DNA of 64,000 bases from Planctomycetota bacterium (lineage in GTDB: Bacteria; Planctomycetota; UBA1135). The DNA lies in NCBI GenBank assembly GCA_045047305.1, contig JASFYO010000004.1, positions 1 to 64,000 of the forward strand, in the 5' to 3' direction. Shown in pieces: positions 1-64,000 of this stretch. The stretch's first letter is position 1. Each line of letters begins with the position of its first letter. The notes under the pieces are model-generated. The model did no database searches. It was not told where the DNA came from and saw only the letters and a list, made by a program, of their open reading frames with translations. A program made the position numbers and the translations under genes.

Positions 1-549
1 GCGGTGGATGCGGTGTTACAGCATCGTGGAATGGCTGCGAAAACCCTTCTCGACATTCCATGTGGCACCGGTCGTTTTTCTGATTTGTGGAAGCCACGGG
101 GTTATCAAGTCTTAGGTGCTGACCTTGCAGTCACCATGCTGCAGGAGGCGCGATCAAAACACCCGCATGCCACCTTCTTTGCCGCCGACCTTGCGCAGCT
201 TCCTTTTGCCGACGCCTCCCTAGACCTAGGCATCTGCATTCGTTTCCTCCATCTAGTGCGTGACCCCGAATTGCGCATCGCCTTTCTGCGCGAGCTGAAA
301 CGGGTATGCAAGGTTGGTGCAGTGATTGACTATCATCATGCGCACACTTTCCGTATCTGGAGCCGACGTCTTCGCTTCCGCCTCGGCAGGCGCCCGAACT
401 CCCCCGCCAACCCCACATTTCAGCAAATCCGGGCCGAACTGGAAGCCGCTGGTTGGGACTCGGTGCAGTGGATTCATCTCCGACGCCACCCATGGCTTTG
501 CGACAAACTGCTGATTGCGGCAGTGCCGAACTTAGGCTCCACCGAGTAA
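1..549 (+). CDS. Class I SAM-dependent methyltransferase (probably 5'-truncated)
   Basis: Motif I LLDIPCGTG, then ADL and LPFADASLD; frame is open to the window edge. Confidence 0.85.
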   Translation, partial: AVDAVLQHRGMAAKTLLDIPCGTGRFSDLWKPRGYQVLGADLAVTMLQEARSKHPHATFFAADLAQLPFADASLDLGICIRFLHLVRDPELRIAFLRELKRVCKVGAVIDYHHAHTFRIWSRRLRFRLGRRPNSPANPTFQQIRAELEAAGWDSVQWIHLRRHPWLCDKLLIAAVPNLGSTE

Positions 550-559
550 AATCCAAGCC

Positions 560-1618
560 ATGGAAGCAACCGCCACACCTCTCGAAGATCTATTCAAAAA
601 ACGTGGGGCATCCTTTCGTGAAATCGACGGCGTTTTACTCCCCTTCCAAGTCAAAACCGACGTCGAGGAAATGAATGCCGCGACTGAAGGGCTCTTCCTC
701 ACCGACGGCGGTGATCGCGCTTGGATCGAAATGCAGGGTGCCGATGCTGCCGATTTCCTGCAGCGCATCCTCACCTCCGACGTCAAGAAGCTGCAACCTG
801 GTGAGGGCCAGTGGTCCGCCATGCTCGACGGCAAGGGTCATTGGATCTCCGATTTGCTGGTTTACGCTCTACCCACAGAGGACTCCATTCCGCGCTTCGG
901 CTTAGATATGCCCACTTGCCGCTTGGCCGTGGTGCTGCAAAAACTAGAAATGATGCACTTCAGCGAGGATCTCCAGTGGCAAACTCCGCTGGTTGGCCGC
1001 CTCCTGTTGCTCGGCATGAATGCGAGTGGAGACCCTATCCCCATGTCGGCGCAAGCGGCAAGCGATGGCTGGATTCTGCAACGCCCGGACCGCGGCGCCG
1101 ATTGCATGGACCGCATCGTCGCGGCCGACAAGGTGGAAGCCGTCGCTAAAACCATGTTGAAAGGTGGGGCCAAGCTCGGCGGATGGATGACCTTGGAGCA
1201 ATTGCGGATTGAGGCACGACGCCCGCGCTGGGGAGTGGATTTTGATGAAGAGACCACGCTGCCGGTTAGCAATGAATGGCACCGCTCCTCCATCACCAAG
1301 GGCTGCTACGCCGGGCAGGAAATCATCGCGAAGATCAACACTTATGGAGAAGCGCCGCGCCAACTGTGCCATTTAGAGTTCGCCGACGATGAGACCAATC
1401 TTCAAGGTGCCGAGTTGCAAAACGAGGAAGGGCGCAAAATGGGCAAGGTCACAAGTTGGGCTTGGTCTTGGGATGACAAGGTTGCGGGTGCCGTCGGCAT
1501 GGGGATTTTACGTCGCCGTGCTGCAGTCGAAGGTGGTGAAGTTTTCGCCGTGGTCGAGGGAGAAGGTGACAAGCGGATTCCCGTGAAGGTTCATCTGCCC
1601 GAGAAAATATTCGGATGA
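560..1618 (+). CDS. ygfZ: YgfZ/GcvT-family folate-binding protein (Fe-S/tRNA-modification related)
   Basis: Signature KGCYAGQE; N-terminal G-x-DAADFLQ. Confidence 0.85.
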   Translation: MEATATPLEDLFKKRGASFREIDGVLLPFQVKTDVEEMNAATEGLFLTDGGDRAWIEMQGADAADFLQRILTSDVKKLQPGEGQWSAMLDGKGHWISDLLVYALPTEDSIPRFGLDMPTCRLAVVLQKLEMMHFSEDLQWQTPLVGRLLLLGMNASGDPIPMSAQAASDGWILQRPDRGADCMDRIVAADKVEAVAKTMLKGGAKLGGWMTLEQLRIEARRPRWGVDFDEETTLPVSNEWHRSSITKGCYAGQEIIAKINTYGEAPRQLCHLEFADDETNLQGAELQNEEGRKMGKVTSWAWSWDDKVAGAVGMGILRRRAAVEGGEVFAVVEGEGDKRIPVKVHLPEKIFG

Positions 1619-2433
1619 AAAGCCTTCCTCGGTGGGGTTTGGTGGCCGTCATTTTTACAGTGGCGATGGTGTTTTTTGGCTCGGTGATCTGCCCACCAGT
1701 CGGTGAGCGAAAAGCAGAAAGCACCGAATCAGAAGTCCAATACCCACTTCATGAGGACGCTGGCACCTACAAGGCCTTGCCGGGGCCACTACAGATTGAA
1801 GATCGGTTTCCGTTGGCAGACACCCCTCCGCCTATTGCAAAGAATGGTTTCTCTACCATGGAAGTCACGGTCCTAGATGACAAGGGGAACCCCGTGGAGG
1901 GTGCTCGTGTCGCATTCTTAGTCCGCCGTGAAAATGGGTATGCGAGGCGTTCCTGGGGCTTTACCGACCGCAACGGAAATTTCACCAGTAGCCCGCTGTT
2001 CGCAGAAACCTATGCAGTGGAAGCTAGCTCGCATCTTTTTTTCCCTGTCGTTTCCAAGCGCATTTCCATTCCCAGCAAAGAACAGAGCAAAGTGGTTTTG
2101 CGCTTGGTTGGAGCTTCACGCTTAACTGGAACGGTTATGACCAGATCCGGAAGGCCGGCCTTCCACGGCCACCTTTCCTTTACCGATCTGAGCACTGGAA
2201 AGAAGATCAAAGGCCTTATCGGGAGTGGCGGGAGCTTTCTTTCTCCCCCTCTCGATGCCGGTAACTGGCGCATCCTTTGGCAAGAGCGGCCCACTGCCCA
2301 GATCGATCCGCGCTTAAGTTATGCAGTGCCACTTGAGCCACGCCAAGAGCGAGAGTTCCGCATCGTGGTTCCTTCGCTCCACTCCGGCGGGATAGGAGAA
2401 CACGAAATCGGGATTCAGGAAGTGCCTAACTAG
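1615..2433 (+). CDS. Membrane-anchored protein with carboxypeptidase-regulatory-like (beta-sandwich) domains
   Basis: N-terminal hydrophobic helix; V-x-D-x-x-G-x-P-V-x-GA-x-V and TD-x-x-G-x-F patterns; ATGA overlap with ygfZ. Confidence 0.6.
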   Translation: MKSLPRWGLVAVIFTVAMVFFGSVICPPVGERKAESTESEVQYPLHEDAGTYKALPGPLQIEDRFPLADTPPPIAKNGFSTMEVTVLDDKGNPVEGARVAFLVRRENGYARRSWGFTDRNGNFTSSPLFAETYAVEASSHLFFPVVSKRISIPSKEQSKVVLRLVGASRLTGTVMTRSGRPAFHGHLSFTDLSTGKKIKGLIGSGGSFLSPPLDAGNWRILWQERPTAQIDPRLSYAVPLEPRQEREFRIVVPSLHSGGIGEHEIGIQEVPN

Positions 2434-3019
2434 CGATGTCCAGCGGCGAGATCGCTGGAAAACAAGTGGCGAAAGCTTGTTCGAGCAGAGACGAAAGATT
2501 CAACTCTCCATTCGATTCTTGCCAATGATTCAGCGCTGCATCGAGTGCGGCCATGCAGGCCCCGGCGAGAACATCGTCTTCTAGGCTTCGAGTTTTACTT
2601 CCACGCACCATGGCAAAAGCTCCAGCAAGATCATCACGGTCTTCCAAATCCTGCTCCACTGCAGCGGCATACACTTGCGGCGTCGCGTAGAGAAAACGCA
2701 CCCTACGCAGAAGGATAGGCAGGCTGCCCTGGGTAGCGAAAACCGTAATCATGGAATCGCGGAAGGCTGCTGCGGGCCCCTGATTGCGGCACAAACGACG
2801 TCCGATTTCCAAATCCAGATCGTATTCATCCCAAACCACCAGAGATTCTTTGGTGCCGAAATAACGATAAAGGGTCGACTCCGAGACACCGCCTTCGGTA
2901 GCCACATCTTGCATGGTCACATCATCGAAACCCTTTTCCTCAAAAAGGCTTAGAGCGACAACCTGGAGCCTTCGTTTGGCCTCCAAGCGGTTCCGCTGGC
3001 GCAGATTTAGCTTTCCCAT
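2426..3019 (-). CDS. TetR/AcrR-family transcriptional regulator
   Basis: N-terminal HTH: LFEEKGFDDVTMQDVA...GVSESTLYRYFGTKESL. Confidence 0.92.
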   Translation of the reverse strand: MGKLNLRQRNRLEAKRRLQVVALSLFEEKGFDDVTMQDVATEGGVSESTLYRYFGTKESLVVWDEYDLDLEIGRRLCRNQGPAAAFRDSMITVFATQGSLPILLRRVRFLYATPQVYAAAVEQDLEDRDDLAGAFAMVRGSKTRSLEDDVLAGACMAALDAALNHWQESNGELNLSSLLEQAFATCFPAISPLDIAS

Positions 3020-3059
3020 AAGCCCCTAGTATACACAAATTCTGAAAGTCAACCGCAAC

Positions 3060-3076
3060 ATGATAGTCACTGTCAT
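3060..3076. promoter_or_regulatory. Putative TetR operator (imperfect palindrome ATGATAGT-C-ACTGTCAT)
   Basis: 8-1-8 inverted repeat (7/8 match) in the 68-nt gap between the divergent tetR and amine oxidase, abutting a TATAGT -10-like hexamer. Confidence 0.55.
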
Positions 3077-3087
3077 ATAGTAAAGGT

Positions 3088-4539
3088 ATGACCTCTCCAT
3101 GTAATCGACGCCGTTTCCTGCAACTTGGCAGCCTTGGACTGGGCGGTGCCATCACTGCATCGCAAGCGGCATGGGCAAAAACGCTACTGCCCGGAACCGA
3201 GAAGATCCGTGATTTGGACTTCCGCCGCGAACCGGATGAAGTGGTCGACGTAGCGATTATTGGTGGCGGCATTTCCGGTCTCACCGCAGCCTGGACGCTG
3301 AAGAAATTGGGCCGCACCCAGGTGAAGGTACTGGAGGTCCGGGATCGCGTCGGCGGACGCACCCTCAACGAAGCGTCTGCCAATAACGGATATGTGGAAC
3401 TTGGTGGTCAATGGGTTGGCCCGACCCAAGATGCCGTGATGGGATTAATGGGCCAGCTGGGTATCGGACGTTTTCCAACCTACAACACTGGGCGTCAGGT
3501 AGATCAAACCGATAGCTTAGGCCCGCTGGAGATTCTGGATTACCTCAATGCAGTGCGAAAAATTGACAGTCTTTCAAAGCAGGTTCCACGAAAGAACCCA
3601 TGGAATGCGAGCAATGCCGCTTTATGGGACAGCATGACGGTGCGCGATTGGATGAACCAAAACATGTCCACCACCGGAGCCAAGCAAATCATCGAGATTA
3701 CCGTGCAGTCTGACTTCGGCGGCTCCACCCGCGATGTCTCCCTCCTGTGGTTCCTCTTTTACGTTCACAGCGCAACCGATTTCAACACCATGGCAGATAA
3801 AGCCCAGCGCTGGCGCATTGAAGGTGGGTCGCAAACCATTTGCTTTAGGCTTGCGCAGAAGGTGCGCCATCAGGTGGAGTTAAACGCTGGCGTGGATGGC
3901 ATTATGTGGCGTACCAACGGCGCTTTGATTCGCTACGGAGGACGTCATCTCATTGCGGCGCGTAAAGTCATTATTGCGATGATGCCCCGCGACGCCGCCA
4001 ACATACGCTACTTCCCGCACCTCCCCGCGCAACGCGACAGCCTGCAACGCAACTGGAACACCGGTCACGGCGACAAATATTTTGCGGTTTATCAAACTCC
4101 ATTTTGGCGTCAACAGGGACTCAGTGGATCCGCGGTTTCCGACAATGAGTTCATTCTTTTAGCTTGGGATAACACGCCGTCGACCGGCCACTCCGGTGTG
4201 CTTGGTGGCTTTGCCGTGTTGGAAGGGTCGCAACGCCCGCCGACTCGCGCCTTGCGCCGACAACTGGTGCTGCGATCTTTTGCATCCTTCTTCGGGCCGC
4301 AAGCATGGAATGCAATTGGCTTCCACGAACACTCCTGGGAGCTTGATCCCCACACCGAAGGTTGTGTCTCGCCGATGGAACCTGGGTTGCTTACCGCCCA
4401 TGGTCCAGCCTTGCGTGAACCAGTTGGACCTATTCACTGGGCCGGCACCGAAACTTCGACGGTTTGGTGCGGCTATATGGATGGTGCAGTGCGCGCTGGC
4501 AAACGCGCTGCAGAAGAGGTCGATTTAGCCTTGGGCTAA
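3088..4539 (+). CDS. Tat-exported flavin monoamine oxidase family protein
   Basis: Tat motif NRRRFLQ; FAD motifs IIGGGISG, RVGGR, ELGGQW; C-terminal HWAGTET...GYMDGAVRAG. Confidence 0.9.
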   Translation: MTSPCNRRRFLQLGSLGLGGAITASQAAWAKTLLPGTEKIRDLDFRREPDEVVDVAIIGGGISGLTAAWTLKKLGRTQVKVLEVRDRVGGRTLNEASANNGYVELGGQWVGPTQDAVMGLMGQLGIGRFPTYNTGRQVDQTDSLGPLEILDYLNAVRKIDSLSKQVPRKNPWNASNAALWDSMTVRDWMNQNMSTTGAKQIIEITVQSDFGGSTRDVSLLWFLFYVHSATDFNTMADKAQRWRIEGGSQTICFRLAQKVRHQVELNAGVDGIMWRTNGALIRYGGRHLIAARKVIIAMMPRDAANIRYFPHLPAQRDSLQRNWNTGHGDKYFAVYQTPFWRQQGLSGSAVSDNEFILLAWDNTPSTGHSGVLGGFAVLEGSQRPPTRALRRQLVLRSFASFFGPQAWNAIGFHEHSWELDPHTEGCVSPMEPGLLTAHGPALREPVGPIHWAGTETSTVWCGYMDGAVRAGKRAAEEVDLALG

Positions 4540-4551
4540 AACGTCGCTTTC

Positions 4552-5847
4552 TTAGTACAAACCACGCACTTTCGAGGCCGTGTATCCGGGAAAGAAACCC
4601 TTGGGTGGATCAAAGCCCAAGGCATTGCCCATCACATCGTGCATGACGTCGCGGAAGTCGGTGGTAACGGCAAGATCGCGCCCTTGATAAAGGCTGCCTT
4701 CTGCGAGGCCTCGCCAATCACCGTGGACCTTGCCACCTTTGACGCCACCGCCAAGGATCAACATATTGCTACCGTGCCCATGATCGGTGCCGCTATTTCC
4801 ATTTTCCCGCACCGTACGTCCAAACTCCGACATCACTAAAATCGTCGTGGTTTCTAACTGCGGTCCAAGATCACGACAGAAGGCTGCCAAACTCTTGGAG
4901 AAGTCGGTCATGCGATCTGCCATCCGGCCTTCGATACCGCCCTCTTGGGTGTGATCATCCCAGCCGCCGTAATCAATGCCGGCTACTTCCAACCCTTCAT
5001 TGGCGCGTAAAACCAAAGCAATCTGCTTCAAGCGGTTCGCGAACTTTGAGGTAGGGTAACTTGAACCAGAAACGGTTTGGTTGTTACGCATAGCCTTCTT
5101 CTTTTTCTTCTCCGCAACAGCAATGATTTCACCAAAGCGACGCAAGGTCTCAATCGTGATGCGGCCAGAAGCAACCACCCCGGCTGGATCTTCTTCACGT
5201 CGGCCGTCCATGCTGGAACCACCTTCCAGCATGCCACCGCTATCGCCATAGAAGCGTTCAAAGCGATCCAACGTCTTTCCAGTTTTGCGGCGACCAAGAG
5301 AAGTCGGCACCGCCAACACTGGATAGCTGCCACGCAACGATCGCGGCAAAAGCTCCTGCATACCTAAAGCGCGAAAATCACTAACGTTATCCTTCTTCGG
5401 CTTGGTGAACTCAAGGTAACGATTCACCCAACCATCGCGCATGCTGCGATCCCCCGGCGCGGCAAATTCCATCCAATCCTGCGCATCAAAGTGACTGCGC
5501 GTAGAGTGCGGAGATCCCGCGCATACGATCGGTGCGAATTGTCCTGCATCGTAAATAGGCTTGAGCGAGCGCATGGCTGGGTGGAGGCCAAAGGTTTTAT
5601 CCAGCGGCACAACTCCATCGGCAATGGTGCCTGCAATCGTTGGCCGCAGCGCTGCATAGCCAGGGTCACCAAAAGGAACAATCATGTTCATCGCGTCGGC
5701 GGCACCGCGCAAAAAAATCACCACTAAAGCGGAATCGGTTGGCGCTGGCGGCGAGACAGCAAGCAGGCGCGAGGTAAATGGGTCTACCTGAGAAAGCACG
5801 CCAGCGGTAGCGGCGAGGCGAAGAAAATCGCGGCGGGTGGTATTCAT
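4552..5847 (-). CDS. DUF1501 domain protein (Tat signal)
   Basis: TRRDFL Tat motif; LVVIFLRGAAD, RSHFDAQ, GGWDDH, SEFGRT, GTDHG. Confidence 0.88.
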   Translation of the reverse strand: MNTTRRDFLRLAATAGVLSQVDPFTSRLLAVSPPAPTDSALVVIFLRGAADAMNMIVPFGDPGYAALRPTIAGTIADGVVPLDKTFGLHPAMRSLKPIYDAGQFAPIVCAGSPHSTRSHFDAQDWMEFAAPGDRSMRDGWVNRYLEFTKPKKDNVSDFRALGMQELLPRSLRGSYPVLAVPTSLGRRKTGKTLDRFERFYGDSGGMLEGGSSMDGRREEDPAGVVASGRITIETLRRFGEIIAVAEKKKKKAMRNNQTVSGSSYPTSKFANRLKQIALVLRANEGLEVAGIDYGGWDDHTQEGGIEGRMADRMTDFSKSLAAFCRDLGPQLETTTILVMSEFGRTVRENGNSGTDHGHGSNMLILGGGVKGGKVHGDWRGLAEGSLYQGRDLAVTTDFRDVMHDVMGNALGFDPPKGFFPGYTASKVRGLY

Positions 5848-7511
5848 TGCTGCTGAAACTCTGGGGAACCAAGAAGTAGGCCGACGAGTTCCGGACCTAG
5901 CTCAAACAAATCCGGGACCTTCTTTTTCTCAAGATATTCCGAGGTCACAGTTGCAAGTGCTGCGCGAGTTCGCGGACCAGCACCACCTGGGAGTACCAAT
6001 TGAGTGAGATGATGTTGCCACAAACGTGGCGGGACGTCGGCGGGGACTTGCTCGTAGAAAGAGTCCGGAATGGCGACAGCGTCGATCTTCCCATTGGCAA
6101 GATCAACCGCAAACTCCCAGCGTAAAGCCATAACGCCTGGATCCAGCCAGGCGTCGGAGGTGTCGTAATAGCCGGTTGGATCATCACAATTATAAATCGG
6201 CTGACCCATCGCAACGAGATAACGCTCCAGCGCACCAAGAGAACCAATTTCACATCCGGTGACGCGGAGAGCACTGATTACGAACTCGTAAGGCGTTTTG
6301 AATTTGCTGTGCACATTTACCGGGTCCCAGAACTCATCACTGTCCACGATGGTTTGCACCATGGCCGTGATATCGCCATCGGTTTTACGGTAAGTCTTTG
6401 CCACGGCTTTCACCAAGCGCTCTGGCGGGACGTCGGCAACCAAAAAGCGCACCATCTTCATGGCGATAAAGTCGGCAGTGCCTTTATGCTTACCCAACAT
6501 TTTGAGCAAAGCCATGCCTTGACCAGGTCCACCATCTTTGTCTTCACGAATAAGCTTTCCAAGCACATGCTTATTGCCGCGGATATGCATATCAGCATTG
6601 AACACATACTTACGTGTTCCTTCACGCCCCGCATCGACCGTCCAACCAGTCAAACATTCAGCCACCGCGATGACATCCTTTTGTTTATAGAAGTTGTCAA
6701 CGCCCAAGGTGTGCAATTCCAACAACTCGCGGCCGTAGTTTTCATTCAATCCGCGTTGGGATGCAATCTGCACGGCCTCGGCAGCACGGTCTTTTGACCC
6801 TGTCTTGCGCTTAGTCCGGCGTTGGATTTCAGCGAGTTGTTGCTTACTCGGAGGCCGACGCGAAAGGCGATTATCCAAGTAGTTCAACATCGCTGGATGC
6901 GATGCCGACGCCACAAGCATTTCAGGGAAAGTACCCCACACATATTTTTGCACCACTTCGCGCTCGTAATCAGGCATTTGTGGGTAAATGGATTGGCCTT
7001 TGGTAAAACTCACATTGAAATGGTTGCGCCAAAATTCACTCATGACTTCCGTCGCTTGGCGCTCACTGAAAACCGCACGCAAGGCAACACTCTCCATCAA
7101 CTCCTCCATGGGGAGTCGGTTTTTTCGACGTGCCAACCTTTGTTCTGCAATGGTGGCTTTATCATTGCGCGGAGTTGCAGTGAAACTCACGCATTCGGCA
7201 ATACCCATGCTAAGGGTTTGAAACTCGGACAAACGATCGGCAAGCCTTGGGTCGAGCGCATCTTGATAAGAAAGCTGCTGCTTAAGCCAGGCGTCGACAC
7301 CCATCTCGATGACACGAGCCACTTCCCCAGGCCGCGGTCCATATCCTAAGCGTGATAGAACATGCGCTGCGCGTTGCTGCTCGGTAAGTGGCGCAGCCTC
7401 AACTTCCTGCGCAACCAAATTAGAAGTAGCTAGAAGTGTGAGGCAAACGGAAACCAGAAGGTGCCGAGGTTCCATAGCCTCCATCCTATGCCTTTGTCGC
7501 GTGTTGTGCAT
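5844..7511 (-). CDS. DUF1800 domain protein
   Basis: HVLSRLGYG, FWRNHFN, HPAMLNYLDN, NENYGRELLELHTLG, terminal SPEFQ; ATGA overlap with the DUF1501 gene; true start may be a few codons downstream. Confidence 0.88.
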   Translation of the reverse strand: MHNTRQRHRMEAMEPRHLLVSVCLTLLATSNLVAQEVEAAPLTEQQRAAHVLSRLGYGPRPGEVARVIEMGVDAWLKQQLSYQDALDPRLADRLSEFQTLSMGIAECVSFTATPRNDKATIAEQRLARRKNRLPMEELMESVALRAVFSERQATEVMSEFWRNHFNVSFTKGQSIYPQMPDYEREVVQKYVWGTFPEMLVASASHPAMLNYLDNRLSRRPPSKQQLAEIQRRTKRKTGSKDRAAEAVQIASQRGLNENYGRELLELHTLGVDNFYKQKDVIAVAECLTGWTVDAGREGTRKYVFNADMHIRGNKHVLGKLIREDKDGGPGQGMALLKMLGKHKGTADFIAMKMVRFLVADVPPERLVKAVAKTYRKTDGDITAMVQTIVDSDEFWDPVNVHSKFKTPYEFVISALRVTGCEIGSLGALERYLVAMGQPIYNCDDPTGYYDTSDAWLDPGVMALRWEFAVDLANGKIDAVAIPDSFYEQVPADVPPRLWQHHLTQLVLPGGAGPRTRAALATVTSEYLEKKKVPDLFELGPELVGLLLGSPEFQQQ

Positions 7512-7563
7512 CCCTGCTGGAACACGAATACAGAAGCCCGGTTACGGTTGAAGCCTGAACTTT

Positions 7564-8139
7564 CTACCAGTTGGCGACCACGGCAAGGTGCCATGACTGG
7601 TCAAAGGTTTCGTAGCCAAAATCGAGACCACTGCTGGGAGAAAGCATCCAAATCACGCCTGACTGCACATTGCCCTCCCAATAAAGAGTGGTGAGGATGG
7701 CAGTGTCCCTGCCATCGCGGTTTTCGATTCTGCGGTCGTAGAAATTACCGACACCACCGCCAAGGTAAAGCGCCAAACGATTGGACGGGCGAAACAGTAA
7801 TCCCATATTGTAAACGAAGGCACCTTGGTAGTTGTCCAGGCGGAGGCCCTCCTCGTTGTTGCCTTCGCCATCGCCAGATAATAAGTCAAGCCCCGCAACT
7901 CCATCAAATCGTACCGAGGCATAAGTACCCCAATTACTCCTCCCTGCGCTGAACGCTGCAAGATGAACCCCGGCACGAGCATTACCACTATGCAGCCCGC
8001 TTACTAATCCTAAGCTAACCGCGTCCAAGGGTTCCATGCCACGATCTGCGCCATGCGGAAGAGCGCAACCGACAAAACTTCCAGCACAAGAAAGTAAAAG
8101 CGCTGTGGCTAGATGTTTGATTCTAGAAGCGTAGCGCAT
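7564..8139 (-). CDS. Hypothetical small outer-membrane beta-barrel protein
   Basis: Signal/lipobox-like N-terminus; alternating hydrophobic strands; C-terminal aromatic (WHLAVVANW). Confidence 0.5.
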   Translation of the reverse strand: MRYASRIKHLATALLLSCAGSFVGCALPHGADRGMEPLDAVSLGLVSGLHSGNARAGVHLAAFSAGRSNWGTYASVRFDGVAGLDLLSGDGEGNNEEGLRLDNYQGAFVYNMGLLFRPSNRLALYLGGGVGNFYDRRIENRDGRDTAILTTLYWEGNVQSGVIWMLSPSSGLDFGYETFDQSWHLAVVANW

Positions 8140-10297
8140 AGACCACCTTGAAAGTCACATCGCTTTCCGTAGGAACGATGGGTCCTGTGGCGAGCTCTTC
8201 CCACGCGGAATCTAAAACCACAAAAACTTCACGCCCGTCTTCTACAATCCAGCGAAACCTAGCTTGTAGGCCAAGGGTGTCGGTTTGATTATCGGATTGG
8301 ATTAAGGTCTCAAGGCTAGTTTCAGAGTCGAAGGAAAAATCCACGGCGAAACGCTCGATGCGCACCGTAAATCCGCCACCCGAAATATCTCCACGATTCT
8401 CGATGTAATCCAATCCGAGGTTTAATCTCGCGTTGGGGTGCCAGTTGATGCCGGAACGAAAACGAAAAATCCTACCGTCGTACCAGTTTCCACCAGTAAG
8501 TTCGATACGACCAGAAAACTCCCGTGACTGTGAAGAAGCGAAACGCAAACTGTGTTCTGCCCAACTGTAACTACCCGGTTGGATGGCCAATGCGCTGGTC
8601 ACGTTGAAGGCAGAGTTTGGACGATCGGTATTAAGGAATGTATTAAAGCGGATGGAATCCCCGCTGTGGAATTCCGCCTCAAACAAGCCAAGTCGCACCG
8701 TGGAGCTAATCGCCGCGCCGCCTAAATCAGACCAAACCAATGGAGCAATACCAAAACTGTAACGCCTCACTGGGCCCCGGGAAGGTCGTGGATTCCAGAA
8801 CACGGAAGCCTGGGTGCGCATTTCTCCGGGACGGCGGACAAAGCCAAGTGCGGGTTGGAAGTCTGACTGAGTGCCTAAAACGGAAAGCGAGTAATTCCAA
8901 AAGGAAGTGGAAAGGTTGGCCTCGGCGCCAAATCCAAGGCCGCGACGATGGATGGCTTCATCGTCGCTGTGAAGGAAATAGGTGTTAAGACTAAGGTTTC
9001 CAGGCAGTACTTGAGTAGTCGACCAACGGAAATCGGCGCCCACTACTGTGTTGGAAAAATCACTTGCCGGATTGCCATCGGTAAACAAAGCACCGACCGC
9101 CATGCTCGGAGAAATGTTATAGGAAGGACGGAAAACAAAAATCTCGCCCTCGGGCGTGTTGGAGATGGGAGCGGCGTCGGTGCTTACGCCTAGAAAACCG
9201 AGATCCCAATTTCCAGCACGCCCTGCGAGACGCAACCCTGCGTTGATAGGGACTTCTTGCCCGGATTGAAGACCGATGCGACGACTAAAGAAAGGGACGA
9301 GATTGCCCCCAGAACTTCCACGTCGGCCACGTTCTCCAAACTGAAATAAGGTGGAATCCTGTAAAAAGAAGTGACGTTTCTCCGGGAAAAACAAGGGGAA
9401 GCGGGAAAGGTTGACGCGCCGCTCATCGACTTCTGTTTCTGCAAAATCGGTATTCCAGGTGATGGAGCTATTTAGCTGCGGAGTGATATTCCAACTCAAC
9501 TCTCCGCCTAAATCGCGCTCTAGACTCGACGCATTCCCACTCGGGTTAAGGCTCTTCATCTTAAAAAAAGGACGAAACTCCAAACCACTCCCCTGCTTGA
9601 TTCCTGAAAATCCACTCAGCGTGCCAGCCTCACTTACATTACCGATGAACAGTTCCCGTTTTGCGCCTGCCCAGCGAAAGGAACTACGGTCGACGCCACG
9701 GGTGCGTTGAAAGTTCGCGCCCCAGACATCGTTATCTCCAAAGGACATAGTGGCAAAGGGAATCGCAATCTCTGCGACCCAACGATCGGCCAAGACTTTA
9801 GTTTCTGCTTTCCAGAACCCATCCCACGGCTTATTAAAGCGGCGCCCGTTTTCACCGAGCAGAGCGTCGCCACGGGAGCCCGCTGCCGAAATTTGGAAAA
9901 AGTAAGAGGACTTGGAGTCGTGGAAGGTGTCGAAGACAAACTCAACGCGGTCATCATTGCTCAAAAAAGCATCACGACGCAAGTTCTGCAGCACGAGGCC
10001 TTCGCGGTTCGGCTCCATGCAAGTGATGGCAAGATAGACATGCGTATCTGAGCGCAAGATGCGAATGCTAGTCCGTGGGTCTCCTGGGTCGCCCTCGTTG
10101 GGGATAACCTCGGTGAACTGATTTAGAAGTAAAGCTTGCCCCCATGCTGGTTCCTCAAAGACTCCATCCAGCTTGATGGGGTCCTGGGTCACTGGAACTC
10201 GGCCTGAAGGCTGTAGAGTGGCGCTCGGTTCTTGGGCCGACAATGCGGGAACACCCAAACATGCCAATGTTAGGGATAGAAAAAAAGATTGGTGCAT
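8123..10297 (-). CDS. CBM9-like domain + DUF5916 outer-membrane protein
   Basis: IKLDGVFEEPAW, WVAEIAIPF (CBM9-like); NTDFAETEVD...RFPLFFPEKRHFF...FFSRRIG (DUF5916); terminal Phe. Confidence 0.8.
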   Translation of the reverse strand: MHQSFFLSLTLACLGVPALSAQEPSATLQPSGRVPVTQDPIKLDGVFEEPAWGQALLLNQFTEVIPNEGDPGDPRTSIRILRSDTHVYLAITCMEPNREGLVLQNLRRDAFLSNDDRVEFVFDTFHDSKSSYFFQISAAGSRGDALLGENGRRFNKPWDGFWKAETKVLADRWVAEIAIPFATMSFGDNDVWGANFQRTRGVDRSSFRWAGAKRELFIGNVSEAGTLSGFSGIKQGSGLEFRPFFKMKSLNPSGNASSLERDLGGELSWNITPQLNSSITWNTDFAETEVDERRVNLSRFPLFFPEKRHFFLQDSTLFQFGERGRRGSSGGNLVPFFSRRIGLQSGQEVPINAGLRLAGRAGNWDLGFLGVSTDAAPISNTPEGEIFVFRPSYNISPSMAVGALFTDGNPASDFSNTVVGADFRWSTTQVLPGNLSLNTYFLHSDDEAIHRRGLGFGAEANLSTSFWNYSLSVLGTQSDFQPALGFVRRPGEMRTQASVFWNPRPSRGPVRRYSFGIAPLVWSDLGGAAISSTVRLGLFEAEFHSGDSIRFNTFLNTDRPNSAFNVTSALAIQPGSYSWAEHSLRFASSQSREFSGRIELTGGNWYDGRIFRFRSGINWHPNARLNLGLDYIENRGDISGGGFTVRIERFAVDFSFDSETSLETLIQSDNQTDTLGLQARFRWIVEDGREVFVVLDSAWEELATGPIVPTESDVTFKVVYALRF

Positions 10298-10340
10298 GCG
10301 GGGAGGTAGGACCGGAGCAGGACCCTCGGATTCTACGCTC

Positions 10341-11378
10341 CTACTTTGAAATGCGCGCTAGGACTTTGCGCCCCAATCCGGTCAGCGGGACCTCTTCCGG
10401 AGCGCGGAGCTGAGTGCTCCCACTTTCAGGGGCGCCGTGAACTTCAAAAACGTGGGCCTGTATGCGATGGTGGGTAATCGTGTGCTTCACTACCCCATGA
10501 AAAAGAAGGCTTTGCGAAGGCTGAAGCAGGGACTGTGCCAATTCTTGGGGACAACCTTGATCCAGGATTTTAGATGGCGGTTCGAATAGGCCTGGGCTCC
10601 ATCCGCCTTCTTGCTCCACCAAATGGACCCGCACTCCCACCCTGTGGACGAGAAAGACCATCTCCAGATCCACCCATTTTTTCGCCTTCTTTGGCAGAGG
10701 CAACTCGGCTGTTCGACCTAGTGCCAAGGCTTGGCAAGAATCCATCACAGGACAAGTGTTGCAGCTTGGATTTCGCGGCAAACAAACCGTGGCACCAAGC
10801 TCCATCAAGGCCTCGTTCAACTCACCGGCCGCGGACTCATCTCCCTCCGGCAACTCCTCCATCCACCGCGCTCCCTGCGCTTCCGCCGCGCGATGAAGAG
10901 CCACGGCGTCGGCCGCTAAATCTAGCGCGCACCATCGAGAAACCACACGCTTCACATTGCCATCGACGACAGGCACCCGTTCCCCAAACGATAGCGACGC
11001 AATCGCTGCAGAAGTGTAAGCACCGATGCCTGGAAGAGAACGCAGGTCGGCAGCATTTTGCGGAAAGATACCACCCCATTCTTGCACCAGCATTTTCGCA
11101 GCTGCGTGCAGAAAGCGTGCTCGTCGGTAATACCCAAGGCCTGCCCATGCTTTCAGCACATCTTCCTCGGGAGCCACTGCCAGATCCTGCGCGGTAGGAA
11201 ATACGCAGAGGAAATTCTCGAAATATGGCACAACCGCCTCCACTCGCGTTTGCTGCAGCATGATCTCCGCAATCCAGGTGCGATAAGGGTCGCGTAACCC
11301 ACGTACATCCGCCTCACGCCATGGCAAAGACCGCTGCCGGTCGGCAAACCATGCCCGCAGCAGAAAGGGGAAACTCAA
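10341..11378 (-). CDS. mutY: A/G-specific adenine glycosylase MutY
   Basis: EIMLQQT, WAGLGYY, HhH LPGIGAYT, VDGNVKRV, Fe-S loop CLPRNPSCNTCPVMDSC. Confidence 0.95.
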   Translation of the reverse strand: MSFPFLLRAWFADRQRSLPWREADVRGLRDPYRTWIAEIMLQQTRVEAVVPYFENFLCVFPTAQDLAVAPEEDVLKAWAGLGYYRRARFLHAAAKMLVQEWGGIFPQNAADLRSLPGIGAYTSAAIASLSFGERVPVVDGNVKRVVSRWCALDLAADAVALHRAAEAQGARWMEELPEGDESAAGELNEALMELGATVCLPRNPSCNTCPVMDSCQALALGRTAELPLPKKAKKWVDLEMVFLVHRVGVRVHLVEQEGGWSPGLFEPPSKILDQGCPQELAQSLLQPSQSLLFHGVVKHTITHHRIQAHVFEVHGAPESGSTQLRAPEEVPLTGLGRKVLARISK

Positions 11379-11680
11379 AGCTCTTTTTCCAGTTCACGCA
11401 AGCGGCGGTCTACCACGAAAGGTCCGAACGGAAAGACCGCCGCAACCATAAGAGCACTCGCCGTTTTCTTAGAAATCGGAACCCTTTTGATGCACAGGAA
11501 AGCGAACACCACCAAACTCACGAATAGGAAGCCGTGAACCGAGCCAGCAATCCGAACGGCAATCTCGATTCCTGCCAAGTACTTCAACGGCATGGCAACA
11601 CCAAACAAGATGAGGGTCGAAGTACCTTCGGTCAGGCTAAGCAAACGCAGGCGCCGCAGGGTAGTTGGGTTAGTAGCCAT
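11375..11680 (-). CDS. DUF3817 family small membrane protein
   Basis: EGTSTLILFGVAMPLKY, GSVHGFLF, FPFGPF; start taken at ATG 11680. Confidence 0.85.
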   Translation of the reverse strand: MATNPTTLRRLRLLSLTEGTSTLILFGVAMPLKYLAGIEIAVRIAGSVHGFLFVSLVVFAFLCIKRVPISKKTASALMVAAVFPFGPFVVDRRLRELEKEL

Positions 11681-11742
11681 GCGGCGAAAGTATAGCTTTG
11701 GCCTATTCGTTGATGGGAGAAAGCGGATAATGCCTAGCACGG

Positions 11743-14310
11743 ATGAAGCACCTTTCCCTTTTCCTCTACTTCACCGCCCTCGCCGGCATGCTGCTCGGCG
11801 TTGGCGAGTGCGTCGGCTTGGCTTTGGGCGGCGCCACCTCGGATTCCCTTCTTGCAGCGGCCTTCCTTCTGCTTGCACTAGGCCTCGGCGCACGTCATGT
11901 CGGCGCGGGCTTCGCACCTTTGCGGGCCTCCTTTGCCTTGCTGGGCCTGGCGGGAGCTTTACCCCTGCTGGCAGGATTCGCTCCACTCGGAGCAGCATTC
12001 GCAGCCTTCCTTTTCCTCCCCTTACGCGCCACCGGCGCACGCTTGGCGGCTGCTGTTGGCACCACGGCCTCGGGGACATCTCTGCTCGCTCTTGGCTCCT
12101 TCTTTGCATGGATCCTCACCTCAGCATGGGCTCCTGGCCTACCTGGATTCCTTGGCCTTTGGTTCGTCGCCGGAGTTCTCCAACGCTATGTCATCCCAGC
12201 TCCAACCAAGGATCAAGCGACCCCGACGCCTCCCGTCTCCACCCTGATTCCGAGCTTGCTTAGCGGCGCCGGAATCGTGTTGCTTTTCTTTATGCTTTCG
12301 CCGTATTTTGCGCTACTTGACTCCGGCGCACTAAATCAAGATTTACGTCGCGGCATGGCTCTTGGCGCCGCATTCTTTGCTTTGTGGTTCACTCTAGGGA
12401 GTGCCTTCGCCGAAACTAAATTGCGCTTCTATGTAGTTGCATTTTGCGCAGGCGCACTCGCCGTGATGGTCGGTGTGTTCTTTCAATTAGTAGAATTCCA
12501 CGCACAGCCAGAAGGCTACTACGGGTGGCTCTCAAACACTCGCCTACTTGGGTGGGCCAATGCTGACACTCGTGTTCTATCCGAAGAAAGCGCTCTCTAC
12601 GCTCCGGTTCTTGCCCTAGTGATGTTCGGTATTCCATTTGCTTTGGGTGGCTTACTTCTACGCAATACCATCCAACAAGATGGCGCAGGGCCAGGGCCGA
12701 ACTCTATATCACCTTTACTTGGCGGCGCCGGAGTGGCCTGTCTTGCAGCCGCGGTTTTACCTACAACCACCCTCTTCCCTAACCTTGCCACCCTCGCCGC
12801 TGCGCTTCTTCTTCTTGCAGGAATATCCGCCTTATGGGCAGCAAGCAAGAACCTGATGGTCACGGCAGCTGGCCTTGCAGCAGCACTAGTTGCAGGTGCG
12901 TTCATCTTCTCTACGGATGAGCCAAAACACCTTCAACACCCTCTATTAGACGCCTATGTCTGGTTTCCACTCGAGCAGAAAAGCGACTTCTTTGCACTTC
13001 CACGAGTTCTAGAACGCACCTCAGGACAACCAGAAACGGACCCTGACAAGGTACACCTTTTTGACGGAAGAAATCAGGTTTCTCCTTCTGTCGAACAATA
13101 CCAAGCCTTGCGCGCCGAAGCACTCTTCGCAAAATCTCTGGCCGGATCTGGCGACTCCATTTGCTGGGTTGGGATTCCAGACCCTCAAACTGCAATCGTG
13201 TTCCTCGATGGAGCTACCACACTCACGCTTGCCTGCGATCCGCCCTCCCTCGCGCAGATGGCATTACGGGAAGTCGAAAATGACGCCTTAGACTTCCAAA
13301 ATAGTTTGGCGCACAGTGATGGGCCTTACAATTTGGTTTTCTTGCAAAGCGTTGCGATGTGGGAAAGTCGCCACTCCGTCATGCGTGCCGAACTTTTACG
13401 CCAAGCTTCATTGCGTTTGGTGAAGAACGGCGTTTGCGCCTTTGTGGTTTCTCCCCATGAACTGCAGCCTGGCATGTTGCCGCAATGGATCGAAGAATTC
13501 CAAAACATTTTTGCGCAAACTTCCGTCTTTGTTCTGCCACATGGACTAAGCGGCATGCGGCTCATGATTGCCGGACGCAAGCCCACCGAAGATGGTGCAG
13601 AGTGGCCACTGCCCCAAGCAGAAACCGCGACCACCTTAGAAGAACTCGGCCTTCCGCTGTTTGATGCCGACGACCTCGCCGCGCTCGAAGTGCCTCTGCC
13701 CAACCCAGTTGGCGCCGGCCGCACTTTTCTGTTCCGTGGCCCATTTCGACCTGCCGACGCAGTCCTCGCCACTACTGCCTACCAACTCATTCCGGAACTC
13801 ACCCTAGTGGATCGCGCGAGTGCCGTGCTTGCGGATTTACACAACTATGAGAATGGTGAAAGCCCATCCTTGCTCGGTTTTTACGCAGCGCAGTTCGATG
13901 CCCAGGAATATTCGGTACATGACACTTACCTCGGTGGAAACCCGTTCGCAACGGAGACCAGTGCCAAAGCATTGGACCTCCTCATGCAAACCACCAAAGC
14001 CTTCCCGCAAGCTGCAACCCTGCACCGAACTTGGGCCGAGGTAGGCGTCGGCCTGGTCGAATCGCGCGAAATCGAATGGCTGGATCGCTACTTCAACCAA
14101 TTGTGGAAAGATTTCGGGTGGAACGATGCCGAAATTCACCTCGCGCTTGCCCATTCCGCGATGGAGCTACTGGATTTCGAGCTCGCTCTAGAGCACCTCG
14201 ATTTTATCTTACAAATATACCCCAACTTCTTGCCAGCCAAAGAGTTGAAGCAACTTGCGGAAAATGAAGAGCAAGCTCCTAACGATTCACACGCTGGGCA
14301 TAATCACTAG
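11743..14310 (+). CDS. Polytopic membrane protein fused to a degenerate spermidine-synthase-like domain and C-terminal TPR-like helices
   Basis: About 13 hydrophobic segments, then YNLVFL...LVKNGV...FQNIF (spermidine-synthase-like); TPR-like end and His-rich tail HAGHNH. Confidence 0.55.
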   Translation: MKHLSLFLYFTALAGMLLGVGECVGLALGGATSDSLLAAAFLLLALGLGARHVGAGFAPLRASFALLGLAGALPLLAGFAPLGAAFAAFLFLPLRATGARLAAAVGTTASGTSLLALGSFFAWILTSAWAPGLPGFLGLWFVAGVLQRYVIPAPTKDQATPTPPVSTLIPSLLSGAGIVLLFFMLSPYFALLDSGALNQDLRRGMALGAAFFALWFTLGSAFAETKLRFYVVAFCAGALAVMVGVFFQLVEFHAQPEGYYGWLSNTRLLGWANADTRVLSEESALYAPVLALVMFGIPFALGGLLLRNTIQQDGAGPGPNSISPLLGGAGVACLAAAVLPTTTLFPNLATLAAALLLLAGISALWAASKNLMVTAAGLAAALVAGAFIFSTDEPKHLQHPLLDAYVWFPLEQKSDFFALPRVLERTSGQPETDPDKVHLFDGRNQVSPSVEQYQALRAEALFAKSLAGSGDSICWVGIPDPQTAIVFLDGATTLTLACDPPSLAQMALREVENDALDFQNSLAHSDGPYNLVFLQSVAMWESRHSVMRAELLRQASLRLVKNGVCAFVVSPHELQPGMLPQWIEEFQNIFAQTSVFVLPHGLSGMRLMIAGRKPTEDGAEWPLPQAETATTLEELGLPLFDADDLAALEVPLPNPVGAGRTFLFRGPFRPADAVLATTAYQLIPELTLVDRASAVLADLHNYENGESPSLLGFYAAQFDAQEYSVHDTYLGGNPFATETSAKALDLLMQTTKAFPQAATLHRTWAEVGVGLVESREIEWLDRYFNQLWKDFGWNDAEIHLALAHSAMELLDFELALEHLDFILQIYPNFLPAKELKQLAENEEQAPNDSHAGHNH

Positions 14311-14463
14311 ACCAAGCCTGGCAATCTAGCGCTCCAGCCGTAGCCTCACCAATAAACCGCGAGTTTCCAACCTTATGTTCAAGCTTGCAAAGCGGGATTC
14401 GCTACATTTCTCAGGTCGGCAACTCGTCGGCACCTCCCTTTCTCTCTCGAATAAGGAATCCCC

Positions 14464-16173
14464 ACGAAAAACATCCTCTTTCCGTTGGCGGTTGCCGCAT
14501 TGGCAATCCCCGGTTACGCGCAGAACCCGCGCACGCCTGTGCAACTCGATGCCGGCCTCGGCAAAGCCGTTGGGCCAGCAGTTTCATCCGACGGCGACCT
14601 CACTGCCATTGTTTGGAAAGAAGACATCACCAACCAGATGTTTGCATCTACATCCACTGATAACGGATGTACTTGGAGTACAGCTGTACGTATCGATGAT
14701 TCCCCTAACGCAAATGGCAAGTTTGCAAAGGACATCGGACTTGTCGTGGACAACGGCGTGATCTACTCCACTTGGAGTGACGATCGCAACGTCGCATTCG
14801 ACGCAGACCTTTACTTCACCATGTCCACCGATGGTGGCATGACTTGGAGCCCAAACGTGGCGATCGACAAGGGCTACCCATCTGGCGCCAACGATGTCAA
14901 AGATTGGCGCATCATGGCCAACGGCAACAACATTGCCGTTATGTGCTCCACGGAGAATGACCTTGGCGGATTCAACGAAGAAGTTTTCCTGACCGTCTCC
15001 ACCGACGGCGGCCTAACCTTTGGTACCGCCATGCCGATTAGCGCCCACGCGACTGGCACGGTAGACGTGGACAGCATCGCAGCAGTGATGTCTAACGGCA
15101 CGGTCCACATGGCTTGGCAGGATAACTTTAGCGTGCTGAACAACGAGTGCTTTTACTCGAGCTACGACATGGCGACCGGCACCTTCAACTCCACCGACAT
15201 TTTGGTTAGCGCTAGCGTTGCCGGCGGTTTTGTGGAATGGGACCTTGCTATGGCTGCAAGTGGAAACACTGTGGCGATTGCTTACCAAGCTGACAACCTT
15301 CCAACTGCAAGCTCGGACGTATTACACGTGAATACCTCCACCGATAATGGAGTGACTTGGAATGGTGGCGTTTTGGTGGGCGGCTACGTCGCTGGAACCC
15401 ATGACACCGATCACCCAATCCTCATGGCTAACTCCAATGGCAACATCACCATGTGCCATGAAGATAACCGTAACGGTAGCGATGAGCTGTTCGTGAACAC
15501 CTCCACTGACGGTGGTGCAACCTGGACCGAGTCTGCTTCCATGGGCGGCGGCGGCTACCCAGCAATCGCTGGCGATGGCGACTACGTAGCTGCTTACTGG
15601 ACGGGACCGTCTTTCCCAGAAGGCACTCCTATGACCGTTTCCCGAGATGGCGGCGTAACCTTTGCGGCTCCGGTTGACATGACTGGCGGCCAAGTTGGCG
15701 ACGCTGACTTCGCCGAGATCAGCTTCAACGCCAAGTACGACAATTTCGTGGTCACCTGGTTGGATGACTCCTCTGGAGTGAACCAAGTCTTCGCTGGTGG
15801 CGCACGTTCTAGTGGTGTCACTCCGGTTGGCCCATTCATCGCTGGCAGCCCAATCAACTTCACGGGTGCTGGTTTCGGCGCTTCGGAAGCTGGAAACGAA
15901 TTCATGGTTTTGGTCTCGACCGCAAAGGGCACCGCAGCCATTCCAGGCGACGGACGCTCGGTTGGCCTCCTCTTCAGCCCAGTTCTGCTTCAGTCCGCTG
16001 CAGCAGCAGCTCTGAAAGGCACCATCCTTGCCGACGGCACCGCAGCCACTCCTGTAGTGAACTTTCCACCTAGCTTCGTTATCGGTACCACGCTCTCTTG
16101 TGTGGCACTTTCTAACGCAGGCGGCGGCAGCTACGACTCCATCACCGATGTTGCGACCTTCACCGTTCAGTAA
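14464..16173 (+). CDS. Secreted BNR/Asp-box repeat (sialidase-fold) protein with C-terminal beta domain; probable ACG start
   Basis: Six S-[TR]-D-x-G-x-T-[WF] Asp boxes; extending to the in-frame ACG at 14464 gives signal peptide MKNILFPLAVAALAIPGYA (ORF track starts at TTG 14485). Confidence 0.75.
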   Translation, partial: TKNILFPLAVAALAIPGYAQNPRTPVQLDAGLGKAVGPAVSSDGDLTAIVWKEDITNQMFASTSTDNGCTWSTAVRIDDSPNANGKFAKDIGLVVDNGVIYSTWSDDRNVAFDADLYFTMSTDGGMTWSPNVAIDKGYPSGANDVKDWRIMANGNNIAVMCSTENDLGGFNEEVFLTVSTDGGLTFGTAMPISAHATGTVDVDSIAAVMSNGTVHMAWQDNFSVLNNECFYSSYDMATGTFNSTDILVSASVAGGFVEWDLAMAASGNTVAIAYQADNLPTASSDVLHVNTSTDNGVTWNGGVLVGGYVAGTHDTDHPILMANSNGNITMCHEDNRNGSDELFVNTSTDGGATWTESASMGGGGYPAIAGDGDYVAAYWTGPSFPEGTPMTVSRDGGVTFAAPVDMTGGQVGDADFAEISFNAKYDNFVVTWLDDSSGVNQVFAGGARSSGVTPVGPFIAGSPINFTGAGFGASEAGNEFMVLVSTAKGTAAIPGDGRSVGLLFSPVLLQSAAAAALKGTILADGTAATPVVNFPPSFVIGTTLSCVALSNAGGGSYDSITDVATFTVQ

Positions 16174-16206
16174 GTAAGGGAAAGGTACTGGCTATAGAGG
16201 TCAGTC

Positions 16207-16238
16207 AGGGTCCGCACTCTCGAGTGCGGACCCTTTTT
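16207..16238 (+). terminator. Rho-independent terminator
   Basis: Perfect 12-bp stem AGGGTCCGCACT-ctcg-AGTGCGGACCCT followed by a T run. Confidence 0.88.
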
Positions 16239-16301
16239 CTTCAGGATGTCGGATTTTGAAGTATCCTAGAGCACCCTGGACCGTCCTCCCTTTCGATCCC
16301 A

Positions 16302-16679
16302 ATGCTACTTACCTTCTTACACGCTGCCCTCCTGGTTCTCGCTCCGACTCAAACAGTTGCCGACCAGGACTTTACATCGACTCAGGTCGTCGCTGGCACA
16401 GCTACTGCCCCCACCATTCTGTTTGTATTCCCTGCTGAGGGTCAAACTCTCGACCCAGTCCTAATCGTAGGCACCAACTTTGGCGACCTGCCGATTCCCT
16501 TCTTTGGTTTCATCCCTTCGGCTCCTCTGTTCCTCTTCAACACCCCGCGGCTCCCTGTCCTTGGGCAGCTTTCTGTGATGGTTACGGGTGTCCCACCAAC
16601 CTTCTTTCCGGGCAGGGTCGGCCTCACGGTTCTGGCGAACTTCCAGAGTAGTAATGCAGTGAACTTCCGCATTTTGTAA
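16302..16679 (+). CDS. Small secreted hypothetical protein, IPT/TIG-like
   Basis: Signal peptide; P-x-I...P...G...IVGTNFG...SNAVNF pattern. Confidence 0.55.
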   Translation: MLLTFLHAALLVLAPTQTVADQDFTSTQVVAGTATAPTILFVFPAEGQTLDPVLIVGTNFGDLPIPFFGFIPSAPLFLFNTPRLPVLGQLSVMVTGVPPTFFPGRVGLTVLANFQSSNAVNFRIL

Positions 16680-16800
16680 TCTTATATACACTGCGGTTTA
16701 CACTGCAATTTCGCAGAAAACCCGCAAGCTAGGCTATAACCCGCGCTGCCATCCTCACTTTTGGGGATGGTCCTCCCACAACCACGCATTCATCCCAAAC

Positions 16801-18480
16801 ATGCGCAAAACACTTGCGATTCTTGCTGGATTACTTCTAGCGTCCACCGCCTTTGGCCAAACACCAACTTCTGATTTGGTCTTCTACCAGGGCGATTCCG
16901 TTCTCAACGACTGGGGCATCTGGCGTCACTCCGACCTAGATAACGATGGACTCTTTCTCGATCCGAGCGAAATGTTCACTTTTGGTTTTGATAACCAAAT
17001 CCAGATTACCTATGTGCAAGATTTGCGCTACCGCAACGAAGGTGGCACTGATTTCATGTACGTGATTGCAACCAACGACATGGTGCTTCGCTTGCAAGAT
17101 CTCGATGGCGATGGATCTGCAGATGGCCCCGGCGAAATCATCGAGTGGGCCGACACCCGTGCAGGTGGTGGATTCAGCAACACCTCGCCAGATGCTTTGG
17201 ATTACGATCCACTCACTGGCACCATGTATGTCACCGATGACAATTTCAGCTTTGGCCCACAGCCTGGCACTGGAATCCACGCTTACACCGACCTCAACTC
17301 CGATGGCAATGCCAATGGGGTTGGCGAGTTTGTGCAGTTCGTAGATGGCAACCTCCCCATCACTGTTGCGGGTACCGCTGGCCCAGTAGCCATCGACGCC
17401 GGTGACTTCGAAGGCATCATGTTTGACTCCACCAACGGTGTAGTCATCAGCTTTGCGCAACAAGATGTCATGCTCTACGCATTCCAGGACCTTAACGGTG
17501 ATGGCGATGCAAACGATGCGGGCGAAGCTTGGAACTTCTGTAACTTGGTTGGTGATGTCGCCGGCCTCGAGCTCAACGCAGACGTCGCTTCTGGCACCCT
17601 AGTCAACCCTAGTTGTCCATCCTCCAGCGGGGTTGGCCTCTTTGGCTCCCTAGAAGTACTCGACTTCGCACCAGGCGCAGGCCCACTAGGTGAAGACGTT
17701 TACTGGATTATGTCCACCGCAGCCAACGCCTCCTGCACCGGCGCAGGTGGATTGCTGTTCCGCGGCATCGACCTCAACGGCGACCTCGACCTCAACGATG
17801 CGGGCGAAGTCACCCTCTACCTTGATGGCCCGAACGGATCTCTTGGCATTCCTGCCATGTATGGTGGCGCCAACCACGATAACGGTTACTCGGTTCGCGC
17901 ATCGGGAGGCAACGTGTACTTCCTCTACGACCTCAACGGTGACGGCGATGCAGAGGACGCCGGTGAGCAAACTCTAACTGGTATCGATGCACTCGGTCAC
18001 TTTGTTGGTGAAATGGAAGCCCTGCCAGCAGGCGCATTCCCGCTGCCAGCAACTGGCTTCTTTAACACCTTCGGCACCGGTGGAACTTCTTCCGCAGGCT
18101 TGGTCCCATCGATTGGCAACGTAGGCTTCCCGACCCCAGGGCTCAGCTTCGATGTCACCGTAGACAACGCCCTTCCGTTCCTACCAGTCACCTTGTACTT
18201 GGGCTTCTCCAACACTTCTTGGAACCGTCCACCAAACATTGTGCTCCCGTTCGACATGACCGGCATTGGCGCTCCAGGCAACACCTTGTACGTTGCAGGT
18301 AACTTCCTGTTCAGCGGCACTGCAGATGCTGCTGGCTCCGCGAGCCTCACCATGAACGTGCCTAACGATCCAACCCTGGTTGGTCGCGACATCTACGTTC
18401 AGTGGTACTGCACCGACCTCGTCGTCAACCCACGTGGTGTGACGATGTCGAATGCTGCCCACACTCAGGTAGTTCAGTAA
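16801..18480 (+). CDS. Secreted protein with six Dx[DN]xDG Ca2+-binding repeats and C-terminal beta domain
   Basis: Signal MRKTLAILAGLLLASTAFG; repeats DLDNDG, DLDGDG, DLNSDG, DLNGDG, DLNGDL, DLNGDG, each followed by (G/S)E. Confidence 0.75.
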   Translation: MRKTLAILAGLLLASTAFGQTPTSDLVFYQGDSVLNDWGIWRHSDLDNDGLFLDPSEMFTFGFDNQIQITYVQDLRYRNEGGTDFMYVIATNDMVLRLQDLDGDGSADGPGEIIEWADTRAGGGFSNTSPDALDYDPLTGTMYVTDDNFSFGPQPGTGIHAYTDLNSDGNANGVGEFVQFVDGNLPITVAGTAGPVAIDAGDFEGIMFDSTNGVVISFAQQDVMLYAFQDLNGDGDANDAGEAWNFCNLVGDVAGLELNADVASGTLVNPSCPSSSGVGLFGSLEVLDFAPGAGPLGEDVYWIMSTAANASCTGAGGLLFRGIDLNGDLDLNDAGEVTLYLDGPNGSLGIPAMYGGANHDNGYSVRASGGNVYFLYDLNGDGDAEDAGEQTLTGIDALGHFVGEMEALPAGAFPLPATGFFNTFGTGGTSSAGLVPSIGNVGFPTPGLSFDVTVDNALPFLPVTLYLGFSNTSWNRPPNIVLPFDMTGIGAPGNTLYVAGNFLFSGTADAAGSASLTMNVPNDPTLVGRDIYVQWYCTDLVVNPRGVTMSNAAHTQVVQ

Positions 18481-18512
18481 TAATACGTTCCGGCCTTGCC
18501 GGCATACGTCTC

Positions 18513-18547
18513 CAGGAGGGGGCCCATCCCGGGTCCTCTCCTGTTTT
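18513..18547 (+). terminator. Rho-independent terminator
   Basis: 13-bp stem CAGGAGGGGGCCC / GGGTCCTCTCCTG (2 G-U pairs), 5-nt loop, then TTTT. Confidence 0.7.
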
Positions 18548-18553
18548 CAAATC

Positions 18554-20083
18554 ATGATCGCCACTCTTCTACTTAGCCTCCTCGCACCCTGCCAACAGCT
18601 CGATGCCCTAGAGGACACACTGCGTGCTGCAACGGACAAATCATCCTATGAAAAGGGTGCTTACAGCGCTGCTCGCGAACTTGCAGACCTACGAAGTGAA
18701 GAGGCGATGGAGTTGCGGATTGATTTATTCGATGAAAAGCTGGACACCTACAAAGGGGTGTATCTACGCGATTGGTTTTTTAGCGGTTATCTAAAGTCGA
18801 ATTCGCAGGAAGAAGCAGACCTCATGGCTGAGGCTGCCGCCAATAAAAAGGAAAGTGATTGGCATAGGATCATTTTGTTGCACGGCCTTGAACGTTGCAG
18901 GGCTACGGCCTCGGCAAAGACACTTCTGCAGAAGTCTTTCTTGAAAGCTCCTATGCAGGTGCGACGCGCATGGGCGAGCGCCTTAAGCGCCATGCTGGTG
19001 GAAAAGCGACTGGACTTTTCCAGTGTCAAGTTACGCAAGGGAGAAACCGCCGAAGGATTAATACGCAAACGCCTACTCGAATGCGGTGTTGCCGATGGCT
19101 ATCTACTTTTGGACCCTCTCGGCACCGACGCCACCCTCGCCCTATCCAAACTCGCCACTGACGCCAAGAATGCTGGTGATCGTGCCATGGCTATCCGTGC
19201 TTTAGGTGCCCACCCCAACGCATGGCCACAACTAGAATTCGCGATGCCACAAGTCTTCGCGCGACGCGATTGCGGGCCTCGGACTGCGTTGCTCGAAACT
19301 GCGGTTGCGAACCACATTTTTGAATTAACGCCGAAACTAATCCTCGCGCTCAAGGAGGAGGCCAAGCATACCCCAAACCGATTCACAGCGGACATCGGTG
19401 CCACCTTACGCGCACTCACTGGCCAGGGCTTTGGTGACTCTCCAAAAATGTGGCAACAGTGGTACCAACATGATGGAGCTGCGTGGCTAGAGAAGGTCCG
19501 CGCCAACCCCAGTGATGCCGTAACAAAACTTGAGCGGCGAGACCGCGATACCGTCGCGCGGTTTTTTGGGTTAGCCGTTGAAACCTCCAACGTCGTGGTC
19601 ATTGTGGACGGCTCCGGCAGCATGAGTATCAACAAACTTGGCGAGCTGAGCTGTGCATCGGCCGCGGCGGTGGAGTCTGGCAAGTTCTTAGAGCAACTGC
19701 CCAAGGAGTCTCTGTTTCAAGTCATTGTGGTGGAAGAGAAGCCTATTCTTGGCTTTAAGAAACTCATGCCAGCGACCAAAGGCAACCGCGCCAAAGCGGT
19801 GAAGTTCCTCAACAGTCGCCCCTACCGTGGCGCGTCGGCCTTAATGGAAGCCTTTGAGGCTGCAACAACCGACCCACTTGTGGACACCATCATCCTGGTT
19901 TCCGATGGCGGCAGTTCAGCCGGGAAACATCAGTACAAAGGGCATATGCTCGATTTCGCAACGCGATTGCACTTACGCACTGGCGTTCGCTTCCATTCTG
20001 TTCTCGTGACCGACAGCGACAAACATGAAAGCTTCATGCGCGACCTGGCGGAATCAACGGGAGGTAGGATGGTTCGCCCCTGA
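18554..20083 (+). CDS. HEAT-repeat-like + von Willebrand A domain protein
   Basis: Helical N-terminal part, LRALTGQGFG...WQQW, MIDAS VIVDGSGSM and LVSDG. Confidence 0.75.
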   Translation: MIATLLLSLLAPCQQLDALEDTLRAATDKSSYEKGAYSAARELADLRSEEAMELRIDLFDEKLDTYKGVYLRDWFFSGYLKSNSQEEADLMAEAAANKKESDWHRIILLHGLERCRATASAKTLLQKSFLKAPMQVRRAWASALSAMLVEKRLDFSSVKLRKGETAEGLIRKRLLECGVADGYLLLDPLGTDATLALSKLATDAKNAGDRAMAIRALGAHPNAWPQLEFAMPQVFARRDCGPRTALLETAVANHIFELTPKLILALKEEAKHTPNRFTADIGATLRALTGQGFGDSPKMWQQWYQHDGAAWLEKVRANPSDAVTKLERRDRDTVARFFGLAVETSNVVVIVDGSGSMSINKLGELSCASAAAVESGKFLEQLPKESLFQVIVVEEKPILGFKKLMPATKGNRAKAVKFLNSRPYRGASALMEAFEAATTDPLVDTIILVSDGGSSAGKHQYKGHMLDFATRLHLRTGVRFHSVLVTDSDKHESFMRDLAESTGGRMVRP

Positions 20084-20107
20084 CTTTCACTAACTCCCCC
20101 CTTCTGC

Positions 20108-21931
20108 ATGAAACCCCTTCTTCTTCTTGCACTCCTCGCCGGCATGTTCTCCATGCCAGCAGGTACCGGTTCGTTTGAAATCTACTTCATTGATACCGGC
20201 CAATCTGATTCCACCCTCCTGATTTCCCCTACCGGACAAACCTTCCTATTCGATGGCGGCGATAACGGCGACGGCAGCAACGATGTCGTGCCACTACTCA
20301 ACTCCCTGGGCATCACCCATTTAGATTACGTCGGAGTGAGTCATTACCACGCGGATCACTTAGGCGGATTAGATGAAATATGGAATGCTGGTATCACGGC
20401 AACCATCGCTCTCGACCGCGGATTCAACAACCTGCCAACCACGCAGTCTTACAATGATTACGCAAATCGTTATGCCTCTGTTCGCCAAATGGCTACCCCG
20501 GGACAGGTCATCAATTTAGGCGGTGGGGTCACTCTGACTTGCATGGTGCGCGAAGGCGACCTGATTGGCGGTGGCTCGATAAACATCTCCAGTAGTTCGC
20601 AATGGGAGAATAGCTCCAGCGTCGGCTGGAAGGTGGAGTACGGCGACTTCGATATGTGGATGGGCGGCGACCTAACCGGTGGCGGCAATGGCACCACGAA
20701 TGTGGAATCTAGTTTGGCCCCACTGGTTGGAAACGTCGATGTGTACCAGGCCAACCACCACGGTTCGCGCACCTCATCGAACAGCACCTGGGTGAATACG
20801 CTGAGCCCAGAGTTCACCGTAGTTCCTTGCGGTAGTTCGAACCCTTATGGCTATCCAAAGCAGGAAGTCGTCAACCGCTTGAATTCCACGACCAACATGC
20901 GGCCAGTATGGTGCCCAACGGATGGCGTGGGTACAGAAGGTTTCGTCGACGCCGGTGGCACCATTCACCTCATCACAGATGGCAATACTTACACGGTTAC
21001 TGCCAACGATGGCACCGCATTCACTTTATCCGTAGATGAACAAGCACCTGCGATTCCATTGGCCGGTGAATTAGTCGTTTCAGAATTCCATCGCGACCCA
21101 AGCGCAACCAGCGACACGGACGGCGAATGGGTTGAGATTGCAGGAACCCGTAACGGTCCCGTGTCACTCGATAACGTAAAGCTGAAAGACTTCGGCAGCA
21201 ACAACCTCACCTTTGGCGCCCCAGTCTTGCTCGATCAAGGTGAGTTCATGGTGATTGCCGCGGATGGGGTGCGCGGGCGCAACGGTGGATTACGCCCGCA
21301 GATGGTTTGGCCGACGGTCGGCTTCTCGATGATGAACGGCAACGACACCGTGGCGCTGGAATATGGGTCCACCACATTGGACCGCGTGGATTACACCAGC
21401 AGTTGGCCTGGCGGCACTGGCATTGCTGCCGAACGTAAAGATTTGCTCGGCCCTGCGACCCTAAACAACTTTGCCGCTGCCATCAGCAACTTCGGTAACG
21501 GCGACAAGGGCACCCCTGGCGCGGTCAATGATGCCGATACCACCGTTTTTAGCGGTGGCGGCAGTGGCCCACTCGACATAACTGTGATTTTGCCGCCAGT
21601 AATTGGGCAGTTGTTCCAAATGGAGTGGAGTGCACCTGGAGAAGCTGGAGCTTTCTACCAAGGGTTCATCTCCTTCGGCACTTCCCCCGGGTACGACATC
21701 AATGGCACCAATATCCCAGCGAATCAAGACCGTGCATGGAACATCACTTCTAGCTTCGCGGGTTGGTCTGGCATTGTGCCTGTCGGAGAAACCGTCACCG
21801 TGTTTGCGAATTTACCCAACAATCCTAGCCTCCACAACACCATCATCTACGGGGTTTTCTATACCTATGACAACGCCGGTTCGGTGGTTGTACGTAAGGT
21901 GTCGTTGCCTTCGTTCATGGTTATTACGTGA
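20108..21931 (+). CDS. Secreted ComEC/Rec2-like metallo-beta-lactamase-fold hydrolase + lamin-tail domain + C-terminal beta domain
   Basis: FIDTGQSD, SHYHADHLGG, GD, NHHGS; LTD LVVSEF..DP...DGEWVEI...GTPGAVN. Confidence 0.8.
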   Translation: MKPLLLLALLAGMFSMPAGTGSFEIYFIDTGQSDSTLLISPTGQTFLFDGGDNGDGSNDVVPLLNSLGITHLDYVGVSHYHADHLGGLDEIWNAGITATIALDRGFNNLPTTQSYNDYANRYASVRQMATPGQVINLGGGVTLTCMVREGDLIGGGSINISSSSQWENSSSVGWKVEYGDFDMWMGGDLTGGGNGTTNVESSLAPLVGNVDVYQANHHGSRTSSNSTWVNTLSPEFTVVPCGSSNPYGYPKQEVVNRLNSTTNMRPVWCPTDGVGTEGFVDAGGTIHLITDGNTYTVTANDGTAFTLSVDEQAPAIPLAGELVVSEFHRDPSATSDTDGEWVEIAGTRNGPVSLDNVKLKDFGSNNLTFGAPVLLDQGEFMVIAADGVRGRNGGLRPQMVWPTVGFSMMNGNDTVALEYGSTTLDRVDYTSSWPGGTGIAAERKDLLGPATLNNFAAAISNFGNGDKGTPGAVNDADTTVFSGGGSGPLDITVILPPVIGQLFQMEWSAPGEAGAFYQGFISFGTSPGYDINGTNIPANQDRAWNITSSFAGWSGIVPVGETVTVFANLPNNPSLHNTIIYGVFYTYDNAGSVVVRKVSLPSFMVIT

Positions 21932-21997
21932 ACGGCTTGGGGCAGGCCCGCAAATTTTGGCGCTCCTAACACTTTCATCCATGAGCCGGATGTCGCG

Positions 21998-24139
21998 TTA
22001 GGGGCGCCGATTCGTTTCAATCAGCTTCAAGCTAACCCGCGCATCCAAGACGCAGGAGCCTTTACCCTTCCACCCTGCTAAGAATGGATTCAAATCCAGT
22101 TCCTCGATCTCAGGGAAGTCAGAGAGCATGCGGCTGAGGCGGAGCAAAATCTCGACCAGCTCTGCCTTATTCACCGGCGGCTTTCCACGTGCCCCTTCCA
22201 GCATGGCCTTGGCACGAATGCCTGCAACCATTTCTTCAGCGTCGGTTTTGGTGAGTGGATGCAAACGAAAAACCACGTCCTTGAACACCTCAACATGCAC
22301 TCCGCCTAAACCGAAGGCCAGCATGCGCCCAAACTGTGGATCGGTTGCTGCGCCAAAGAAAGTCTCAACGCCATCGGAACGCATCGATTGCAGCAACAAC
22401 TGCATGCCTGGGAATTCCTTGGAGAAGAGTTGGTCGAGGTTGTCGTAAACGTCGAGCAATTCTTCACGATCGCGAATACCCACAACCACTCCACCGCGAT
22501 CTGATTTATGCACCAGGCCTTCCGCCTCCACCTTTACCACCATCGGAAAGCCGAGCGTGCGAGCAGCGGCCAGAGCCTCTTCACGCGAGCTCACAATGCA
22601 GCTCGGGACCATGGGGATACCATAAGCTGAAAGCAAAGTATCCACTTCATCGCCATGCAACATCTGTCGCCCTTCCGCAATCGCAACGTCGACCGCAGCT
22701 CTTGCCTTGGCTCGCTGCACCCGAAACGATGGCGCCTTTACAATTTTCCGCGTGCGTAACTCCTGCAACCGAGTCAACCCGGCAAGCGCAAAGGCCGCTT
22801 CCTCTGGGAATCGATAGTTCGGTACTCCTGCATCGCGCAAAATCTCACGCGCCCGGTTCCCTTCCGACTTTCCAAGCAAACAGGCGATTAATGGCTTGTC
22901 ACTGGCCGCAGCATGCTTTGCAAATATGCGCGCAACCGCAGCGGAATCAATCATGACTGGCGAGACGAAAATCGCCAAAACCAAATCGATGTTCTTATCG
23001 TGTACGACAGCATCTAAGGCTAAATCGAAACGCTCTGCGTCAGCACTTGCAATCAAGTCGACTGGATTCACGCTCGATGCTTCTGGCGGCAACCCCTTCT
23101 TCAAGCGCTTCTGGGTTGCCAGCGCCAAGTCTGGGAGTTCCAAGCCATGCGCGACGCAAGCGTCAGTAGCGAGAATGGCTGGGCCACCAGCATTGGTGAC
23201 GATACCGACACGCCTTCCTTTCGGGCGCTTTCCAGTTTGTACTGCTCCTGCAAGTGCAAACAAATCCTTCATCGTGTCGACGCGTAATACCCCACACTGA
23301 TTGAACAAGGAATCGACTGCAGCTTCACTACCGGCAAGCGATCCGGTGTGAGAAATTGCCGCTTTCGCTCCCTGTGCGCTGCGCCCGGACTTTACCACTA
23401 GAATTGGTTTCCGCGATGCAACTTCCCGTGCGACACGCATGAAGCGCTCCGGCTCACCAAAGGCCTCAAGGTACATCAACACTTGTTCGGTGTTGGGGTC
23501 TTGATCCCAGTATTCCAAGAGATCGCTTGGGGAAACGTCGGCGCGATTGCCCACGCTGGCAAACATGCTAATGCCAATTCCAAGTTCACGGGCGTCAGAA
23601 AGGATCGCCTCTCCAAGAGCGCCGGATTGGGATAAGAAAGCTGCGCCACCTGGAGTTGGAGTTGCGCTAGCAAAGGAGGCGTTCATCGAAACCGTGACCT
23701 CGGTATTTAGAATACCCATGCAGTTAGGTCCGATCATGCGCATGCCATGCTTTTTGCAAATTGAGATCAACTGATTCTGACGTTCTGTCCCTTCTCCTCC
23801 AACCTCCGAAAACCCGGCGGTGATGACAACTAAACCTTTCACACCTTTACGCCCACAGTCACGCGCGGCTTCCAGAACCAGCGCTGCCGGCACGGTGATA
23901 ATCGCGAGGTCCACCGGGTCCGGAATCACCGAGACCTTGCGATAACAGTGCATGCTGTACACCACTTTCGCCTTTGGGTTCACTGGATAAACGGGGCCCT
24001 GAAAACCGCCTTCCACCAAGTTGCGCACAATCTCATGCCCAATCTGATAACGCTTGCGGCTCGCTCCAATCACCGCGACGGAACGCGGGCGGAACAGGGA
24101 ATCTAAGGAATGGTTTTTAGTTTTGTTCACGGAGAACAT
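21998..24139 (-). CDS. ADP-forming acetate/acyl-CoA synthetase, fused alpha-beta
   Basis: PRSVAVIGAS, GPNCMG, SQSGA, phospho-His SHTGSLAG, TNAGG, NPVDL, ATP-grasp HKSDRGGV, ELDLNP; no GNAT domain. Confidence 0.9.
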   Translation of the reverse strand: MFSVNKTKNHSLDSLFRPRSVAVIGASRKRYQIGHEIVRNLVEGGFQGPVYPVNPKAKVVYSMHCYRKVSVIPDPVDLAIITVPAALVLEAARDCGRKGVKGLVVITAGFSEVGGEGTERQNQLISICKKHGMRMIGPNCMGILNTEVTVSMNASFASATPTPGGAAFLSQSGALGEAILSDARELGIGISMFASVGNRADVSPSDLLEYWDQDPNTEQVLMYLEAFGEPERFMRVAREVASRKPILVVKSGRSAQGAKAAISHTGSLAGSEAAVDSLFNQCGVLRVDTMKDLFALAGAVQTGKRPKGRRVGIVTNAGGPAILATDACVAHGLELPDLALATQKRLKKGLPPEASSVNPVDLIASADAERFDLALDAVVHDKNIDLVLAIFVSPVMIDSAAVARIFAKHAAASDKPLIACLLGKSEGNRAREILRDAGVPNYRFPEEAAFALAGLTRLQELRTRKIVKAPSFRVQRAKARAAVDVAIAEGRQMLHGDEVDTLLSAYGIPMVPSCIVSSREEALAAARTLGFPMVVKVEAEGLVHKSDRGGVVVGIRDREELLDVYDNLDQLFSKEFPGMQLLLQSMRSDGVETFFGAATDPQFGRMLAFGLGGVHVEVFKDVVFRLHPLTKTDAEEMVAGIRAKAMLEGARGKPPVNKAELVEILLRLSRMLSDFPEIEELDLNPFLAGWKGKGSCVLDARVSLKLIETNRRP

Positions 24140-24755
24140 CCTCCATGTGTCGAGCGAGTGATGCGCGCACTAAGGAAAAATCCGGGGCCTCTCCATCGCT
24201 TTGCTGCGCCATGGTGGTCATGAGGTCGGGTTCCATGCCGCAAGGATCGAAGCGTCGAAACCAGGAAAGGTCGGTGTCGACATTTAGCGCCACACCGTGG
24301 TAAGTCGTCCATCGACGCACGGCTACGCCAATGCTCGCGACTTTCTTATGATTGATCCAGCAACCCGTATTGCGGTCATCGCGGCCACCGCTTAAACCAA
24401 AATCACCAACGCAGCGGATTAATGCTTCTTCCAATGCATGCAGGTAAGCATGAAGGTCGCGAGCGCCCTCTTCCAGTTGGATCAAAGGATAGGCCACCAG
24501 TTGGCCAGGACCATGGAAGGTCGCTTTGCCGCCGCGCGCAATTTCATACACAGGCAATCCGATAGCGCTGTACATCGCGGCCTGCCCCCCACGTCCGACG
24601 GTAAGGACTGGATCGAATTCCGCAATCAAAAGCTGATCGGGAGCATCGCCGCGCACGATTGCATCGACGCGCTCCATCATCAAAGCGTCCACTGTGCCGT
24701 AATCCGTCCGCCCGAGGTCGTGAACCTCAAACTCGGATGAACGGCTAAAGCGCAT
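24117..24755 (-). CDS. lipB: Octanoyltransferase LipB
   Basis: RGGKATFHGPGQLVAYP, KVASIG, HGVALN, PCG. Confidence 0.93.
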   Translation of the reverse strand: MRFSRSSEFEVHDLGRTDYGTVDALMMERVDAIVRGDAPDQLLIAEFDPVLTVGRGGQAAMYSAIGLPVYEIARGGKATFHGPGQLVAYPLIQLEEGARDLHAYLHALEEALIRCVGDFGLSGGRDDRNTGCWINHKKVASIGVAVRRWTTYHGVALNVDTDLSWFRRFDPCGMEPDLMTTMAQQSDGEAPDFSLVRASLARHMEDVLREQN

Positions 24756-24766
24756 GAATCTCAGAC

Positions 24767-26179
24767 CTACTTCTTTTTCGCGGCCATCGCATGCGGCGAC
24801 ATTCCGTGTACATCTTCACAAGCTTCCATGAACACTTCGGAAAGTGTTGGGTGCGGGTGAATGGTCATCGCAATGTCTTCCACCGTAAGACCACCTTCAA
24901 TCGCAAGGGAGCCCTCGGTAATCATGTCGGTTACGTTTGGCCCAACCATGTGCACACCGAGAACGGTGTCGTCTTTGGCGTCGGCAATCACTTTGACTAA
25001 GCCATCTGTCGCATGCATGGACATCGCACGTCCATTCGCGCCAAAGTTAAAGCGGCCAACCTTGTAATCGATCCCCTTCTCTTTACAGTCAGCCTCGCTA
25101 AGCCCGGTAGTTGCGATTTCAGGGTCAGTGAAAATCACGCCAGGAACGATTTCAGGATCGTAAGCTACGCCGGGCTGACGCGCAATCGCACCAGCAGCGA
25201 CCAAGCCTTGAGCACTACCCTTATGCGCCAACATTGGGCCAAGAGTAATGTCGCCGACTGCGTAAACATGTGGAGTCTTAGTGCAACATTGCGCATCGAC
25301 CTCAATAAATCCGCGCTTGTCGGTTTTGACTCCAACCTTGTCCAAGCCAATATTGCTCGTGACCGGGCGGCGCCCCACCGTCAGCAGAATGACGTCGGCC
25401 TCGAAAGTTTGTTCCTTGCCATTCACTTCGGCAACGACCTCGACTCCGCTTCCCTTCTTCTTCCAGCTCTTGGCTGCAGACTTCAGGTGAATTTTCATGC
25501 CGGCTTTCTTCGCTTTGCGCGCCACAACCTTGACCAGTTCCGGGTCGGTGCCAGGAAGGATCTGATCCATGAACTCCACCACGGTGACCTCACAGCCGAC
25601 CTGCTGGTAGAACATGCCGAGCTCCATGCCAATCACGCCGCCGCCAATCACGAACAGCTTCTTCGGCAAAGTCTTCGGCTCAAGCGCATCGGTGCTCGAC
25701 CAAACCTGTTCAGAAAATTCAAAGCCAGGAATCGGCGAAGGCTCACTGCCGGTGGCAATCACAATGTCGTTGCACTTGATTTCCACTTTGCCATCCACGG
25801 TATCGACTGTGACAGTGTTCGGGTTCACAATCGTACCCTTGCCTTTCACCCACTCAATGTTGCGGTTCTTGAACAACATGCCAATGCCGCCGGTTAGCTT
25901 CTTGACGATGCCCGCCTTCCATGCGATGAGCTTGGAAAGGTCTAACTTTGGGGTTTCTACGGTAAAGCCCATATCCGCTGCGTGCTTGGTGGACTCAACA
26001 AAGTGAGCCGCAGAGATCAACGCTTTCGAGGGGATACAACCCACGTTAAGGCAGGTGCCGCCGAGGTTATCGAACTCGACACAAACGACTTTCTTACCGA
26101 GGTCGGCAGCGCGAATGGCACAAATGTACCCGGCTGGACCGGAACCCAGCACTACGATATCGGTTTGGATTTTCGTCAT
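24767..26179 (-). CDS. lpdA: Dihydrolipoyl dehydrogenase (E3)
   Basis: GSGPAG, GGTCLNVGCIPSKA, IGGGVIG, HPHPTLSE. Confidence 0.96.
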   Translation of the reverse strand: MTKIQTDIVVLGSGPAGYICAIRAADLGKKVVCVEFDNLGGTCLNVGCIPSKALISAAHFVESTKHAADMGFTVETPKLDLSKLIAWKAGIVKKLTGGIGMLFKNRNIEWVKGKGTIVNPNTVTVDTVDGKVEIKCNDIVIATGSEPSPIPGFEFSEQVWSSTDALEPKTLPKKLFVIGGGVIGMELGMFYQQVGCEVTVVEFMDQILPGTDPELVKVVARKAKKAGMKIHLKSAAKSWKKKGSGVEVVAEVNGKEQTFEADVILLTVGRRPVTSNIGLDKVGVKTDKRGFIEVDAQCCTKTPHVYAVGDITLGPMLAHKGSAQGLVAAGAIARQPGVAYDPEIVPGVIFTDPEIATTGLSEADCKEKGIDYKVGRFNFGANGRAMSMHATDGLVKVIADAKDDTVLGVHMVGPNVTDMITEGSLAIEGGLTVEDIAMTIHPHPTLSEVFMEACEDVHGMSPHAMAAKKK

Positions 26180-26387
26180 GGTAGGACTCTAATTAGCTCT
26201 GATTTGCCTATTTTCCAGGGGTGAATGTCCCTTGGATTGACCGAGCATTATAGAGCTTGAGGCCTACTTCCACGACCTCAATGCGCGCGAGCACAAGGAA
26301 TCTGTAAAAAATCCATGCTCCTCTGTGATGATTGCACCTAACTCGAATCTCGCCCCAATCCAAAGGCCGTCCTGGGGTGTGCTCAAC

Positions 26388-27608
26388 TTAAGCAGCTCCC
26401 ATCTTCGCCTTCAATCCATCGTCAAGAGCGGAGAGAAACTCCTCGGTGGTGAGCCATGGCGCATCGGGACCGACGAGTAGAGCAAGGTCTTTGGTCATCT
26501 TGCCAGCCTCAACGGTTTCGACACACACTACTTCGGTCGCAGTGGCGAAATCGGCAAGCGCCTTGTTGCTGTCTAGTTTGGCACGATGCTGCAGTCCCCG
26601 TGTCCATGCAAAGATGCTGGCAATAGGATTGGTCGACGTTTTCCCGCCCTGCTGATGCACGCGGTAATGGCGAGTCACCGTTCCATGTGCAGCTTCTGCC
26701 TCTACGGTATTTCCGTCCGGAGTCATCAATACAGAGGTCATGAGTCCGAGTGATCCAAAGCCTTGCGCGACGGTGTCGGATTGCACATCGCCGTCGTAGT
26801 TTTTACACGCCCACACGAAACCGCCATTCCATTTGAGTGCTGCTGCAACCATGTCATCGATTAAGCGATGCTCATAGCTAATGCCGGCAGCTTCGAATTG
26901 GGTTTTGAAATCAGCGTCAAACACCTCTTGGAATAAGTCTTTGAAGCGGCCATCGTAGGCTTTGAGGATGGTGTTTTTGGTCGACAAGTAAACCGGCCAT
27001 TTACGTTGCAGGCCGAAGTTCAAACAAGCCTTTGCGAAACCGCGAATTGAATCGTCGAGGTTATACATGCCCATGGCAACTCCCGAACTTGGAAAGTCGA
27101 AGACTTCATATTCGGTCGGAGCGCCGCCATCTTCAGGCGTGAAAGTCATGGTTAACTTTCCTTTCCCTGGAACTCTAAAGTCTGTTGCGCGATATTGATC
27201 GCCAAAAGCATGACGTCCGATCACCATGGTCTGCTCCCACCCTGGCACTAAACGCGGAACGTTGGAGCAAATGATGGGTTCGCGGAAAACTGTACCGCCA
27301 AGAATGTTGCGGATGGTTCCGTTGGGCGACCGCCACATTTGCTTAAGCCCGAATTCTTCTACGCGTGCTTCATCTGGAGTGATGGTCGCACACTTAATAC
27401 CTACGCCGTACTTCAGAATCGCGTGTGCCGCATCGATGGTGATTTGATCATCGGTGTCATCGCGAGACTCTATGCCCAAGTCGTAATATTTAAAATCGAT
27501 ATCGAGATAAGGAAGGATGAGGCGCTCCTTAATGAAAGCCCAAATAATGCGAGTCATTTCATCGCCATCGAGTTCGACAACTGGATTTTCAACGCGGATT
27601 TTTTCCAT
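26388..27608 (-). CDS. icd: NADP-dependent isocitrate dehydrogenase (type II, eukaryote-like)
   Basis: [53 protein letters not shown]. Confidence 0.97.
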
Positions 27609-27654
27609 GTTCAGTGCAGGGGCGTACGGGGAACCGGGGCGGCTCTCCGGGTCC

Positions 27655-27669
27655 GCAATGTAACATTGC
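27655..27669. promoter_or_regulatory. Perfect palindrome GCAATGT-A-ACATTGC upstream of icd (candidate operator)
   Basis: 7-1-7 inverted repeat about 47 nt before the icd start, no U tract. Confidence 0.4.
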
Positions 27670-27688
27670 TAGAAGCTCCGCTTTATGG

Positions 27689-28798
27689 CTATGCGTCCGT
27701 GATCGGCCCGGCCTGCACTACCGCCTCATATGCAACGCGCATTTGCCTTACGTACGCCAAGAATCCAGGCAAATACTCGGGCGTCAGTGCTTGAGGTCCA
27801 TCGCATAGTGCTGTGGATGGATCTGGATGGAAATCCACCAATACCATCGAAGCGCCTGCAACCACACCCATTCCTGTCGCGTGATAGGATTCAGGCAAAC
27901 CGTCAGGGGCAAAATGGAAGCGACCGACACTATGCGATGGGTCAATGCAAACGGGCATTCTGGTTTGCGATCGCACGACCGGTACATGGGCAAAGTCCAC
28001 CAAGTTGCGGTGCGGGTCACCGAGGTGCGACTTCACCCCGCGCAAACAAAACACCATGTTGGGCTGCCCCTCAGTGGCTACGTACTCACACGCATTCAAA
28101 CTCTCTTCCAAGGTGATTCCCATGCCGCGTTTCACCAACACAGGGAGTTTGCCCTGACGCCCGACCTGTTTAAGTAGTTCGAAATTTTGCGTGTTGCGCG
28201 TTCCAATCTGAAGCATCACACCAGTTGCGTTCCCACTGGCCTCGAGTGCGAACAGGATTTCGTCGATATGACGAGCATCACACACTTCCATGGCTATAAC
28301 TTTGATGCCGTACTTGCCTGCAAGCTCAAAAACCCAAGGCAAGCAAGCGGCACCCAACCCCTGAAAGTCATAAGGACTTGTGCGCGGTTTATATGCCCCC
28401 ATACGTGTAGTGCTAAGGCCATTCTCTTGACAGAGTTTCATCATCGCCTCCACGCTTTCAAGGGTATCGACTGCGCACAAACCTGCAAAAACTAAAACTT
28501 CGCGTTCATCAAAAGAAACACCGTTATACGTAAATCCGACATCAGCTTCGCGTTGACCGTGGCGTCCGATGACGCGGTACTTGTTGGAGACACGGACTAC
28601 ACGTCGGACGCCGGGAAGAACTTGGAATGCTTTTTCGGGCACCTGCGAAGTGTCGCCTAAAAGATGAACCTCTGTAGCTGCCCCAGATACACCTTGAAAC
28701 TCATATTTTCGCGGGCTTACACCTTCATAGCGCGCCGCAACATCGAGCACAGTCTGGATGAAGTCGGGGGTGGCGTCGGAGCGGAGAGTGATGATCAT
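27689..28798 (-). CDS. aroF: DAHP synthase, type I-beta (divergent), with N-terminal regulatory domain
   Basis: AGLC, GAYKPRTSPYDFQG, QIGTRN, KRG, DPSH, HP...CDG. Confidence 0.85.
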   Translation of the reverse strand: MIITLRSDATPDFIQTVLDVAARYEGVSPRKYEFQGVSGAATEVHLLGDTSQVPEKAFQVLPGVRRVVRVSNKYRVIGRHGQREADVGFTYNGVSFDEREVLVFAGLCAVDTLESVEAMMKLCQENGLSTTRMGAYKPRTSPYDFQGLGAACLPWVFELAGKYGIKVIAMEVCDARHIDEILFALEASGNATGVMLQIGTRNTQNFELLKQVGRQGKLPVLVKRGMGITLEESLNACEYVATEGQPNMVFCLRGVKSHLGDPHRNLVDFAHVPVVRSQTRMPVCIDPSHSVGRFHFAPDGLPESYHATGMGVVAGASMVLVDFHPDPSTALCDGPQALTPEYLPGFLAYVRQMRVAYEAVVQAGPITDA

Positions 28799-29898
28799 GG
28801 GGTGTCGCCTAAATGGTCTGACTGATGACGTCGTGAAAAATTCATGATGGACTGGAAGACACCTTCCACAGCATCGGGGTCGAGGCCGTAACTTGCCGCA
28901 GTTTCACGACGTCGGATGATGAGTTCCGCTTCTCGTTTAGGGTCGCGTACACCTTTCCCAACTTCGGCTTTCGCACGTGCGGCACGCATGGAGAGTTCCG
29001 CACGACGAGCAAGGAGTTGCAGGAGCTCGGAATCGATTTCGTCGATGAGTTCGCGTGCCAAGTCCAGTTGTGGAGGGGTGGGTTCCGCAACGGCGATATG
29101 CAGGTCTTCATAACGCGCCGAAGTCCCGCCATCGCCATCCGTGCTGTCGCCCTCTCCCGCAGCTAGCGGAATCCGTAGGGCCTCATCGGTGGACAGCAGC
29201 GAGGCCAATAATTTCGCGCGCATGTCTCCTGCATAAGGATTCTCCCGATGCAAGGTTGCGAACAACTGCCCAGCATCTGCCTGCACCGAATCCAGAGTCC
29301 GACGAATTGCGCGCACCGATGGTGGTGCGTACTGGGAATCCAACAGCAAATCGGCATCGATAAACCCTTTGGCAACAAAAAATGCCAGGGCGTGAGTTGC
29401 CGCCATTTCACGATCATGGCTTTCCGGATCTAAACAACTAACTTCAAACGACAAATGCTTGAGAAAGCCTTCGATTTCCTTCACCGCATCCGGGTGCTGC
29501 AAATTAGGGCAAATCACCACCTGCAATGGACGCTCGCCGCGGGCCAAGCTCATGGGACCGAAAAGAGGGTGCGTCGCCACCCATGGAATCTCGGTGCCGA
29601 GGATTTCCTGGAGCGATGCTGCCGGACCACTCTTGACCGAACCAACATCCATCACAATTTGCCCACAATGGAATTTCGGTTTCAACTTTTGCAGAGTCGG
29701 GCGAATCTGGTGCACCGGCATGGCCAGCACCACCAAATCGCACGGCGCAATGGCTTCCTCCGCCGTGTCGGCGCGGATTCCTGCAGGAACCTCGGCCGTA
29801 GGATCATAAGCCACCACCGAGCAGCCCTTCTCCAACAGGCGCTCAGCCAAGGCGCGGCCAAAGCGCCCATAACCGAGAATGGCAACGGTGGTTATCAT
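28795..29898 (-). CDS. tyrA: Prephenate/arogenate dehydrogenase fused to C-terminal chorismate mutase (AroQ)
   Basis: GYGRFG, DVGSVK, THPLFGP, HD; C-terminal ARELIDEIDSELLQLLARRA...K...RDPKRE; start taken at ATG 29898. Confidence 0.88.
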   Translation of the reverse strand: MITTVAILGYGRFGRALAERLLEKGCSVVAYDPTAEVPAGIRADTAEEAIAPCDLVVLAMPVHQIRPTLQKLKPKFHCGQIVMDVGSVKSGPAASLQEILGTEIPWVATHPLFGPMSLARGERPLQVVICPNLQHPDAVKEIEGFLKHLSFEVSCLDPESHDREMAATHALAFFVAKGFIDADLLLDSQYAPPSVRAIRRTLDSVQADAGQLFATLHRENPYAGDMRAKLLASLLSTDEALRIPLAAGEGDSTDGDGGTSARYEDLHIAVAEPTPPQLDLARELIDEIDSELLQLLARRAELSMRAARAKAEVGKGVRDPKREAELIIRRRETAASYGLDPDAVEGVFQSIMNFSRRHQSDHLGDTP

Positions 29899-29935
29899 GC
29901 TTCTTTCCATCGGCCTATCCGCCGCATGTTGAACC

Positions 29936-30814
29936 ATGATTCAGTACCAAGGTCAGGTTTTCCGCCCACCATCTGAGGGCAACAGTCTCATTCTCCAAGC
30001 CACGCTCGGATGTAGCTGGAACAAGTGCACGTTTTGCGCGATGTACCGCGATAAGAAGTTTCGCGTTCGTAAACTTGAGGAGCTTTACAAGGAGATAGAC
30101 TGGTACTCGGAGCAATTCAGCCCTCCCAGCAAGGTTTTCCTCGCTGATGGCGACGCCCTGATGGCAAAGGCAAGTTTTCTGGCTGAGCTCCTGGACTACC
30201 TCCATGACACCTGGCCAGAAATCAAGCGGGTGAGTTGTTATGCCTCGCCGCAGGCTCTTTCGGTGCGGACGGTGGAGGAGATGCGAATTTTGAAGGAGAA
30301 GGGGCTAACCCAGTATTACCTCGGAGTGGAATCGGGTAATGACCACTGCTTGGAGGCGATGGACAAGGGGGTCGATAGCGCCGAGATGATCCGTGTGGCT
30401 AAACGCGCCAATGAAGCCGGGGTTCGCCTAAGCGTTATGATTTTGCTCGGCATGGGTGGCTTTGCGCTGAGCCGAGAGCACGCGGTCGATTCGGCAAGGG
30501 TCATCAATGCCATTCAGCCACGGTTTGTCAGCACCTTGGTGGCCACTCCGGTCGAAGGTACTCCCCTGTGGGATTCCGACCAGCGCGGGGAATTCGATCA
30601 TCTTGACCCGATTGCCCTGGCTGCGGAATTACGCGAATTCTTGGTGCATTTAGATTTAAAGGCCTCCATTTTCCGCTCCAACCATGCGAGTAATTATCTC
30701 GCTTTGGCCGGAACCTTGCCCAAGGATCAAGAGGCTTTGATTGCAACTCTCGATCGGGTACTGGCAGACCCAGAAAACGCACGCTTTCGCCCGGATTGGC
30801 TACGAGCTTTGTAA
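29936..30814 (+). CDS. Radical SAM protein
   Basis: CxxxCxxC (CSWNKCTFC), RPPSE, FLADGDAL, GVESG, FRSNHASNY. Confidence 0.88.
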   Translation: MIQYQGQVFRPPSEGNSLILQATLGCSWNKCTFCAMYRDKKFRVRKLEELYKEIDWYSEQFSPPSKVFLADGDALMAKASFLAELLDYLHDTWPEIKRVSCYASPQALSVRTVEEMRILKEKGLTQYYLGVESGNDHCLEAMDKGVDSAEMIRVAKRANEAGVRLSVMILLGMGGFALSREHAVDSARVINAIQPRFVSTLVATPVEGTPLWDSDQRGEFDHLDPIALAAELREFLVHLDLKASIFRSNHASNYLALAGTLPKDQEALIATLDRVLADPENARFRPDWLRAL

Positions 30815-30816
30815 GA

Positions 30817-31431
30817 CTAGGCTTGCGCCAATTCTCCGACCAACCAAGTCATCCATTTGCCGCGGCCTTTGGTAGCAACGATGCGGAATCCTTGGTGCTC
30901 TAATTCTTCAAGCAATTGACGCTGGGTAAATCGGTCTACCGTTGGATGATCCATCCAACGACCAAGGATTGGATGCTGCAAAAATCCAACTAAACTGTCG
31001 GACAATAACAAGCGTCCACCAGGTCGAAGAACTCGCGCGATTTCAGTCACAGCTACGCGCCAATCCTGCACATGGTGTAATACTTGTAATCCAAGCACAA
31101 CATCATATTCAGCATCTGGAGCTGGGATCTCAGTGGCACTTCCCTGCCAAATACGAGCAGGTGGCTTTTGATGAAAATAACCAGCCCGTGTCATCAATTG
31201 ACGTGTAAGCGCAACCATTTTTTCATCGGGATCGAAAGCGTGAACCGTTTTGGCTTGGAATAAATCATAGGCTGCTTCCATGCCAAATCCCCGCCCGCAG
31301 CCAATCTCAAGCAAGCGTTGACCAACACAGGAATCGGTCATTTTAAGCAGCCTCGGAATGTCCCAACGTCGAATAACTTGACGTCTTAGGCTGCCTGAGA
31401 CTAAGCGTCGCTCGAATGAATTGAGCAGCAT
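30817..31431 (-). CDS. Class I SAM-dependent methyltransferase
   Basis: LLEIGCGRG, YDVV, LHHV, RVLRPGG. Confidence 0.88.
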   Translation of the reverse strand: MLLNSFERRLVSGSLRRQVIRRWDIPRLLKMTDSCVGQRLLEIGCGRGFGMEAAYDLFQAKTVHAFDPDEKMVALTRQLMTRAGYFHQKPPARIWQGSATEIPAPDAEYDVVLGLQVLHHVQDWRVAVTEIARVLRPGGRLLLSDSLVGFLQHPILGRWMDHPTVDRFTQRQLLEELEHQGFRIVATKGRGKWMTWLVGELAQA

Positions 31432-31440
31432 CAGCCCGGC

Positions 31441-32328
31441 TTAGTAGATGATCTCTTCGTAATTCCCGGCAAACTGTCCGAGATACATGGTGCCGCAAAA
31501 CATCATCGCGATAAGAAGCAGCGCCTGAAGGACTCCCCAGCGTAGCGCCATTTTTTGCGTGCCAAGCTCTTCACCACGAGCCCAAATATGAAGAAATGCC
31601 ACCGGCAACAGCAAGGCAAAGAATGCGAATGCGCGCTCTCCACGACGATAGAGAATTATCACGGCCTTTACTTGGTAAAGCAGAACGCCAAGTAGAAGCA
31701 GCCCCATCACTGCCAAAGAAAGCGGTCCGAGGAAGGAGTCCTCTGGGTTTTCGATGCGTGTGGCATATAAGTTCAAAAGGATGGCGATCCAGGTTGCAGC
31801 GAGGAAATGCCAATAGTGGGCCAAGTTCTGAATCTTTTGAATCGAATCCCTTGCCCCTTTGCTTACGGAAGACCAAACCAGCACGCCATAGACCAGACCG
31901 CCAATGATGTGAATCGCATGCAAGGCCGTCATCAAATAGAAGTTGAATACATAGAGCGGATGGACTCCTTCACCAGTTTCCTGCCGCAGCAATTCAATCC
32001 AGTTCCACGACTGAGCAAGTAAAAAGGCAACTCCAAATGCCAGGCTTAATTTAACACCAGAAAGAGCGAGTTGAGCATCGGCCTTGGAACGAGCAGAACG
32101 GAGACCTTTCTCAATGCTTCCACTCACCCCACCCAATAACAAGGTGGTTAGCCAAATAGATAGAGGAAGCGCAGGCAGCGCTTCCCCTGTGGCTCCGGTG
32201 TCCCGAAAATACCACCCACAAAAAAGGGTGGCGATGAATAAAGCGGCGGTGGATGCGAGCAAAACCCGCAGGCCCAGACTACTGGCGCCTGCAGCCAGAG
32301 GCTCGGAGCTCCCGCCTGCGTTCGTCAT
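31441..32328 (-). CDS. Second cytochrome c oxidase subunit III-like protein with extra C-terminal TM helices
   Basis: FYLMTALHAIHIIGG and YWHF motifs, then about 100 extra hydrophobic residues. Confidence 0.75.
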   Translation of the reverse strand: MTNAGGSSEPLAAGASSLGLRVLLASTAALFIATLFCGWYFRDTGATGEALPALPLSIWLTTLLLGGVSGSIEKGLRSARSKADAQLALSGVKLSLAFGVAFLLAQSWNWIELLRQETGEGVHPLYVFNFYLMTALHAIHIIGGLVYGVLVWSSVSKGARDSIQKIQNLAHYWHFLAATWIAILLNLYATRIENPEDSFLGPLSLAVMGLLLLGVLLYQVKAVIILYRRGERAFAFFALLLPVAFLHIWARGEELGTQKMALRWGVLQALLLIAMMFCGTMYLGQFAGNYEEIIY

Positions 32329-32331
32329 GAT

Positions 32332-32748
32332 TTAGTGGTTAGATGCCTCAGGCACATGGCTCTCTTTGATTGCATGCAATTCTTGAGGCTGAGCTTTATC
32401 CAAACCAAGGGCATGAATATCGCTTGCCGACTTCGCGCGGATGTCATCTTGGTATTGCTCGGTATCCAAAGTTAGAAATGCCAGGAACAGACCTACCAAC
32501 AAAACAGAGAACAAGAAAATCATGCCGTGGAATGGCCTGTCCCACTTCAAGTGCATGAAAATGAGGCAGACCAAGCTTGCCTTCACCGTAGCAATGATCA
32601 GGGCGACGGACAGGTCCATGCCATAAAGATCAAGCTTTCCAGTGAAAACCGTAAGGGCTGTCAAGCCAACCAGGGCAAAGAATACTTTGACCAGTAAGCT
32701 CAAAGGCAACACATGGCCGAGGTGCGTATCGGAGTTTTGATCGGACAT
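32332..32748 (-). CDS. ctaF: caa3-type cytochrome c oxidase subunit IV
   Basis: IATVKASLVCLIFMHLKWD. Confidence 0.88.
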   Translation of the reverse strand: MSDQNSDTHLGHVLPLSLLVKVFFALVGLTALTVFTGKLDLYGMDLSVALIIATVKASLVCLIFMHLKWDRPFHGMIFLFSVLLVGLFLAFLTLDTEQYQDDIRAKSASDIHALGLDKAQPQELHAIKESHVPEASNH

Positions 32749-32750
32749 GA

Positions 32751-33536
32751 TCAGTTAATGAGGTAAAGAAGTGGGAAGAGGAAAATCCAGATGAGGTCAA
32801 CCAAGTGCCAATACAATGCGCCGAAATCTATCGCATTGAAATTGGTGGGGCCAAACTCTCCTTTCATGGTCCTAATTAACAGCCATATCATCAGGATCAT
32901 ACCGATTAACACATGGATTCCGTGTAAACCAGTAAGGCAAAAATACACACCAAAAAAGATGCCAAGTTTCCGACGAAACTCTGGATCAAGATCCCTTACC
33001 GCAACAGTGAACTCACCATTACGGTTGTCCCATGCAGCAGAATGATGCTTCATTTCCGCTGGAACATCGTTCGGGTCTAAACGGAAGATGGTGTTGGCAT
33101 TCCCCGACCACACGGTTCCTTCATGGAACTTGTGCTCATACTCCATTTTCTTAATCGTCATAAACCCTCCTGCGCAAAGCAGGGTGATGACCAAATTCAT
33201 CTTGAGCAGCCCGAGTTGCCCGAGCATGGCGTTACGCACCCCCCAAGCAATGGTGAAGGAGCTCAACAGAAGCACGATCGTATTGAGCGCGCCCATATTG
33301 GTATTAAGAAACTGGGAAGCGTACTGGAAAACCTCTGGGTAGCTCGATCGGTAAATCGCATACGCCACGAACAAAGCACTGAAAAACATAACCTCGGTTA
33401 AAAGGAATGTCCATATGCCAAGTTTGCCGGCGTCGAACTGTTGTTCGAGGCTTTCGAAGTGGTGCGCAAGATGCTTTGGATGATCGTGGCCGTGGCCGTG
33501 ATCATCGCCGTGCGCTGCAGTAGTGGTAGTACTCAT
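32751..33536 (-). CDS. ctaE: Cytochrome c oxidase subunit III
   Basis: GIWTFLLTEVMFF, NTIVLLLSS, LTGLHGIHV, LYWHLVDLIWIFLFPLLY. Confidence 0.93.
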   Translation of the reverse strand: MSTTTTAAHGDDHGHGHDHPKHLAHHFESLEQQFDAGKLGIWTFLLTEVMFFSALFVAYAIYRSSYPEVFQYASQFLNTNMGALNTIVLLLSSFTIAWGVRNAMLGQLGLLKMNLVITLLCAGGFMTIKKMEYEHKFHEGTVWSGNANTIFRLDPNDVPAEMKHHSAAWDNRNGEFTVAVRDLDPEFRRKLGIFFGVYFCLTGLHGIHVLIGMILMIWLLIRTMKGEFGPTNFNAIDFGALYWHLVDLIWIFLFPLLYLIN

Positions 33537-33543
33537 GGATTCA

Positions 33544-35250
33544 CTATGCGGTTGGCTTCACGTCTGCGACGCAAGGGGCATCGGCGCGAGGATTGACTGG
33601 CAGGAATCCTTCTTCCTCACCTTTCCACTCCACCAATTTCATGTCGTATGGATCCCCCACAACAGGTGGATCGATTTCAAAGTTGTGCTCCGGAGGAGGT
33701 GACGGTGTTTGCCACTCGAGAGTGACACCACCCCAAGGATTCGCTGGTGACTTTTTACCCTTCTTCAATGACCACAGCAAAGTGCCGAGAGCAATGAACA
33801 AGCCTGTCATCAAGACCATGGCTCCGAGAGTCGAAGCTTCGTTGTATCCATCGAAGCCTGCACTTTCACCATAGCCAGCGTAGCGACGGGGCATTCCTTT
33901 GGCGCCGCCAATGAACTGTGGCATGAAGGTCATATTGAAGCCTACGAAGGTCAACAAACATCCAATCTTCGACATCATGTTGTCGACCACCACACCATAC
34001 ATTTTTGGCCACCAGTAGAAGATTCCACCGAGGAAACCAAACAAAGCGGAACCCACCATCACGTAGTGAAAGTGCGCAACTACAAAGTAAGTGTCATGGA
34101 AGTAAACATCGGTGCCAAGAGTGGCGAGAAACAGGCCGGTAAGGCCACCGATTCCAAACAGCCAAATGATCGACATGCCGTAAAGCATTGGCGTCGAAAA
34201 CGCAACCGACCCCTTGTACATCGTGGCAATCCAGTTAAACACCTTAATCGCAGACGGAATGGCCACCGAAAAGGTGAGTGCTGAGAAGATAACCGCCATC
34301 AACTCCGATTGACCGGAAACGAACATGTGGTGACCCCAAACGATAAAGGAGAAGATTGCAATCGCGATAGATGAAAGTGCAATCGACCTGTATCCGAAAA
34401 TTGGCTTACGGCTGAAGGTTGCGAACAGCTCAGACATCACACCCATGCCAGGGAGAATCATGATGTACACGGCCGGATGGCTATAGAACCAGAACAAGTG
34501 CTGGAAGAATACTGGGTCGCCACCGAGCTCCGGGGTGAAGATTCCAATATGCATGGTCTTCTCAACCAAAATCAGCAACAGAGAGATACCAATCACTGGA
34601 GTAGCCAGAATCTGAATCAATGCGGTTGCGTAAATCGCCCACAAGAACAGAGGCATCTTGAACCAGGTCATCTCCGGCGGACGCATCTTGTGAATGGTCA
34701 CGATGAAGTTGAGGCCAGTAAAGATGGAGCTAAATCCCAGAATGAAAGCTCCAAGCACTGCGGTGATGACCGAGTTGTCCGTATGACCAGTGGAATATGG
34801 CGGGTAAAAGGTCCAGCCAGTATCTAAGTTGCCGATGAACAAAGTCGTGACAAACAAGATCGCACCGATAATCCACAAGTGGTAACTAAATCGGTTTAGC
34901 TTAGGGAAGGCCACATCTTTTGTGCCGAGCATCATGGGAACCACAAAGTTTCCAAGTGCCGCGGGGATCGATGGAATGATGACGAGGAAGATCATCACCG
35001 CCCCGTGAACTGTAAATGCGTTGTTGTACGCATTCATTTGTTCCGCGGTTTGCGAAGCGAAATCGATGTCACCACTGAGCGTGAGGCGAATCTTCATGGC
35101 GAAGAATCCCCCAAGCATGAAGCAACCGATTACGGACCATAGGTACATTAGCCCTAGGCGCTTGTGGTCGATGGTCCAAAACCACGACATGAACCCTTTG
35201 GTGGCGTTCAGGTAGTTCGTACGATCCAGTGTATTGGTAGAAGGCGTCAT
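33544..35250 (-). CDS. ctaD: Cytochrome c oxidase subunit I, A2 family
   Basis: [21 protein letters not shown] (A2 YS motif), [22 protein letters not shown]-channel Lys in SAIKV. Confidence 0.97.
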
Positions 35251-35258
35251 GGGTTTGC

Positions 35259-36269
35259 CTAGTTCTTCAGCGACTTGATGTAAGCGATGAGGAAACTTAT
35301 CTCATCGTCGGTGAGTTGTCCTGCGAAGGAGTTCATACTCACACCTTCAAATCCAGAAACAATTTTGGCGTTGGGGTCCAGTAAGGATTCCCGAATGTAG
35401 TTGTCATCGACAGTGACAGAAGTGCCATCCGCCAAGGATTCCACCGTTCCGTACTTGCCATTCAATGCTGGTCCAACCTTGGCACTTCCATTTGTGGTGT
35501 GACATGCTTGACAGTTACGGTCAAACAGAATCTTTCCTGCTTCGCTTGGGGGCAATGTTGCCAGGTCTACTTTTTGACTCTCCAACCAAGCTGCGAAATC
35601 CTCTTCGGTCTTCACTACAACTTTGGCAAGCATGCGGGAGTGACGAGTGCCGCAATACTCTGCGCAATAGATTGGGAACTCGCCGAGTTCAGTAGCCTCA
35701 AACCAAAGGTAGGTATAGCGACCAGGGACGACATCCATCTTCACGCGGAAGTTTGGAATGAACAAGGAGTGAAGTACGTCGGCTGACTCCAAGCGCATAC
35801 TGACCGTACGGCCGAGCGGAACGACTAAACCTTCTCCGCCATCATGCATGTCAATGTTGCCACCGAAAGACTCCACGCGTTCCGGATAAACGAACTTCCA
35901 ATCCCACTTCTTGGCCTTTGCCTGAATTTCGTAAGCATTGGCAGGAACCCGACGCACCTGTACATAATCCTGGAATCCGTACCAAAACATGGCGACCATG
36001 AAAAGGGATGGAATCACAGACCACACAATCTCGATGCTAGTCGAGTGATGCGGGGAATCCTCGGGGTTCAACCCCACCTTTCCACGACGGTATTTCACTG
36101 CAAAGATTACCGTTGCTAAAACAATGGCAATAAACGCAAACAGCGAAACGTAGAAGATGAAGTAGTAAAGTTCATCCACCATGCTTGCGCCGCGCGCAGC
36201 TTGGGAGGGGAACCAGAAATCCTCTTGCGTATGCTGAAGGAGTGTAGGAAGTAAGGCAACGGGAATCAT
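35259..36269 (-). CDS. ctaC: Cytochrome c oxidase subunit II with C-terminal cytochrome c (caa3-type)
   Basis: DVLHS, Cu[13 protein letters not shown], heme CQACH. Confidence 0.95.
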
Positions 36270-37099
36270 GCCGCTGTGTTCTTTCGGACTTTGCGTTCGA
36301 GCAAGATGAGTTTGCCAACGAACGCGAAAAGGATCACGGCGACCAAAGTCATCACGATCTTAGTTATCTTCCATGCGTCTCCCACGAAAGTGCCAGATGC
36401 TGCGTCGTATAGAAAACAACGCAAAATCAGAGCATCAACGGTCGAAACGTATTTGGAGGAAGCAGTTTCTGCAAGCGAAAGTCGCAGAGTCGAAGGCAAG
36501 TATTCAATACCATAAAGGTACCGAGCGACCTTGCCTTGCGGGTCGAGGAGAGTAAGTACAGCAGTATGCGCGTACTGACCTTTATCCTCGAAGGAGTTGT
36601 AATGAAAGCCGATGATGTCGGCGAGCCGGCGGATATCTTCGTTCTTGCCACGGAGGAAGGACCAGCCTTCTTCCACTTGAGGACGATCGTATCCAGACAA
36701 TGTTTTACTGCGGAAGCCTGCGGCTAAGTCATCGGACTCGGTTGGGTCCAAACTAACCGTAATTACACGGAACTGCTCGCCTACCGACCATTGGTCCATC
36801 TGGTTCAGAGTGTTCACAAAGCCGCTCAACTGCAAACCGCAAAGTTGCGGACAATTGGCATAGTTCATGGTAAGCACAGTTGGGCGCTCGCCATCAAACA
36901 AATCGCCAAGGCGAACCGTTTCGCCCTTAGAGTTGCGGAACTCCATGTCCAGCGGCACTTGCGCACCAAGCTGTTCCTCGACTCCCACACCTTCCATATC
37001 CTTGCTTTGCCTATCGGCAACTTGCGCGGACAACGGTGCCCCTATTCCTAACGCCAAAGCGACAAGAATACCGAGGGCCGGGTAACGGGAGGTTTTCAT
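36266..37099 (-). CDS. SCO1/SenC family copper chaperone
   Basis: CPQLC (CxxxC), YAH, RYLYG. Confidence 0.9.
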   Translation of the reverse strand: MKTSRYPALGILVALALGIGAPLSAQVADRQSKDMEGVGVEEQLGAQVPLDMEFRNSKGETVRLGDLFDGERPTVLTMNYANCPQLCGLQLSGFVNTLNQMDQWSVGEQFRVITVSLDPTESDDLAAGFRSKTLSGYDRPQVEEGWSFLRGKNEDIRRLADIIGFHYNSFEDKGQYAHTAVLTLLDPQGKVARYLYGIEYLPSTLRLSLAETASSKYVSTVDALILRCFLYDAASGTFVGDAWKITKIVMTLVAVILFAFVGKLILLERKVRKNTAA

Positions 37100-37106
37100 T
37101 TAAAGG

Positions 37107-37349
37107 CTAGCGCGCGTAACGCTTCAGGATGGTTGCGCGTGCCGTTTCAGTGTCCGCAACTTCCTCTGCCGAAGCTGCGTCAGCCTGTTCCACAACCGTG
37201 GCAGCCAGCTTGCGTTCAGAAACAAGTTCCGTATTGTGAAAGAAATCTAGGCCGGTGACGGCGTAAGAGATTGCGATGGTGAGAATGGTTCCAATCAGTC
37301 CAATCCGGACCAAGTGGCCTACGTCGATGTCGTCGTGCTGGGTAGCCAT
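37107..37349 (-). CDS. Small single-TM protein in the act/cta operon (ActG-position)
   Basis: One hydrophobic helix; start overlaps the actF stop; sits between actF and sco. Confidence 0.55.
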   Translation of the reverse strand: MATQHDDIDVGHLVRIGLIGTILTIAISYAVTGLDFFHNTELVSERKLAATVVEQADAASAEEVADTETARATILKRYAR

Positions 37350-38734
37350 TAGATGTTGCGGAAGCGTAGGGACTTAGCCAGCAATGGATCACCGACTGGA
37401 AGAAGTGCTTGCTTGGCGGAACGACGTGCAACGCCGAAGACCATGACACCAAACATTCCAACAACAAGGCTAACCTCCATGATCCCAAATGGGTTCTCGA
37501 AGCCAACTTCGCTGCGATGGTAGTTTGGCATCACCAGCCAATACATGTCGAGGAATTGCATCGTCAACATGTAATAAGCCCAACCCAAAAGGATATTGGT
37601 ATTGCGCTTCACATGCCGTGAAAGCAACCCACCGAACGGGATGATGAGATGGAATACCAACAGACACCAAGTCCAAGTGCTCCATCCTGCGGTGAGGCGA
37701 GCCCCGTAGAAGGCGGTTTCCTCAGGAAGGTTGGCGTACCAGATCAACATGAACTGGGAGAAAGCGATGTAACCCCAGAAGAAGGTGAATGCAAACAACC
37801 ATTTACCAAGGTCATGGTAATGCTCATCATGAATGACTTCTGTAAGCAGACCATTTTTCTGACAATACTTTGCCATGATGATGATCCAAGCAACTGAGCT
37901 CAAAAACGCGCCGGCAAAGATGTACACACCGAAAATCGTACTGAACCAAGTTTCATCGAGCGACATCAATAAGTCGAAGGAAGCGAAACTGATGGTAAAA
38001 GCGAAGATGATGATGGTGACAGCACTCTTCCGCTTCACGGCAAGAGTTGGGTCGTAATTTGGAGCCGTATCCTGCTCTACAGACTTCTTATAGAAGTAAC
38101 GCGACAGCAACATCCAAATCAGGAAGTATGCGAGTAAACGCCCAGCAAAGAACTTTCGATTCAGGAATGGAAACTTGTGCTCAACAAATTTCGTGTGTTC
38201 CGCATGAGCAAGTTTTTCCGCATTGCTGTGACCACCCTCGCCGGCATGTTGCTCAACAACAACGCCTTCAACAGCGTGACTTACTTCAGAAACATCTGCT
38301 GCAGCATCATGAGCTACCTCGTCAACTGCGATGACCGCACCATGTTCATCGTGGCCCATGGTTGCCCATTTCCACACGCTAACATCGTCGCTAAAGAGAG
38401 GGACCAAAAGTGGAAGCGCGAATAACGCTACCAATGGCATGTTCGCCATGCTCAATTCTGCCAAACGACGCACAGTCACGCTCCAGTGAGCATTCACCAT
38501 GTGCTGGAGGACGCTGAAGAACATGCTGCCCAAAGTAATGGTCAGCAAGAATGCAAACGCCACCAGATAGGCGAACCAGAAGTGAGTGTGTCCATCTTCT
38601 GCCCCATTCATGAACCCCAGCATGGCACCAACGCCAAGGCCGAGTATGGCAAGAAGCAAGCCTAGCTGGGTCGCCTTTTGCGCGACGTCCCCGGCTTGGT
38701 TATTACCTTTGAGATTAAGTTTTTCGAAACTCAT
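37349..38734 (-). CDS. actF: Alternative complex III subunit ActF (NrfD-like membrane subunit)
   Basis: WSVTVRRLAE, DLLMSL..TWFSTIFG, HDLGK, FSQFMLIWYANLPEE. Confidence 0.9.
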   Translation of the reverse strand: MSFEKLNLKGNNQAGDVAQKATQLGLLLAILGLGVGAMLGFMNGAEDGHTHFWFAYLVAFAFLLTITLGSMFFSVLQHMVNAHWSVTVRRLAELSMANMPLVALFALPLLVPLFSDDVSVWKWATMGHDEHGAVIAVDEVAHDAAADVSEVSHAVEGVVVEQHAGEGGHSNAEKLAHAEHTKFVEHKFPFLNRKFFAGRLLAYFLIWMLLSRYFYKKSVEQDTAPNYDPTLAVKRKSAVTIIIFAFTISFASFDLLMSLDETWFSTIFGVYIFAGAFLSSVAWIIIMAKYCQKNGLLTEVIHDEHYHDLGKWLFAFTFFWGYIAFSQFMLIWYANLPEETAFYGARLTAGWSTWTWCLLVFHLIIPFGGLLSRHVKRNTNILLGWAYYMLTMQFLDMYWLVMPNYHRSEVGFENPFGIMEVSLVVGMFGVMVFGVARRSAKQALLPVGDPLLAKSLRFRNI

Positions 38735-38744
38735 GGTTTCAGCC

Positions 38745-40238
38745 CTACTTCTGGGTCTTGAGGTATTCGATGAGATCCGAAATCTCTTCGTCGGTCAGAG
38801 GGTCACCAGCAAGAACCATGGCACCCTTGATGGCGCCTTGGCGAGTCTTAGCCGGTGGGTCGAGAATCGACTCTTTTATGTAGGCCTCATTTGCAATGAT
38901 GGTGTCGCCAGTATCGAGCGTTAGCTCCGAGCCAAGCAAACCATTCAGCGGAGGGCCGACGAGTGGGGTTCCATTCAAACTGTGACATCCCACACAGGTT
39001 TTCTGCGTGAACAGAATCTCACCGCGAGAGGCTGCACCGAGGGCTGCCATTTCTTCCGGAGAGAGTGCGTTCATCGCTTCGACTTCTTGTAGAACGCGCA
39101 AGTAGGCGATGATGGCCCAGCGGTCTTTGGCCGGGATCTGTGCCGCGTAACTAGGCATGGTGCGACGCCCATTTGAAATGGTTTCAAAGATTAAGCCGTC
39201 CGCCTGTTTTGCAATGAGGTCCACCGTAAGGTTGGTTGGAGGAACCCAAGTTGCGTGGCCGATGTCTGCCAACTTCATCGCGCGATGATGAATCAGACCT
39301 TTGCCTTTTCCATCCTCACCGTGACAAACTCCACAGTAGATTTCGAAGCGTTCTTGACCGCGATCAAGAAAGGCCTCAGTAACTTCCACCTGCGGAGGGA
39401 AGCTAGTGACGTACTCGCCATTCTCTTTCCCCGTTTCTAGAGAAGCGTGAATGAAGCGCTGATCTTGTGCAATGGTGCCAACAAGCTGATCGCGGGTCAT
39501 GCGCCCATCTTCAAACAACGTGGTTTCACCTTGCGCACGGAAACGATCCTGCTTGTCCATGTCTGGAATCAAGTGAACCCGAGGCTTCGTGGTGGTGCTT
39601 CCGTAAGAAGCATAGACCATGGCTGGCGGGACGAGCATCAAACAAGCAACCACCCAAAGGTTACCCTTGATTTTTGCTGGTAGCACACTTGGCTCGCTGG
39701 CCTCGAAGACTTCCTCGACTTGCAGAGCGCCAATCTCATTTAAAAGTGCCGTAGAAGAAGCGAGGTCGAACTTCTTGTCCTTGGCGTGCAAGGCAATGAA
39801 GAAGCTATCGTCGGTGGCGTGGGCAAAACGCTCGTTGCGGAACAACGGGTGGTACCAGCGTGGTAGACGGTTCGCGATCCACATTGAGAAAAAGGCTGTG
39901 AATGCCGCAAACAGAACCGTCATTTCAAAAATGATCGGGATGTTTGCTGGCAACGACCAAACCGGTTTACCGGAAATATCGTAGGTGTAATCCACAGCGT
40001 TGGTCCAATACTGAAGGTACATACCAGCAAGAAGACCGGTGATACCCATGATGAGGATGACCCAAGGCAAACGCGTGAAGCGAATACCCATGGCATCGTC
40101 TAATCCGTGTACTGGGAAAGGTGAGTGGCAATCCCACTTCTTGTAACCAGCATCGCGGACTTTTTCAGCAGCACGGTAAAGCGCAGTGACATCTTTGAAT
40201 TCAGCGACTACGCCGTAAAGTTCTTTGTCTGCAGTCAT
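38745..40238 (-). CDS. actDE: Alternative complex III ActD-ActE fusion (DUF3341 + cytochrome c) with an extra C-terminal cytochrome c
   Basis: SPFPVHG, GKP, FEMTVLF (ActD); PDMDKQ, CGVCHG, MPSYA, DRWAII (ActE); second heme CVGCH. Confidence 0.88.
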   Translation of the reverse strand: MTADKELYGVVAEFKDVTALYRAAEKVRDAGYKKWDCHSPFPVHGLDDAMGIRFTRLPWVILIMGITGLLAGMYLQYWTNAVDYTYDISGKPVWSLPANIPIIFEMTVLFAAFTAFFSMWIANRLPRWYHPLFRNERFAHATDDSFFIALHAKDKKFDLASSTALLNEIGALQVEEVFEASEPSVLPAKIKGNLWVVACLMLVPPAMVYASYGSTTTKPRVHLIPDMDKQDRFRAQGETTLFEDGRMTRDQLVGTIAQDQRFIHASLETGKENGEYVTSFPPQVEVTEAFLDRGQERFEIYCGVCHGEDGKGKGLIHHRAMKLADIGHATWVPPTNLTVDLIAKQADGLIFETISNGRRTMPSYAAQIPAKDRWAIIAYLRVLQEVEAMNALSPEEMAALGAASRGEILFTQKTCVGCHSLNGTPLVGPPLNGLLGSELTLDTGDTIIANEAYIKESILDPPAKTRQGAIKGAMVLAGDPLTDEEISDLIEYLKTQK

Positions 40239-40249
40239 CGTTTTTCCTC

Positions 40250-41635
40250 CTAGTGATCGTCGAGGTGAGGATGAGCCTGAGGCATGACGTTCTTGACTTC
40301 CGAGAGCGCAACCTGTGGCAGGTAGCGACAGAAGAGCATGAACAGAGTGAAGAAGAGACCGAAGCTACCCATGAGGGTGAGAACGTCGACCCAAGTCGGG
40401 CTGAAGTAATGCCAGCTCGAAGGTAGGAAGTCGCGGTTCAACGAGGTGACCACAATCACAAAGCGTTCAAACCACATACCAATGTTGACGAAGATCGACA
40501 TGATGAAAACCAACGGAAGGTTGCGGCGTGCTTTCTTGAACCAGAAAATCTGTGGTGAAAGAACGTTGCAGCTGACCATGATCCAGTAACCCCACCAGTA
40601 AGGACCGAAGGCGCGGTTGACGAAGGTGAAGCCCTCGTAAGCATTGCCCGAGTACCAAGCCATGAAGAATTCCATGGAGTAGGCGTATCCAACCATCATC
40701 CCGGTTGCCATGATCACCTTACACATGTTGTCGATGTGTCGCAGGGTAATCAGCTCCTCGAGGTGGAACATCTTGCGTGCCGGAATCGAGAGTGTAAGCA
40801 CCATCGCGAAACCGGAGAAGATTGCACCCGCAACAAAGTAAGGTGGAAGAATCGTGGTGTGCCAACCGGAAAGTTGCGATGTCGCGAAGTCAAATGACAC
40901 GACCGAGTGCACGGAAAGTACCAGTGGCGTAGCGAGTGCTGCCAAGATGAGATAGACGCGCTCATAGCGATGCCAGTGACGGTTTGATCCGTTCCAACCC
41001 AAGGCAAACAAGCCATACCAAAACCTCTTGGCTTTTGTCTTTGCACGATCACGCACCGTAGCGAGGTCAGGCACGAGGCCCATGTACCAAAAGAGAAGCG
41101 AGACGGAAAAGTAAGTGGAGACCGCAAAAACATCCCACAGCAGTGGCGAACGGAAGTTTGGCCACATCGACATCTGGTTCGGAATCGGGAACACCCACCA
41201 AATCACCCAAATACGACCGACGTGAATCGCCGGGAACATACCTGCACAGATGACCGCGAAAATCGTCATCGCTTCCGCAAAGCGGTTAATGCCAGTTCGC
41301 CAATCCTGACGGAAGAGAAACAGCACAGCCGAAATCAGCGTACCCGCGTGACCAATACCAACCCAGAACACGAAGTTCACGATTGGCCAGCCCCAAGCAA
41401 CTGGCTGGTTGTTACCCCAAACACCAACACCCGTGGTGATGAGATAGACAATCATGGCGCCAAGCACACCCAAGAAAGCGACCGCAATGGTGAAGATGAT
41501 GTACCAAGACTTTGGTGGCTTGGGAGCTTCAAGAACTCCACAGACCATTTCGGTTACGGTGTGAAAATCGTTTTCACCTTGAACGAGTGCTTCAGGGAAG
41601 ATGTCTCGCTCGTCAACAGGAGTTGCATTAACCAT
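40250..41635 (-). CDS. actC: Alternative complex III subunit ActC (NrfD/polysulfide reductase family, quinol site)
   Basis: [51 protein letters not shown]. Confidence 0.95.
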
Positions 41636-44624
41636 GGCTGACGACCTCCTCAGATACCGCGACGGTTTCTAGCGAAGGATGTGGATTGCGGATGCGCGCA
41701 AGGAAGGAGATCCGCGGTTTGTTGTTCAACTCCGGGAGCAGCTTGTAGGCGCGGTCATCGGCCTGGGTCTTGAGAACCCGACTGCCTTTATCGAGAAGAT
41801 CACCAAAGGTGATGGCATCTGCTGGACAGACTTGCTCACAAGCGACCTGAACCACCCCATCTTGAATGCGTGTTTCGCGCTCAGCATTGCGGGTATCAAT
41901 CCGCGCACGCTCGATGCGTTGCACACAGAAGGAGCATTTCTCCATCACACCGCGGGAGCGCACCGTTACGTCTGGATTCGCTGCCATGGCAAGGACTTCG
42001 TTGCCAGGCTTGGCCGCATCCTTGTTGAAGTTAAAGAAGTTGAAGCGGCGCACTTTGTATGGGCAGTTGTTTGCGCAGTAGCGCGTGCCGATACAACGGT
42101 TGTAAACCATGTCGTTAAGGCCTTCCTGACTGTGCGTTGTTGCAGCTACCGGACAGACGCTCTCACATGGTGCCAACTCGCAATGTGCGCAGTTGATGGG
42201 CTGGTTGATGGCCGTTGGATTCTCGACGTCGCCGAGGAAGTAACGGTCCATGCGAATCCAAGCCATCTCGCGGCCGCGAAGCACTTGCTCCTTGCCGACC
42301 ACAGCAACGTTGTTCTCAGACTGACAAGCAATGGTGCAGTTTCCACATCCAGTACAAGATGCCAAGTCAATCGACATCCCCCACTTGTGGTCCGTGACCT
42401 TGTCCTTATCTAGCTCTTGCCACAGAGTCGTCTCTGAACCCCAGTAATCTGCTGCCGCCTTGGCGAACAGTGGATCCTTCTTGAACTCGGACAAGGAACC
42501 TTCCTTCACCAATTCCGGCAGACGCTCTTGCGTTCCTTCCGCACCAATCGCATCCATCGCAAAGTGATCCTGCGTGGTGGCGAGGCGGTAATGGCCTTTC
42601 GTTGCAGTGACGTTCACCGCAGTGAGGTCCATGGCATCGGAACCGCGCAAACTGAAGGTGTTAAAACCAACAGGCTCAATCGCATCGTCGTTGAGACCCG
42701 CGACGTGACCGGCATCGGTGCGTCCGTAACCGTAGGCGAGGGTAATCGAATCGTCGGCGTGCCCCGGCATTAGGTAGACCGCGACCTCGAGGGTGCGACC
42801 GTTCACCTCTAGCTTGACCATGCCTTCGTGGTTTACGCCAAGACGCTTGCCAGTAGCAAAGGACATGAGTGCTGCGTTATCCCAAGTGAGCTTGGTCATT
42901 GGGTCCGGCAACTCTTGCAACCAACCAAGGTTGGCGTAGCGGCCATCGCGAATCGCGAAGTGAGGCGTGAAACGAAGCTCCATGCCCTCCGCTACAGGTG
43001 CGAGGTCCGGCAACGAAGCCAGGCTCACCTTCAATGCAGTGGCGGATGAACCTGCAATTATTCCATCGAGCAGAGCGTTATGCCAAGCGCTATCGGAGAG
43101 GCCAGCGGTTTGGCGAACTATGTCCATCGACGACTCGTGCTTGCCGAGCATCATGGAAATCATTTCGCAAGCCGATTTGCCCTTCCAAAGAGGAGTAATC
43201 AGTGGCTGACCAATCGAGCGAGTGCCGTCGGCGCCAAGGCCATCGGTCCAAGCTTCGAGGTCATGCGCCATCGGCATGTGATAAGAACACTTGCGCGAGG
43301 TCTCATCGCGGTACTCACTGAGGTGAATGCTGTTGGTAACTTTGCCCAGCGCCGCGCCAAACTCAAGGTCGGCAGGCATGGTGAAGGTTGGGTTGCCACC
43401 AAGAATGACGAGATTCTCAATCTCCCCGGCATTCATTTTGCCAACGAGAGCCTTGACCGCGCCCATTCCAGAACCGACGGCGGTTGCAGGGAGGTAATTC
43501 ACGGTGCGACCAAGCGCGCCGATTTGCACGTTCAATGCTGCGACGTGCGCGTGGACTTCTGCAGGCTGGTTCGGGCCACAAGTAAGAACAGCTGCGCCCT
43601 TATTGTGGTTCAGGTCATCGACCAAGGCATCGAGGAAGGCATCGGCGCCTTTCGCGTCAAGCACTGGGGCAGAACCACCATTCAACTTCGCGCTCAGAGC
43701 AGTAACAAAGCTACCGATGTCCGAGGAACGCAAAGGAAGGCGGTGATCCGCAAAACCACCGGTGACGGTGAAGTTTGCCTCAATCGAGTAGATGCGGCTC
43801 ATCCACTCAGCGTTCGGCTTGCGCTTAGCGGCAGCCTCACGGGTTAGGCGAACCGCAGATGGGCCTTCGGTCAAGAAATCGTCATCCAGTGCGACAATAA
43901 TCTTGGCATCGGCCATGTTGTAGTAAGGACGCGCCGCCTGGTTAAAGGCAAGACGACAACCCTCCACTTCGGCGCTGCGGTCGTTAGCGGAGTACTCGAC
44001 CCAAGTTGCCGACGGGTGCGCCTGCATAAACGCAGCCTTCATCCGAGCGATACTTGGAGAAGTGGTTGGCTCGGAAAGAACCGCAACCTTTGCTCCAGCG
44101 CCACTGTTTTGGATGCCGCCAAGTGCAGCCTTAACCGCATCAACGCTGACATCGCTTTCGACGCCATCGGTGTAGCTTGCGGCAGAGCGACTGCGGTCTG
44201 GATCGTAGAGACCCAAAGTTGCAGCCTGCGCGGTTGCCGAAGTCGCTCCCAGCGATTCCGGATGCCCAGTGTTACCTTCAATCTTGGTTGGGTGGCCGTC
44301 GAAGCTAGTCACCATGACGCCTTCCGCAAAACCATCTCGGTTAAGAATGGTTGCGAATGCGCGTGGTGTGCCCGGAACGGTTCCCGGAGTGCGGGAAACT
44401 ACAGGCAGTAGCTTTTCCTGGTCCCAACGACAACTTGCAGTAGCAAGGGCAACTGAAGCACCCATCAACTGCAAAAAGCGGCGACGTGAAGTTTGTGTCC
44501 ATTCCTCTTCAGGCTCAGACTGGAACTCGTTGGCCATCAGCTCTTTGAACTCGGTCGTTTGACCAAGGTCGTTGAGGCTGCGCCAGTAACGTTTCGTAGA
44601 TGCGGAACGATTCATCGGTGACAA
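41628..44624 (-). CDS. actB: Alternative complex III subunit ActB (molybdopterin-oxidoreductase-like + Fe-S domain, Tat)
   Basis: [31 protein letters not shown]; Fe-S motifs [41 protein letters not shown]. Confidence 0.95.
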
Positions 44625-45262
44625 GTAGTGCAGTCTTGGCGTGGGTGGATGTGGTTTTCTTCCATGAGACGTTCGCCTAACTCGAAGCGGTCTTCATGAG
44701 TTTCCCAACCGAGGTCGGTAACCAACTCGCGGGGGCGCAAGTGGGTTTGTGGTTCACGGTGACACTCAAGGCACCATCCCATGGAAAGCGGCTCTTCTTG
44801 ACGTACGCGCTCCATCTGGTCAACGCGGCCGTGGCATTCGACACAACTGACGCCGGCACTCAAGTGAGCGCTGTGATTGAAGTATGCGAACTCAGGAAGG
44901 TCGTGTACGCGCACCCACTCCACAGGCTTGCCCGTTTCCGCACTCTCGAACAGCGGCTTCAAAAGCGGACTGTCGGTGCGAATGCTCTTGTGGCAGTTCA
45001 TGCAAGTTGAAGTTGGAGGGATCGCAGCCATCGCACCCTTCTCAACGGTGTTGTGGCAGTAGCGACAGTCCATCTCCAATTCACCTGCGTGAAGAGCATG
45101 ACTAAATGGGATCGGCTGTTCCGGCGCGTAACCTACGTTGAGGTTCTCAGCCGAAAATGCATAAGCCATCAAAACCACCGCGTAAACGGGGATTAAGATT
45201 GCTGCGAAACCCATGACTGGACGAATCGAATCCGTCCACCGTGGAAAGTGGTAGGCACTCAT
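44612..45262 (-). CDS. actA: Alternative complex III subunit ActA (pentaheme cytochrome c)
   Basis: Five CxxCH (CRYCH, CMNCH, CVECH, CLECH, CTTCH); PEQPIPFSH. Confidence 0.95.
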   Translation of the reverse strand: MSAYHFPRWTDSIRPVMGFAAILIPVYAVVLMAYAFSAENLNVGYAPEQPIPFSHALHAGELEMDCRYCHNTVEKGAMAAIPPTSTCMNCHKSIRTDSPLLKPLFESAETGKPVEWVRVHDLPEFAYFNHSAHLSAGVSCVECHGRVDQMERVRQEEPLSMGWCLECHREPQTHLRPRELVTDLGWETHEDRFELGERLMEENHIHPRQDCTTCHR

Positions 45263-45394
45263 TTGGAAGCGGGAGTTCTTCCACCGGGGGTCTGCTCATG
45301 AAGCCATGAGTTCGGACACGCGGTTTTGGCCGCAAAGTTTAACGGTTCCCTATGAATCCTGAAAGTAGGCATACGCAAAGACCTGAAATATTTT

Positions 45395-45423
45395 CCTAAG
45401 TCTTGGAATTTCTAGGACTTAGG
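45395..45423. promoter_or_regulatory. Inverted repeat CCTAAGTC...GACTTAGG upstream of actA
   Basis: TAAGTC-N13-GACTTA core; a similar TAAGTG-N13-GCTTTA copy at 45490-45514. Confidence 0.4.
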
Positions 45424-45511
45424 GCGTTATTGAGACCTGCTCGCAAGTAGGCAAAGAGGGCCTTATATTTCCCTCTTGAGAAAGTCCCCTAAGTGCCGCA
45501 GTCTCGGTGCT

Positions 45512-46660
45512 TTAGAGCGGAAACTTACCTTGCATCCGCTCCGCGTCGCCCTGTTCGGCCACAATTCGGAGGGCTTCAATGACCTGACGGGTCAGATGTT
45601 TCGGCGGCACCGCATATACATCGGTGACCAAGGACTCCAATTCCGGGTCCCCCACTTGCTCGGCATGCTCGATGGCAGCCCTAATTTCGCTGGCTAGTGC
45701 GGAAGAAATCTCTTGGCGCAGCGCCTCCGTGAGAAGACCCTTTTGGGTCAGGAAGGATTCCATCCGCGAAAGAGGGTCGCGCTGAGACCAATACTTCACC
45801 TCTGCGTCGTCGCGGTAGCGGGTTGGATCGTCGGAACTAGAGTGCCCACCCATGCGATAACTACGCAGAGCGACCAAACTCGGACCTTCTCCAGAGCGGG
45901 CGCGGTCGGCAGCCTCTTGAACGGCATCAAATACCGCAACGGGGTCATTCCCGTCCACGTCGGCGCCGGGCATTCCATACGCCTTAGCCTTTGCGCCGTA
46001 AGAACTGGCGGCTGTTTGCCTCGCGCTGGGCACCGAAATCGCCCAACCATTATCGATGATGACGAACACCACCGGCGCTTTGGTCACGGCAGCAAAGTTC
46101 ATCGCGCTATGAAATCCGTTCGCGGAGGTTGCGCCGTCCCCGGTGTATGCCAAGACCACATTTTTTTCGCCGCGCACTTTCATGGCGAGTGCTGCACCGA
46201 CCGCGTGCGGCAGTTGCGTTCCAAGCACGCTCGACCACGATGGAAAGTTCACTGCGGCACATTGAAAGTGGTTCGGCATCTGCCGCCCTTTCGCCGAGTC
46301 TTCCGCATTCCCAAACATATGCGCCACGTATTCCTGAATCGGCATGCCACGTTGGATGGTCACTCCCCCTTCGCGCAGTGCGGAGTAAATCCAATCATCC
46401 TTTCCGAACACTGCGGCCGAGGCATGGATGGCAGCTTCTTGCCCGGTCGATGTGCCGACAAAAGCAACCCGACCTTGACGTTGCAGTTTTAACATCCGGT
46501 CGTCCATCACCCGCGTGCATAGCATCGCGTGGTAGATCGACATTAAGGTTTCATCATTGGGGACGATGCCTTTGTAACTCTTCAACAAAGCGGATCCATC
46601 CTCCCGCAAAGCTTTGCGCAAGGTCACTCCCTTCTGATCGAGTAACCGGATGTCGGACAT
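45512..46660 (-). CDS. 2-oxoacid dehydrogenase E1 alpha subunit (second copy, branched-chain type)
   Basis: LQRQG, GRQMPNH, TPP motif GDGA...N, GGHSSSDDP. Confidence 0.9.
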   Translation of the reverse strand: MSDIRLLDQKGVTLRKALREDGSALLKSYKGIVPNDETLMSIYHAMLCTRVMDDRMLKLQRQGRVAFVGTSTGQEAAIHASAAVFGKDDWIYSALREGGVTIQRGMPIQEYVAHMFGNAEDSAKGRQMPNHFQCAAVNFPSWSSVLGTQLPHAVGAALAMKVRGEKNVVLAYTGDGATSANGFHSAMNFAAVTKAPVVFVIIDNGWAISVPSARQTAASSYGAKAKAYGMPGADVDGNDPVAVFDAVQEAADRARSGEGPSLVALRSYRMGGHSSSDDPTRYRDDAEVKYWSQRDPLSRMESFLTQKGLLTEALRQEISSALASEIRAAIEHAEQVGDPELESLVTDVYAVPPKHLTRQVIEALRIVAEQGDAERMQGKFPL

Positions 46661-46672
46661 CTTGGTTTCTGC

Positions 46673-48334
46673 CTACAGCAGCATCAGTGCTGGGTCTTCC
46701 AATAGTTCGCGCACGCGCACCATAAAGCGCGCACCATCGGCGCCGTCCACAATGCGGTGGTCAATGCTAATCGAAAGGTTCATCACCATGGCCGCAACGA
46801 TGTCATCGCCTTTGCAGCGTGGCATCTTGCGCATCGAGTGCACGCCCATGATGGCGGCTTCAGGATAGTTGATGATCGGAGTTGCGAGTACTCCACCAAT
46901 ACTTCCCGCATTACTAATCGAGAAAGTGCTGTCGGAGAAATCAGCGGGCTTCAACTTGCCAGTGCGCGCACGTGCGGCAATGTCCATCAAGTCGGCAGAC
47001 AACTGCAGAATGTTCTTCAAGTTTGCGTCCTTGATCACCGGGACCATCAAGCCATTCGGCGTGTCGACAGCGATACCCAGGTTGACGTAGTGCTTCTCCT
47101 TAATGAAACCCGCTTCCTCATCTAACTCTGCGTTGAGTTGTGGGTATTCGGTCAAGGCCATGGCGGTCGCCTTCATGATGTAGCCCATGTAAGTCACCTT
47201 GACGCCATAACGCTCGCCAACCTTCTTGGCCTTGCCACGCGCTTCGATCATCTCGGTGCAATCGACTTCCTCAATTAAGGAAAAGTGCGTTGCGGTGAAC
47301 TTAGAGCGCACCATGGCTTCCGCAGTCTTGCGACGGATGCCACGGAATGGAATCTCCTTCACTTCGCGTGCACCCATGACTTGTGGGAAGCTTGGCAGTG
47401 CAGCAACTGGCGCGGCTGCTGGAGCTGCGGCGACGGGCGGAGCAGCCACTGGCGGTGCAGCCACTGGGACAGCTGCTACTGCGGGTGCGGCAATCGGAGC
47501 TGCCGCTGGAGCTGCGCCAGCTGATGCTGCCGCGCGGACATCTTCAGGCTTCACCCGACCGTTGGGGCCACTGCCGTTGATGGTGGTTAAATCCACACTC
47601 AACTCGCGCGCTAAACGACGGGTTGCCGGTGCGGCAAGAACCTTGCGATTGGGGTCTGCAGGCACCAAGTTTGCGGCTGGTGCGGCTACGGCGGCAGGTG
47701 CGGCAACGTTGGATGCTGCTGCAGGTGCGGCGGCGACAGCACCACCACCACTGGTTGCAATGATGAAGATGACATCGCCAACTTTGGCAACTTCACCTTC
47801 AGCGACCAAGGTCTTTTGCAAAACGCCTGCAGCTGGAGCAGGAATCTCGACCGTAGCTTTGTCGGTCATCACTTCCACGATGGGATCGTCTTCCGCAATG
47901 GTGTCACCTTCTTTGGCAATCCACTGCACGATTTCACCTTCGTGCACACCTTCACCGATGTCGGGTAGTTGGAACTCAAGCGTTCCACCGCCAGCAGCTG
48001 GTGCTGCGGCTGCGACAGCCGGAGCTTCCACGGCAGGAGACACAACTGGGGCAGCTTCTGCGGCAGGTGCCGGAGCTGCAGCAGCGCCACCCGCACCACT
48101 TTCAATCACGAAGATGACATCGCCAACATTCGCGACATCGCCTTCCGCAAACAAATGCTTGGATACGGTGCCCGACGCTGGTGCAGGAATCTCCACCGTT
48201 GCTTTGTCGGTCATCACTTCGACCACCGGATCATCTTCCTGGACTGCGGCACCTTCGGCCACAATCCAACGCACGATTTCACCTTCGTGGACACCTTCGC
48301 CGATGTCCGGGAGTTGGAACTCAAGAGTAGTCAT
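46673..48334 (-). CDS. 2-oxoacid dehydrogenase E2, dihydrolipoamide acyltransferase with two lipoyl domains
   Basis: Two LPDIGEG...EVMTDKA lipoyl domains, Ala/Pro linkers, AAPATRRLARE, DHRIVDG. Confidence 0.95.
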   Translation of the reverse strand: MTTLEFQLPDIGEGVHEGEIVRWIVAEGAAVQEDDPVVEVMTDKATVEIPAPASGTVSKHLFAEGDVANVGDVIFVIESGAGGAAAAPAPAAEAAPVVSPAVEAPAVAAAAPAAGGGTLEFQLPDIGEGVHEGEIVQWIAKEGDTIAEDDPIVEVMTDKATVEIPAPAAGVLQKTLVAEGEVAKVGDVIFIIATSGGGAVAAAPAAASNVAAPAAVAAPAANLVPADPNRKVLAAPATRRLARELSVDLTTINGSGPNGRVKPEDVRAAASAGAAPAAAPIAAPAVAAVPVAAPPVAAPPVAAAPAAAPVAALPSFPQVMGAREVKEIPFRGIRRKTAEAMVRSKFTATHFSLIEEVDCTEMIEARGKAKKVGERYGVKVTYMGYIMKATAMALTEYPQLNAELDEEAGFIKEKHYVNLGIAVDTPNGLMVPVIKDANLKNILQLSADLMDIAARARTGKLKPADFSDSTFSISNAGSIGGVLATPIINYPEAAIMGVHSMRKMPRCKGDDIVAAMVMNLSISIDHRIVDGADGARFMVRVRELLEDPALMLL

Positions 48335-48345
48335 GATTTTTTGTT

Positions 48346-49323
48346 CTAAAAGTCGAGGACTTCTTCAATGGCGTCGAGAACCCGGCGTGCATCTGGCAGG
48401 TAGTAGTTCTCGAGGGTGTTTGGAAATGGAGTATCAAAACCAGCCACGCGCTTGATTGGCGCTTCGATGGTTTCGATGGCGTGTTCCGCAATCAATGCGG
48501 AAAGTTCTGCACCATAACCGCAGAAACGCGGTGCTTCGTGCACGATGACCACGCGACCACAATCGCGCGCGGCCTGCAACACCGACTCTTCATCGAGCGG
48601 CATCAGAGTACGCAGGTCAACCACGCGCACATCCTTGTTACGCGAAGCCTTAATCCGTTTAGCAGCTTCGGTACAAACCGGAACCATGGCGCCGTAACAG
48701 AACACCGCGACATCTCCGCCTGGAGTGACTTCGCGGGTCTTCGACAGCTCGACTTCGTAAACGCCCTCCGGGACTTCCTGACGGAAGGCACGGTAAAGCG
48801 CTTTCGGCTCCATGAACAACACCGGATCTGGATCGTTGATACTTGCAATCAACAAACCTTTGGCATCGTAAGGAGTGGAAGGAATCACAACCTTCAAGCC
48901 TGGCGTGTGCGCGAAGTAAGCCTCACCCGATTGCGAGTGATACAAACCGCCGCGAATGCCGCCGCCATAAGGAGTGCGAATGGTCATCGGCACGGTGTAT
49001 TGACCACCACTGCGATAACGCATCTTGGCTGCTTCGGAAACGATCTGATCAAAGGCTGGGAAGATGAAATCCTGAAACTGGATTTCACAAACTGGCTTCA
49101 AGCCGTTCATGGCCATGCCAATCCCAACACCAATAATGCCGTCCTCCGACAATGGCGTGTCGAAACAACGCTCTTCACCAAACTCTGCAGTTAAGTTTTC
49201 CGTCGCAAGAAATACGCCGCCCTTAGGACCAACGTCTTCCCCCATCACAAGAACACTTTCGTCTTCCTTCATGATGGAACGGAGGCCGTCGTTGACAGCC
49301 TGAACCATAGTGATTTCGCTCAC
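48346..49323 (-). CDS. 2-oxoacid dehydrogenase E1 beta subunit
   Basis: GEDVG..GGVF, DTPLSE, EIQF, GGLYHSQS; start taken at GTG 49323 (GTGA overlap with E1 alpha). Confidence 0.95.
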   Translation of the reverse strand: MSEITMVQAVNDGLRSIMKEDESVLVMGEDVGPKGGVFLATENLTAEFGEERCFDTPLSEDGIIGVGIGMAMNGLKPVCEIQFQDFIFPAFDQIVSEAAKMRYRSGGQYTVPMTIRTPYGGGIRGGLYHSQSGEAYFAHTPGLKVVIPSTPYDAKGLLIASINDPDPVLFMEPKALYRAFRQEVPEGVYEVELSKTREVTPGGDVAVFCYGAMVPVCTEAAKRIKASRNKDVRVVDLRTLMPLDEESVLQAARDCGRVVIVHEAPRFCGYGAELSALIAEHAIETIEAPIKRVAGFDTPFPNTLENYYLPDARRVLDAIEEVLDF

Positions 49324-50435
49324 AGTGGGAATTCTCCTTTTTCGTCGACGGCTTCGTCGCGTTCGGAGAAGTGGCGGATGCACTCTCCCATCTGGTTTTC
49401 GAGATGCTTCGGCATGGTTTCAAAAACATCGCTGAAGATGCTTCCGAGTTTCGGCCGAGGCTTAGCTTGTGCTTGTTTTGCCGCAGCCATCATGACGTCG
49501 GCGGTTTCCTGTTCGATTTCAGCCGCACGCTCATCCGTGAGGTGACCTTCGGTAATCAAGTATTTACGGAAACGGGTCAGTGGATCCTTCTTTTCCCACT
49601 CATCGAACAAAGCCTGATCGACGTAACGCGATGGATCGTCCGAAGTGGAGTGACCACCCATGCGGAAAGTCACCGCTTCAATCAGAGTGGGACCTTCACC
49701 AGCACGCGCACGTTTGACTGCATCCGAGACAGCTTTGTAAACCGCGAGCACATCGTTGCCATCGACCTTCATACCAGGGATTCCGTAAGCCTCTCCTTTA
49801 ATGGCATAACTTTCGGACTTGGTCTGCTTCTCGCTCGGGCAACTAATCGCCCATTGATTGTTTTGGCACAGGAACACCATGGGGGATCCCATGACGCCGG
49901 CGAAGTTCATGCCGGAATGAAAGCCCGAAGAACTAGTCGAGCCATCGCCAAAAGTCGTGAGCACAATGCCCTTCTCCTTTTTGCGCTTCATGGCTTCGGC
50001 AATGCCCACCGCGTTGGCGATTTGCGTGCCGAGCGGCGACGAAATCGACAACCATTTAATCGGCTCAGTAAAGCTGAAGTGCACCGGCATCTGCCGCCCT
50101 TGCGCACTGTCATCGCAGTTGCCGAACATGTTATCGAACATGCCTTCGATGCTGATGCCGTGGTAGAACATCATTGCAAAGTCACGGTAGTGCGGCGCGA
50201 TCCAATCGCAGGCTGCATCAAGAGCAGCGGCCCCGCCAACAGAAGTAGCTTCAATCCCGCGGTTGGGAATCGAGAAGCCGATTTTGCCTGTGCGCTGCAA
50301 CTTCATGCAGCGGTCATCAAAGGCACGCGTACTGACGATGGCACGGTACATGCGCAGCAAAGTCTCGCGCTTCAAACGCGGGGCTTTGCCAACCTTGTTG
50401 CCGGCTTCGTCTAAGATTTGGAGTGTGTCGTCCAT
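49320..50435 (-). CDS. 2-oxoacid dehydrogenase E1 alpha subunit (first copy, branched-chain type)
   Basis: LQRTG, YRD, GRQMPVH, GDGS...NN, GGHSTSDDP; start taken at ATG 50435. Confidence 0.92.
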   Translation of the reverse strand: MDDTLQILDEAGNKVGKAPRLKRETLLRMYRAIVSTRAFDDRCMKLQRTGKIGFSIPNRGIEATSVGGAAALDAACDWIAPHYRDFAMMFYHGISIEGMFDNMFGNCDDSAQGRQMPVHFSFTEPIKWLSISSPLGTQIANAVGIAEAMKRKKEKGIVLTTFGDGSTSSSGFHSGMNFAGVMGSPMVFLCQNNQWAISCPSEKQTKSESYAIKGEAYGIPGMKVDGNDVLAVYKAVSDAVKRARAGEGPTLIEAVTFRMGGHSTSDDPSRYVDQALFDEWEKKDPLTRFRKYLITEGHLTDERAAEIEQETADVMMAAAKQAQAKPRPKLGSIFSDVFETMPKHLENQMGECIRHFSERDEAVDEKGEFPL

Positions 50436-50451
50436 GAAGGTAACGATCGGG

Positions 50452-51375
50452 TCAGACCACCATTTTTCCCGGCCCCGAGGCCAGGGCTTCTGTCTCCGCG
50501 CGGCCCTCGCCGACACGGCTTAAGAGATAGTTCTCCGCAGCTTTATAAGAAGAGCGCACCAATGGGCCCGAAGCGCAGTAAGCGAAACCGAGTTCTCCGG
50601 CCACGACTCTCCACTCCTCGAATTTTTCCGGGGTGACGTAATCTTCCACCGCGAGGTGACGCTTGGTCGGTTGTAGATATTGCCCGAGGGTGAGGATTTC
50701 CACCCCTGCCTCGCGCAAGTCCGCCATGGTCTGGCGGATTTCAGGATCGGTCTCGCCGACTCCCAGCATGATGGACGACTTGGTCACGATGTCGGGGCGG
50801 AAGTTCTTTGCCGCACCGAGTACATCTAAGGTCTGTGCATATTTGGCGCGGACGTCGCGCACTTTGCGGTGCAAACGTTCAACCGTTTCAATGTTGTGGG
50901 CGAAGACATCTAGCCCGGTATCGCACACGGTTTCGATGCATTCCACCCGGCCCTGAAAATCAGGGGTGAGCGCTTCCACTAACAAGCTTGGCCGACGTGC
51001 TTTGATTGCCCGGATGGTGGCGGCGTAATGCTCGGCGCCGAAGTCCTCTAGGTCATCGCGATCGACGCTGGTCAGCACCAAATAACGCAAAGATGGGATA
51101 TCTGCGCTCGAGGCCACCTTTTCTGGCTCATCCAGATCCAGCCAACCACGCGGGTTGCCGGTTTTGACTGCACAGAAACGACAGCCGCGAGTGCAGGTGT
51201 CGCCCATAAGCATGATGGTGGCGGTGCCATCGGCCCAGCATTCGCCCAAGTTAGGGCACCGCGCCTCCTCACAAACCGTATATAAACCCTTTTCCCGCAG
51301 CGATTTACGCAGCGAAGCCGTGGTGGCCCCAGTAGGGAGCTTCATCTTCAGCCAGGAGGGTTTCTTGAGTGTCAC
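50452..51375 (-). CDS. lipA: Lipoyl synthase
   Basis: CEEARCPNLGEC, CTRGCRFC, RSSY. Confidence 0.97.
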   Translation of the reverse strand: MTLKKPSWLKMKLPTGATTASLRKSLREKGLYTVCEEARCPNLGECWADGTATIMLMGDTCTRGCRFCAVKTGNPRGWLDLDEPEKVASSADIPSLRYLVLTSVDRDDLEDFGAEHYAATIRAIKARRPSLLVEALTPDFQGRVECIETVCDTGLDVFAHNIETVERLHRKVRDVRAKYAQTLDVLGAAKNFRPDIVTKSSIMLGVGETDPEIRQTMADLREAGVEILTLGQYLQPTKRHLAVEDYVTPEKFEEWRVVAGELGFAYCASGPLVRSSYKAAENYLLSRVGEGRAETEALASGPGKMVV

Positions 51376-51441
51376 AGGAGCAAATCTTGGATTTGGAATC
51401 GCAGATTATACCCCTCCCTTGGCGGAGTCCTCCGATAATCG

Positions 51442-51461
51442 ATTCGGCAATATTGCCGAAT
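51442..51461. promoter_or_regulatory. Perfect 20-bp palindrome ATTCGGCAAT/ATTGCCGAAT upstream of lipA
   Basis: Exact inverted repeat about 30 nt upstream of a minus-strand TATAAT (51405-51410). Confidence 0.45.
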
Positions 51462-51468
51462 TTTAGCT

Positions 51469-52089
51469 CTAGGGCTTGCCCCTCAAATCCAGCTTGAACC
51501 CACCATCGACAGTGTCTACATGCACCATAAAGGTCATCGGAACCCAATTTCCTCGATCTACCCTGGGCTGTTCCCAAACTGGCAACGGCATATCAAGCCA
51601 CACACTCCAAGCGAGCATTCTGCCCAACTGCACTTCTTCCTGGCCCATGTCATCAAAAAATGGGTTGTGAACAAAGGACGGGCAGAAAAACCGATACTCT
51701 CCAGGCCGCACTATCCAGCGTTCAAGCTGACCGGGCGATGGCGGAAAACCGCGCTCAAGTTGAGCTTCTGAGAGCCCTTCCCCCCAGATTTCACTGCCAC
51801 TGCATCCAACTCTAGCGATGGCTCCCTCGCCGCCAATGTCGCTTCCATTTTCATAAGTGATGGTCCAGGAATCAGCAGTCCGCCATCCACCATGAGTCTC
51901 CCACCAAGCAGACTTGTCCGTATCGTTATGTAAGCGAACCAGGATCTCCGGCACGCCGTTGCGTTCATAAGCGGTCACGTCGGCATCGAAGCCACCAAAG
52001 TTACCGCTCTCTTGACCGAGCAAGCGCACTCCCTCTAAAGGCGCTAATAGGTTTGCGAGCAAAGTCGTCAGCCATAGAAACCATTCCAT
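51469..52089 (-). CDS. Hypothetical exported protein
   Basis: Hydrophobic N-terminus from ATG 52089; fills the gap; no recognisable motif. Confidence 0.5.
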   Translation of the reverse strand: MEWFLWLTTLLANLLAPLEGVRLLGQESGNFGGFDADVTAYERNGVPEILVRLHNDTDKSAWWETHGGWRTADSWTITYENGSDIGGEGAIARVGCSGSEIWGEGLSEAQLERGFPPSPGQLERWIVRPGEYRFFCPSFVHNPFFDDMGQEEVQLGRMLAWSVWLDMPLPVWEQPRVDRGNWVPMTFMVHVDTVDGGFKLDLRGKP

Positions 52090-52096
52090 CTGGCCT

Positions 52097-52507
52097 CTAC
52101 TCCTCGATGACGTGAGAAGGATGAGAAACCCCAACCTGACTCCCCGCTTGATCACGCCCTATGAAATCGGCAGCGCCATAACGAATGGATCCGACAAGGA
52201 TTACGGCGACGATTGCGAGAGCGCCTAGGTTCATAATCAGGTACTGGCGTTCTTTGACCCTACCTTCCCAAATGCGAACCACGCTATCCACGGTCAGGAG
52301 AACCAGAAAAAGGATGGAGCAGATTTCGAACAAATCGTACATCGCGGCATAGGATTCCATCTCGTTCGTCGGCCGCAGCCAGGGAAACCCGATCGATGCC
52401 ATGAGGCTAATCACAAACCAGAGAAAGGCGAAAACGATGGCGCCCAATGCCGCCTTACTCATGGGTACACGGTGTCCGACTGGCCAAATTGTTTTTGAGT
52501 CCTTCAT
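52097..52507 (-). CDS. Hypothetical membrane protein (about 3 TM)
   Basis: Three hydrophobic segments; co-oriented with neighbours. Confidence 0.55.
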   Translation of the reverse strand: MKDSKTIWPVGHRVPMSKAALGAIVFAFLWFVISLMASIGFPWLRPTNEMESYAAMYDLFEICSILFLVLLTVDSVVRIWEGRVKERQYLIMNLGALAIVAVILVGSIRYGAADFIGRDQAGSQVGVSHPSHVIEE

Positions 52508-52613
52508 AACGAATAGCCAGTGTCCTTGGCCATGAGTACAACGCGGCTTATCGCATCCGGTTCACGCCTCAAACTGGTTCGCCTTGCGTGGAAACACCTT
52601 GCCTACATGTTCG

Positions 52614-54020
52614 CTACGAAACCACAGCTTTGCGCGAGCCCCGGTGAAGGAGAACGCCGAGCCAAATCTTTAGCAGTCGGATGAGGAAGTAGGCTGCAAA
52701 GATCCCGCTCGCTGCAAAAATCCAAGGCCCTGCGCTTGTTATCCAAGCTGGGCTGGCGAGGCCGTCGTAACGGTAGATGGCTGTTCCGGCTCCAGAAATC
52801 GTCAGCCAACCAACCAGGCCGATGACACCCACATTCAATCCCTTGATGAGATGGCAGTACCTTTTGCTGGCGAAAACAGTGGTTTCAACACCCCGACGGG
52901 CTTGGATTTCCGACAACATCCAGGTGATGCCAGCGAAAAGTGCCATGCAGTCAATCCCGATTTCGGCGCCCATTGCGTGCCCCATGACGAGGCGGGTGCC
53001 ATGGACCAGCGAGTTGATCGGCGGAATGGAAAGGATGAGCGAAGTTCCAAGAATGAAACCGGTCCACCATTTCGCTGCAGTGAGGAAAGCCTGGATTCCA
53101 CAGGGAGGAGCTGGCTTGCTTGCCTTCACCATGGCGGTAATGTCCATGATGACACGGAAGAACAAAATGATCTCCGCCATACTCACCACAAAGCTAATCC
53201 ACTTTACGGTGTGGCTTTGTGGAAGGTGATAGGTGTGATGCGCAAAGTTGGTGAAGGAGTTCAACAAGCCAACTCCAAACAGTGCATAGGCCAAACGTGA
53301 ATGCGCATAGCGTTCGCAGTTGCTCAACTTGCAACCGACGTAATACAAAGTTCCGTAGACGAATAAGTTGAAGCTACCGACAAGAGTCCCAGTCGCCTTC
53401 CACTGTAGGCGCATGTCAGTAATCGGTTGGGAGAAGATGTCGGGCATAAGCCAGGCATGTTGTTCCGCAAAGGTGTAGATAAAGAACAGAGTGCCGATGC
53501 CCCACATGGTTGCGTGAATCGGGCGCGACATCAGGCCCTTGCCGAGGTGGCTGTAGAAATTCCACGCGAACATCAGCCAACCGAGCATAATCGGGATAGA
53601 GAAGATGGGGTGGAAACCCATGTACTCTCGGCCTGATCCAACACCAACCAGCATGGTGCAGAAAACGCCGACACCGGCAATCGCCCATGAGATCACTTGA
53701 ATACGCAGGCGTAGCTTTTCTCCACGTGACATCGGGCCGGCAACATCTTCGAAGAAGCGATGCACCACGGCCATGCCTGCGAGCAAAATAAAGACCACCG
53801 CAAAGGTAGTGTGCAGCGGCCGTAGTGCAGTGAACTGAATCCCTAAACCCTGCAGAATGGGCGCCACTTGGGGAATGTAGTAGAAAGCGCCAAGCAGGCC
53901 AGCAAGCACGGTAATGCAAATCGACACCACAGCGCCGCGCATAAAGGTAAGTGTGGCGTAGCGACGGTTAGGGTCGACATCGAGGGAAGTTGGAGGTTTC
54001 ACGACTAAAACTCCCACCAT
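52614..54020 (-). CDS. Divergent NorB-like heme-copper oxidoreductase catalytic subunit
   Basis: About 12 TM; RPLHT, GREY, AHH, SMAE and N..HGT...GHA match cNOR NorB, but helix VI lacks HxxxE and helix X reads HAM. Confidence 0.85.
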   Translation of the reverse strand: MVGVLVVKPPTSLDVDPNRRYATLTFMRGAVVSICITVLAGLLGAFYYIPQVAPILQGLGIQFTALRPLHTTFAVVFILLAGMAVVHRFFEDVAGPMSRGEKLRLRIQVISWAIAGVGVFCTMLVGVGSGREYMGFHPIFSIPIMLGWLMFAWNFYSHLGKGLMSRPIHATMWGIGTLFFIYTFAEQHAWLMPDIFSQPITDMRLQWKATGTLVGSFNLFVYGTLYYVGCKLSNCERYAHSRLAYALFGVGLLNSFTNFAHHTYHLPQSHTVKWISFVVSMAEIILFFRVIMDITAMVKASKPAPPCGIQAFLTAAKWWTGFILGTSLILSIPPINSLVHGTRLVMGHAMGAEIGIDCMALFAGITWMLSEIQARRGVETTVFASKRYCHLIKGLNVGVIGLVGWLTISGAGTAIYRYDGLASPAWITSAGPWIFAASGIFAAYFLIRLLKIWLGVLLHRGSRKAVVS

Positions 54021-54823
54021 GGAAGGTTGTCCCAGAAGGCATCGTCGGTGTCTTCTTCGGCAAGCGCCAGAGCCTCTTCACGATGCTCAGCCAAGAAAGT
54101 AATAAAGGCTTGTACCTGAGCGCGCTTTTTTGCGGACAATCCTGAAGGCGGCATAAGCGGCGGAACCCCCACCTCTAACTTATGCTGAATTTCCTCCGCG
54201 CTTAAACGTGAACCTGAAAGCGATAAATCGGGAGCGCCGATTGCCGATTCGCCGAACAAGACGTGGCATCCGACACAAGTATAGGAGCGGTAAATTTCAA
54301 AACCGCTGATGGCGTCTTCATCGCCCGCGTCCTGCAAAATCTTGTGCACGGCCAAAGTACTTGGGGAATTCAAGGGATTGCCCGTAGCCGATACACCTCC
54401 GCTGCCAGGATTGCGTGCCTGGCCAATACCAGTTTCATTCATCGCACTCAAGAATGCCCACAAAGCCTGCACCTCTTCCGCGGGCAACTCGAACCTCGGC
54501 ATTTGCCCTGTTCCAAGAGCTAACTGATTGGCAAGCTGCGGTTGTTGCAAACGAGATGCAACATTGGTGAGGTCGGGGCCGAGAAATCCGCCAAAGCCAT
54601 ACATTTGGTGGCAAGCCTGACAGTTGTTCGCCAGCCATACGCGTCGCCCAATCAACTCCTCTCCTTCCAGGACACGAGTTTCTGTTGGGTCGGCATAAAC
54701 CAGGTAGGTCTGACTGACGAAACACAGCACGAGGATGCCAAGCATCCAGGCCTTTCCGGTGGGGCTAATCGTTTGCGCCCAAAAGCCTTCCACCAATTTC
54801 GAAGTTTCCTCAGAAGCATCCAT
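54005..54823 (-). CDS. NorC-like membrane-anchored di-heme cytochrome c
   Basis: TM anchor; GRRVW..NNCQACH..G.GG..GPDLT...MP (NorC-like); second CVGCH...APDLS...MP. Confidence 0.85.
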   Translation of the reverse strand: MDASEETSKLVEGFWAQTISPTGKAWMLGILVLCFVSQTYLVYADPTETRVLEGEELIGRRVWLANNCQACHQMYGFGGFLGPDLTNVASRLQQPQLANQLALGTGQMPRFELPAEEVQALWAFLSAMNETGIGQARNPGSGGVSATGNPLNSPSTLAVHKILQDAGDEDAISGFEIYRSYTCVGCHVLFGESAIGAPDLSLSGSRLSAEEIQHKLEVGVPPLMPPSGLSAKKRAQVQAFITFLAEHREEALALAEEDTDDAFWDNLPWWEF

Positions 54824-55003
54824 GAGGGAGAGATTCTAGCAACATTTCAGAATTCACCTTCTTCGGGAGCTTTCTTGGCCCCACTCAAACGGTTACCAGG
54901 ATTGAGAATGGAACACCCCTCGTAGATGCAAAGAAGTGAATAGGATTACTATTCTTCAAAGATCTTTCCAACAGAGGGCCCTCAAATATTTTTGGAGCAA
55001 AAT

Positions 55004-56410
55004 CTATTCGGATTCCCCACCCACATATCCCAATTCCTGAAGTTCTTGCAACATTTCTTCCGACATGGCGGTTTGCAGAGTAAGCGCCTCAGGGCTAAGT
55101 TCTTTGTGAAATTGGGCGAGTGGCCGCAGTTGATTGACCACATCCTGAAATTGATTCAACTCCAATGGATTATGTTCGCCCGGATCAAACTCGATATTCC
55201 ACAGAACTTCTTTTGGACCATTTAAGACAAATTTATAAGGGCCTGAAAAAACCGCCACTGCGTCCGATTGGCCTTCAGGGCGAGTTTGCCTTGGGTCTGC
55301 AATGCGCACTTCTGAGAAATACATTCTCGGAAGCAAAACATCTCCCTCAAGGGCTGGAAGAAGTGAACGTCCCTGCATTCCTTTAATTAAGGGCATTCCA
55401 AGCAGTTCGAGCAGTGTAGGTGTCAGATCCACAATTCCTACTCGGTTATTCTCCACTCCCACATAATCGCTATTTGGATTCACCACGATGAAGGGGACGT
55501 TCAAAACTTCCTGCCACAAGATGGAACCGTGTCCAACCCGTTGGTGCTCTCCCAATAGTTGGCCGTGGTCACCCACGATTACGAGGACTGTTTCCTCGAG
55601 GATTCCCCTTTCCTCTAATCCATCCAGTAAGTCTTTCACCAATTGATCGACTTCATGCACGCGCCCCTCATAAAGAGAGCGCAATGCCAAAAAGGCTTCA
55701 TTAGAACCGTTTCCTGGTTTGTTCAGCCCTGCGAACTCTTCCACGCTCGCCCCGTCAGCCAACGGGCCATGATAATCACGAAGTTCGTCTTCGGCGTAAT
55801 CCGTAAGCGGATATGGAGCGTGTGGCTCAAAATAATGCAGCCACATGAATGTGTTTTTCTGAGGGCTTTCCGCTAATACCTGATCAAGATAGTCAAAGGC
55901 CAATTCATTCACTTCGGTCCCAGGTCGAATCCGGTCCGTGCTGAAATCAAACTCCTTGTCACTTACCGCTTGAAACCCTTGATCAAGCCCGCCCCTTGAA
56001 AGCATTGCTTTATAGCTAACAAAGGCTCCGGTATTCCAGCCATCAGCAGATAGAATTTCAGCCAAGGTCGTGTGTTCATCCTGCAAGGCATCGCCATTCC
56101 AACGCACGCCATGTACGCGCGGGTACAGCCCAGTAAACATGGAACTATGTGAAGGAAAAGTCGTTGCCATAGGAGCAATCGCATTTCGAAAGACCACCCC
56201 CCTGGAAGCGAGCGCATCTAGGTTTGGCATATGCCGCCCAGTGGATCCATAACACTTCAACATATCAGTCCTCAGTGTATCGATGGAAAGGACAATAACT
56301 TTTTTTCCACAAACAGCTCCAACATTTGAATCCTCGGAATCGGCGCAGGAAACCAACAACAAGAAAAACCATGCAAGGAGTTTCACGGAAAACGGGTAGG
56401 GCGATTTCAT
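55004..56410 (-). CDS. Sulfatase-like (alkaline phosphatase superfamily) lipoprotein
   Basis: LVSC lipobox; SIDTLRTD, TFPSHSSMFTG, HYFEPHAPY, GDHG, terminal LQELGY. Confidence 0.85.
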   Translation of the reverse strand: MKSPYPFSVKLLAWFFLLLVSCADSEDSNVGAVCGKKVIVLSIDTLRTDMLKCYGSTGRHMPNLDALASRGVVFRNAIAPMATTFPSHSSMFTGLYPRVHGVRWNGDALQDEHTTLAEILSADGWNTGAFVSYKAMLSRGGLDQGFQAVSDKEFDFSTDRIRPGTEVNELAFDYLDQVLAESPQKNTFMWLHYFEPHAPYPLTDYAEDELRDYHGPLADGASVEEFAGLNKPGNGSNEAFLALRSLYEGRVHEVDQLVKDLLDGLEERGILEETVLVIVGDHGQLLGEHQRVGHGSILWQEVLNVPFIVVNPNSDYVGVENNRVGIVDLTPTLLELLGMPLIKGMQGRSLLPALEGDVLLPRMYFSEVRIADPRQTRPEGQSDAVAVFSGPYKFVLNGPKEVLWNIEFDPGEHNPLELNQFQDVVNQLRPLAQFHKELSPEALTLQTAMSEEMLQELQELGYVGGESE

Positions 56411-56413
56411 TGC

Positions 56414-57433
56414 CTATATTTTAGCGAGCCGCTTACCTGTAACGGCCGCCATAATCCGAGCATCGGCCACTAGCGCCGAGAGTTCTCCGGGAAGCAAAGC
56501 TTGGTCGGCATCGCTACGAGCGACTTTCGGATTCGGGTGCATTTCGACGGTGAGACCATCTGCACCCGCAGCAATCGAGGCCCTGGCAAGAGGGCGAATG
56601 TAACGCGCAACACCAACCGCGTGCGCTGGGTCGACCACAATAGGAAGGTGGGTCCATTCCCGCAGAAGTGGAAGAACGGTAAGGTCTAGCGTATTGCGGG
56701 TTGCTGTTTCGTAAGTGCGGATTCCACGTTCACACAACATCACCTGGGAGCAACCGAACGCAAGTAAGTATTCGGCGCTGTAAAGCCATTCGTCGACTGT
56801 GCCAGCGAGTCCACGTTTCAGGAGGACGGGAATCCCACTAGTGCCAACCGCTTTCAACAAACTAAAGTTTTGCATGTTGCGTGCACCAATTTGTAGGCAA
56901 TCGATGTCGTGGTCGATAAACGCAGGAAGCTGTGCCGCATCCATGATTTCTGAAACCACGGGAAGGTCGTTGGCCTCGCCAGCATCTTTCAACCGACGTA
57001 GACCCTCCACTCCATATCCTTGAAACGAATAGGGAGAAGTGCGCGGCTTATAAGCTCCACCTCGCAGGATCTGCGCTCCTGCAGCTTTGACCCCGGCAGC
57101 GGCTTCTTCCAAGTGTTCGTCCACGCTGCATGGCCCTGCCATGATGGATATCTCTCCCCCGCCGATACGTGCATTGCCGATTTGCACCACTTGAGGTTTC
57201 TCGCGAAAAGCGCGCGCTGCAAGTTGCCAGGCGCCGCGTGGAACCACGATTTCTTCCACCGCCGCGTCCGCCCGCAACTCATCCATTAAGCCACTTGGCG
57301 GCTTATCCACCGCTGCAAAGATCGGACGCGCACTCTCTGGCGACAACCGCGTCCGAATGCCTTCTCTTTCCAAGCGCTCGCGAAGCTCTTGCACCTTCTC
57401 CGACGAAGTCCCAATGCGCATGCGGAAAATCAT
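56414..57433 (-). CDS. aroF: DAHP synthase, type I-beta (canonical)
   Basis: AGPCSV, GGAYKPRTSPYSFQG, IGARNMQN, KRG, CERG, DPAH, EMHP, SD. Confidence 0.95.
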   Translation of the reverse strand: MIFRMRIGTSSEKVQELRERLEREGIRTRLSPESARPIFAAVDKPPSGLMDELRADAAVEEIVVPRGAWQLAARAFREKPQVVQIGNARIGGGEISIMAGPCSVDEHLEEAAAGVKAAGAQILRGGAYKPRTSPYSFQGYGVEGLRRLKDAGEANDLPVVSEIMDAAQLPAFIDHDIDCLQIGARNMQNFSLLKAVGTSGIPVLLKRGLAGTVDEWLYSAEYLLAFGCSQVMLCERGIRTYETATRNTLDLTVLPLLREWTHLPIVVDPAHAVGVARYIRPLARASIAAGADGLTVEMHPNPKVARSDADQALLPGELSALVADARIMAAVTGKRLAKI

Positions 57434-57639
57434 GATGTGCTCACCTGGTTTAGCTGCTGAAAAACGGCACGAATCACATCAGCGGAAACACTTCCATCGG
57501 CGCGGCGGAGTAAATCTTCTAACGCCACGTCTTCCAGTAAACCCTCGGATTTTTTGAAGAGACGTGCGCGTTCCTGAAAGAGTGCCAGCAAAGCCAAATC
57601 GATCTGCTGCATTTGAAAACGAAGAGAGGCTTGGTTCAT
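57430..57639 (-). CDS. Short, degenerate chorismate-mutase-like (AroQ) protein
   Basis: LR..MQQID..LL.L..ERA helix; ATGA overlaps with both trpA and aroF. Confidence 0.6.
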   Translation of the reverse strand: MNQASLRFQMQQIDLALLALFQERARLFKKSEGLLEDVALEDLLRRADGSVSADVIRAVFQQLNQVSTS

Positions 57640-58436
57640 TTCAATCCTTGGATGAGAGCGTGCACCATGTTGGCTGCAGCAACTGCACGATTGCCACGTT
57701 CCTGTTGTACCGCAAAAAGGTGCCGGACGAGTGCTGTCCCGACAATCGCGAGGTCCGCATGACGCACCGCATCATGCACATGTTCTGCACTTCCGATTCC
57801 AAATCCAACTGCAATCGGAACAGCGCTTAACTCCCGCGTGCGCTGAATGAAGCTTTGGGTTTCTTCATCAAAGGAAGTCGATACGCCTGTCACCCCAACG
57901 CGGCCAACCACATAAAGGAATCCCCTACTTCGACGCCCAGCTTCCTCCACCCGTGCCTCGGGAGAAGTCGGTGCCGCAAAAAAGATTGGGCAGATATTGG
58001 AACTTGCACATGCTCGTTCTACCGGGGCGCCCTCTTCGAGAGGCAAGTCTGGAATGATCAGCCCGTCGATGCCAGCAGTGGCCATGTCTTGCACGGTTTG
58101 GTCGATGCCATGACGCATCAATGGATTGGCGTAACTCATCAGAACAAGCGGCATATCGCCACCGGCAGCACGAAAGTTTTTCACCATGTCCAATATGCCG
58201 CGTAGGTTCGTGCCTGCATCGAGCGACCGTTGCGCTGCAGCTTGCAAGTGCGGGCCGTCGGCAATGGGATCAGAAAACGGAACGCCAAGCTCTACGCATG
58301 AAGCCCCTGCCGATTCCATCGCTTGTAACTCGTGCAATGTGCTTTCCAATCCACCTTCACCTGCAGTGAGATAAGGAGCAAGTCCCCGCGTATTGTTATC
58401 GCGTAAATGCTGAGTTAGAGAGACCAAGCGATTCAT
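57636..58436 (-). CDS. trpA: Tryptophan synthase alpha chain
   Basis: [32 protein letters not shown]. Confidence 0.96.
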
Positions 58437-60229
58437 TGTTCTTCTCCCAGTTGCATCACGCTGTCCAAATCTTTATCGCCACGCCCTGACAAGTTCACTA
58501 AGACACGCTTGCCTTGCAGCGCCTCTCGATTTGCAATCACCCAAGCAATCGCATGGCTAGATTCCAAGGCAGGAACAATTCCCTCTAGCTGCGACAACCG
58601 CATGAATGCATCTAGAGCTTGAGTATCGGTTGCCGATTCGTAACGTGCGCGACCAAGCGCATGCAACGCAGCATGCTCAGGTCCCACCGCAGCATAATCC
58701 AAACCCGCACTCACACTGTGTGTGTGAAGGATTTGCCCGTCTTCATCTTGTAGCAACCAAGTGTGGCATCCATGTAGAACGCCCGGCACTCCACTCGCAA
58801 ATCGCGCCGCATGACGCCCGCTTTCAATGCCTTCACCGGCGGCTTCCACTCCCACCAGATCCACTTGCTCATGTTCCACGAACCCGCGAAAAATACCAAT
58901 GGCATTACTTCCACCGCCGACACAGGCCACAACCGTGTCCGGTAAGCCGCCGACTTGCGCTTCGAATTGAGCCACGGCTTCGCGCCCGATCACTTCTTGA
59001 AAACTTGCAACCAGCGCAGGGAAAGGGTGTGGGCCAAGGGCACTGCCAAGTAAATAATGCGCATCCGGATCACTAACCCACGCGCGCATGGCTTCATTGA
59101 TGGCGTCCTTCAATGTTTTTTGGCCGTGCTCGACCACAACCACTTTTGCCCCGAGCAACTCCATGCGCAGAACATTTGGACGTTGCCGCTCTGTATCCAC
59201 TGCGCCCATGTAAATCACGCATTCCAGCCCAAGCTTGGCACAAACGGTTGCGGTAGCAACACCATGCTGCCCGGCTCCGGTCTCAGCAAGGATGCGTGTC
59301 TTGCCCATGCGGGTTGCAAGCAGTGCCTGGCCAAGTGCATTATTCAACTTGTGTGCACCTGTATGAAGCAAGTCCTCGCGTTTCAACCAAACGTCGATAC
59401 CAAGTTCTTCAGAAAGTCGATTCGCAAACGTTAGTGGCGTTGCACGCCCAGCATAATTGCAAAGCAAATCATCAAGCTCTTCCTGAAAGGATGGGTCCAC
59501 ACTAGCTTCGCGCCAAGCTTGCTCCAGCTCCAACAAGGATGGCATTAATGTTTCCGGCGCGAACTGTCCGCCAAACCCTGCAAAGCTTGGCCCCGCGCGT
59601 TCTGCATCCAAAGCGGCATGAGCTGAGGTAATGAATTCCTTCACCATAGTTTGATCCTTGATTCCAGGTTCTGATTCCAAACGACTACTGGCATCGACCC
59701 CAAGCGGGCGCACTTGCTGGACGGCTTCCTCTACCCGAGATGCATCTAATCCTCCGGCGAGCAAACACGGACCCAACTTCACCAAAGCCGATGCCATGCC
59801 TAAATCCACCACTTCTCCACTCCCGCCTGCGAACCCAGGCTTTTCCAGTACAAAACACCGTGAGATGTCGGCCCATAGTTGCATTTGATCGGATGCTGCT
59901 GCGTCGACTCCAATCCGTCGAAAAATTGGGTATGGAAAATCTTTCCACTCGGCTGCGATTTCGTTTCCGCAGAGCTGCACAGCATTTGCACCAGTTTGTT
60001 TTACCAGTCGCTCCAACGCTTGTGGCGAAGGATCGACGACCACCAACACCTTCCAGATGTCCTGCGGCACTGCTGCAAAAACTGCACGCGCTGGTTCGGC
60101 ATCCAAATGACGCGGCGATGCAGCAACATGCACCACTCCCACCGCATCGGCACCGCAGCGCACTGCAAAAGCCGCATCCTCTGGAGAATGCAAACCGCAT
60201 ACTTTCACCGAAGGCAAGGCTAACGGCAT
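58433..60229 (-). CDS. trpFB: Fused phosphoribosylanthranilate isomerase (TrpF) - tryptophan synthase beta chain (TrpB)
   Basis: N-terminal [21 protein letters not shown]-terminal FGGQF, KREDL..TGAHK (PLP Lys), [21 protein letters not shown]. Confidence 0.93.
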
Positions 60230-61008
60230 GAGGAGTCCTCAGCTAAACGGGTGGTCCATTGCTGCAGGCGATTTATCGCTTGCATGAGCGCTGTGCCGAC
60301 TAAGGCTGCATCGGCGCCGGCATCGCGCACCCGCAGGAGCTGCTCATAATCATGGATCCCGCTTTCGGCCACACGCACAAAGGCCTCCGGCACCTGCGGC
60401 AATAAATCCAAGGTAGTTTGCAGGTCAATCTCAAAGGTGCGTAAATCCCGTGCGTTGACACCGATGCAATCAGGATGCGCTGCCAGTGCACGTTCTAATT
60501 CCCTTGCATCATGAACTTCACAGAGCACCGCCATATCGAGTTCTTGCGCCATCACGGTCAACTCTGCTAATGCCTCGCCCTCAAGGCAAACAGCCATCAA
60601 CAAGATGGCATCGGCACCGGCATTCGCACTCTCTTGCACCATCCACGGAGTGAGAATGAAGTCTTTGCGTAAGAGTGGAAGTCCTGACCCAGCAGCTCGT
60701 AGCAAATGATCGAGACAACCATCGAAGTAGTCTTGCTCAGTAAGTACAGAAATAGCGGAGGCACCCTGTTCCGCATAAGACTTGCAGCGCTCCTCCACCG
60801 AATCTTGTGTTTCTAGGACTCCAGCAGTTGGCGCTTTGCGTTTGTGCTCTGCAAGGATGGAGAGATTGCCGTTGCGTAAGGCCTCTATAAAAGCGGCACG
60901 CCCGCCGTTAGGCACTCCAAAAACTTCGGCCTCTGAGTGGCGTCGGGTTTCGGCGCGAGCTTCTACCGCATCTAAGATAGGACCAAGTTTAGTTTCAGAT
61001 AATTTCAT
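60220..61008 (-). CDS. trpC: Indole-3-glycerol phosphate synthase
   Basis: [32 protein letters not shown]; start taken at ATG 61008. Confidence 0.94.
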
Positions 61009-62030
61009 TTTATCCCTCCGCAAACCGCCTGACTCGTCTCCACTAAGCGCGCAAGCATCCCCTTTGCCAACCCGGAATCCAAAGCCTCTGCAGCACGTGC
61101 GATGCCATCAAGTAAATCATGCGCTACTTCGGCCAAGACTAAAGTGGCAGCGCTATTCAATAACACCACATCGCGGATGGGACCCACTTCTCCCTGAAAA
61201 AGATCGTGCAACATCCCGAGATTGGTCGCGGCATCACCGCCGGCTAAAGCTGAATCCGCGACCGACATCAATCTGCATGCCGCCGCACTGAGATTGAACT
61301 CGGGCGCAGTTCCAAGAGCTTGGACCTGATTCAAGCCACTCAAAGTCAACTCATCGGCACCATCTGCGCCATGCACAACATAGCCACGCTCGCACCCAAG
61401 TGATTCCAGCAGGTATGCGTAATCCTGTAGTCGTCCGGCATCACTAATTCCAAGCAACTGCCGCTTCACTTTTCCTGGGTGCACTAAGGGACCAACGAAA
61501 TTGAACAAGGTGCGTCGACCAAGTGAGCGACGCACGGATGCGACATGGCGCATGGAAGGATGGAAAGCTGGGGCAAAAAGAAATACGACTCCGCAGGTCT
61601 CTAAGACCTCTGCGGCTTGGGCGGGATTTAGCTCGAGCTGCACACCCGCAGATTCGAGGAGATCCGCGCTTCCACACTGAGAGGAAACGCTGCGGTTTCC
61701 ATGCTTCACCACTTTGGCGCCGGCTGCAGCTGCAACAAAAGCGGTTGCTGTGCTTACATTGAAAGAGTCCTTGCCATCGCCACCCGTGCCGCAAGTATCT
61801 ACCGCGCCTTTTGGCATATTCTCAAACGGAATCATGGCTCCGCGCAGGGCCAAGACTGCACCGAGGATTTCGTCGGCAGTCTCGCCACGATCCGCCAAAG
61901 CAACCAACAAATCAGAAAGTTGTTGCTCCGAAAAACCAGGCGTTAACACACCCTCCATCACCGCTTGCATTTGCGGAGCAGAGAGCATGCCACCCTCACG
62001 CACATACTCGGTGGCGGTTTGCAGATTCAT
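61005..62030 (-). CDS. trpD: Anthranilate phosphoribosyltransferase
   Basis: DTCGTGGD, NVST, KHGNRSVSS..GSAD, RTLFN, DE; start taken at ATG 62030. Confidence 0.95.
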   Translation of the reverse strand: MNLQTATEYVREGGMLSAPQMQAVMEGVLTPGFSEQQLSDLLVALADRGETADEILGAVLALRGAMIPFENMPKGAVDTCGTGGDGKDSFNVSTATAFVAAAAGAKVVKHGNRSVSSQCGSADLLESAGVQLELNPAQAAEVLETCGVVFLFAPAFHPSMRHVASVRRSLGRRTLFNFVGPLVHPGKVKRQLLGISDAGRLQDYAYLLESLGCERGYVVHGADGADELTLSGLNQVQALGTAPEFNLSAAACRLMSVADSALAGGDAATNLGMLHDLFQGEVGPIRDVVLLNSAATLVLAEVAHDLLDGIARAAEALDSGLAKGMLARLVETSQAVCGGIK

Positions 62031-62614
62031 CGCGACACCACCTCGCCGGCAGTTTGCAGAAACTTCTCTAAGATGCGATCTCCTTGCGGAGTCAAGATCG
62101 ATTCGGGGTGAAACTGCACACCAAACCATGGGCGCTCCCGGTGTTGCACTGCCATCACTAATCCTTCCTCCGTCCAGGCGCACAACTCAAGCTCCGCTGG
62201 CAGCTCTTCACGAACGGCACGCAAACTGTGATAGCGCCCGGCCTGAAAAGGATTGGGCAAACCTTGAAAAAGAGGCGCTTGCTCCAACACATGCACCATC
62301 GCTGGTTTTCCATGAGTTGGAATCGGGTCTAGTTCCAACTTACCGCCCAAAGCTTCTACCAATGCTTGATGACCCAAACATACCCCGAGAAGTGGCATAT
62401 CTGCCGGGAGAGCCCGAATCAAATCCAAACAAATGCCTGCGCTTTGCGGGCGTCCGGGGCCTGGGCTCAGGACAATGCCGGATACGCCCTTCGCTAAAAC
62501 CTCCTCAACGGTAATGCGGTCATTGCGCACGACTTCGACCTGCGCACCGGAAGCTGCCAGAGATTGGTAGAGGTTGTAGGTAAAGGAATCGTAGTTATCT
62601 AGAAGCAGAATCAT
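62027..62614 (-). CDS. trpG: Anthranilate synthase component II (glutamine amidotransferase)
   Basis: DNYDSFTYNL, SPGPG, GVCLGHQ, RYHSL, QFHPES. Confidence 0.96.
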   Translation of the reverse strand: MILLLDNYDSFTYNLYQSLAASGAQVEVVRNDRITVEEVLAKGVSGIVLSPGPGRPQSAGICLDLIRALPADMPLLGVCLGHQALVEALGGKLELDPIPTHGKPAMVHVLEQAPLFQGLPNPFQAGRYHSLRAVREELPAELELCAWTEEGLVMAVQHRERPWFGVQFHPESILTPQGDRILEKFLQTAGEVVSR

Positions 62615-64000
62615 TTGCTGACCTCCGTTGCCGACGCTTGAGTCAAGGCGTGGGAGCCCGCAAGGCGCAAGGCCAGGAACAGTGCATCGGCCTTCTCTAA
62701 GGTTTCTTGATACTCACGTTCTGGTCGCGAATCAAACACAATACCTGCGCCGGCTTGCACCGAAACAGTATCCTCGCGCACGACAAAAGTGCGAATGGTG
62801 ATGGCCATATCGAGGTTTCCACTCGAATCTAAATAGCCAAAAGCACCGGCATAGGGTCCTCGGGTTTCAGTTTCAATCGAGGCAATCAATTCCATGGCCC
62901 GAATCTTAGGCGCACCACTTACAGTCCCTGCCGGGAAGCTTGCGGCCAACGCGTCCATGGGAGTTTGATTCGTTGCTAAATCACATTCCACCCGGCTTAC
63001 CAAATGTTGCACCCGCGCGAACTTTTCTAATGCCATATTCTCCTTTACCTCGACGGTGCCGAAACGTGCGATGCGCCCAAGATCATTGCGCGCAAGATCC
63101 ACCAACATGGCATGCTCTGCCTTCTCCTTCTGGTCCGCCAACAACTCGGCGCCTAGACGATCATCCTCTGCTTCATCCTTGCCTCGTGCTCGAGTGCCTG
63201 CAATCGGGCGGTTTTCAACTCGGCCTGATTGCACTGAAACTAATCGCTCTGGAGAACTCCCCACTAAGGTGATACCAGTTCCTTCAAAGTAAAACATATG
63301 CGGTGATGGGTTGGTCAAGCGCAATGCGCGGTACAAAGCAAAAGGGTCGCCTGAAAACTTCTGCTCGAATCGCTGCGATAATACTGCCTGAAAGATTTCC
63401 CCTTCCGCAATCGCGGCCTGCAAGGTAGTGACGCCAGCTTCGAAAGTCTCCCGATCCATGTTCGAAGTAGGTCCATCCCCTAGCAGTTTGAAACTTTTAA
63501 CCTCTGGCTGGCTAGACCCGATTTCATCCACCAAAGCCTCCAATAGGCGCATCGATGACTCGAAATCGCTAGTTTGCTTACATGCCGTCATCAGGATTAA
63601 GCGTTGCGCTGCATGATCGAAGGCTATGACGGTTTCGAATAAATGGAATTCTGCAACTGGCAAACCCCAAGGATCTTCCACTGCGCAAGGCACTCGTTCT
63701 TCCAAGGTCGACGCCCATTCATAAGGCAAATAGCCAATCCAACCGCCGCGAAATGGTGGAAGAAAGCTGGGGGCATCGGGCGTGCGGGCACGGTCTGCCA
63801 ACTCTTGTAACTGGACGTGCGCCGCACCTTCCTCGGCGATGAACTTATCCACGGGGTCCAACGCAAGAAAGGAGTAGCGTGCAATGCGATCTGGGCCTTC
63901 TGCCGATTCCAATAAGCAAACACGGTGTCCGCGTCCGCGCAAGGCAAGGAACAGGCGCACCGGCGTGTGCAAATCCGAAGGCCGCTCTAACCAAGTTAGG
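62611..64000 (-). CDS. trpE: Anthranilate synthase component I (5'-truncated by the window edge)
   Basis: LLES, SSPE, PIAGT, EHAMLVDLARND, PAGTVSGAPK, AGAGIV; frame is open to position 64000. Confidence 0.95.
   Translation of the reverse strand, partial: LTWLERPSDLHTPVRLFLALRGRGHRVCLLESAEGPDRIARYSFLALDPVDKFIAEEGAAHVQLQELADRARTPDAPSFLPPFRGGWIGYLPYEWASTLEERVPCAVEDPWGLPVAEFHLFETVIAFDHAAQRLILMTACKQTSDFESSMRLLEALVDEIGSSQPEVKSFKLLGDGPTSNMDRETFEAGVTTLQAAIAEGEIFQAVLSQRFEQKFSGDPFALYRALRLTNPSPHMFYFEGTGITLVGSSPERLVSVQSGRVENRPIAGTRARGKDEAEDDRLGAELLADQKEKAEHAMLVDLARNDLGRIARFGTVEVKENMALEKFARVQHLVSRVECDLATNQTPMDALAASFPAGTVSGAPKIRAMELIASIETETRGPYAGAFGYLDSSGNLDMAITIRTFVVREDTVSVQAGAGIVFDSRPEREYQETLEKADALFLALRLAGSHALTQASATEVSK

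Follow-up and report, generated by a model that had tools for sequence, protein, structure and literature searches.

A heme-copper superfamily subunit with a conserved, rebuilt non-haem metal site and a NorC-like partner in a Planctomycetota genome, a possible NO reductase

The window analysed here, a 64,000-nucleotide stretch from a Planctomycetota bacterium (GCA_045047305.1, contig JASFYO010000004.1, positions 1 to 64,000), carries on its reverse strand a gene pair with the following features, residues being numbered from the ATG at 54020:

54005..54823, reverse strand: NorC-like membrane-anchored dihaem cytochrome c, 272 aa, upstream of the catalytic gene
54608..54622, reverse strand: CQACH, first haem c motif, read from the sequence
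54263..54277, reverse strand: CVGCH, second haem c motif, read from the sequence
52614..54020, reverse strand: NorB/CcoN-like catalytic subunit with 12 long helices, 468 aa, or 462 aa from the GTG at 54002
53811..53813, reverse strand: His70, helix II, putative low-spin haem ligand, invariant and aligned with the cNOR His
53625..53627, reverse strand: Glu132 of GRE, equivalent by profile alignment of the cNOR Ca2+ ligand Glu135
53463..53465, reverse strand: Glu186, helix V, family-specific carboxylate and putative proton relay (residue census)
53367..53405, reverse strand: rebuilt helix VI, QWKATGTLVGSFN (profile alignments and residue census)
53397-53399, reverse strand: Lys208, helix VI, one turn before the place of cNOR His207
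53388-53390, reverse strand: Gly211, helix VI, at the place of cNOR His207 (profile alignments)
53376-53378, reverse strand: Gly215, helix VI (profile alignments)
53367-53369, reverse strand: Asn218, helix VI (residue census)
53235..53261, reverse strand: helix VII with Asn254 and the His261-His262 pair, the latter putative non-haem metal ligands (alignment and census)
53235-53240, reverse strand: codons of His261 and His262
53172..53174, reverse strand: Glu283, helix VIII, aligned with the helix VIII Glu of cNOR, taken as Glu280
52971..52979, reverse strand: helix X H-A-M (alignment and census)
52977-52979, reverse strand: His348, putative high-spin haem ligand
52971-52973, reverse strand: Met350, putative low-spin haem ligand in place of His

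The catalytic ORF (52614-54020) encodes 468 aa with zero internal stops and is full length, as an earlier note on this DNA had claimed, whereas the overlap with the cytochrome gene described there requires the ATG at 54020 as start and is lost with an alternative GTG at 54002, located 2 nt past the stop codon of the partner gene. The Atlas record of the subunit begins at this GTG, and its cluster comprises Planctomycetota, Chloroflexota and Verrucomicrobiota. The motifs recognised in that note (RPLHT, GRE, HH, SMAE, the high-spin His, helix VI and HAM) agreed in codon position with our reading.

The subunit scored 60.1 bits against Pfam COX1 (PF00115, cut-off 34.8), NCBIfam assigned no specific family, and a search of PDB sequences with the protein or with a 44-sequence profile gave zero matches, the link to solved structures coming only from a fold search. 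In that search an AlphaFold2 monomer model (pLDDT 88.7, pTM 0.90) matched cNOR of R. denitrificans (4XYD; Z 37.9, rmsd 2.7, 423 aligned), the cbb3 oxidase 8SMR (Z 37.1, rmsd 3.0, 439 aligned) and cNOR of P. aeruginosa (3O0R; Z 35.9, rmsd 2.8, 422 aligned), with far lower scores for A-family oxidases and qNOR (Z ~29-32). The protein thus has the 12-helix COX1 fold of a heme-copper superfamily subunit I; of the six invariant His of the superfamily (two for the low-spin haem, one for the high-spin haem and three for the non-haem metal) it keeps four, with Gly at the place of the helix VI His and Met at that of the low-spin His of helix X. In databases such proteins go by the names 'cbb3 subunit I' or 'NorB', so that surveys miscount them.

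As in cNOR, a NorC-type cytochrome c gene lies directly upstream. Its product matched the canonical NorC of the same genome (E 4e-13, 23% identity), and the distal Met108 of its first haem c (54500-54502) was invariant in the alignment. The Bacteroidota partner cytochromes that were examined are monohaem, in contrast to the dihaem protein here.

When the Asp and Trp shared by helix VI of cbb3 (D-x3-QWWYGHNAV), cNOR (D-x3-RWWVVHLWVE) and this protein (D-x3-QWKATGTLVG) were used as the origin of the count, Gly211 fell at the place of cNOR His207 and Lys208 one turn earlier. One residue is deleted relative to cNOR, and its placement differs between profile alignments, so that the counterpart of cNOR Glu211 is Val214 or Gly215 and that of cNOR Glu215 is Asn218 or Leu219. 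A register restoring HxxxE was rejected, as no register yields His or Glu. In agreement with the earlier note, the HxxxE...E motif that holds FeB in cNOR (His207, Glu211 and Glu215) is therefore gone, and it was restored by His or Asp/Glu in 0/121 close and 0/120 Bacteroidota homologues, none of which had His in positions 205-221 or Asp/Glu in 207-221. Lys208, Gly211, Gly215, Asn218 and Tyr222 follow the spacing i, i+3, i+7, i+10 and i+14, which on the continuous helix of the model would place them on one face, and the family retains a cbb3-like QW..VG frame in this helix. The helix VII position of the cbb3 cross-link Tyr is Ser255/Leu here and Gly stands at the His place, so that the Tyr cross-linked to a helix VI CuB His, characteristic of C-family O2 reductases, is missing.

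To see how these substitutions are distributed, homologues were collected by a close search (8000 candidates scored, of which 558 passed E 0.001, with 120 among the matches listed) and by a distant-branch profile search (2702 proteins, 120 among the matches listed, of which the named ones were Bacteroidota). The residue census covered 121 close homologues, 120 of the Bacteroidota branch and 82 of 149 diverse representatives, selected by a minimum length of 400 aa (63 Lys-type and 19 His/Gln-type). Lys208 and Gly211 were each conserved in 121/121, 120/120 and 62/63 Lys-type representatives, and Asn218 in 121/121, 120/120 and 63/63. His261, His262, Glu283, His348 and Met350 were found in 121/121, 120/120 and 57-61 of the 63 Lys-type representatives, some of which are frameshifted. 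His70 and Glu186, the latter overlooked in the earlier note, were invariant throughout (121/121, 120/120, 63/63 and, in the His/Gln type, 19/19). The helix VI and helix X substitutions hold across hundreds of homologues, down to ~27% identity; the helix VI losses and the His/Met low-spin haem are therefore family traits, the haem ligation itself being predicted from the invariant Met350. Compared with three relatives, pN was 0.31-0.41 against a saturated pS of 0.73-0.77, indicating purifying selection without decay. Conservation of the helix VI pattern and of HAM among homologues was thus confirmed, and the census supports an uncharacterised enzyme of the superfamily with a conserved, rebuilt non-haem site. 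Two new ligands proposed in the note did not pass the same census: His265 (HHTYH) is Thr or Ile in the Bacteroidota homologues, and Glu353 (AEIG) is Glu in only 72/121 close homologues.

A sister clade showed a different solution, with His208 in 17/19 (Gln in 2/19) and Asp211 in 18/19, whereas Glu283 was lost (Ala in 17/19), as was Asn254. Glu283 is thus kept alongside Lys208 and lost in the His/Asp clade, where a metal site of three His and one carboxylate is plausible from the residue pattern. Judging from this swap of Lys/Gly for His/Asp, position 208 probably faces the metal, where each clade would retain one carboxylate.

In profile comparisons, the Lys type was closest to cNOR (E 2e-31), followed by cbb3 (4e-20) and qNOR (1e-14). 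In a tree of 29 rows (LG+G4, rooted on cbb3), the Lys and His types formed one clade (100/100) apart from cNOR+qNOR (100/99), and a 53-row quick tree had the same topology. Constraining the family with cNOR alone was rejected (p-AU 0.0008). The family is therefore placed by these trees, which have long branches and few reference rows, as the sister of cNOR+qNOR and not as a cNOR derivative, and the 'cNOR-derived' origin given in the earlier note was discarded.

That note had also mentioned a cNOR-related clade proposed as an N2O reductase, very likely the 'N2O red' (N2Ored) family of Murali et al. (2024; PMC11214002), a heme-copper family close to cNOR in 293 GTDB genomes. There, and likewise in the preprint, N2Ored is suggested as a possible sulfide- and acetylene-insensitive N2O reductase on the basis of two papers on Flexibacter (Solitalea) canadensis, cited for membrane-bound N2O reduction with these properties. 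The protein described here very probably belongs to N2Ored, judging from tree place, taxa and one species-level match. As N2Ored does, it lies on the C-family branch near cNOR and has no active-site Tyr. The N2Ored leaves named in PMC11214002 are Flavobacterium, Cloacibacterium and two Planctomycetota, and its Dataset S6 gives Planobacterium lacus as N2Ored=1, cNOR=0 and qNOR=0; Chryseobacterium lacus YLOS41, equated with it by the species epithet, has a Lys-type gene (L115). Sediminibacterium and Pontibacter are genera common to the carriers found here and the N2Ored genomes of that paper, although Sediminibacterium sp. C3 was not among the family matches listed. None of the accessions listed in PMC11214002 occurred in the 10 family clusters looked up. 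Pontibacter fetidus, which we take to be sp010119545, is a probable second species-level match. The family is thus already named in print as a putative enzyme, and the protein here is a further member. The passages of PMC11214002 on these enzymes mention neither the Lys/Gly/Met site nor the His/Asp sister clade and name gNOR as the sole family without an active-site His, although the supplement may describe the active site. A search of the open-access literature found no biochemical study of N2Ored; subscription journals and the supplement may hold more.

The genome under study (87.7% complete) encodes four heme-copper subunits: an A-family oxidase, a cbb3 oxidase, the family protein and a canonical cNOR. 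The absence of nirK, nirS and nosZ from the window, as the earlier note had it, was confirmed, and norQ/norD were not seen among the ORF lists for 28-64 kb of it; elsewhere, however, contig C44 carries norR-norC-norB-norQ-norD-nirK-FGE-SCO, with the canonical NorCB copy at L001:6571-8647. In the 87.7% of the genome at hand, nosZ, nosD, nirS and nrfA were not found.

Within its own phylum the family was present in 24/301 genomes. Compared with non-carriers, carriers more often had nosZ (4/24 vs. 13/277), nirK or nirS (4/24 vs. 14/277) and another NOR (11/24 vs. 40/277), related genomes in these counts not being independent, and 9/24 carriers were devoid of any nir, nor or nos gene. Dependence of the family on cbb3 was rejected, as ccoN exceeded its cut-off in 5/23 own-phylum carriers. 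In 20 own-phylum loci the cytochrome was the sole recurrent direct neighbour.

For the Bacteroidota, the best 80 of 579 matches gave 80 loci, and 40 carriers chosen for longer contigs, a query-biased sample, were tested for other genes. Of these, 38/40 had nosZ, a gene common in Bacteroidota generally (PMC12569097), 13 had nirK (one partial), three cNOR, two a canonical qNOR and eight a His-Asn qNOR variant. With two queries, at least 27/40 lacked a cNOR or qNOR-like gene and 12 distinct genomes had one. All 13 nirK-bearing carriers also had nosZ; a canonical cNOR or qNOR was present in two of them, only the His-Asn variant in three and neither in eight (two queries). A full census of heme-copper genes in four of these eight genomes revealed nirK and nosZ with no other NOR in two (G313 and G336); G331 has genes of the eNOR and sNOR types and G325 an sNOR-like gene that is degenerate, the types being read from Gln/Asn positions in Dataset S1 of PMC11214002. 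Of the other four, P. lacus was assigned from Datasets S6/S8 of that paper, with nirK and nosZ and no other NOR, and three were left out. Also according to PMC11214002, S. canadensis, a family carrier, has nosZ and nosD (Dataset S8), nosZ is present in 4/5 named carriers looked up, S. canadensis included, and the carrier F. antarcticum has nirK and cNOR and no nosZ. Replacement of NosZ by the family as a general rule was rejected by this co-occurrence.

The 80 Bacteroidota loci contained an intact NorC-like gene in 79, Rrf2 in 47, QueD in 39, RIC in 21, nos genes in seven and nirK in four. The gene pair follows nirK-FGE-SCO in L071 and, with one opposite-strand gene between, in L116, and it precedes porin-nirK in L096, contexts that echo the norCBQD-nirK-FGE-SCO cluster of this genome; in L070 it follows nosZLDFY, directly behind nosY. 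A palindrome, AARGATA-N4-TGTCYTT, was present at the start of 50/80 norC-like ORFs compared to 1/356 'other' Bacteroidota ORFs, with 66 matches vs. 8-13 in five shuffles, although the pattern was derived from the same regions. It contains TAnnTTTG, the Bacteroidota promoter box. The palindrome differs from the NsrR consensus of PMC1274295. Rrf2 accompanied 35/50 loci with the palindrome vs. 12/29 without it, and the neighbouring Rrf2 proteins have at least three C-terminal Cys, from which we infer a possible control of the operon by Rrf2 in response to NO or redox state, which fits NO and N2O chemistry alike. Upstream of 14 own-phylum operons, the one in the window included, neither this palindrome nor FNR, NsrR or shared palindromes above the level of shuffles were found.

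The above results lead us to propose, with about even confidence, that the gene pair encodes a cytochrome c-fed NO reductase (2 NO to N2O) whose metal site has been rebuilt. The NorC-like cytochrome and the 12-helix subunit would work as one complex, with electrons passing from haem c to a higher-potential His/Met haem b and on to haem b3, which would be high-spin and bound by His348. His261 and His262 would bind a non-haem metal that is probably iron. Glu283 would move into the room that opens at Gly215, and Lys208, through its amine or a water bound to it, would reach into that at Gly211. Protons would enter from the periplasm via Asp202/Glu186/Lys208, Asp202 being the equivalent of cNOR Asp198, part of the periplasmic proton path (PMC3431322). 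The enzyme would serve as a low-oxygen NO sink linking NirK to NosZ where another NOR is absent, and as an NO scavenger elsewhere; in this genome it would add another NO sink to the canonical cNOR.

Canonical O2 reduction is excluded by the missing cross-link Tyr and His, and PMC11214002 takes a missing active-site Tyr as a mark of non-O2 chemistry. According to the same source, several distinct sites reduce NO, among them that of gNOR, with Asp for His (evidence from mimics), and that of nNOR, with His/Met (predicted). NO reduction would explain the company of NosZ, the position in nirK operons and the genomes with nirK and nosZ but no other NOR, and on the side of this reading also count cNOR as closest profile, the fold match of Z 37.9, the absence of the cross-link Tyr, RIC in 21/80 and Rrf2 in 47/80 Bacteroidota loci, and the more frequent presence of another NOR in own-phylum carriers. 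Gene context and co-occurrence thus lean to NO reduction, and the view of the earlier note that the chemistry probably differs from it is not favoured. Counting against NO reduction, Lys is rare as a metal ligand, and Glu211, critical together with Glu280 for cNOR activity (PMC3431322), is absent here; the enzyme would be redundant beside the canonical norCB-norQD and nirK of this genome, where an enzyme reducing N2O would supply a missing step, 20/24 own-phylum carriers have neither nirK nor nirS and 9/24 no nir, nor or nos gene at all, and the gene pair also adjoins nos genes in 7/80 loci. With a canonical cNOR present and nosZ not found, the NO-reductase reading fits this genome less well, and function could differ between the Planctomycetota and Bacteroidota branches.

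The published proposal of a membrane-bound, non-NosZ enzyme reducing N2O to N2 at the haem b3/non-haem metal site (PMC11214002) draws support from the presence of the family in S. canadensis, from nirK and cNOR without nosZ or nosD found in this genome, from the absence of nosZ in 20/24 own-phylum carriers and from F. antarcticum with its nirK and cNOR, and so drastic a change of the site suggests another substrate. We consider it unlikely, and equally so the non-haem metal site that it would involve, made up of His2/Lys/Glu and without a described counterpart in the superfamily, as both nosZ and nosD are present in S. canadensis itself, nosZ occurs in most named carriers and in 38/40 Bacteroidota carriers, and it is enriched among carriers of the own phylum. 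Moreover, N2O is reduced under 33% acetylene by a Schinkia strain whose NosZ belongs to clade II (PMC13274427), so that acetylene resistance alone does not point to a new enzyme. A role in protection, as a scavenger of O2 or peroxide or a redox valve for O2- and NO-sensitive NosZ and Fe-S proteins, would agree with a fold as near to cbb3 as to cNOR, the cbb3-like frame of helix VI, the near-universal company of nosZ in Bacteroidota and the neighbouring Cys-bearing Rrf2, but we judge it distinctly improbable, since the cross-link Tyr and its His partner, both needed for four-electron O2 reduction, are missing and carriers usually already have A- and/or C-family oxidases.

Of similarly low probability is a haem-centred oxidoreductase that has lost the non-haem metal and turns nitrite into NO or NO into nitrite. 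Lys208, His261, His262 and the Asn residues would then form an anion-binding, proton-donating distal pocket, comparable to the basic distal pockets of other nitrite reductases, and the high-potential His/Met haem would suit the nitrite/NO couple. The shift of helix VI from two carboxylates to Lys with two His left, the lack of a norQ/norD-like chaperone cluster among recurrent neighbours, and the 20/24 own-phylum carriers without nirK/nirS and 11 with another NOR agree with it; against it, some cNORs insert FeB without NorQD, the His/Asp sister clade resembles a metal site, the gene pair adjoins nirK in several loci, and NO would often be made without a known sink in the at least 27/40 Bacteroidota carriers that lack a cNOR or qNOR-like gene. 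Finally, it is hardly credible that the gene is a NorB copy that has decayed or lost catalysis, or that it reflects a sequencing error: residues essential in cNOR are gone and one relative (G090) seems split into two pieces, but invariance over hundreds of homologues, to ~27% identity, together with purifying selection, refutes decay or error as the origin of the substitutions, and the partner gene is intact in nearly all Bacteroidota loci.

Whether the family makes or destroys N2O changes the scoring of genomes as sources or sinks of this greenhouse gas. As an NO reductase, it might carry out the step that is missing from genomes having nir and nosZ without nor, a class that comprises 9% of Bacteroidota denitrifier genomes in PMC12569097 and is left unexplained there, its Nor list containing seven families with N2Ored not among them. 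As an N2O reductase, it would be an enzyme outside the NosZ family and, across hundreds of genomes of Planctomycetota and Bacteroidota, a hidden sink of N2O, this nirK and cNOR genome would have a complete path to N2, and the His/Asp sister clade would represent a second putative chemistry. A catalytic site that lacks the helix VI His and has an invariant Lys also probes the minimal needs of a heme-copper site, and the residue census, the His/Asp clade and the cultured carriers (C. lacus, S. canadensis and Pontibacter) make the question directly testable.

Among known systems, N2Ored, as described in PMC11214002, shares with this family the place between the C-family and cNOR/qNOR and the taxa (Bacteroidota and Planctomycetota); no difference in kind is known, although we favour NO reduction over the function proposed there. 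Canonical NorCB resembles the family in fold (Z 35.9-37.9), the NorC-like partner upstream, the helix II His, GRE with the Glu whose Ca2+-ligand role in cNOR is described in PMC3431322, the Asp198 equivalent, the helix VII HH, the helix VIII Glu and the haem b3 His. In contrast, the family protein is only 16-18% identical to solved cNOR structures, lacks His207, Glu211 and Glu215, has a one-residue deletion in helix VI, a putative His/Met low-spin haem and invariant Lys208, Asn218 and Glu186, shows no norQD among the neighbours seen and forms a separate clade; among 20 matches listed from plasmid records there were only canonical NORs, at 23-24% identity. With cbb3 CcoN (8SMR, 3MK7) it shares the fold (Z 37.0-37.1), GRE/GKE, a cytochrome c partner and the helix VI frame D-x3-QW-x6-VG/A, but it lacks the helix VI CuB His and the helix VII cross-link Tyr and has Met where cbb3 has the low-spin His. 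Two further families approach its site, gNOR with Asp in place of an active-site His and nNOR also with a His/Met low-spin haem (PMC11214002); both are B-family-derived and have cupredoxin-type subunits, whereas the family described here belongs to the C-family/cNOR branch and is paired with a cytochrome c, so that these likenesses would be convergent.

The genome of the window carries further respiratory genes besides the pair under study, which comprises the Lys-type catalytic subunit and a NorC-like dihaem cytochrome c:

G000:C44, 4783-14913 (L001): canonical cluster norR-norC-norB-norQ-norD-nirK(+cytochrome c)-FGE-SCO
Window, 32751-45262: genes for alternative complex III and, after them, an A-family oxidase operon, both ordinary

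The two ORFs downstream of the pair (136 and 228 aa; window 51469-52507) gave no Pfam match over the cut-off. Elsewhere in this genome, a molybdopterin oxidoreductase gene contains one in-frame TGA (G000:C7:34840-36114), in a context that we take to resemble that of selenocysteine formate dehydrogenases.

Among the 80 Bacteroidota loci of the Lys-type family (L047-L126), a palindrome, AARGATA-N4-TGTCYTT, was detected upstream of the norC-like gene. It was assigned to no known consensus and is a candidate operator for the adjoining Cys-bearing Rrf2 protein. A qNOR-like gene in opposite orientation was found at 12 of these loci (L066, L067, L074, L083-L085, L087, L094, L099, L100, L104 and L122), 11 of which share the palindromic site. 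These qNOR-like, possibly NOD-like, genes encode HMWAE, and His-Asn replaces His-His in helix VII. A QueD-like gene was present at 39/80 loci, mostly directly 3' of the pair, and a beta-eliminating lyase gene at 21/80 as well as at two Planctomycetota loci (L027 and L044); the linkage of both genes to the pair may reflect shared ancestry.

The His/Asp sister clade (P0222, P0227, P0232 and a subset of P0241-P0270; loci within L177-L190) reads QW-H-x-x-D in helix VI and mostly HHH in helix VII; it lacks the helix VIII Glu, its low-spin haem is of the His/Met type, and a monohaem cytochrome c gene lies upstream wherever visible. Its named members belong to Gammaproteobacteria, Opitutales and Thermoanaerobaculia, and the portions of Murali et al. 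2024 (PMC11214002) available to us contain no description of it.

Unusual architectures were also observed. Four Lys-type proteins (P0146, P0161, P0191 and P0205; 788-824 aa) are fusions to an extra domain. In G090 (C9:50706-52178; L023, L026), the family gene appears as two overlapping pieces, possibly through a frameshift or an assembly error, and a cbb3 gene lies about 7 kb away. L240 (G313) and L242 (G325) encode a C-family-like subunit that has a long N-terminal extension, is about 730 aa in length and reads YMHQGVG in helix VI.

Regarding published counts, F. croceum, C. normanense and P. lacus are scored cNOR=0 and N2Ored=1 in Dataset S6 of PMC11214002, whereas Dataset S8 scores all three CNOR=1, suggesting that some profiles count the Lys-type family as cNOR.
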